A stretch of 64,000 nt of DNA from Carcharhinus longimanus. Lineage: Eukaryota. Numbering within the stretch: position 1 is the first letter of the stretch; each line of letters starts with the position of its first letter. Shown here one piece after another: positions 1 to 64,000 of this stretch. The stretch is taken from NCBI GenBank assembly GCA_030264375.1, contig JASCQW010000154.1, forward strand, positions 4,021,371-4,085,370. Direction: 5' to 3'. Made by a program: the position numbers and the translations under genes. The notes under the pieces were generated by a model. The model had not been told where the DNA came from. It ran no database searches and was given only the letters and a program-made list of their open reading frames with translations.

Positions 1-639
1 GATACTCTACGAATCCAAATTCTTTCCTTTGTTCTTTCATTCTTTCTTCTCTTTGCCTTCATTTTTTCGTGACAGTGGATAAAGATAAGACCAGCTGTGA
101 TATCTTCTGCTATCAAGAACAATTAGGGATGGGCAAAAAATGCTGGCCAAGCCAGTGACACCCAAATCCAGCTGGCGGCATTCATTACCGTGGCTCCCAT
201 GTGAAGCATAACCACTTGGGTAAGATGCTGGCAGAACCATTATCCAGCATTTGAGAGAGGGGAGAACAGAGCTGGTAAAAATGGAAGAAAAAGATACTGA
301 CATCCAGATGCTAGTTATCAGACTATGCAGCATGGAGATTAGAGTTGAGATGGAATAATCTGATTCTAATGTCTGCCATTTATCTCCCTAAAGGAAAATG
401 CGAGCATATGCTGTCAGACTTGCAGTCTGATCCCTGTCCAATGTATGTATGAGTTCAAAGAAATTGTTAACTATAAACAGTGCCCGGCTGATTGGTGTAA
501 ATTCCATTGAACATAATCTGAATTTCAAACTATTGGTTGTGTAAAAGGGAATAATACATAATAGTCTATGACACATAAAAGCCTGACATCAACTGACATC
601 ATAGCAGTTATCATAACTCCAGCAAATTCCTAGCTAATA

Positions 640-850
640 AAAGAACTTGCATTTGTGTGGCACATTATCAGTTTCAATGTGATTCGTAAGCAATTAAACC
701 CTTTTGAAGTACAGTCATTCACTATGTGTATGTAAACACAACAGCCAATTTGCAAACACATTTTGTGCTCCAGAAAGCATGCAGAGATGAAAGGTACATT
801 TCTGATAATGATGGTTATGGGAATAAGTTGGCTAGAACAATATGTTCGCT
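640..850 (-). mobile_element. Degraded Deu-domain SINE fragment
   Basis: Resembles the reverse complement of the SINE 3' half at 5640-5755 (AACTTGCATTT...CAGCCAATTTGC). Confidence 0.5.
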
Positions 851-929
851 GTCAGGATCTGTGATGAGAACAAGTAAGTTAAGGTTTCGTGTGTAGCTCA
901 TTTATTAGAGCTCAGTATCCAGTTAAATA

Positions 930-1270
930 TTGGAAAGATTGAAGCTATTGGGTCTTGCCACAAACTCTGTTTCTAGGCATTGATTCCATCCCAATCCCTG
1001 GCCACTATCTGATGCTGAACCAGACTGTTCACAAACCTGACATCTTATTTGATCCTGAGTTGAGCTTCCACCCTCATATCCGCCTCATCATGAAAACCTC
1101 TCACTTCTATATTCATTACATCATTCAACTCCATCCCTACCTCAGCTCATCTGTTGCTGAAACCCTCATCCATGCTTTTGCTACTTCCATTCCTTATTGT
1201 TTCAATTGTCTCATGGCTGGTCTCCCACTTTCCACTTCCTATCTGAAAATGTGAGTTCATTGAAAAACAT
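930..1270 (+). mobile_element. L2/CR1-clade LINE ORF2 C-terminal fragment
   Basis: Translation LSSSVAETLIHAFATS..YCFNCLMAGLP matches the L2-type motif AE-LIHAFV-SRLDYCN-LL-GLP. Confidence 0.8.
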
Positions 1271-2019
1271 ATCTATGGCCTCATACCCTCTTATCTCTGA
1301 AATCTCCTCTAACTCTACAACACTCCATAATTTCTGCATTTCTTCAATTCTGGCCAATAACATATCCTTGATTTTACTAGTCCATCATTATCATCTAAAA
1401 ATCCAGAACGGATCTGAAACTGGAATTCCAACCTAAAACAATTCTACTTGTTTCCACTATTATTGCAATGCTCTCTAAAACAATTCTGAAAAGAAAAACT
1501 GTTTCAAAATCTTTCTGACCCCAAGAAATGAGTTAAAACTGTTAGAATATTGATACACAATGTAAATGATTCACAATGAGATACAGAGGTACAGATCTCC
1601 GTTTCTCTGATGACAGCTTCTTGTGCTTATCTACCCCAATCATTTTGCTCCACTATTGAAATGCACGCTGTTAGTTTTTTGAAACTTTTTTGCTGAAATT
1701 CTCTCCACTATGCCTTTCCATTTTGTTACTCTCTCTACTCTTTTATGTCCCTCTTGAAGCTAATGGTTGTCCCTCATCATCTTTCTGTCTTTGGCCTGGT
1801 GATAATTTATCATTTCATACCTTCAAATGTATTGATAAAAATAGTTTAATTTCTGGATTATCATCCTTATTGTGTGGTAACCAATGAAAACTTGAAAACA
1901 AGTTCCAAAGGATGTTTGTGTATGTGGAACACAGAATTGCACAGAATGACATAGAAATTGCAACTCTTTAACTATTTGATTCAACTAGTTGTGCCAGTGC
2001 TTCTGCTCCACACTGCTAT

Positions 2020-2378
2020 TCATTTGTGGGACATGGGCATCACTGGCTGGCCAGCGTTTATTGCCCATCCTTAGTTGCTCTTGTTCAGAAGACAGTTAAG
2101 AGTCAACCACATTGCTCTGGATCTGGAGTCACATGTAGGCCGGACCAGATAAGGACGGTAGATTTCCTTCCTTAAAGGGTATTAGTGAACCAGATGAGTT
2201 GTTACGACAATCAACAATGGTTTCAAAGTTATCAGTAGATTCTTAATTTCAGGTATTTTTTATTGAATTCAAATTCTACCAAGTGCCGTTGTGGGATTCG
2301 AACCTGGGTCCCCAGAACATTAGCTAAATCTCTGGGTTAATAGTCTAGCAATAATACCACTAGGCCATCGCCACCCCT
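2020..2378 (-). mobile_element. tRNA-derived shark SINE
   Basis: B-box-like GGTTCGAATCCC on the minus strand near 2293-2305. A degraded plus-strand relative lies at about 6630-6855 and a tail fragment near 127-160. Confidence 0.75.
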
Positions 2379-2805
2379 AAATCACCTTCTGCCTGTTCTT
2401 TCTCATCTTGCATTGTCAATATAACCTTCTAATGCTTGGGATTTAATGGCAAAAATCATTAAATGGCTGTAGAGGTAGTGGATGCATTAGTGGTCATCTT
2501 CCAAAATTCTATAAATTCTGGAACAGTTCCTGCAGATTGGAAAATAGCAAACGTAATCTTGTTACTTATGAAAGGATGGAGAGAGTAACTGGAGATCTAT
2601 AGACCTGTTAGACTGGCACCAGTAGCAGGGAAAGTATGAGAATCTATTATAAAAGATGTGATAACTGGACACATAGAAAATAATGGTGGCATTGGGCAGT
2701 GTCAACTTGGATTTATAAAAGGGCAATCATGTTTGACAAACCTGTTAGTAATTTTGAGGATGTAACTAGCAGAATAGATAATCAGGAACCAGTGAATGTG
2801 GTGTA

Positions 2806-3118
2806 AAGAGACGTTTAAGATAATGAAAAGGATGGATAGGGTAGAGGTAGAGAGATTCTTCCCGCTTAGAAAGGATAGCAGGACTAGAGGGCACAGCCTC
2901 AAGATANNNNNNNNNNNNNNNNNNNNNNNNNNNNNNNNNNNNNNNNNNNNNNNNNNNNNNNNNNNNNNNNNNNNNNNNNNNNNNNNNNNNNNNNNNNNNN
3001 NNNNNNAGTGGAACTGATCCACTTCAGATCAGCCATGATCTTATTGAATGGCGGGGCAGGCTCGAAGGGCGAGATGGCCTACTGCTGCTCCTATTTCTTC
3101 TGTTCTTAGGTTCTTATG
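2806..3118 (+). mobile_element. 5'-truncated CR1 3' end nested in the host CR1
   Basis: ETFKIMKRMDRVEVERFFP...RTRGHSLKI plus a 3' tail. Splits the host motif VVY|LDFQK. Contains an N gap. Confidence 0.8.
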
Positions 3119-3892
3119 TATTTGGATTTTCAGAAGCTTTAGAACAGGCTTAAGGAACACATGGGATTGGGGATAATATACTGGCATGATAGAAGAACTG
3201 GTTACTGGACAAAAAAAGACGATAGGAAAAAAGAGTCATTATCAGATTGGCAGTCTGTGACTGGTTGGCTAGCACAAGGATCAATGGTTGGGCCCCAGTT
3301 ATTCGCAACGTTTATCGATGATTAGGGTGTCGGGACCAAATGTAATATTTCAATGTTTGCTAAAACTAGGTGAGAATGTGAGTTGTGAAAAGATGCAAGG
3401 ATGCTTCAAGGAGGCTTAGACATACCATTTGAGTGGTCAAAAACATAGCAGATGGAATGTAATGTGGAAAAATGTGAAGTTATCCACTTTGGCAGGAAAT
3501 AAGAAGTACAGAGTATTTCTTAAATGGAGAGAGATTCGGAAATATTGATGTCCATAGAGACCTGGATGTCCTTGTTCTTAAGTCCCTGAAAATTAACATA
3601 CAGGTACAGCAGGTAATTAGGTAGACAAATGGTTTGTTGACTTTTTTGCAAATGGATTTGAGTATCGGGGTAAAGGAGCCTTGCTGCAATTATATAGAGT
3701 CTTGGAAACCAGAGTATTCTGTACAGTTTTCATCTCTTTACCTAAGGAAAGATATATTTTTCCGACAACGAATGCAACAATGATAACCTGATTGTGTTGT
3801 GGAGAGATTGAGGGCACTGGGTCTATATTCTCTAGTGTTCTAAAGAATGAGAGATAATCTCATTGAAACATTCAAAATTCTTTGGAAAACGA

Positions 3893-4230
3893 TCACAGAA
3901 TCACAGAATCATAGAATGCCTACAGTGCAGAAGGAGGCCATTTGGCCCACTGAGTCTGCATTGACAACAATCCCACCCAGACCCTATCCCCATAACCCTA
4001 TTAATTTACCTTACTAACATCCTGACACTAAGGGACAATTTAGCATGGCCAATCAGCCTAACCAGCATATCTTTTGGACTGTGGGAGGAAACCAGAGCAC
4101 CTGGAGGAAACCCATGCAGACGTGGGGCAAACATGCAGTCTCCACACACAGAATGACCCAAGTTAGGAATCAAATTCAGCTTTCTGGCACTGCGCGGTAG
4201 CAGTGTTAATCACTGTGCCACGATGCTGCC
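3893..4230 (-). mobile_element. HE1-like V-SINE
   Basis: V-domain (GGAGGAAACC..AGCACC.GGAGGAAACCCA.GCAGAC), tRNA-like head GGCAGCATCGTGGCACAGTG on the minus strand, and a LINE-derived tail with (CACAGAAT)n repeats. Confidence 0.88.
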
Positions 4231-5127
4231 CTAGGATGCAGGAAGGATGTTCCCCGGTTGTGAGGTGTAGAACCAGGGAGAACAGTCTCAGAATAAGAGC
4301 TGGGCCAAATGTGGACTGAGAGGAATGGTGGGACAGAGGGGTGGGGTGGTGGGGGAGTTGAATTTCTTCATTCAAAGGGAGGAGACCTCTGAAATTCTCA
4401 GTCATTGAGAATCTTCAAGAGAGAGACAAACAGATTCCTTGATATTAAATATGCAAAGGATGTGGGGACACTGAGGAAAAATGGTGTTGAGGTAGAAGAT
4501 CAGCCACAATGTAGTTCAATGGCAGAGCAGGTTCAAGTGGCTGAATGGCCTACCTCCACTTCTAGTTTCTATGTTCCTAAATTAGAATCTAACAGAGGAG
4601 TTCAAGTGATTTATATATAAAGAATTATAGGAGTAACAGGAGTTACTGTTGTGGTTGACATTTGGTAATTTCTTTAATATTCTGCCTATGTAAAGTTAGG
4701 AATTTCCTACCTGATACAGAAAGCCTTTGTACTGCAGCGCACTTATATTGCCAAAGTATTAGATCACTGCGTTAGTGATAAGAATAGTGTGACTGCATGT
4801 ATATTCATAATGAGTGTCACATTTAGTTGGTTTAATTATGGCTTCTTTAAATCTCTGTAAGTTATGCTTAGAGCTGTCACTCAGAGTTATTACTGGTTTA
4901 ATGATTTATATGATTCAGTGTTGTCTTTGTTGAGCAGGTAGCAGTTTGAAGTCTGTATTTGCTTTTGCAACATTGGCCAGTGGCACCCCTGCTTAATACA
5001 GACATCATTGCACTGCCCTGCAGTCACACAAAGCAGAACGCCCTGCACATAAGTTTAAACAGATGCAGAAAGCTGCAATCAGTGCAAATGGAATTTATAG
5101 TGCCGGTCCTGTAAAAAGAAAGGGCAG

Positions 5128-5358
5128 GATATAAATTCCATTTACACAGCACATTTCACAACCTCAGGATGTCCCAAAACAATTTGTAGCTCGTGAAGTG
5201 TTAAATTGTAGCCGCTGTTGTAATGTGGGAAAAACACTAGCTAATATTGCACACAGCAAGATCCCGCAAATGACAAGTGTTGATGACCAGATCATCTATT
5301 TCATTGACATTGCTTGAGGCTTAACAGGACACCTGGCAGAATTTCTTTACTCTTCTTT
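5128..5358 (-). mobile_element. Deu-domain SINE 3' fragment
   Basis: Reverse-complement similarity to the adjacent plus-strand SINE (GGGATCTTGCTGTGTGCAA; GAGGTTGTGAAATG). Confidence 0.65.
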
Positions 5359-5361
5359 GTG

Positions 5362-5755
5362 TTTCAGCAGGTAATGTTCTCACCTCTGAGTCAGAAGGTT
5401 ATGGGTTCAGATCCTACTCCAGAGTATGATCTGGGCTGATACTGAAGAGCTGTACTGTCAAAAGTGCTGGCATTTGGGTGAAATGTTAAATAAGGCTCCA
5501 TCCGCCCTCAGTAGATGTAAAAGATCCAGTGGCACTGTTTGAAGAACAGCTAGTTCTCTTTGCTTTCAAGTTAATGCCTATACTAACCACCCCNNNNNNN
5601 NNNNNNNNNNNNNNNNNNNNNNNNNNNNNNNNNNNNNNNNNNACTGCTGGTTCATGGGAGCTTGCTGTGTACAAATTACCTGCTGCATTTCTTGCACTTT
5701 AAAATTGGCAATAAAATACTTTTGAGGTTGTGAAATGCTTTATATAAATGTATTT
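5362..5755 (+). mobile_element. SacSINE1-like Deu-domain SINE
   Basis: tRNA-like head (CCTCTGAGTCAGAAGGTTATGGGTTCA), Deu core (GATGTAAAAGATCCAGTGGCACTGTTTGAAGAA; GGGAGCTTGCTGTG) and tail GTGAAATGCTTTATATAAATG. Confidence 0.75.
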
Positions 5756-6149
5756 TTTAAGTATTATGGATATCATTGGCAAGACTTTATGCTGCATAAT
5801 AAAATTTTAGGGTCAGATTTATGTATTAATTTCTCTGCCTGCTATTATGACAAAGGGCTATCTAAAATAAATGAGTTAAAGCCTCTGTTAGCAATTTAGA
5901 GAAGGAAGTTTCTGTCTCTTCTGATTGTAGAGTGAAATTTCACCCCATTTATATAAGTGCCTGATGGAGGAGCCAAAGGTAGAAATGAAAGATCTATGAC
6001 ATGGGTGTCCAGCCTATAACCCAAGCCACATGTGGTCTCAAAGACTTGACAATCTTGATCCTCCAAAGATCACAAGGCCTGCATCCTATTTGCATTTATT
6101 CCTTATTGAATGGCTTGTCTTGTTTTAATTTTGTGAACCTGAAAATTTA

Positions 6150-6450
6150 GAAAGAACTTTGTATAAATCCAGTCTCATTGAGCAGCAATGGAGTTTGAGA
6201 GGGTAGACATAGAGAAGATGTTTCCACTTGTGGAGGAGTCCAAAATTAGGAGCCACTAGTATTAATTCATAATCACCATAAGTCATAGATGCATTGTAGA
6301 AGAAGTTAGTTGATCCCATGAGGAAGAAAGGGTATGCCATTAGGGTGAGATAAAAGAGGGTGAAAGGAGACATGTGTGGAGAATAAACACTAGCATAGAC
6401 CAGCTGGGCGAAATGCCCTGGTTCTATGTTGTGAAGTATATAATTCTATG
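6150..6450 (+). mobile_element. Degraded CR1 3' end
   Basis: RVDIEKMFPLVEES-like segment and tail GTGGAGAATAAACACTAGCATAGACCAGCTGGGCGAAATG. Confidence 0.6.
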
Positions 6451-6624
6451 TACATCACGAAACGTTTATCTGTATTAGCAACTTGAGATTTATCTAATTG
6501 ACACTACAATTCACAGCCCATCATGGTGGCTGTATTCAGAAGTTGAATTCAGTCTTTTAAAAACATCAGAAAATAACAACCTGATATCAGGAACAATGAC
6601 TCTGAAGCTGCTGAATTGTCATAT

Positions 6625-6860
6625 AAATCTGATTGGTCCACTGGTGTCCGTCAGGGAATGAGACATACTGTTATTCCCTAGTCTGGGCGACATGTGACTC
6701 CAGTCATACACCAATGTCGCTGATTCTAACTGCCTTCTGAAATGGCCTAGTAAGCCATGGATAATGTATCAAACCAGAAGTGCAGCCTCTCAAGAAGGTA
6801 ATCTACAACCTCCCTAGGGCAGATGGGCAATAAATGATGGCAATGCCAACCATGTCCATT
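6625..6860 (+). mobile_element. Degraded shark SINE, same family as 2020-2378
   Basis: Shares CATGTGACTCCAG and GATGGGCAATAAA blocks with the reverse complement of 2020-2378. Confidence 0.6.
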
Positions 6861-9800
6861 TTCTGAGATTAAATGTAATAAGCAGCCTTTGAAGGGTCAG
6901 GGATTGTATCAATATTGCCAACCAACATAAACGTTTGGACCCCTTGCTCAGTTAGATTACTGCCTCAAATACACAATCTCCCTAAATTTTGCGGATTTTT
7001 AGCCAAGGCAGTGATTTAACCAGAACATGTTATTGACTCAACCTAAAGTAATCAGGGATGTATTCAATCCCATTACATGGGCCTCGCATTCTTTATTCCG
7101 TAATTAACCTCTTTGCTGACATCATTAGTGCAGTATTACCAGGAAGTCATCTGCTGTATATTACTGGGAAATTCTAACCCCCCTATATGTTATAACGGAT
7201 TACGTGATATTGTAATAAATATTAGTCCCATTACTTAAGGAAGGTCGCGACATTAATTTCTCAGAACCCTAATTGGTAATCAAGAAATAGATTAAATTCG
7301 TGCAAATATAATTTCTGGCTCGTTATCAAGAATCATCGATTGTCGAAGAAAAAGGTTTATTTTCTGAAGTTGATTCTAGATTTCTATTTTGCTGATAAAG
7401 CTCAATAAAGTGAATTGACTTAATCTCTTGTTGGCTTTCAGTCTCTCCTCTTGCGAGTGCCTGATGTGGTTTTAATAATGTGCGCACACGCCCAGAGTGC
7501 ACAGCCTCCAAATACGCTGTGAATCACCATCTGTTTTCCTTCAGATAGATTTTACTGAACTCAGATATTTACACAGTGATAACCTTTCAACCCAACACGT
7601 CCATAAAAGGATTGTATTGTATTTTCACTTCGATAAAAGAAACAATACCCCAAGAATAGTTTTGGAGCCAGAGGCAGGTCCGTCATAAACACAGACCCGG
7701 GCACATACTGAGATTTGAGTTTCTCTTTAAAGTCTTATTGTCATTTTACTGTGTTCTTACATATTTTTGATATGTGAATCGTTTGAAACCCGATGTAGAC
7801 ATTCTGCAACTTCGTTGGTCCTGTAACCGAGGGTTCTGCCATGCAAAAATATTCATTTTGTTAGCGGTTTAACGTTTATATTTTTAATCATGCGTTGAAC
7901 TTTTCGTTGTGTTTTCTAAGGCGATCAAGGTCGAAGTCAGAATCGAGCGCTTCAAGACTGTCACAAGCTTTATTCTTGAATATACACACACACACTAAAC
8001 ATTTATATATCAGTTCATGACACCGGCTTTTCCCAGCATTAACAGTGATTAATTTTCTGCTTTTTTTGCTGTCTCTGTCGATGTTCATTGAATCTCGTGT
8101 TCTGCACCTGTAAGGTCACTGTCAACGGCTCATGAAAATCCGACCTCTTCTCGTTACTTGTAGATCAATGGGTTCAACCCTCTGCCAAGCGTTTGACAAC
8201 TTGGAGATGGTCCCTAAGGTTTGGGGGGGTAGCTAAGTGAAATATTATGCTATGACACTCAATATGTAACATTAACAGGATCCAGTNNNNNNNNNNNNNN
8301 NNNNNNNNNNNNNNNNNNNNNNNNNNNNNNNNNNNNNNNNNNNNNNNNNNNNNNNNNNNNNNNNNNNNNNNNNNNNNNNNNNNNNNACACTCAATATGTA
8401 AAATTAACAGGATCCAGTTTATTTCCGTAATTCTCGCACGACGTTCTGTTCCACACTATTAGATATTTTTCATGATAAATCTTTCATGGCTCGGTCATTT
8501 TACAATTGAGATCATCTAGCTGTGGTTAGTCAGTGACGCCCAATACCTAGATATTGTAAAGTTAAGCAAATCTCAGTGAAGATGGTAGAAATGTAGGACA
8601 AACTTTTCCAAGTGTAATAATTAAAAGTTGTAATGCAGAGAAAACTGCTGTTTCGGCAGCCATGTATACCAAGGCAGATAGTAAGTGTGGTTGAGATAGC
8701 TATTTATATTCATTTAAACGTTAGAATGCATAAAAGATACATAAATAACATGATTATTTGTATAGGAATGTATCAATGGATAAAATAAAACATATCCATT
8801 ATCTTGTAGTCTGCAGCTGTATCTATCCGAGGGTTGTACATAAATATTACCTACATATTTATATCTGCTTTTGTATATCTGGAGATTTCTATTTGTCTCT
8901 AATTTGTAAATGTTCCAATACTCAATGGCGATGGTTTACCGAAAACTTACTTAAGAAAGGCGAATTGTGCAAAAAGATCAAAGTGTTACTGTTACTGGCT
9001 GCCTTGATACGGAGGACAATCGGAGTCAGGTCACTTTCAGATTAACAAACCAGAAATTACTATCTCACTGGCGCTCCAGTATTGCTGCTAAATATTCCAA
9101 GGTTGCGACGATTAACATGACTTTGGAAAATCTGGGAAAATTTAAACAATTAAACGTTGAACGCCGTCATCAGGACCAATAGCAGCAGGGATGAAATAAC
9201 CTCACTGGACCTCTGATAGACGATAAAACAGCGCAGACTTAATTTTGCCTGGATTTCTAGACCTTTGCTTGTATGAAATGCGACTGATTATACATGGGAT
9301 GATTATTTACCAAACATACATGTTTTCTCGTTGTATTCGGGGTGAAAGATTGCTTTGTTAATGAAAACAGTGGAGAATATTGATAGTGTGAGTATATAAA
9401 TGAGCATTCAAATGTAGGGTTAAAGCTAAACTCGCTTCCCATCATTGCCCAGAACCTCTGACACGAAACATAGTACATGGTGCCAATGTCTCCTGAGGAA
9501 ACTATTCACCTTTTTAAGGCCTGTCATATATTGGCTATTGTTTAAACCTTCCGTTACTAATTTTAGTAGGATGGAGACTAGGATATGTGCAGCAAGACTA
9601 TATTAGGAAATAGACATTAATTCAACCTCAAAACTAAAGCGAGATTATTAATTCGTGTTAATTCTGGAAGCAGATACCCTGTTTGTTATAAAGTGCAATA
9701 GGTTCTGAAGTTAGAATCGAAAACGAATACAAGTTTCAAGGCTGTCATTGGCAATATCTGTACCTGGTGCCAAAAACTGAGGGAACGCTCTCTGCTTCGA

Positions 9801-12214
9801 ATTGTCCTAATATATGTTTGCCAGACATGAGTCCCACTGGTGAGAATAGAAATAGCACTATCCACTCTCCCATAGTGTACATATCAGAATAGGTCCAATT
9901 CCAAGCAGATTCCATAAGTACAATATATACTGTTAAGGAAACGAAACTTAAATGTTCCCAAAATAATTAGGAAAAATACATGCTAAAAAGGTACTACTGA
10001 CATTTTTATTAATTTCTACCTCTAGTTTGATCAGGAAATTTGAGAATAAACTAAAATGTTTGAAATGAAGCCTTCCATTTTCCACCTATTCCATTATTCC
10101 TGTGTTCACTTGATTATTTATTTCTAACAGCATTTATTCATCTTCCACTCACTGGAGAGCGAGTACCTTCTGATTTTCAAATACAAAAATGTGTAATAAT
10201 TTGATGTTTAATTTCTTGCCTTGAAAAGACCTTTTGATGAGGGAAACCGCGCGAGGTTTGTGTGTATACGTATATAAAGAATCAAAACTTAAACTCTCGA
10301 CAAGACCACCTGCACGTTTAGTGTATTTGGGGCCAGTGGCTTTCGCTAATCACACATTTCTGTGTGAATGCCTTTATATAAATAACATACATTGATTTAT
10401 AATTCCTTTTGTGCTGTAAGTCATGCGTTTGCGTCAGTCTGTAATACTTTGAGAAAAGATTTGGATCATTTTTTTCAAAAAAAGTTGAACATTTTAGGAT
10501 GTTCTCTTTGTCGCATTTCAGATTGAGTGTAAACATTTATCGACTGCCTTAGGAACTGGAAGAACGCAATGAGATAGAAGCAAATTCACTAAAAATCATT
10601 CTAAAGTTGTTTTATTAAATAGCCCTTTTTGGCGTAGGTACTGATGTGAGACATTAGGATTCTCTACATAATATCCAGTGCTGAATTAGACCAATTTAAG
10701 ACTGTTGATTACAGATGATGAAGAGTTACGTATTTTTAAATGAATATATCAGCTGCTTCAAAAATAAGATTAGAGCGCATCTCGAATTATGGATTTGATC
10801 ATATTGCACATGTAATTTTAGTATTAAGTTTGAGTTCCTCGCTCTCGCCGTTAAGTTTTGGAATATGAAATACAATATTAACTTTGGAATTCAAGACTTA
10901 CAATATATCTGCTAAATATCAGAGTGATAGGATTCGAGTTATCTTTGTGGGATATATGATTGCAGGCGAGCATTGCATTCGGGTTTTATATGGGATGTGT
11001 TCGGTGGGACATATTTATGGGATGTCGGATTCTGAGTACGATGGGGACTATGGATGTTTGGATATTCTTTCGATCCACCGCTCCGGTAGGGAAATGTTAT
11101 GCCACAATCGGTGCAGGTGTTCCCAATTTTGACTACCAGCACCGGGGTTTATCAGTTTCTGTTCCCCAAGCTCACATCATAGCAGGAGGGCGATCTGAGA
11201 AGTAGAAACGGGGATCGCCACATTATACTGCTTACGAGTTAGGAATTTTCGTCGCTGCGATCAATTTCAAATGACCAACAGATCTTGATTTCCACAGTGC
11301 TCTGTCAGTTATTGGAAATGTATTTTAGGCAAAGTGTACGCTTCCCTCGAAATTTATCTAATTATTTAAACTCTCCTTCACTTTCATTTTATGTACTAAT
11401 AAAGAGAGAAGTTATGTAGGGATCGCCACCCATTAAGAGATAGGATGTAAATGTATTTCTATTTATCAATTTTTATGAGCTTGTGGAAATCTCAGATAAT
11501 CGAGGATTTTCAATCAGTGTAATTTATGTATTTGTCTACTTATTTGCCCAGCAACATTTCGAGGAAGTTCCTTGGACGTATGTTTTGTAAGGAATAATAA
11601 AATATGGTTTGAGTGATGTATCTGCAGAATTTCTTGACCAGCTCTTGTTGACAGGGTACTTTGGTCGGGAATGCAATAAGACCTCCTTCCGGAGGCGCTT
11701 GTTTGTTTATGCGAGTTTCTATGCAAATAACGGTGGTGGGAGCAATCGGACTCCGAGGTGAGAGATATGAACTGGATGGTTCTCCTCGGGCACGCTGCAT
11801 CCCTAACACATAGTTCCTGACAACGGATGCAAGGCTTGCAGACAGTTTGAAGTATTTAGATTCCTTATCTGCAGTGTACACGAAGATTGGAATTAAAACG
11901 AATTAATAATGATTCAGAGGGATTACGATGTAAAAAATAACTTCCGGTGCAAAAATAGCAAACCCTATGTTCCACGTTACATCGCAAAGGGTGTTAGCAA
12001 ACCTGTGCCAATCCATATTATATATGTACATTCACCTATTCATATGCAATGTGTTTGCCTGTATATATAATATATAAAATTAAATGCACAATATTTGCAA
12101 TATATATATGCATATTCATATTTGTGTATAGTAGTTATGTATATATACATGTAAGGTGTGAGGAAACTCTTATGGAGTAGAAACAGCGGCATTGACCATT
12201 TCGGCTTTATTGCA

Positions 12215-12530
12215 TAGAGATCGGCTATTCGGTCCAACTGGTCAATGCCAGTATTTATGCTTCACAGAGCCCTCTTTTCACCTTCCATCACCTAACCCAA
12301 TCAAAGTATCCTTATATTTTCCTCCCTCGTGTTCATATCTCAAATATGTTTTCCCTCAAAATGTTCTCCCTCAAATGCATTTATACGATTTGCCTCAACC
12401 GTTCCCCATTCACACCTCTCTCTGGGTAAAGGTGTTTGAAGATGTTTTTCTGAATTTCCTATTGGTCTTACTGGTGACTATCTTATATTTATGGCCCCGA
12501 GGTCTTTCACCCCTTAAGCGAAAACAAGTT
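12215..12530 (-). mobile_element. Degraded CR1 3' end
   Basis: Reverse complement resembles the 6150-6450 tail (GCATAAATACTGGCATTGACCAGTTGGACCGAAT) and the CR1 C-terminal RGHKYKI motif. Confidence 0.6.
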
Positions 12531-12603
12531 TTATGTTGTGATAATCTGAGCAATTCAATGGTTTAGATATACAAAACTTTTCTCACCTAATATATTACAC
12601 ACA

Positions 12604-12643
12604 TAGATAGATAGGTAGGTAGGTATATAGATAGATAGATAGA
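12604..12643. repeat. (GATA/GGTA)n microsatellite
   Basis: Directly visible tandem tetranucleotide. Confidence 0.85.
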
Positions 12644-14120
12644 TTTAATTATTTTCAGGAGAATGTTTCTGAACATTTATCCGTTTGACAAGAACATTGA
12701 TTAAGGGAAGTCATATTAATATTTTACGAAAAAGTTCCCCAACAAAATATATACGTGTTTAAAATTATTGGTTCTAACCTTCTTGGTAGTTTTTGAAATA
12801 CTCCCATGTGGTACCTTAACCCCAAACACTGAGCATTAAAGAAATGCTTCTTATATTTTTCAAACAAAATAATCGACATCCTATAAATGTATGACTGCGA
12901 GTTTTCTATATACACGGGATAATGCCACGCAACTGAGACATAAGGCTGAAGTTAGGTTATAAGCTGCCTCAATTAATGAACGGAAACTTTTAAAATTGTT
13001 TTAATTTGATTTTTTTCCCCTGGATCTGACTGTTGATAGAGGCGGAGAGATTTGATTTCGCCGTTGTTGTCAGATATTTCCGGGAAAAAATCCTCTCGGC
13101 CTAATTTTAACTATTATACTTTTAACAAAAACGGGATGAATTAGATTCTGGCCAGAATTTGCAACATGCTGGGCCTTTTCACGTATCCTTGAAAGAAGTT
13201 CTACTGGTGCTCGTGTTTCTTAAAAGAAAATAGTCATCATTTGTGATAAATAATGCTTAAGTTTCAGTTGCTGCATTTTCTGTAGCAATTTCCTTTCTCC
13301 TCCTGTTTTTCATAATGTAATGAATAAGAATTTATAGCTGTAATAATACGTTGCTGGAACAGTCCATCGCCGCAGTGTTATTACCGTTACGTCTTGTTTC
13401 ATTGATAGATGAGAACTAAGCTTTTGTGACCCCGATACAAAAAAATAAGCCAAATGAGAACATTCATTAATGCAATAAAGATTCATCTGAGGCAGACTTT
13501 GCTACGAATATTTTAGCATCGTGGTGCTGAGTTAAATCAAATATTGATGGATTTTGATATAATAGTTGGTAATGTTTAAATAATTAAACTGATTGCGCCA
13601 CACATAAAACAACGAAATACTTGGAAATATGGAAAGAAAGCATTTGGAAACTTCAATAATTAGCTTCCACCCCTCCCATTTTTTTTAAAGTGCCTGCCTT
13701 TGCAGCTCCATGATCAATCTACTTCATACCAAATAAACCATCAGTTTGTGTAAGTGATCAGATTTTTATAAGGTCACGTTTTTATTAGGATGGTAATATC
13801 CCTATCTCCATAACCTCAGTTTGCGACAGGCGTGGCCAACGCCATCCATAAACTGCCATTAACTATTCATATATGCAGTGTAGATGCGACCTTTGACCTT
13901 CCCAAATCTAAATGAGTTGCTATATACCCTTTATCTTAACATTTCCACATTGTACGAAATAATTCTAACGCTGGTTTGAAAAAAGGCGAATTTTTGTCTT
14001 AAAACCTGGCACGTCAGGGAGAGAAGAGAGAAGCTTCCATCTAGTCCAAAGTTGACCCTAACCGAGGAGCTTACGAACGCTTAATCAACAGTGACCCAGA
14101 CTACTGAATTAATTTCGGCG

Positions 14121-14137
14121 TGAACTCTCCGTGAACC
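14121..14137 (-). promoter_or_regulatory. DR5 retinoic acid response element, 3' of HoxB1
   Basis: GGTTCA cggag AGTTCA. Matches the Hox1 3' DR5 type in sequence and position. Confidence 0.88.
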
Positions 14138-17100
14138 AAAGACTAGTGAAGGAGAGCTGACTTCTTGTGGCTGGCCCTGGGCAAACCTTTCAGCCTGAGT
14201 AAATATTGAACGAGTCCAGCTGATGGCCGAAATGAAATGGTCCTGTCAGGCAAAAGTAAACTTAAAGGGGATATACCCAAATGAGCTGAAAATTATCCAG
14301 CCACTTCCTCATTGTTTTCCATTCAGGTCAAACTCTCCTTCACCTGCCTGCTGAGTAAAGATACACAGAGGTGATCAGTAATTAAATGGAGAAGGGACAA
14401 GTTGCTGTCAAATGCACCTTCACATTCTCAGTACCCTTTAAAACCTTAACTGAAAAACACAGGAAACAACTGATGGTAAAACAACATTCTTCACAAGTTA
14501 ATAACTTGCACATATGCATACTCAAAAGTTTAATTCCTGTCGTTTTTCAGGGAAGTGAAAATTAGATAAGACGCCGACCTGATCCGACTTTCTAAATAAG
14601 TGATCTGATTTGGAAGCGGCCAGGGTACTTTAATAAGATAGAAAGTGAATTGAATCGGATTAGCAACTATGCTCTGGACAATTCAGAAATCATGTCCCAT
14701 ACACCAGGGGGAGGATCAGTCTCCATTTGGGAACTTCAAAAATGAGCTTCTAATCCCCCACCCCTCCCCGTAATTCGTATATAATTCCCCTCTCTGCTAC
14801 TGCGCAAGTTGTAGTACAGTAAGAAGTCTCACAACACCTTCTTACTGTGTTTACCCCAGTCCAACACCGGCATCTCCACATCAAGTTGTAGTAACCAGGG
14901 CAGTAATTGAACTTTACGAGCAATATTTGATGTAACATTTTCAGGCAAATATTTTGTGATGATAGGCTGAATAGACAGTGACGTATTGCTGAAAAAGATG
15001 TTTATTTTGTGAAATAGAAATGTCGTGGTTATAGGCTGAATATCAATGCAGAGGAGCTGAAATCCTGGAAGTTATTTAAACTTTTGCCGATTGTTATCTT
15101 CGTAAAGTTGATTATAAGTTCCCTGTTTGCTTTTCGTTAAATACAAGAAGTATTTAATTTTGAGACGCGTGAAGTTGCAGCCAATTCAACACCAGTCTTG
15201 TGGAGAGAAAAACACCAATGACAAAGGTCTGTTAATGGTTCAAAGGGAACCGTCATAAATTTTATGACTGCGGTTTCCTTTACATCAAAAGGTATCACAT
15301 AGGGAGGTTAACCCAGCACCACCCCCCCCAAAAAAAAACACAAGTGCAATTAACACAAAGTCGTCAGGAGCAGATGGCTGTGTCTTTGCACTCAGGACAG
15401 AAGTCCCTTTGAAATTACTTCTTTTTTGAACCAAATCCTCTACGGCTATGAAGAACAAGAGAATTCCGAACCTTAGCTTTTATTTATTTTCAGCTTTCTC
15501 GCGATGTTTTTGGGGATGAACACTGGAGTCATTTGTTTATTTACATATTTACCGAGATGGGAGGGGGGAACGCGAGGGCTGTTGCAGCTTTTTGCTGGAG
15601 TCATCACTCCGAATACTCCTTCTCATTCAAAATGAATTTCAAAGGCAGGCTTGAAAAAAGTGCGACACGAGAACTATGTGAATCGCCCCAGAGTTTGTAA
15701 TTAAAGGGCTGGAACAGTGTGCGGTTGTCAGTGAAAATAAAATGTTGACCCAAGAGTCACTTTACATCAAAACTGTTAGACAGTATTTATTATTGTGGAC
15801 GAATTCCTTAGATGTTTACAGTAAAAGTGCACAAAATGCCCCATAACCTGAGGGAACCGGGCAGTTTGCAGCGTTTTCCTCTTAACAACTTCCCGATTTC
15901 ATTGGAAGGCTGTTCTTGTCTTTTGTCTCCGCAACACAAACCAACTCAGAAGGATTCCCTGGTTACATCATTGTTCTCCAGCACATATATTCAGTTGAAA
16001 ATGGATGTTTTATCGATGAGGCTTTGCAATGTGCCGCTTCGGGCGGAGTTTATGGTATTCTTAGGCGCAAGTAGAAATCAACATGCTGTGAAATGAAAAT
16101 AACTGCTGCCGGAAATCAAATTTGCACTAAACAACACTTTCCAAGAAACAACACCACATCTCTTTATTCCCAAGAACGGGCTCTCTCGGATCAGGCTGTA
16201 CTAATTCCTTCCCTTTGCATTTTTAGATATAACTTGGCCTACTTCCTCAATGTAGTCGCTTTGTTCCACAATCAATACTCTAACTTTAAATCAGATTAAG
16301 CTGACTCTGGTCTAACTTTCCTTGTGCAGTTTTCCACATGAGTAGACTCTTCTAAAGGTGACGGTAGCACCGGTGAAAAAAAAATTCCAAGAGATCTTTC
16401 AACCGTTTTGTTTTGCCGAATAAAACATTTCGGGTTTAAGTTTGTCAAGGCGTTTGTGATGGGAGGGCTCAGTGTGTGTAATGTGTGCGATTCTGATTTT
16501 TGTGTGTGAATATTGAACATGTAATTTATACTTCTGCATATCTGTGTGGATGTGTAAATAACTATGTTACAGTACGTTTGGGATTATATATGAATGTTTA
16601 CATTTTGTGCAAAAGCTATAATGTATGCTTGAGAGTACGCGCCGTACCTCAGAATGGGACTCGATACTTACAACTGAATCATGTGTGTTAGTTTATATAG
16701 GTCACAATGTATATATCGAATGGATTTATTTAGAAATGAAAGCGTAACGCATTATTGCATTGTTTTAAATTCGATAAATGAATCTGGCCTATTCCAGTCA
16801 CCACACAATATTTAGGCAGCGGCTATTATGGAATAATGGTTTTTTTTTAGATGTGACCACATTTTCCACCTAGATTTATGCCACAAGAACCAACCGGCAT
16901 GTAAATCTACCAATAGGGAAAATAAATTTCAATCTTTCCCGGATGTTGACTTTTGAAGCCATCAGTCCAGTTTTATTGTATTAATTGTACCCCTCAGTTT
17001 ACTCTGAATTTTGCCAGTCTCTTCATTCTCTCTCTCTGTTATGTATAATGTAGATATACATGTAAAAAGTTAGAGTTCTCCGCCTGAGATGAACAATGGT

Positions 17101-17153
17101 GTAATCTTCAGGCTACTTTTGTTGACTTGTTTGTTAATCCCAGAGGCGTTTGG

Positions 17154-17167
17154 AGGTAAAAAGGTCA
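17154..17167 (+). promoter_or_regulatory. DR2 RARE, 3' of HoxB1 (early neural enhancer)
   Basis: AGGTAA aa AGGTCA, the same as the Hoxb1 3' DR2 as I recall it, about 1.6 kb past the stop codon. Confidence 0.9.
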
Positions 17168-18796
17168 CTCGTACATCCGGAGTTTGCTCTTGCATTCCTC
17201 GCTTTGCCTATGCATTTCTTTTAAAGAGGCTGTCGCTCGTGTTTGTTTAATGTCGTTCACGAACGATATTCAACCTACAAGAAGTGACTGCTTCGTTTGA
17301 GATTCCAGCAGTGCCGAGTACATTGGATTAAATATTTCCTGAAATTACCCATATTTGCAGTCACTGGCTGTTGTTTTGAGCTGTTGATCTTATTTGCATT
17401 TCTTAAAGTTCTTGTATTTTTTCATCAGAAGGGCAACTTCAATGTCCCAAATAGCAGCCATTCAGTGATCTTGTTTTGTGTGTTGTTTTACTTAAGCACC
17501 ACTAGCAGACAAATTATTGACTATAAATTGGAATATTTTGTGGTCAAAGTGTAATAACCACAAGGAACAAAATACAGCTCAAGGTCATTGTATTATCTTT
17601 GATATTAAAGCTCCATCATTGAGCCTCCCATCTTATATAACTTGTATTATTTGAAGAAAGACAGACAACAGGAATGAAAACAGTCAGGAAGCAAATTGTG
17701 TTATAATAAGTAAATTGATTTTTATTGGAATGAGGTAGCTGAACACTAGGGTTGTAATTTGAACGAGGTAAGCATGTTGGAAGGGCTGTTAAACAGGTTG
17801 AGAAACCTAAACTGATAAAACTCAGTAAAACAGCTGAATGACAGACAGCATGATCACCTGAGGTAGAATTACTGCGGTCGCCATGTCTCGTGACATGGGC
17901 GATGATACTTTCTGAAAATGTGCTGCTGTCGCCTTTCCGAGTGAAATCGTACTCTCGACCATCAAAGGCCAGAGGAAATCTTTGTGGGTGCATATTCTCA
18001 CATTACAACACATTTGGCATCAGAGCGGATTCACTCCAAACTTCTTCACAATCGATACCATCAAATACCTGCTCCCACTCTTAAAAACTGAGAAGTCAAA
18101 CATTTTCTGAATTATTATTTTTTTTCTGGAAACGTTTGGTTTGGTTGTAACAGTTTCTGGTTTAGGGACAAACAAACTTCGATAACTCAATAGAAACAAT
18201 ATAAAATGCCAGAAAAGTGAAGAAACGAGATTAGTATTTGTCTGTTAACATTTAATACGCGTCTGCTACACTTTCCACTCAATTTTTTCAAATCTTCATC
18301 TCTTTTCTAAGCCTAACATGTATCTTTTTAATCGATAACCCTGTTACAGTATTAGTAGTGCAATCAAAAGTACCACAGATTTCATAAAACACACTCCACA
18401 CTGCAGAATGACGGTATGTTTTTTTCTCAATTTCCTATATATACAAACAATTCCGTCTGAAATCACGTTTCTTAAATATAAAATAGAGTGAGATCTACAC
18501 CTATGCATAGACAGCAAGGCTGTGTGAAACCAGACTCCCTGAAAAGTTACCAATAACTTAAGGCGGGATGTCAAATCGCAATATGATGTACAGTATTACA
18601 ATCATCGGTATCAAAATGTGGGATGGAATTCTGCCATTGTAAACATGGGAAAAGTGCAATGCTTTTTTTTGGTAATTTCCCTGAGTATAGCACAATAAAG
18701 AAGGGCAAATGACATTAGTAAATTGTAATGAAAGAAATTGAAGTCATATTATCCCCTTTTTATATAAAAAGGTACTGTTATTTTTGATAGCCTGAG

Positions 18797-19140
18797 TTAA
18801 GAGGTCTGGATGTTCTCTGATGTCGACGATCTGGGTGATGTGGATGGAGAGGTAGTTGATGACTTGTCCGATCCGTCCCCAGTTTCCTTTGCAGTGTTAA
18901 CCGCCAAGTGGGGGGCAAATCCCTCTTTTTCCCGCTTCTTCTGCTTCATTCTACGGTTCTGGAACCAGATTTTTACTTGGGTTTCATTCAGCTCCAGCGT
19001 GGCCGCTATCTCCACTCTCCTGGCGCGGGTGAGATACTTGTTAAAATGGAATTCTTTCTCCAACTCTGTTAATTGCTTGGTGGTGAAATTGGTGCGCATT
19101 GTATTGGTCTGGCCACCTAACCCATAATCAGCAATTCTGG
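18797..19140 (-). CDS. hoxb1: HoxB1 exon 2, homeodomain
   Basis: Polypyrimidine/CAG acceptor ending at 19141. Encodes [56 protein letters not shown]; ATLELN is B1-like rather than A1-like (ASLQLN). Spliced length would be 311 aa without the premature stop. Confidence 0.96.
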
Positions 19141-19895
19141 CTGCAAAAAAAACGAAAAGGAATACAATTAGATCGACCCGACATGAACAAGCACCCCTCC
19201 CCCACCCGCCAGCATTAACCAACAACTTCAGCACTTAGTGTTCCGGAACTTGATAGAAGCAAGAGATAAAATACAAGACGAGGCTTTTAGGCTGAATCTA
19301 AACCATCTCGTTGAACGACATGATTCTAAGACATAACAATAAACCTTAATTAAGTCATTGAAAATTCAACGCGAAACACTTGCTCCCTCCTCTTGAGTTT
19401 TTCAAATACATATTGGGTCAACTTATTTTCAGAAAGATGCATCTTAAATAACAAATGAGCAACTTGTATACAGATGTGAAGTTACAGCGAATGGGGTTAC
19501 ATGGACAGACCCTTGCACATCACATTTAAAGCTTCAGTCCCATTTTCCACAAGCAGCAGTCTGTCATTTTCAGATCAGTTTCATAAATTCAGAATCAACC
19601 GAACATTCATCTCTTATTTACTCCAATTGATTCCGGGGAGGGGGAGGGGCGCCAGCAAATGGGTGATTGCAAAACCCATTCGAATATTGTAGGTCTTATT
19701 TTGCAAAGTTCATATAGAGGGCAAAGTATTTTTCATTCACTGCAGACGATTTTGGAAGCAAAAACGTGCTAACGTCAGAGTTATTTTACAATTTGGAAGA
19801 ATTAAATTGTAAAAGTTGGGAAGTGTTTGAATTGAATTTTCGCCAGTTTTTATTTGACTCAGGGTGGAAATGATTCAAACATGTCTCATACTAAC

Positions 19896-20487
19896 CTGTT
19901 TTAGGAGGGTTTCTTTTCACTTTCATCCAGTCAAACGTCTGGCCCGTTGAAGATGAATCAGAGGTGCAGGAAGGTTCCTTTTCCCCTTCTTGAGATGGAG
20001 ACAGATTAGCATAAATCCCATACGCCAAACCCTGTTGCTCTTGGCCGTAGGAATGCTGGTACTGGCCCAGCCCTGTGACTCCACAATAACCTTCTGAAAG
20101 CGGATTGACAGTGGATGCAATATTGCCAGTGTACCCCGAGCTTTGGAAGTATGCCCCATCCGAATCTTGGTTGAAAAAGTAATGGTGATTGTAAACCGGA
20201 TTGCAAGTTTGGGTCGTAGAGTTGTTGGGACCTGAACTGGCGCATGGGTTCCCCAGACTGGAATGATGCGAATAACTGGCTGGCTGGTGCTGATGCTGGA
20301 GTGTATTGTGCGCGTTTCCTCCTACTAAGAATCGTCCATCACCATTGTAATTGTCAACGTTACCTGCACAAGGAGCGAAAGCTGTTATCCCTTGTTCTTA
20401 ATGGTGGTAACCCTTGGATGAGTAGGCGCTCGTCCCACGATTACAAATTGCGTACTCTAAGAAGGAGTTCATCCTGGTATTGTCCAT
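19896..20487 (-). CDS. hoxb1: HoxB1 exon 1 (contains in-frame TAA at codon 30, 20398-20400)
   Basis: Manual translation from ATG at 20487: MDNTRMNSFLEYAICNRGTSAYSSKGYHH*EQGITAFAPC...QTFDWMKVKRNPPKT. Has the paralog-group-1 N-terminus and FDWMK hexapeptide, with a phase-1 GT donor at 19895. Absent from the ORF track because of the stop. Confidence 0.93.
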
Positions 20488-20672
20488 CTGCCAGTGATGG
20501 ACGGTCAACCTGTTCGGGATTCTCCCTGCCCCTGAAACCCCAAGCACTATGTCACCCAGTCAACTTCCTCCATGGCTCGCTGGCAATCAAACGATATCAG
20601 TCAAGAAGACATTCACGTGACCCCGAGTCACCAATGGCAAGGGACCTCCTGATGTTAGTGAACTGTATGAGG

Positions 20673-20737
20673 TGATCCATCACCGCGGTGACATTTACAT
20701 CACAAAAGCTTTCAATCAAAGTTATCCGCATCAATCT
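20673..20737 (-). promoter_or_regulatory. HoxB1 rhombomere-4 autoregulatory element
   Basis: Minus strand, in canonical order: R1 AGATTGATGC (20728-20737), R2 TGATTGAAAG (20709-20718), Sox/Oct CTTTTGTGATGTAAAT (20693-20708), TGTCA Meis/Prep core (20689-20693), R3 TGATGGATCA (20673-20682). Confidence 0.88.
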
Positions 20738-23700
20738 GATAGCAACACTTAAACGTCAAATCGGTCTTCAATAAGGGGGGGGGGGGAGGTGGAGAGAAAG
20801 TTGGAATTATTCAAGATTGTCTTTAAAGTGTTAAAAAGATTTAGTCAAAGCAAGAACTACAGCTGCCTACAACTTGGGCATAATATCTTACAGGAGCACG
20901 GCAGAGCTCAAGTAGGTCATATAGTATATATATTTCAATGTTTTACTTGAATAATACAAATAATAAGAGAAAAACCTTTGCGTTCTTGTCGATTAGAACA
21001 GTTTTTATTTGAAAGAGAATCGCGATAAAAGGTGCATAGCATCTCGCTTAACTTCGTTTGTAAAAGTCTAGACTACATGGAAATTAATCAAACGTCAATG
21101 CCCAAATACAGAAAACATGTGGTGAGGAGGAGTTATAAAATAAAGCATCCGGTTGAAATAAATTGCGATGATCTTTTGGCGATTGCTGTATTGGATTAAA
21201 AGCTATGAGATGTCCATATGATTTTTGGAAATGTAATGTTCCTCATGGGATGTTTGATAAAAGGTCTCATAACCAATGTAATATAGATGAGTATTACCCT
21301 GTTAGAATTGCATGTTGCTTAATTACCGTTTTTTATATCCCAATTTTGTAATTCGTTGGGATCTGCTATAGAGTCATAAAACCATGGGTTAAATTTAGAA
21401 GTGTATTGTAATAAAACATATTCATGTTGTCATTTCTATTCCTTTAGTGAAACTGTATAGGGAATTCAATGAAATGCAAAACATTAAAAATACAATGTCA
21501 ATCCGACAGAATATTCCCCATAATTTGAGAGTTGAACCAAAAATAATGTATATTTAAAAGGCTTATTACGACGCCATGGAAGTGATCGCTTTGCGGAGTA
21601 ATGCATCCAGTCAAATCATCAATAATGTATCTTCAAGAAAATAAGTTAAGTAGACTATATGCTTTTTTATTTAAAAACATTTTTGCAAAAAAAATTGAGG
21701 CATTTATCTTTTATATCCTTAGTCTTACTATAACGTTTACGGGTATCTGTAATAGATGCAGTGCTGACAGCATTACGGGAGAAATCAGTCATCTACTTTC
21801 TCAGTGGGTGCCATACATTACTTCCCAGCACCAGGACTGAAGTTTTGACGATTGTACACGAGAGGGGAGAGGGGGAGGGGGCGTTATTCAGTGGATCATA
21901 AATATTTCCTCGTCTAAAGTTTTGAAATGCATCTTACCTAAGTCAGCAAACTCAAGTCAACTAAAAGTGGCAGAATAGCCTGACNNNNNNNNNNNNNNNN
22001 NNNNNNNNNNNNNNNNNNNNNNNNNNNNNNNNNNNNNNNNNNNNNNNNNNNNNNNNNNNNNNNNNNNNNNNNNNNNNNNNNNNNCAAAGTGAATAGTGAT
22101 CATTCATATTTTGGAGGAATTGAAAGCATCTCGAACAATGTCCTTCACAGTCGAGTTTCGTTAGCTGTCAGGAAATGTACTATTATCTCAACATTTAAGC
22201 ACGTTTAATATGTTTGACATAATAAGATGGTTTTCCCTTTACATTCTGGGTTATCACATATATACACACAGTTTAGTGGTGATTAGCTAGAAGCCCGGGG
22301 CCTACAATTATACTAATTTACTCAGTTAACAGAAAAAGATTAATTGTACAGTATGTGATGTGTCACTGTTGCACCTAGACATTCGAGCTGTTCGTCGTCC
22401 GCCATCTGTTAGGTTCATGGAGAGCTTATATTTTCTACATAATGATACCTTATCACTGTCACCGAATTCAAGAAACATTATTTTTGCCTTCACTCATTCA
22501 GTCGGTGGATCCATATGTCAAAGGCAGCTCTGGCAGCGAGCAATTTAAATGTTTGATGTCAGCTCCATTTTGCTGCTGCTTATTATTGCATTCTTCTCTT
22601 TAGGGAGGTGGAGAAAGGGGGAGAGAAATAAAGAAATAGATGGATATTTTCAGTTACAAAGGGAGGAATGCGAAAGAAAATGAATAGAACGAGGAAANNN
22701 NNNNNNNNNAGGAATAGGGATAGAGAAGGCGAGAGGTACAGATGACAAAGTGTGGAGAGGAAGAAAGAGAATGTGGCACAGAAATGTGTGAAAGAAGGAT
22801 GACAAAAAGAGAATGAAAGCACGATGTGTGCATGAAATGAGCTAGAGAGAGAGCGGAGTTATTTAATGATATAACTATCAATGAGTTTTATTACAACTAG
22901 ACAAAACTCGCAAATGTTACTTTAATTGTCAGAATTCCGAAAGAAACCCTCAATACTGGATGATGGTCTACAAAAACAAAATGAATCTTTGGATTGCAAT
23001 ATAACATATAAGTAACTCAGCAAAGTTTTCTGACAGTAATGTCCCAAGTATTGTCATTTGCTGGAGTTTCACTGAACCGGTGATTTAACACGTGCTGACA
23101 CAGGATTGTGAATGAGCGCCATATATGTTGTTCATCGACCGGCTGCTTTTGCAGGCTGCCAGATGTAGCCAGTATTGACCGAACAGACGACCTCTGGCGA
23201 GTAAAACTTATGGGTTGGCAAAACTGTACAGCCACTATGAAGCAGTATGCTTTGTTAGTGTTCGCTTTAGTTGTTGCATTTCGAGTAGACGTGTGTCCGA
23301 CCATGCATCCACCGCGTAGCCTTACACCTATTATGAAAGACATTTAATTAATCAATTGAAAATAACTGTACTGACACAGATTACTTAATAAACCAGCAAT
23401 TTCCATTTAAGCTGCCTGTAAATGGAAAGAAGGTGGTTGACAGAAATGAATAGTACTTTCAAGCCATTCTGAATTGTTTTATTGATTGCGATAGTTGGGA
23501 AGCAGGGATAATGCATTTGATACCATATTATGCAATATTAGTTACAAGCATTTAGCTGAAGTCAACTAAATACGTTCAATTTTCAGCGGTCCAAGTTCCA
23601 AAATCTTTGATAAAAGCAAAAAAATGTAAAAGCTAACGTGCATTGAAACTAGGCGAATTCTATCCTATCCGGTCATAATTGTAATTATGTGTTCAGAAGC

Positions 23701-26700
23701 CGTTTTCCCTCTTTAAAATGTGAAAATGCTCTCATTGGCAATAGTTACTTTCAATTTAGCAGAGAAACAAAACTGGCTCGATTTAGGATTAGAGGGCCGT
23801 TTTTTAACGAGATATTGCAGTTTGATTCACTCGCACTGATTTACAGACTTAGGTCATTGTCAGCAAGACTTTAAACCCCTCAGTCAAAATTTTGAATTGC
23901 AGTTGCAGATGATCCCTCAACAATTCTTGACGTCGATTTGTTTCTATGTCAGCATCCTTTAGCAATGCCTCTGTGATCCATTGACCCCAGTGACTATCAA
24001 AGCTGTAGTGTTGGATTCAATTTACCGAGAAAGGGGTTAATACGTTTTTTCAAAGAATTAAAAAGTGCCTTATTTGAGAAATAAATGTACGTTTTACTTT
24101 TGTGTCAAAATCTTCACATATTTTGTAAAATAAGAAGTAATTCCATTTCTTCTTCAGTGCATCGAATTAATATTGATACCCGAATGCAGTCTTAAGGGGG
24201 CACTGATGTCTGAAGTATCACATGAAACCCATCTGCCCTACAACATAAGGGGTAAGAAGGCACAGAGTAGAGTTAAGCNNNNNNNNNNNNNNNNNNNNNN
24301 NNNNNNNNNNNNNNNNNNNNNNNNNNNNNNNNNNNNNNNNNNNAGGCTCCAATCTAAACCAGATGTAAAGTCCCACTAGGTTATCCTGTTAAAATATTTC
24401 CAACATAGAAATGCAAGAAATCAGAATCTTTTAAAGGCAAAACACTAAACAAAGGATCAAAGCCCATATGTAGGACAAACTTGAAGATAATAATAAGATA
24501 AGTGATGAACGAAAGTGAGATAACTGAAGGAGAAGTTACAACTTGATTGCTAAAGGCCAGTAGATTATAAGAAGCAAAGGTCTGTTCTGAGGCCCTGGTA
24601 AAGAAAGAGTTAAAGAGCCGACAAGATTGAAGTAACAGCGAAAATGGCAAAATGCTGCACTGCTAAATTGGTGTCTTGTCGAAAATCTGTTGTAAAGCAT
24701 TATTTTCAGGCTAAAGCTTCGCGCATTTCAGTTGCCATAGCGACGTGCGCTGACAGTGGTTGTCCATTTTCTCAGGTCTGATGGGATAGCTTATGTGCAA
24801 AAAGTATACTTACGGTAGTTAGTACTTCCCAGTATATGCGATGAGGTGAAACGGTGTGCAAGAAAAGAAATGGAACATTTCAAAAACGAGAAACCATGTG
24901 GTTTGTTGCAGGTTATAATGTTTCAGCCGCCACCAATGGACGGTTCAATGTGGATAGACTATAGTAGTCCTTCACTGAGACACGATTTGTAGATTTTTGT
25001 GTAAACAGGCAGCCTCTTTAAAGCGCTAGTCATTATATCCCAAGGCTTTTAAAGGTCTAATTTAGCGACTGGTAATATACAAATCCAATGTCTGGCATTT
25101 GTCATTCTGACTTATATAATCGTTTTATTATTGACAGTTAGTGTTTAATTGTTAAATTTATTACAGTGTTTGTTTCTTAAATAATATTTAAGTTTTAGTT
25201 CAGTTATCTGTTTATTGACTTCCCAGTTTTTAAGCCAATGAGAGTACATGAAGAAATATGTCTGAACGATTGATTTTAAATTTATGAAATTGATCAGAAA
25301 TTGGCAAGTAGGAGGAGAAAAAAAGGGATACACTATGTCTTTAAGGAAGGTCGGATTGAGTGGTTAGTTCCCATTTATTAAGGTTGTTCTGTGGGCGTAG
25401 AATTGATTTGTAATTGTCACTGGCATGTTCCCTGGACGTGCAGCAAGTTTTACTGGTCATTATGCTATGTAAAGAGGCGCTCGTTAGAGATTTGTATTGA
25501 TACCACGTCAAGGTTTGCACATGTAAGTTGAAGGAGTTTCTACTCAATTAAACTGTCATGCATTTATATTGGAATAAAGCAGCGCACATAACTCTATGAC
25601 AAGGTTAAATCTTATAATTCCTTAGAATGGAGTCCACGCCCTCAGACTGCATTAAACACATGTGCAGGATTCCTCTGACCAAGGGAGTCAATTTTCAAAT
25701 TCGTTTTTAGAATCATTTAATAGGCAATGTAGCTCTCTTTCTTCGTCCCTGTTAACATGTCTCTGCTTGTCCTTACCCCTGTGTCTGACTCTGCTTATTT
25801 ACATGTTTATTTCTGTATATTCCTCTGTATCTATAGTTACCCCGCACGTTCTGATCTCAAACTTTCTTTTACTTTTTGTACCTTTCTCAATGCGCCTTTT
25901 AAACCATTTATTGGTTCTCCCCCCGCCCCCTCCCGTTTTCTCCGCCTCTGCAGCTTTATGTTTGTTTTGCTGTCCCTCACGATTCTTCTATTCAGATAAT
26001 GAAAAATATGAAGCTTGCTAAAGAAACAGCATTAACGTTGCCCGCCTCCAGTCATTAAACATGAATGTTTTATTGTGTGATATGCATTTTCTGTTGAATA
26101 TTGTATTGAAACCCATCGATTAACAAGAGTTATATGCAGTCTGTGCTACAAGAAGCTTTGAAAAGGAGGCGCAGTTATTACAATTGGAACAGTGCCTAAA
26201 ATATGAAGAGTAAGAAAAGATAAAATAAAGAAATGAGGGACAAAGGGGGGGGGGAGCTGAAAAATTAAAACATGATCTTATTTAGTAGGTGTTTCAAGGT
26301 ATTTTGAAATCATTACGAAACAAAACTTGAGGTTTTAAAATACCATTCAACAAAGAATGCAATATGCAGAGTTAAAATACTGCAGAATATTAGCAAGTGG
26401 TAAGAATGTTTTGTGTGTCAGACCACACGGCGCCATTTTGAGGCTGGTAAGGCGGGCCTGGTGATTCTGGACATTTGCAGCATTTTCTGTGGAGCGTTTC
26501 CAAAGGCCCTACCAAATTTCTGCCTTTCTTGGGAAACACCCGTGACTAGGCAAATGCGTAATATGATTTATTTTTATGTCACTGCGATTGATTTCTCAAG
26601 ATGACCCCCTCNNNNNNNNNNNNNNNNNNNNNNNNNNNNNNNNNNNNNNNNNNNNNNNNNNNNNNNNNNNNNNNNNNNNNNNNNNNNNNNNNNNNNNNNN

Positions 26701-28775
26701 NNNNNNNNNNNNNNNNNNNNNNNNNNNNNNNNNNNNNNNNNNNNNNNNNNNNNNNNNNNNNNNNNNNNNNNNNNNNNNNNNNNNNNNNNNNNNNNNNNNN
26801 NNNNNNNNNNNNNNNNNNNNNNNNNNNNNNNNNNNNNNNNNNNNNNNNNNNNNNNNNNNNNNNNNNNNNNNNNNNNNNNNNNNNNNNNNNNNNNNNNNNN
26901 NNNNNNNNNNNNNNNNNNNNNNNNNNATTTCCTCACTATCTTACTCTGTCGATCTATCTCACCATTCATTTTATCGCGATGCTATTAAATATGAGAAACG
27001 TGGTACTTGCACTGATTACAAACAATTCGAGAGACCCAGCCACTGATGCAGGAAAGCCAGCGGAATTGGGAAGGTTCGCGGCAGGAAGGGTATCCGGCTG
27101 TTAAACCACCCGCCAGATCTCTCTTCCTTCACCCCACCCCCACAAAACAAAAAAATGATGCTTGATATGAAGGATAACCAGCCAGCATTGCGACATTGTG
27201 ACGACCCTATGTAACATGGAGGGGGGAAAAAACTGTAAGAGAAAAGATATACAACGCCAGACATTTAAAACATCGCATTGCACTAACTCAACGGGATTAA
27301 ATTTCACAAGAAAAGCACACTATCGGATAGTTGTTAAATCATTTCATTCAGTAATGGTTAGTGGAAAGAAGCGGATTCGTTTGGATGGATGGGAACATTG
27401 AACTCCTCCGCCCCTCCCCCACAGGGCTTCCGTATTTATAATAAACTTCATGTTTTCCACATTTCGATCAGCTGTTTTAGGTCCTATGATACCTAAAACC
27501 CATTAGAATAAATTGAAAATGGACATCATATAGAATAAAATAAATCTCAATGCATGTTGAGCAATCTGCCCATCAAGCCTTTAATACTCTTTGCTCCACG
27601 TTGGAGATATCTACTTTAACCACTTCCAGACACTTTTTATATTAATTCTTCAAGTAGTGTTCTATGGAATTACACATACAATAATATCAGAAGATTTATT
27701 GTTCGCCCCCAGCCCCCAGAAATTGACGGAATCAGGGAACTGGACGCTTCAATTCAGCACTAGATGGAACGTCAGTTGAATAATAGTTGATCACTCTGAT
27801 ACAGGAACGAATGGGGGCGGGGAGAGGAGGTTCAACACAGGCAGAAATGGCATTAACTCTCCAAATCGTTTTCAATACACATTTGATCTACCCATTTCAC
27901 TGAGCCACATTCAAGCATAAAGCGAGCCATATACAAAAACATATACATTATACCCTTGACAAAGAACATTACGGAGGCAATAGTTCCAAACGATGTTAGA
28001 ACACTTGGTTATGTATCCTGTTTGTTGCTTAAAACGATGGAATGGCACAACAACTAGGATAAATAACTCCTGCCCTTTTATCATTGTAGATCCAACAAAA
28101 CCAATACAAATATCCAGGGTAGGCACATTTCTCTTAGATTAAAAATATTATGATTTCCTTTTTTAACAAGAGTGAGTTACTTTTTTTGTCAACATACAGC
28201 GAATATTTTCTGCGTAAGCTATTTATGCTTTAATTCTTGGTGCATATATCTCGAAAAAAAACACACTAGCAGTCACCTTCAAACACAGACGGTGAGGTTT
28301 CATTAAAGAATTAAGTCGTTTTATTTAAACTATGAAAATAATGTACAATAAATAATTTAAAGTTCACTATTTCAGAATTTATAATAAATAGGCTACCTCT
28401 AAAACATAAAATAACTCGTCACAGTTGTCCTTTTGGGAGCTATAGGATAAAACAGCTTTACTATAAATACAATTCCGATATATGTTTTCCTGAGATAGTA
28501 AACAAGAGGAATCTACATTTTTTTTTACGTCTTGACGAATTTAGGAAAATGCAACTGAATAAAACCGTATTTAATTAAATACCTGTGCAATAAAGACTGC
28601 AATTCTTGTAGACTCCAGGTCAAGGCTGAAGGATAAATTATTTACTGTGAGATCAATCCTATATCACACAGACCTTTCTTTAATATTCCACATTACTGTA
28701 ATTTAAAATAGGAAATAATGAGCATAATTTTAAACATGGCTGTATTTCTACACGGGCCTTATGTCTTGCGAATCG

Positions 28776-29640
28776 CTACTGATAATTAAGGTGCTGCAAG
28801 TCTATTGTGCAGACAGCGCTGGTGAAAAAATCAAAACTGTCCTCGGGGATATCCACAGGACTGTCGATGGAATCCTGCAAGCTGGGAGATAATCCATCGG
28901 AGAACGGCAGATAGGAATCCGAAGAAAACATGTTTAAATCTGGCAAGGAGACCAAATCCAGGTGCTCGGAGTTGAGAGTGTCCAGACCAGAGCTACACAT
29001 CTGGCCTGTTGTAAACCCGTTTTCAACACTGGCAGTCAGATAAAAGGGGCTCTTGGCTTTTCCATCGCTGCCGCACACAGTCAGGTCCTGCAGGTTTTGG
29101 AGTTCTTTGCTCAGTGTGTTTTGGTTTTGCTTTTTTGCTTGTTCAGCGCAGTTTTTATATTCTAAATAAGTTCCTGACGCTTCGACAGGTTGGCTATAAG
29201 GCGATGACTCTTCGGCTTTGTCTTCTGGAAGTGAGCTGTTGCAACAGGACCCAATAAACTTGAATGGAAACTAATTTTGCCAATCAAAGTTAAATTTTTT
29301 AGCATTGGGCGGGAGCGATTAAGCCTTAAATTTCATGGTAATTGTGCTAGATTTGCCTGTAACTCANNNNNNNNNNGAAGTGAGCTGTTGGAGTAACTAA
29401 CCTCTCCGTCTTGGTTTTCTTTATACTGTGCCTGCCGCTTATGCTTCATGCGACGATTTTGGAACCAGACTTTAACTTGCCTCTCGGTCAGTTCGAGCAG
29501 GGCCGCGATCTCCACTCTGCGGGGCCTGCACAGATATTTGTTGAAGTGAAACTCTTTCTCTAGTTCCAAGAGCTGCGTATTTGTGTAGGCTGTCCTTAAC
29601 CTCCGAGAGCTGCTGCTGTTATCTTGTTCACCCTGGCCTT
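28776..29640 (-). CDS. hoxb2: HoxB2 exon 2, homeodomain and acidic C-terminus (interrupted at 29242-29376 in this assembly)
   Basis: TAG acceptor ending at 29641. Encodes [58 protein letters not shown] and the C-terminal [19 protein letters not shown]. Removing 149 bp between the two 14-bp repeats restores one frame (359 aa total). Confidence 0.9.
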
Positions 29641-30253
29641 CTAACAATAAAGGGTAGAAAGAGAGAAGGAGAAAGAGAGAAAGACCGTGAGGAGGAGTGA
29701 AAGTAAATGTTTAACATGCCCATTGAAAAAAAAGCTGCAGTAGTTTCTGTTGGACCAGAAACCGTCCTTTCACAAATTAAAATTGAAATTAGCTTTGTAA
29801 ATGTTACTTTCTCGCAACCGGTCAATAAGTAACATTGCCTTTAATTAAAACATTAAAATTAAGAAATTCTTCCAGCAAAACGCATCTTGCCCTTCCTCGA
29901 GTTGTTGCAGTTTATAAGAGTTTGTTCAACATGGCCGCCGAGAATGCAAATACCAGAATCTACAATATATTGAAACACTCTGACAACATAAATCGCATAT
30001 TAAAACAGCATTAAACAAAATATTACAATAAATCAACATTTTAAAGCACTGGATCCATCAGGCAATTATAAATGCATTTCATAAATCAAACAGCAATAAA
30101 ATCCTAGATTAGCCCGCTGCTTTATAAGGCGTTGTCATCTATGCTGTAATGGGTATAGATGCTGCACACTAAAGTTTTGTAAATTACGTATTTTGCTCTA
30201 AAAATATATAGCTTAATATAAACGTGCAGAGGAAGTCTCGGCTTTGGGCAGAC

Positions 30254-30617
30254 CTGTCGGAGACTCCACCGTACGAGAGGAGCTAGGGACCGGAGCTGAC
30301 AATGACAAAGGTGTTTCGTTGATTTTTTTCGACGACTTTTTCTCTTTCATCCATGGAAACTCGGCCGCGGCAGCAGATGGGAATGAGCCATTTGGAGGCC
30401 GCTTTTCGCGACTTGGCCGCGGCTGGTTGCTGCTGGGATTCAGGCTCGGGATGGTCTGCTCAAAAGGAGGAGGAATTAGTGTCGAGTGTGAAAGCGTCGA
30501 GTTCTTGATTGATGAACTTTGAAATGTATCAGCGACAGCAGGGAAGGACGTCAGGCACTCGGCAAGCGAAGGCTGGCTGTTAATAAAACCAGTCTCTCGC
30601 TCCAATTCGAAATTCAT
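30254..30617 (-). CDS. hoxb2: HoxB2 exon 1
   Basis: [25 protein letters not shown]...EFPWMKEKK. Phase-1 GT donor at 30253 (GTCTGC, a weak donor) is frame-compatible with the exon 2 acceptor. Confidence 0.92.
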
Positions 30618-31674
30618 GGCTTTCTTAATCCCGAATGGAGAAAGTTATGAATATTGCAGGTCGAGAAAAAATATTTTCAGGCTTTAATTCTTTATCTCTG
30701 ATATTACAAGGCGTATGGGGACAGACTCTATTAAACTGAGGACCAGATTGAAATTGGACCAAATTCGTTGTCACATGATTGGCGTTGCCCAATAGCAATT
30801 TGTTGTCTATGAAAAGAAATCATTATCTCTGCAATTGATCCAAAAAAGTGAAGGACAANNNNNNNNNNACTTTATTTTTATTGTTAGAATTCTAAATTTA
30901 CCTTCAGATTTTACCAATTCTTCTCATGATTTTTGTTATTTTGAAGAAAGCTGCATGTTGATTTTTTAAAAAAATCTGTCTATTATATCAAAGTATTTTG
31001 CAATTCAAGTGAAGAAGATTTGCACCTAAAATCTGGCGGCTTGAGTAATTAACAAGGTACCTCATTAATCTTCAAAGTTTTGACAAGAGGGCCTGTAACA
31101 AAATAGAACTTTCACAAGATCAGCCAGGCAGTTGCAATTTGCCTGTAGGAAAGTTCCAAACCCTTTAAATGCCTGTATCATTGGACACAATTCACAAAAT
31201 GTGCTTTTTCCAATTATCGAATGGATATAAGTGTTATTACTATAGTTTTTCAAAGCAGAGAAGAGGTTTCTGAAACCAGGTAAGTATTGGATTTTAATTT
31301 GAGGTAGGCTTGAAATAGTGAGAAACTATTGAGTAACCAGTTTAACCTATTTATGTATCCTGGAAAATTTTACTGCAACACTTTTCTGGCTATCTATTCA
31401 TCCATTCATTTATCTATCCCGCTATCTAATTATAGACAGAATTTCCTTTTTGAGGTGTTGTTTTTAAATTACTATCATTCCAAAAAAACTTGTTTAAAAC
31501 TACCCAAGTTTATTGAAAACTCATTTTAAATCTACAGCTTCATGAGAAAACTCATGACAATGTAAAAAGGAGACATTTATTTTAAGAAAAGTTATTTGAA
31601 AGAGTCACTAGCTTGAAAGTTGCAATAAAAACCTTTTTAAAACGCTGAACTTAAGGAGGAACTGAAAGCGGCCA

Positions 31675-31709
31675 CGATCAATCTTTCCCCACAAAATGGC
31701 TTGACAGCT
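31675..31709 (-). promoter_or_regulatory. HoxB2 r4 enhancer (Meis/Prep plus Pbx-Hox site)
   Basis: AGCTGTCA (31702-31709) followed by AGATTGATCG (31675-31684), about 1.1 kb upstream of the HoxB2 ATG. Confidence 0.85.
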
Positions 31710-32027
31710 AAGGCTTGGGAGCAAACACAGAAGAATTTGCTTCCCCGTATCAAATGCCAGGAAGTGAGGCTGGCCTTCCTTTCTTACCATTTTTTTAAAA
31801 GCAGGGTGACGAAATGCATTTATTTTTAAATCAAAAGCCGCAAACACATAATAATAATGAATCCCTGACTTCATGAGAACGGAGTGAGGCTACAAGTGAA
31901 TCGTCAGATTGGAGCCCCTTCATGTTTTCAAGGGAAATATATAAAACATTGCCTTGGTTTGGCATGCAATCCCTCCTGTTAAAACGCTGTGTAGGATGTG
32001 TAAATGAATTCGTGCGATGGGGCCTAG

Positions 32028-32057
32028 AAACCTTTGTTTGCCAAACATGTGTGGGTG
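32028..32057 (-). promoter_or_regulatory. Candidate HoxB2 r3/r5 element: Krox20 site plus Box1/Sox-like site
   Basis: Minus strand CACCCACACA followed by ACAAAGG, next to the r4 element, as in Hox2 upstream enhancers. Confidence 0.65.
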
Positions 32058-35000
32058 CAAGTATTTAAGTGCGGGCCCCTTTACTTGCCGCTGAGATACT
32101 GAAACCATTCAGAACAGAAGAAATCTATCCTTAACACTGCAAGAAAATGATCCCAACATTAGGATCTTTAATTAATTTTAAAATACGTCTGATCCGGCCA
32201 GTAAAATTAGCAGCAATTTTTGCTGCACCACACTGTGATTCATTGAGTGTGAGGGTTGCAGCGGGAGCATTGACCGAGGAATAATTGGTTAAAATGTGAC
32301 GTGAGAAAAGGCTGTATGTAACATGGCGTGTGGTTTTGTTTTGAATTGGTAGCTGCGGAATTATTTTCATTGTGCGCGTATCTTAAAACGACGCTTATTT
32401 TTAGCTGTGAAACTCTTTGATCTTTGAAAATACAGAAAAGATTTACGAGTTAAGAAGAGATAAAGTTAAATATTTTCCATTTTTTGGTGTTTTGTACTCA
32501 GTCTCTCTCTGTACACATATTTAAACGGATCCAATATAAACAGTGAAATAAGATTCTTGGCGCTGCAGACAAGTCTTCAATACATTAAGTAGCGGGGAAT
32601 ATAAAAGCAATGTAATTAATTAAGTAACACCAATAGTGCCAAAAATAAAATTGCTTTTTTGATGGTAAAATACTGTTTTTTAGCTGCGATCTGAAAAATG
32701 CTAAATGATTGAAGCATTTCTGCGGACCGCCATCGAAAGCAAAATGTGTTCTGGCCTTTTTTGCTGGAAGCTGTTTTTCTTCTCTCTGGGCAGCGAGAGG
32801 TCGAAAATCGAACAATATGGCGCCGAATCGTTTTAGCGATGGTTGACATCAGCTGCGAAATTGTATTTGGAAAACCCTGGAGAATTGTTATATGATCTCA
32901 GGAAAACTTTCACACAGATCTGTGGCTTTTAAATGATCCATATCACTATGCATATGATTAGGAACTGACAGGGAGAGCTTTGCTTTTCATGTTGGTACTA
33001 CAAGAACATAAAATAACTTCTTTAAAAAATCAAAGTTTCGCAAAAAAAAACAAACATGGTGGTAAAATCACCAGGATTGCGATTTAAAATGGAGAACATT
33101 AGTTAAAGAAGCACTAAATATGATTATCAATACATTGGATATTAAAAATTATAACTAATGCCCGCTTTAACTCGTGTTTGGTTTTGTTCTAATGTTACAG
33201 CAATAAGAACATATCGATGAACTCTTGCCTTGAGAAATAAGTAACATATAAAATAAAGCAATTAAATACTTTATATTCAGCAATTAATTTTACTTGCCTA
33301 CGAATGGAAAGTACTAAATGTAATTTTTGCTGTTCAAACTATTAGTGTACAGAAAGCTTAAAGAATGAGTCAATATAATTGGTTTGTGGGGGGTAAGATT
33401 ATCTTTTAGTCACTGTTAGAAATAAATGCTATGTTATATGATTAGATAACCAGAATCGCCGTGTTTAGCTTTCCCTAGGTCGCAGATAGGGTAAAACCAT
33501 TATTAGAGTTAAACCAATGTGTGGTTATGGCTATGTTTGAAGTGGTTACTATAAACGGCCTGCTTCATACTGTTTTAGAGCACGAAAATCCAATAAATCT
33601 AATTTTAAAAAGCATAATAAAAGTTTTGTTAGAGCAGTAAGCTTCTCAGATATTTACATTCTGCAATTTCGTATCAACAACTGAATAATTGGGAAATCAA
33701 ATTAGGTTTTCATGGCTGTTAATACTATTTTCCCATGCTTCAGATTTTATAGAAACCTTGAGAGTAAAATTCATTCTCATACACATCCTGATCTCATAAC
33801 ATCACTTTATAAAATGAATTGATTGCCAGACCGAGGAAAACATCTTTCACTTTGAATGGAATGGGCTGGAAATGTCTGTGTACTTTGGCAGACTGCTCAT
33901 GCTTTGGTCTTTGTTTCTATTGCAGATCCAATGACTGCTTTGCCCAGACAGCACGTGGTGTCTCCTTACACTGGATGGAAACTTTTTACCCCTTAATTCC
34001 TGAATGTTTGTGTAAGTCTCTGGACCTTGTTTGGTAATAAAGATATTTACAAGCTGGAGAAGTGCTTCATTCTTTAGTTTTGTAAGAGGCATTATGTGAG
34101 CACTGTCCTCCGCACAAATCCCCTCCCCCATTCTGATATTAGAATAGACGAGACATATAAAAGCAGTGGAATGATTAGGCAACGACCTATAAACGAGTTA
34201 AATTTTCCTACTGGTACCAATGTGTGTAAGCGTGTTTGTCTGTGTAGGAGTAATGCAAAGAGAGCTTAAAATGCATGATTTGAATAGCTTGGCCATCACA
34301 GTTGCCTATTTCAGAGATAATGGCTAATGTACAGCCTCTTAAATATTTTTAATGGTTGCATATATATGTTATATTTCCATGTTATGATCATTGATACATA
34401 AACCATACAACAAAAATCTGTTAACAGGAGATTTATTCCAGAATTGTTTGACAGACAACTCTTAGCAAGGAAAATAACTACGAAGAAGGCAAGTAGTGTC
34501 AGAAAAGGAGAATTTGCTATATTTTTCTAAATCATGACTATACAATTACTGTCCAATTCTGTTCCCATGCCTTCAATATAACTACATTATTTGTAGGTAC
34601 AATGGTAACAGAAAGCTACATTTTTGTTCTAGTTTACATTAACTAAAATAAACTTGTTTACAGTGACGTGAATACAACTGCTTCGACAGGTAAATACTAA
34701 AAAGTACAGATTTTTATTTTTTTTATATAAATACGTATTGTTGGGGATAAATAATACAAAAAAAGAAGAAATATTTTCCTGGCATTAATCAATAAATATA
34801 TCTGAATGTTCACCAGAATAGACACATATTGAAAGACGCACCAGCTACTCATTTTTAAGATTCCTTCAAGGCCGAGTTGGAGTTGTTTGCCTCTTATGAG
34901 CTTTTTCACCCATTGAAATGTAAACAATAAGTGCAATACAGGTGTCCAAAGGAAATTCAGCATTAGCAAATACCCAAAATGTCTTCACTTTTGCTTTTTT

Positions 35001-35364
35001 CAAAGGACAGAAGATTTGTTAATTTACCCTGTTTCACGTTAAGTCCAAAAAGGAAATGTACCTGTACAACCTTTAGGATTGTGCATTACCAATTTCAAAG
35101 AACCCTAAAGATTGTAATGGGGGGGGGGGGGGGGGGNNNNNNNNNNCTTGTTGTGAGGTGAGGGCTAGGGTGGTGGGGTGGAGCAGGTATACTCTTTAGA
35201 GGAAGGGTGGTTCTGTTAAGGGACAATATGAACAAAATATATTAATACAAGTCAACATACATGAAACAAGAAGACACAAGTAAGGGAATGGGCCAAAGAG
35301 GTATCATGAGAAAAGGAAAGGATAACTCATTATTCTCTTCAGTAAAGCTCCCTGCTTAGGCCTG

Positions 35365-36134
35365 CTACAGATGGGTCAGCTTGGGAGCTTCTTGAATTCT
35401 TCCCTGAGAAGGATGATGCGATGAAAGGTCTGTGTAGGTTGGATGTGGGTCACAAGGTCCATGGTGCTGACTGGGAGCCATCTGAGCAGCACCATTGTAG
35501 TCCATGTTTGTGGATGGAGGGTGAGAAAGATGATTGAGGCCAAAGAGGGAAGGCCCCGAAGCGGACATAGAATCCACGTAGTTCCCGCCAACATACACAG
35601 GGCTACCCTGCAAGTTTGGTGTCCCGTAGTTGCCATTTCCCTGTAGTACATGGGGGTCGTATTCTGGAGCTGTCCCAGGGTATCTTTTCTGTTGCTGAGA
35701 TGGGCAACCTTTCATTGGGTTTTGGTAACTTGTGGTCATAGCATAAGCGTTCTGATGAGGTTTATTGAAAGGCGGCGGTGATGGGGCGTCATAGGCAGAG
35801 TTGTTAGCAAGCGGATGCATGGCGTTTACAAATCCGGTGGGGGGCTGGACGGAAAGCGGAGGGCTTCCCGTGGGCGATTGTCCTCCGGAAGAACTCACCA
35901 TGCCTTTCGTTTTTTGATCCTTTTTGTACTTCATTCGGCGATTCTGAAACCAGATCTTGATCTGTCGTTCACTGAGGTTAAGCAGGTTCGCCATCTCCAC
36001 TCGGCGAGGTCTGCAAAGGTAACGGTTAAAATGGAATTCTTTCTCCAGTTCCACCAGCTGCGCGCTGGTATAGGCAGTGCGCGCTCGCTTTGAGGCAGAA
36101 CCCGGCGGGCTTTTGTCCCCGCTGACATTTTCAG
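35365..36134 (-). CDS. hoxb3: HoxB3 coding exon 2, homeodomain
   Basis: CAG acceptor ending at 36135. Encodes [61 protein letters not shown] and the C-terminal [13 protein letters not shown]; 394 aa total. Confidence 0.97.
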
Positions 36135-36977
36135 CTGTGAGCAATAAAATAAAGATAATTACCTCTTAAAAGTGCACCGATCTGAACAAGAAAATTCTCC
36201 ACATAAATTTAATAAGTCTTGAAAGAAAAACAGAGGCTCTCCCTTTAACACATCAAGGCCTATCATTTCACAATAAACGTTATTAAAAGTTCTATACCCC
36301 CAACACCAGAAATATGACGTGGGATCCCTGGAGCTCAGAAAATTGAATCATAATCATATTGACACAATGTTTAGAACAATATATTCCACAGTTGAAGTGA
36401 TACACTTAAAGAGGACAGGCCAAATGATGTTTTGCAACGTAACCAGTCGTATTATATAATTATGACCCATCCAAGATCATGCTTAGAATCAAGAACTGCT
36501 ACACCGATATGGTTAATATTGTTGTTATTAGTAATTATATTAGTGGAAGCAGCATTAGTATTTATAAGGTTGTAGCAATTTTTGTATTACCTGCGTTTTA
36601 TTACTTCACTTTTTGATGTCATGTCAACTTTCTGGTTTCACAATCAACCAGTACGTGACCTTTGTGCATTCTGGGCTGTTTAGGAGCAGTGGCATAGTGT
36701 AACACATTTATTGAATTACATGGTAGAACATGTCTCAGTTTCAAAGCAAAATAATAACTTTGAGAATTTGGAAGACGTGGGGGTGGGTGGGAGGGTGGGG
36801 GAACAATATGTTTTAATGTTAACAATGGGCCAACAAAGTGTTAACGATGTATAGACAAAGGCTTTACATGCTGCAGAAATTTGAAAATAGTGTTTTTAAT
36901 GTTTTGACTTAAATAATCTTGCAGCCTTTTCATTTGATGCTTGAATCCCTAAAACTGCAAAAAGAAAGTTAGTGTAC

Positions 36978-51765: not shown

Positions 51766-53891
51766 CGAGGGGGAAGGGGGGATTTCAAATTCATACTCCA
51801 AGGAGAAGTGTCACCTTCCACTGGGAGGGCGGAAAGTATTTCATATTTCTCTTTATTCCCAATGAATTTTGTTTTCAAAATTGTATCAATGCATTACTAA
51901 TGATTCTTCTTACAAAGCGGGATTCAGAGGTTTTTACAGAGATTCTGTAAGGCAAGAACTAAATAGAAGTGTGACTGTATCAATGGACTCAGAGCTTTCC
52001 TGCCTCGCTTTTTGTATGCTGAGACGCTTCTTCCCAGACCCACAACCATGACCACCTTTTATGGCGCCGATGGTATTCTAGTTATATATATTAGACCTAG
52101 GAACTGCCTCTTTTACTCCACCATAAATTTGCTTCTCGCATGCATTGTTTTTCCAAGTTTTCTACTCCCCGTTTTCTCCTTCATATCATTATTTTCTATC
52201 GTACTGTGGAACCAATGTTTCTTGTACAAGAACAATCTCTTTTCACTTACACAAGGACACTGTTATTCCCCCTGTTACAAACCTGGCAACCAGTCGCCAC
52301 CCAAATACCTCCCAAAAATTACAGTAGTTACAAGAATAATGCATTTTTATAAAATCCATTCCAATGCGTTTTGCAGTTGTGACATTATAACTATTCGGAG
52401 CAAATCTGTGCTCGGGGACAGTGAATCTGTTTTTGGTAAGGAAGTGTAAATAGATGTGGGCGATCCTCTTTTTTTACTGGCAGCAGCAGTGCTTTGGAAA
52501 AAGCAATAACCTTAGTCAGAATCATTCTCCGAGAAACCAATTTGACACAGTGCTGTCTAACTTGATCTTGTNNNNNNNNNNNNNNNNNNNNNNNNNNNNN
52601 NNNNNNNNNCTAGCAATTGCAATCGGTGTATTTACAATAGCACTAGAGGTTATTTCGTTATAAGTTTTAAAATTCCGCTCTATCTAGCCCATACTAGTAC
52701 CTGGAACTCGGCCTTTGTTCTCGTCAGAAACCCAACCGTTTTCAGAAAATTATGATGACATAATTTTATGATATCCTGAATAAATCTCATCCATCATATT
52801 TATTGCAATCTAAAAGGGTGTTAGAAAATTCCAATGGTTTAAAAAAGGAAATAAAGACTATTTAGTTATTAAAGCCTCATAAATACTTCGAAAAAGGAAA
52901 GGATTGAGGGGCGGGGACTTCTCAACTAACAAAGACAACCATTTCGTTTATTTCCTTTTAACACACATTTGAAACTTTCCTCTAAACTACATGCTGAATT
53001 ATTGCATTCACGTGTTTATTGCCTACAACAAGCACTAACGTTGCATTAATAAATTGGAGTTAGCAAATTCAGTAAAGGTGCAGAAACTGGGCTTCAGTTC
53101 ACGCCCTCTTAATAGAATTTGTGTTCTACGGCAGTTGCTTTCTTAAATCGTGAAAAGGTGATATCTATTTCTTCTCTTAGTGAAGGAGGCCACTGGGTAA
53201 CAATAAGGTTTGAATTAGGGCGTTCACTTCTGAAGCGGGGCTTTGATAGGAATAAGCTGCTTTGAAAAGCCCAACACGTTGTATCCATGGAATGTCTCTT
53301 TCTATTCCTCTCTGCCTCTCCCTCCTGCCCGATGCTCATTGTCCGCAAACAAACGGCATTTAAAGATTTTTTTAAAAGTCAGGCTAAAATGTTATTGTTT
53401 TCATTAATACACAAAAACTTTGAAATAAAATTTCAAGGTATGTCAATAAGTTAAATTTTCTATAAAGAAAAGGCAAGCTGAGAACAAAACAATGGTCTAC
53501 TTTCCTTCTCAACGGTTGGATTTTTAGAGACCATCTTTAAGTGTGTTTGCAACACGCACACACATACACACAGCTGTGTGTGTATCTAAAAATCATTCCA
53601 CAACCTACTTTTAGTTGTCACTGAATATTTAAAAAAATCAAAACTAACATTCAAGATCGTCCATCTTTTCTAATGCAAGTTGGGAAATAATTGCACAGAA
53701 GCAAGCCTAACAGAACGGATACTATTCGGCCACGCAGCACAGAATTTAAGTCGAATGAACGAGGGGTAACCCTGGATTTTTTTTATCCTTTAGTATTGAG
53801 AATGTTCAGATAGAACAGAGTCATGTCTTAAAGGTCAAGGGTTTCAGAGGTCAGACTGCTAGAATAAAAACAGCTAATCGGATAGAAAAGT

Positions 53892-53908
53892 TGTCCTTTC
53901 CGTGAACC
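53892..53908 (-). promoter_or_regulatory. DR5 RARE 3' of HoxB4 (early neural enhancer type)
   Basis: GGTTCA cggaa AGGACA, about 2.8 kb past the HoxB4 stop codon. Resembles the Hox4 3' DR5 elements. Confidence 0.8.
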
Positions 53909-56685
53909 CTTTCGGCCGTCCTGCTGACCAACCATCATGCTGATTTTATTCCGTAAGAATCATATATACTTAAAAACACATTTCAAATAATAAGCAACGA
54001 AACGCAAATTATTAGCAGATTCTACATTAATGCATTGGCTGTGCATTCAAAGTTGCACAGAACGAGTGTGTGTTCACATTTAATTGTCAAAAGAACAACA
54101 AAGCGATTCAAAGCGAGGAAATTAATTGGCTTTGTTTGCTATTACCTTTCCTTTCAGCATTTTCCTTTTTCGAACCCTGAGCATTTTTACGATTTTTAAT
54201 CATAGTTGAGAGGGAATCTTCCGGTGTGACTGAGATATTCCACGCTCTGCCCATATTTTTAAAGAACCCTCCAGGTCGCTCACCACTTTTGCCCGGGACC
54301 AGCCATCCAGATTTGCTGTTGAGCAACAATGGGAGAAGTATTTAAAGAAAGCAGTGATTAATGATTTCAAGTTAATTCTCACATTTTCAGAACCTCTGCG
54401 TACAAATAATGCCTCTGAACTTTAATTGTATAGCATGCATTCAAAACCTTTGGCAACAGTCTGGCAGAGGGTGTAGGACTGGCTGGCCTGTTATCTGTGT
54501 CTATGAATAGGGAAAATTGAGCAGTGATTGCCGAGATTTAATGAATAATTCTTATATTATTAACTAAAATAATTGCTTCTCAAAACACTTCAGAATTATA
54601 TACCTTAACGAAAATGTTACATTTGGAAAGGCTGCATTTCGCATCGTCTCAGTTTCGTGGGACCTCCGGGGGGAGGGGAGGCGGGGGGGACATAAAACAC
54701 GTATACATTGGTTAGACAGAGTTTTCTCATATAAGCGACAGATTGTAAATCGTTGTATTGTCTCCAAAGACAAAACGTGATCTAAGAAAATCAAACTTAA
54801 TTCCTGTTTCTTCTGTGACAGTTGAATATGTGAAATCTTATGAGGTTGCAAAACACAGTATAAACGATCAAAAAGGGCATATTGTATCATGTGCAGATCA
54901 GTGATGTTTTTCTGGTTGTATTTGGCATGAATATTTTTGAAGAATGGGGATGGGGTAGGGTGGGATTACCATATCCTTTCAGTTACAAAGTCAAAATGTA
55001 GTTTGATAATATTATTTGTTAAATTGCAGGACTAAGTCAAAACACGTGCATCAGTGAGTTAAACTCTTGAACCAGAGGATATTTCTCCCAAATATAGAAT
55101 ATTGTGTTGTGCAGTGATATAAATTCCATGTAGGTTTTCTTCCGATATTTGCTGCATTTTCAGATTCCAGATTGCATATGCAATGTGCTATATGAAAGAA
55201 AATTAAAATTAATATGGAGCTTCATCTGACAAAAGAGGTCATTTGTCTTCTTGATTATCTATTTGCTTGTCAAAGCTTGAACCATTACACCCTCCAATCC
55301 CTTTCCAATACCCAAACGCACATGCACAAAGAAAAAATGCTAAAAGGTATGGTATAAATAATAGAAATGGATTTAACTTTAAAAGATTAAGGATTGTATA
55401 AGAGAAAAAATAGATCTGGCAGTGATCCTAAACAATCAAGAAATAACAGATATCCAGAGTGAAGTAGCCAATCTTTAAAAAGAGTGTTTTCCAAACTTAT
55501 TATCCTATTGCATTATTGTACAATACATCTATATCCACAAACAGGTGTAAAGGCCTTTAACAATGTCGGATATGCATTGCATTTGTTTTGAGGTGTACCC
55601 CTTCTGGCAATATTTCCACCAAGCCAATGTCCTTTGTTATCACCCTGGCCAACTCACACAGATGGATGAGCTTAGAAAAATCTCCAATCATGTCACCAGA
55701 TCATATTGCTCCGAGAATTGGACCAGGAGACTATGTATAAATAAACAAAGGAAAAGATACACCTTGAAAAAAATTTATTTCGGTTATTACTATTTACACG
55801 TATTTTGGTCTGGATGAGAGTCAATACATACAGAACAATGCAAGGACATAGACTGCTAACGAAAATACAAACTCCTGTGGGCCCGAAAGATGTAGCTGCT
55901 AAACTTCATAGTTTGGAATGTCATAAAGAATGATAAGGAAATTAAAACAGTTTATCTACCTAACCGTCCACTTCTTTCAGCTAATGTACAATCTACTAAT
56001 ACTAAGGCCAGAAGCAAGTATTGTATCGTGGCTGTACAAGTCACATGCAACATTTTCATAACACTTTAAATAACTTTGTTGACATAATTTATTCCTACAT
56101 TTGATTTTTACACGTTTGCTTTTAAAGTCGAACTACATACATTTTTATTGGCACCGAATGTAATATATTTGGGATCTTAACGTCTGAGGAAATGGAGTAC
56201 ATGTCAGTGTAATATTCCAAAGAAAATACCCAAAATGTTTCTTTTTGTAAACCCCATTGGAAAATGACTTGGAGCTTAAAACCACAAGGGCCATCTTGCC
56301 GAACTGCTTCAACATTCTTGTTGTGAGTTTGTTTTTGTGTGAATAAAAGACAGTTTGTCATCCCAGGTTGACGAAACGGAGCCTCATTTATTAAAGTGTT
56401 CGTTTGCTGTCGAGGTAATCGTAGGCATAGAGTTCATCCTTTGTACCACCAAGTAAACATGACAAATGGGGAGACTTTGGCGTGATTAAAGATGAAACGA
56501 GGATTCATCTTTGCCAATCTCTTCTGAAAACTGCAATCTACAATATTACTTATGGGGGAGGGGTGAGAGGAGTGGGCAAAATCGGAGTATTTACAGCTTA
56601 GACTTTGCCATTATAAATAAACAGTCTTTCAGTTAAAATTCTATGCTTATGCGCGCGTCTACCACTTTCTCTCCCACAAGAGCAG

Positions 56686-57005
56686 CTATAATGTGGCTGA
56701 TGGTCCACTTGGCTCCTGGTTCTGAGAGCTTCCTTGCGATTGATGACTTGCAGAGGATGAGGAGCCTGTAGTAGACCTGATTTTGGTATTTGGCAACTTG
56801 TGGTCCTTTTTCCATTTCATTCGCCTGTTCTGGAACCATATTTTAATCTGTCGTTCTGACAGGCAAAGAGAATGGGCTATTTCCACCCTGCGTCTCCGGG
56901 TTAGGTACCGATTAAAATGGAACTCCTTCTCCAGCTCTAGAACTTGCTGCCTCGTGTAAGCAGTGCGGGAGCGTTTGGGTTCCCCTCCTTTGTAATTAGG
57001 GTTCA
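56686..57005 (-). CDS. hoxb4: HoxB4 exon 2, homeodomain
   Basis: CAG acceptor ending at 57006. Encodes [67 protein letters not shown]; RVEIAH is B4-like. 241 aa total. Confidence 0.96.
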
Positions 57006-57192
57006 CTGAACAAAAAGCAACAACACAGAAATAACTGACTGAACACCACGAATCTCACAAGGAATAGAACTAGTGCACTTAAAGTAAGCATTAGCGTAAG
57101 AAAAATGTAAAAGTTCACTTCTATCATTAACTGCTGCTCAAAGAGATCTGAGCGGCTAGGACACAACACATCAAAGGCACATGGCCAGAAGT

Positions 57193-57270
57193 GTAATTGT
57201 ACTGCAATAAAAATTTATGGAGGATGTGATTACTGACCTCCAGATAGGCGATCGTAAATCTAAAGAATGG
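57193..57270. promoter_or_regulatory. Hox4 intron HB-1 homeodomain-binding element
   Basis: Cluster TAATTG, CAATAAA, TTTATGG, TCGTAAA near the 5' end of the HoxB4 intron. Confidence 0.75.
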
Positions 57271-57336
57271 CTATTTACAGTGGGTGCAATAGATCCCGGG
57301 CTTTCAGGTGGTAAAAAGCCCAGGCAAACGACTCAC

Positions 57337-57742
57337 CGACGTTTATATGTAATTTCTTCATCCACGGATAAACCACAGGCTCTTTGGAACAAGGAGTGTT
57401 TTGGTTGCTGAAGTTCTGACTGCAAGAGGGCGGTGGGCTTGGAGTCACCGAGACACACTGGTGGCCATGCTTGTCTAAGTGGTTCTGCAGGCCGGTCTGC
57501 GATTGTACGTGACCCCTAGGCGCCACGACTTGCTCGCCCGAGCCCTGGAGGTTGCTGCAAGAGGAGTAGGGCTGCTCGCTGTACGCTGACCGCGGATACA
57601 TCGCCTCATGCTGGAACCCGGGCTCCCGTGCCCGGGTAAAGTATTCCGGAGAATGGCTTGGTAGGTAATTGTTCTGAGAATACTCTTCACACGGTGGAAA
57701 TTTAGGGTCCACATAGTTAGAATTAATCAAAAACGAACTCAT
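57337..57742 (-). CDS. hoxb4: HoxB4 exon 1
   Basis: MSSFLINSNYVDPKFPPCEEYSQ...EPVVYPWMKK, followed by a GTGAGT donor at 57336. Confidence 0.95.
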
Positions 57743-57822
57743 GACCTTTAATATCTGAAATGCAAAATAACTCAAAATTTTTTCTAACCCAGCCGTTTTT
57801 CCTGTTACCTAAACCCTCCTAC

Positions 57823-57906
57823 TTTACTGTCAAGTGAACAAAGTTAGGCGTTCATGTGACACCAGCAGCCAATGGTAGGTCCCGTTCGATTCCCGGATAA
57901 GGAAAT
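57823..57906 (-). promoter_or_regulatory. HoxB4 proximal promoter / 5' leader conserved block
   Basis: E-box CATGTG at 57853, CCAAT at 57869, and a CCGGATAAGGAAAT block upstream of the ATG. Confidence 0.65.
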
Positions 57907-59129
57907 AGAATTGGACGTTGAATGCTCTCAAGCTTCTCCCCTAAACAGTTTTTGATTACAGCATTTAATATGCCTTTTTTATTCCTAAAACTTGGCAACT
58001 TTGCAGATAGGACCTTTTTTCCTTTAAGTCCGCTTGGCAGAATTGACGTCGTCCAAACGGGTTTGTTATATGATCAGTGGTTTCTTACCAGTCGATATCA
58101 CTTCCAAAAAAAAAGACTTAGCTTTGCAAAAAAATAAATAAAATAGGACCTTATACGTTAGAATCTATCCGTAGCTTGTAAATCTTTTTGTAATGGCAAT
58201 GCTAACGCCTTTGCAGAGCTTGGGGAGGAGGAAGGCGTTTTGGCTGGCAAAGATAAATCGGGTTGCTTTGGATCAATAGAAAATTCATCAACTAATTCAG
58301 GACACCTAAGTCAACAAATTGCATTTAACAATGCATTAGACTGGCGACTTTCACCCAGAATATCTCTAGTTGAAACGATTCCCTGCGAAACATCCCCAGA
58401 ATACGTACAATTAAAAAAGAGAAAAACATTTCAGAGGTAACAACCACACGCAAGTCTAAACGAAGTTGCCCATGTTCGATTAAGATCATGATCCCAAAGA
58501 GTGGAAGGAATATTAATACACGTTTGCCTCTTGCTACATTGAATGCATTTCGTTGACTTTAATTAAAAGTGTGCACTCTACAATGGGGCTACTACATCCT
58601 TTTATTTGTGAAATCGCAATGTTTCTGAATTCTCGAGAAGACATGACACAAATAACTGTAAAGATTTATTAAAAATGATACATATAAACTGAGAAGAATT
58701 CCACAATTAACTGGAATTAAATAATTGAAGATGCTCATATACTTTTAATGTATGGTAGACTGCAATTTCATGGACAGCAAACGACATGCGTGGGAGTTTC
58801 GAATTGATTAATTTCTAAGTCATAACAAACCCTGTAAAGCTGACCATTTTAACGGAGGTATGCGCGGGATTATCGAAAAAGGTAACAGTAACATTCCATA
58901 TTTAAATGACGTAACAAATACAGCACCAGAGTGCTGAGAGTTGTTGCAACAAGACTGAAAAGGGAATAAAAAGGGCAGGACGTCATTCCAAGCAGCAGTC
59001 TGATCCGCAGAATCAGGTAGATGAATACTATGTCTCGCTTTTATTTATTTAGCTATAGTATCGATTTATACGAAGAAGATTCTAGGCGTGAACATTTTCT
59101 TCTGTCTTCCGGGTGAATGTTGTTGCGTT

Positions 59130-59222
59130 TGTGTCGACTACATACTCCCCTAGATACGAATTTGTGACCACAACTTTGTCAACACAAATTCGGATCTACA
59201 GGGTATATATAGAGGACAGACA
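59130..59222 (-). ncRNA. mir10a: pre-miR-10a hairpin
   Basis: Minus strand 59183-59205 reads TACCCTGTAGATCCGAATTTGTG (miR-10a-5p). The complementary 3p arm CAAATTCGTATCTAGGGGAGTA is at 59143-59164. Canonical position upstream of Hox4. Confidence 0.98.
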
Positions 59223-61287
59223 TATTTTTCAGCATTTTTGTAGCCCAGAGACGTTCAAGAACATCCATGTAAATGTGCACGCATCATTGAACCAAGTGCA
59301 CATACATGTGTGTTTTATATGTATCTGCACAACTTGAGTGAGGACCCCTTTCTCCGATTTCTTTCAGCAATTTGTATTGTCATTCATGCATCTTTTATGA
59401 AAAATGAGGCGCTCCGTTTTGCAAATGTAACGAAAGTAAAGTCAGTAAATTATGAACAAAATATTCTGGAAGAATCCAAAGAATCCACTTTCAGGGTCAA
59501 CTTCGATTTATCGTACAAGCAAACACCCAGCAGCCAGATCTAAAGCGGCCAGATAGGAGGATAAGTCACATGTGATACTTTCCCAAAAGTTTGTTTCCAG
59601 CTGCAACAGAGACAAAGAATTTTTCTTTATATTTAATTTATTCAGAAGCAGTGGAGGAGTCTACACGCAGTGGTTACATAAATCTTACAGCAGACATTGT
59701 GAAAATCATGCACCCTCCGCTCTGATAAATTCCTATAAAAGAATGAGTGTTACTCTGATGTACCTGGGTGATTTATCTTTATGTAACACGCGGCCCAAAT
59801 AGTGAGTACTAAAAGACCAACTAAAATGACCCGAGTAATTTCCTTTAGGGTAACACCTTTTTTTTCTTAAATACAATGGCTGCCATAAGTTGCCCATAAA
59901 ATTACATATTACAAATTTTGCCATTCTGAATTCATTTACGACGGAGAAAAAGAAATACCAAGTAGTTTTAACACAAGACTCTTTTATGAATAGGGAGCAA
60001 TGTTATTTGCACCATCCGAACTTGTTTCAAAGAACCTCACTTCCGATAGTAATAAAGCATTAAAATGATACAGAGACTCAGTCCTCCCCCGCATGTAAAA
60101 AGACTTTATGTTTTTTTTTAAAAAGCCCCTTTTTATTGGTCTAGCTTTACGATCATGTTGATCACTGCCATTCAAACCTTCCAAAAATCAGAAGAGGAAT
60201 TTTATATAATGTTACTGTGATCCAATAGCTTTGGCCTTTACAGCTGTGTCTTTTAAACATGTTTTCACTATCGCAGTTAAAAAGGAAACGTGGAGCCCTT
60301 TCAAAGGTGTCTTTTCATACAAGATCATCCTAGTGCTTTGTTTAACTCGCCGTAATAAAAATGTCGACATTTCGGAAGTTTGGAAGATGAATATATTTAC
60401 TGTCCCTATCTGCTCTGCATTTCAAAAGAATCTCGCTACAGATTGCTATCCTAACAGAGGATGCAAACATCAGCGGGATGGGGGAGGCCTTTTCCCCTCC
60501 TGTTTGTAGCTTGCCATAGGAGAAGTGAAACGCAGGCCTCAACCTTACTGTAGCAAAGGACTCACGACAGCCAATGATAGTGATTTAAACAATTGAACAT
60601 GCAAATACTATGAAAATACTAAGTATACTTGCTGTATTAATATAAATATCAACATTCTTTATGTATTTAGAAACACGGCGGCAATTAAGTGATTGCATTT
60701 AATTTTGCATTACTGGTATTTAAATCACATATTCTGATCATTTTTGCAAAGTTATTTTGTGATATTCTGTTTTAAGCACACTCATAAGCACACCTCTCTC
60801 AACATCGCCCCCAACCCTTCCATCTAATGAGGTTAGTTCAAGGCTAAACGTGTCACCAAGTTACTCCTGCATCTTAGAATACTTTTCTGATTGCGTTAAA
60901 TCACATACATACCCTCTCACACACACAAAAACCCTTTTGTCTTTCTTCCTCTACATTCTCAAATTATACATTACAGAACGCGCTGGTGGGCTTTGCAAAA
61001 AAATCGAACAGAGAGGTCGAAATTACCAACTTCAACACAAACATATTCGTTCTCCTTTGTCTGTTCTTGCACTGATAACATCTAGTTAGAGTAAGGCTTT
61101 CCAGCAGCCCTCTTTTTTTTCCCCATTCGAAATGCCTAGCAGCTTTTTAAGAAGTGGCCGAGAACCGGCCTGGTGAACATTTTGTTTTCTCCCTCAGTTT
61201 TCGTATTAATCTCATACACTGACAGTCTTTGTTAAACACCAAGGCGTGCCGTGCGTCCGAGTACATTTTAATATTTGTTAGACGCTT

Positions 61288-61304
61288 TGACCTGAGTTTC
61301 ACCC
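61288..61304 (-). promoter_or_regulatory. DR5 RARE 5' of HoxB4 (B4U type)
   Basis: GGGTGA aactc AGGTCA, upstream of mir-10a. Matches the Hox4 5' RARE pattern RGGTGA-n5-AGGTCA. Confidence 0.85.
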
Positions 61305-64000
61305 CGCTCTTGGACTCTCCCCCTCTACAAGTTCTATAGTATGGATAGGTCTCTCAGTCATATTGAATTTTGCTCAGGTCATTACGTTTGAGAAAAATAG
61401 CAAGGCAGGAGTTTACCCAAAACAGCAGTAAAGATCTGGAAATTCTCTCAAGCATTGCATGTTCTGTGATTCCATCAGCATCAAATATTTATTATACAAG
61501 TCACAGCTCTAGTCCTCTATTGGCAGATACGTACCCAGATTCCAATTTGAATAACAAAAGTAATTAATAGATCTGTTTTCTTGTGCATGCTTAGTTGCAT
61601 GAATATGAAATGTTATCTTTTTCACAGTTGCATATTTCATGTATTATTACATTGGATTAGTCAAAGAATAACATAAAGAGATAAGGCAACAGGCGAATAA
61701 AAAGCCCCAGCACATTTCACATTTTGTGCATGTGTGTGTAACAGCGAATTGATTTAATTTGTTGAAGACGATTGTTTTAACACGTCAGAGGATTTTCTAA
61801 TTAAAACTAAGGAGAATACCCCCACTCGACACAACCCCCTCCAGGCAAATGTCAGCAAATTTGTTGATGAACTTATATTCAAACTTGCTCAAACTATATT
61901 TCATTTCCTTTTCCATTTTCTCCTGATGCATTTTTTATCTATTACCAGATTAGTAAAACTGTCAGTACAGTGTTAAACACGGAGACATGCATTTATAAAT
62001 ATGTTCAGGTATTTTCCAATTCCAGCATGTTATTTAGTATACAAACTGGGAATTTCAATTTCATGCGAGGAGTTTAGTGAATGTTACTTTTGAGTGAATG
62101 TTTCAGTTACGATTGAGCAAATTGCAGGTTTATGACACCGATTCAATCAATTGTTGTTAGCTCGACGTTCTCGGTGAAATGCATTGTTTAAGTCATATGT
62201 TTGTTGCCCATCATAATACAGTCATAGTTGGCATTAAATGATATAAACATCCCCATGGTGCTGTTACTGTTCGTGTTGATGATTACTTCCCCTCCCCCTC
62301 AAAAAGAACCTTGTATATTATAGAAACTACAATGGCCTAAAATAACGTATTTAAGGTATTGAATAAACAAGTATCAGAACATACATTTATAGAGAATACA
62401 TACAAATACATGCGAACTTATGAACAGAAAGAAAACAAAAGACCATCCATATGATTTCAGGTGAATATGATCTTTTCGCCATTTCCGAGTATAGATAGCT
62501 TGTTTAGTGCCGAATTTAAGCCGATGCAAAACAGTTCATATGCAAAAATAGTGTTTTGTATTCCATTTATACCAGCGAGTGGAAAGTAAATATATAATCC
62601 CCACTTTGCAATAGTAACCATATTCAAAGAGTACTCAATTTGCTGTAAAAGCGCATTGGGAAGACCCGAGAACGTGAAAGGTGCTATGGTATAGCTTATA
62701 TATATATATATATAAAATACAAGTAAGTTATGTAAGACATAAACATAATCTAGTCATGATTTAAAAAACCCTTAAATTTCATTCGTTCTAATTTCAGTTA
62801 CGGTAATTGAAAAGAATAAATATATCTTTGCTGTCTTTGTAAAAAGTAAGAAAAGGAATGCCGTTACAAATTGACACTTGTTTCGATGTGAATGGCAGAG
62901 AATGCAAGGTAACTAGAAGAGTATGCAGCCCCTAATTCTCCCCTCACTCTCTATAAATGTGTGTTTGGAAATACTTCTGGTAGCTTGCCACACAAAATGT
63001 TCATTCAAATGTAAGAGCTTGTATATTTACTTTGAACAGATTTATTGCAGAGCAACTACAGTGTAAACAGATTTAAAACGTGTTCGGTGCGCAGAACGAC
63101 CCCAAAGCCATTGCCTTGCAGACAGATTTAAATGCCTTACTTTGTTTAAATGATCGGACAAGGGCCTATGGTTTGCAACTCTTAAAAGAAACTTGTATTG
63201 GGTATAGGAAGCAACAAATACGCATTAATAATAATTTTAAAATGACTAATGCCTACTTAATTTAAATATGTTTGACTCCTACGGCAAGAAGTTAGATCGA
63301 TCTTATTATTTTCTTCACTTTTGTACAATGGAATCAAGATTCCCGCAATCTCCCTGAATGGGAACACTTCATTCTAAGGGTCTATGTGCAGGTAACTGGG
63401 CGAAAACTTTAAAAGCAAATGCGTGGAGAAATGAAAGAAGTTAATCTTTTCTGTTTAATAATATGCAAAATAATTTTCGAGTCTCGTGTTACTGTTTTTC
63501 GTGCCTGACCTTGCTTTATATGATACTTCAAACCCCAGCAATTCGTCAATTAATTCCAAAAACTCTGTCTTTACTTTTTGAACTCCCTTGAACTTTCTTT
63601 CTCCATTTACACCTATACATGTCAAATTGTATGTTTGACAATCTGATGATTGTACATGAGCTCCAATTTTACGCGCTATTTTCAAATTAACTTGTATAAT
63701 GTGTTCTTGGCTTATCTGATATCCTCTTGTCCTGAAAAATCAACAGACATTTACTATTAATCCTTTTTCGTCATGTCACCCATTATAAATAAACCGTTTT
63801 AATATCCATACAACTTGACTCTCAAATGATTTTAAAAGCTGATTACATCTGGCGGGAATTATTTGTCTTGTCCATTTGTGTTTTCAAAGTCTCCTATAAC
63901 CTATACCGCAGCTACTTCCGTCATGGATCTTGTGATTTCTATTTATTGTGCAGTGTCCTATAAAAAGGATCAATTAATCCTCCCCGTTTTTGCAAAGATC

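Follow-up and report, generated by a model that had tools for sequence, protein, structure and literature searches.

A TAA at codon 30 of HoxB1 in a Carcharhinus longimanus assembly is probably a false base in an intact gene

The gene described here shares with the HoxB1 of other chondrichthyans, among which Mustelus asterias HoxB1 (XP_078080622.1) is the nearest named protein, a length of 311 residues, two exons, a hexapeptide, a paralogy-group-1 homeodomain and a position beyond B4, B3 and B2 as the 3'-terminal HoxB gene. It differs from the Mustelus gene in having TAA at codon 30, as well as five residue changes of its lineage. In humans, homozygous HOXB1 p.Tyr22* is reported with facial paresis in living patients (PMC8028830; PMC10779017). 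As an early, recessive exon 1 nonsense change it would be the model for a real Ser30 stop, but it is confirmed in families, whereas the shark stop comes from one low-depth data set with similar stops elsewhere. Engineered early-frameshift alleles of zebrafish hoxb1a likewise truncate the protein within the first 20-30 residues, ahead of the homeodomain, and homozygotes form no Mauthner neurons and do not reach adulthood (PMC4061917).

The closest technical counterpart is an oxidative G>T/C>A library artefact, described from deep capture data at <20% allele fraction and with a preference for CCG (PMC3616734). The change at HoxB1 codon 30 is of the same class, and sites in titin, a protocadherin and HoxB13 of the same assembly fall into it by column inference, in genes that cannot all be dead. 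Unlike the artefact as described there, the one proposed here must reach consensus at about 8x and in the context TCA.

HoxB1 gene model and the codon 30 stop

The window, meaning the whole stretch of DNA analysed (64 kb, containing 14 N gaps), covers contig positions 4021371-4085370 (C154). It spans the HoxB cluster's 3' end, with B4, B3, B2 and B1 on the minus strand. The features of HoxB1 are as follows.

19896..20487, minus strand: exon 1 coding sequence, 592 nt, open apart from codon 30
20398..20400, minus strand: TAA stop at codon 30 (TCA, Ser, in relatives; base 20399 is T on the plus strand, G in relatives)
20256, minus strand: in-frame CTG (codon 78) of exon 1
19935-19924, minus strand: hexapeptide FDWM of exon 1
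19141..19895, minus strand: intron, GT...AG, 755 nt, carrying 5 of the 8 window-private base changes
18797..19140, minus strand: exon 2, with an intact homeodomain (about 19108-18929) and a normal terminal TAA

The spliced gene is 936 nt long and encodes 311 residues, its sole internal stop being codon 30, window 20400-20398 when counted from ATG 20487 on the minus strand. The first-pass annotation had described a TAA at this codon in a frame otherwise open through the hexapeptide, splice sites and homeodomain, with the next in-frame Met inside the hexapeptide and the stop about 500 nt above the intron. Each of these points was borne out when the sequence was re-read: the next in-frame ATG is codon 188, within FDWM, and 502 nt separate the end of the stop from the exon junction.

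The gene is the 3'-most of the HoxB genes and has the two exons, hexapeptide and homeodomain expected of HoxB1. Its sequence is nearest to named HoxB1 proteins and not to HoxA1 or HoxD1, and in a tree of 25 rows, from which 8 unnamed rows were left out, it is sister to M. asterias HoxB1 (98% identity) with 100/99 support. Separate HoxA1 and HoxD1 genes with open reading frames are present on other contigs. Judged by this comparison of sequences, the window gene is the HoxB1 orthologue. The 301 bases surrounding the stop match a single place in the animal's own genome, and a second HoxB1 copy or alternate haplotig was ruled out, as none appeared in the searches of that genome. In the neighbouring HoxB2, exon 2 is interrupted at window 29241-29376, where there are a gap of 10 N and a foreign segment of 126 nt; a 14-nt word occurs on both sides, and the frame then resumes to the normal end. 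This insert looks like a chimeric contig end.

The earlier annotation had also predicted that the transcript would be a target of nonsense-mediated decay (NMD). The stop, at nt 88-90 of the coding sequence, lies 502 nt above the last junction and so beyond the 50-55 nt of exon-junction-complex-dependent NMD. The same stop also falls inside two escape regions derived from human data, the start-proximal one (up to 150 nt) and that of long exons (over 400 nt), as given in PMC13043745, and because it satisfies both rules NMD of the transcript is doubtful.

If the stop is real, translation might still get past it: TAA could be recoded or read through, a cryptic intron could remove it, or ribosomes could re-initiate at CTG78 or Met188. 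Re-initiation is described as possible for start-proximal stops (PMC13043745), and the in-frame CTG at 20256, with an A in position -3 and a G in position +4 and 141 nt past the stop, could by its sequence context serve as a start and give a slightly shortened HoxB1 protein. Several points speak against such a bypass. No single recoding fits, since by column the TAA stops of this assembly replace Ser, Glu or Tyr and TAA is also the normal terminator of HoxB1. Of the 9 donor consensus positions, the four GT sites upstream of the stop match 4-5 each (the true donor 8), and no in-frame cryptic-intron rescue was found at the simple consensus cut-off used. Six out-of-frame ATGs precede Met188, whose product would be without the Trp of the hexapeptide, and there is no compensating change relative to relatives between 20300 and 20500. 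We regard bypass as exceedingly improbable.

Codon 30 in related sharks and in run X1

For comparison of the base at 20399, 4 of the 21 listed runs (X1, X2, X5 and X6) were aligned over window 18750-20700, and the mutation spectrum near HoxB1 is that of these 1,951 nt and 4 runs. X2 and X5, two samples of one study, each showed 12 differences from the window, forming an identical set; X6, from another study and at depth 2, showed 16 differences and one gap. All three have G at plus-strand 20399, giving TCA (Ser). Ser is found at this position in 23/23 named chondrichthyan proteins and in 7/8 unnamed members, the remaining one having no coverage of the site, whereas Leu occupies it in 107/120 homologues listed, which are mostly bony vertebrates. 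The sense codon had been proposed in the annotation to be TTA (Leu), with alignment to other shark HoxB1 genes as a check. That alignment showed an intact site elsewhere; the residue is Ser and not Leu, and an origin of the stop from TTA was rejected on the DNA of the relatives and the chondrichthyan proteins alike. A metagenome pattern scan gave 0 matches.

X1 is the only same-organism run among the 21 listed. Its contigs, assembled separately, cover HoxB1 with one 6.3-kb contig at a word depth of 7.69 and have 0 differences from the window in 1,951 nt, TAA included. X1 may be the source of the assembly, and its agreement then gives no independent support; the TAA in separately assembled contigs nonetheless shows that the base goes back to the reads and was not made by a single assembler's consensus alone. 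This largely refutes the reading that the reads say TCA and only the genome assembler slipped, to which we give next to no credence even for a gap-rich assembly with a chimeric join in HoxB2. X1 is known as contigs only, and contigs drop the rarer allele, hence zygosity is not read from it.

Besides the stop, HoxB1 differs from Mustelus at five residues, all of which are common to X2, X5 and X6 and are therefore lineage traits. One of these, Gly98Val, is a G>T change and thus a real change of that class in the lineage. In 13 other sharks these five sites hardly vary, and HoxA13 is identical to that of Mustelus, so on sequence HoxB1 in this lineage appears to show a mild speed-up.

Over the 1,951 nt, 8 base changes are private to the window: five intronic, two synonymous and the stop itself; only 2 of the 8 are G:C>T:A. 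The coding sequence thus holds 2 synonymous and 0 missense private changes besides the stop, whereas neutral evolution of HoxB1 over the entire branch would predict about 4.6 missense changes at the intron rate (P about 0.01). A stop in such a sequence is either very recent, polymorphic or false. An asymmetry between branches (8 vs 4 private changes) gave P 0.39 and was dropped. No private frameshift was found, splice sites are intact, and the following regulatory motifs are present.

20682-20673, minus strand: Pbx-Hox-type site upstream of HoxB1, from a motif search
20670..20740, minus strand: upstream stretch with Pbx-Hox-type sites, from the sequence and the site at 20682, which we take to be the rhombomere-4 autoregulatory element of HoxB1
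17154..17167, plus strand: DR2-like element 3' of HoxB1, a loose match, presumably the 3' DR2 RARE
14121..14137, minus strand: DR5 element 3' of HoxB1, a strict match, presumably the 3' DR5 RARE

HoxB1 therefore does not show the decay of a unitary pseudogene. The first-pass annotation had likewise seen no other decay and had listed a rhombomere-4 motif and two 3' RARE-type motifs as preserved; both statements hold, the element names remaining putative. A further strict DR5 element lies on the minus strand at window 40317-40333, upstream of HoxB3 exon 1.

These comparisons bear on the reading in which the animal carries two null copies of HoxB1, or the gene has newly become a fixed pseudogene of its species, with HoxA1 taking over rhombomere 4. 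Assembly and X1 both read TAA and yielded no TCA contig; X1 need not be the source, as X2 and X5, though two samples, also show identical differences; and the reading frames of HoxA1 and HoxD1 are uninterrupted. People with two copies of p.Tyr22* survive (PMC8028830), and inbreeding is reported for one large shark (PMC9826928). On the other hand, 0/23 genotyped zebrafish adults were homozygous for early frameshifts of hoxb1a and mouse nulls die soon after birth (PMC4061917); the failure of the zebrafish homozygotes to reach adulthood argues against a homozygous wild shark. The site is intact in every named chondrichthyan protein, the regulatory motifs are kept, and the missense deficit leaves room only for a very recent loss. 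Among the titles and abstract openings searched, none describes a shark that has lost HoxB1. Taken with the titin result below, fixed loss is very unlikely.

Stops and severe substitutions elsewhere in the assembly

Codons one G:C>T:A step from a stop (susceptible codons) were counted in several gene sets. Across HoxA, HoxB and HoxD, 33 genes were read, amounting to 9,408 codons (a few of them intronic), with gaps in place of exon 1 of HoxB7 and half of exon 1 of HoxA10; 1 stop was found in 1,370 susceptible codons. Titin, so labelled from its top PDB matches, was read over 270 kb, giving 24,421 Ig/Fn3 domain codons with 2 mid-exon TAA among 3,435 susceptible ones. Both (C32:38631515 and C32:38589752) lie in the first 120 kb (17,832 domain codons, 2,425 susceptible); the next 150 kb (6,589 codons, 1,010 susceptible) held 0 mid-exon stops. 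No titin stop was assigned to the 1,512 transition-susceptible sites. Six further stops within domain matches, three per part, stand at intron edges. To our knowledge titin cannot be null twice over, and this counts against fixed loss as an account of the HoxB1 stop.

The residues lost at the titin and protocadherin stops are taken from paralogous columns and not from orthologues. At one titin stop the column is Glu in 27/81 paralogous domains (GAA>TAA), with Lys (13) as the next one-step route; at the other it is Ser in 10/18 domains of the matching subclass (TCA>TAA), or Thr in 28 and Ser in 20 over all 127 domains. Titin also contains 15 singleton outliers at near-invariant columns, 2 of them clear G:C>T:A changes, 2 ambiguous, 4 of other classes and 7 multi-step, a skew towards G:C>T:A that is not significant. 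These outliers include a Trp>Leu (TTG, G>T) at 38623901, where the column is Trp in 136/139, a Gly>Cys (TGT, G>T) at 38629750 and a Pro>Thr at 38644871.

Cadherin loci (13, chosen for short frames and hence giving no rate) yielded 2 stops. In a non-clustered protocadherin, C109:72762728, TAA stands at a column that is Tyr in 12/17, and 413 open codons follow. In a clustered protocadherin, C109:68889197, TAA is followed by loss of frame; this is probably a real pseudogene and was for that reason left out of the evidence for an artefact. Five extra cadherin loci and 150 kb more of titin gave no new mid-exon stop, and frame breaks at 10-N gaps in titin and protocadherin were set aside as gap sizing.

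Within the Hox clusters, HoxB13 (C154:4210842) differs from Mustelus at only two codons, Ala125Pro and homeodomain Arg5Met. The latter (ATG, a G>T change) falls in a column that is Arg in 15/15 chondrichthyan proteins and in 90/90 readable of 120 listed homologues, and from its sequence class it is probably the same kind of error as the HoxB1 stop. HoxA1 has two differences from Mustelus, at variable sites, and HoxA13 none; a homeodomain Ser in HoxA1 was dropped as another G>T change since Mustelus has it too. A recent loss of HoxB1 in a living ground-shark lineage, coupled with damage to the DNA-binding Arg5 of HoxB13 in the same cluster and with HoxA1 covering rhombomere 4, appears highly improbable.

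Searches of the animal's own genome with single domains gave few true inner stops. For the homeodomain 1/150 matches was flagged, at an exon end on C148, leaving 0/150; for the cadherin domain 0/150 had an inner stop; among 147 GPCR matches 2 were flagged, one at an exon end on C1 and one a mid-exon TGA. The expectation was about 1-2.4. The fn3 search flagged 3/150, all of them titin. The TGA lies at C11422:681-1451 on a 1.9-kb contig, in a GPCR that is presumably bradykinin-receptor-like.

The titin rate amounts to 5.8 per 10,000 susceptible codons (95% interval 0.7-21), and pooling with families that had no counted stop, whose site numbers are estimates, lowers it to 2.4-2.9 per 10,000. At 2.4-5.8 per 10,000 the chance of at least 1 stop among the 1,370 susceptible codons of the 33 Hox genes is 0.28-0.55, and 1 was found. 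The HoxB1 stop is not beyond chance for this assembly.

Library damage as the probable origin of the stop

We consider it highly probable that codon 30 is a false base, an oxidative-type G:C>T:A miscall that reached consensus in a low-depth library. The stops in HoxB1, titin (two) and the protocadherin, with HoxB13 Arg5Met, are together too many for one wild animal, which favours an artefact. The HoxB1 change is G:C>T:A (TCA>TAA), and the class recurs twice among the titin stops, in protocadherin, at HoxB13 Arg5 and at a titin Ig Trp, with the lost residues taken from columns; every such site can be reached from the expected residue by a single G:C>T:A change, the class that guanine oxidation makes in library preparation (PMC3616734). 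Further signs of thin data, namely the word depth of X1, the N gaps of the window and the foreign insert in HoxB2, fit low-depth error.

In the proposed mechanism, oxidized guanine (8-oxoguanine) in the sequencing library would yield G:C>T:A calls, and with depth near eightfold a damaged base would occasionally outvote the true one, with duplicates or overlapping mates possibly lifting the error to a majority. The HoxB1 of the animal would then be an ordinary intact gene of 311 residues. The HoxB1 site does not have the CCG context that such damage prefers; given this and the low allele fraction at which the artefact normally stays, heavy damage and duplication must be assumed. In a depth-8 simulation with assumed parameters, between 0.06 and 20 per 10,000 sites ended with the error in the majority across the range assumed; 0.1-1% damage with 20-40% duplication gave 2-6 per 10,000. 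Also counting against library damage are the clean second stretch of titin (0/1,010), a GPCR set cleaner than the first titin stretch, the homeodomain and cadherin-domain matches free of true inner stops, the lack of significant skew among the titin missense outliers, the real G>T change at Gly98Val and the small share of the class among the private changes. We infer the artefact from contigs and not from reads, and the titin, protocadherin and HoxB13 sites are seen in the assembly only.

The alternative named in the annotation, a base error, is thus supported, and refined to an error at the level of the reads, since the X1 contigs also read TAA. The similar stops in titin and protocadherin speak against the lead reading given there, a very recent null allele. 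In its mildest form that reading would make the animal a heterozygous carrier of a recessive Ser30-to-stop null, as healthy as human carriers of HOXB1 nulls, with both assemblers having kept the mutant branch of a bubble. HOXB1 loss is recessive in humans, with the homozygous p.Tyr22* as a close analogue (PMC8028830), and from the way bubbles are popped the agreement of two assemblies suggests that the A allele had at least about half of the word support. The own genome has no second haplotype contig that would speak against it. Such a carrier would nonetheless leave the titin stops, the protocadherin stop and HoxB13 Arg5Met unexplained, the assembly's own rate suffices for one Hox stop, and a recessive-lethal allele would be expected to be rare; we consider heterozygosity unlikely.

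Read as library damage, the codon 30 stop is not a lost developmental gene, and HoxB1 is probably intact. False G:C>T:A changes appear to occur in this assembly at a rate of a few per 10,000 susceptible codons, which amounts to about one false stop for each set of Hox genes and, if extrapolated, hundreds over the genome. At such a rate, single-base gene-loss calls from this assembly are untrustworthy, and agreement with contigs from the same run is no independent support for a base. Were the stop instead fixed, nature would have provided a shark HoxB1 knockout, a jawed vertebrate that forms hindbrain and facial motor nerve with no HoxB1; redundancy between HoxA1 and HoxB1, and the evolution of the facial motor system and of the Mauthner cell, could then be tested.

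Outside the A, B and D clusters, the short unplaced contigs C16652 and C32666 carry homeoboxes most like groups 8 and 12, which from this resemblance are possibly HoxC remnants.
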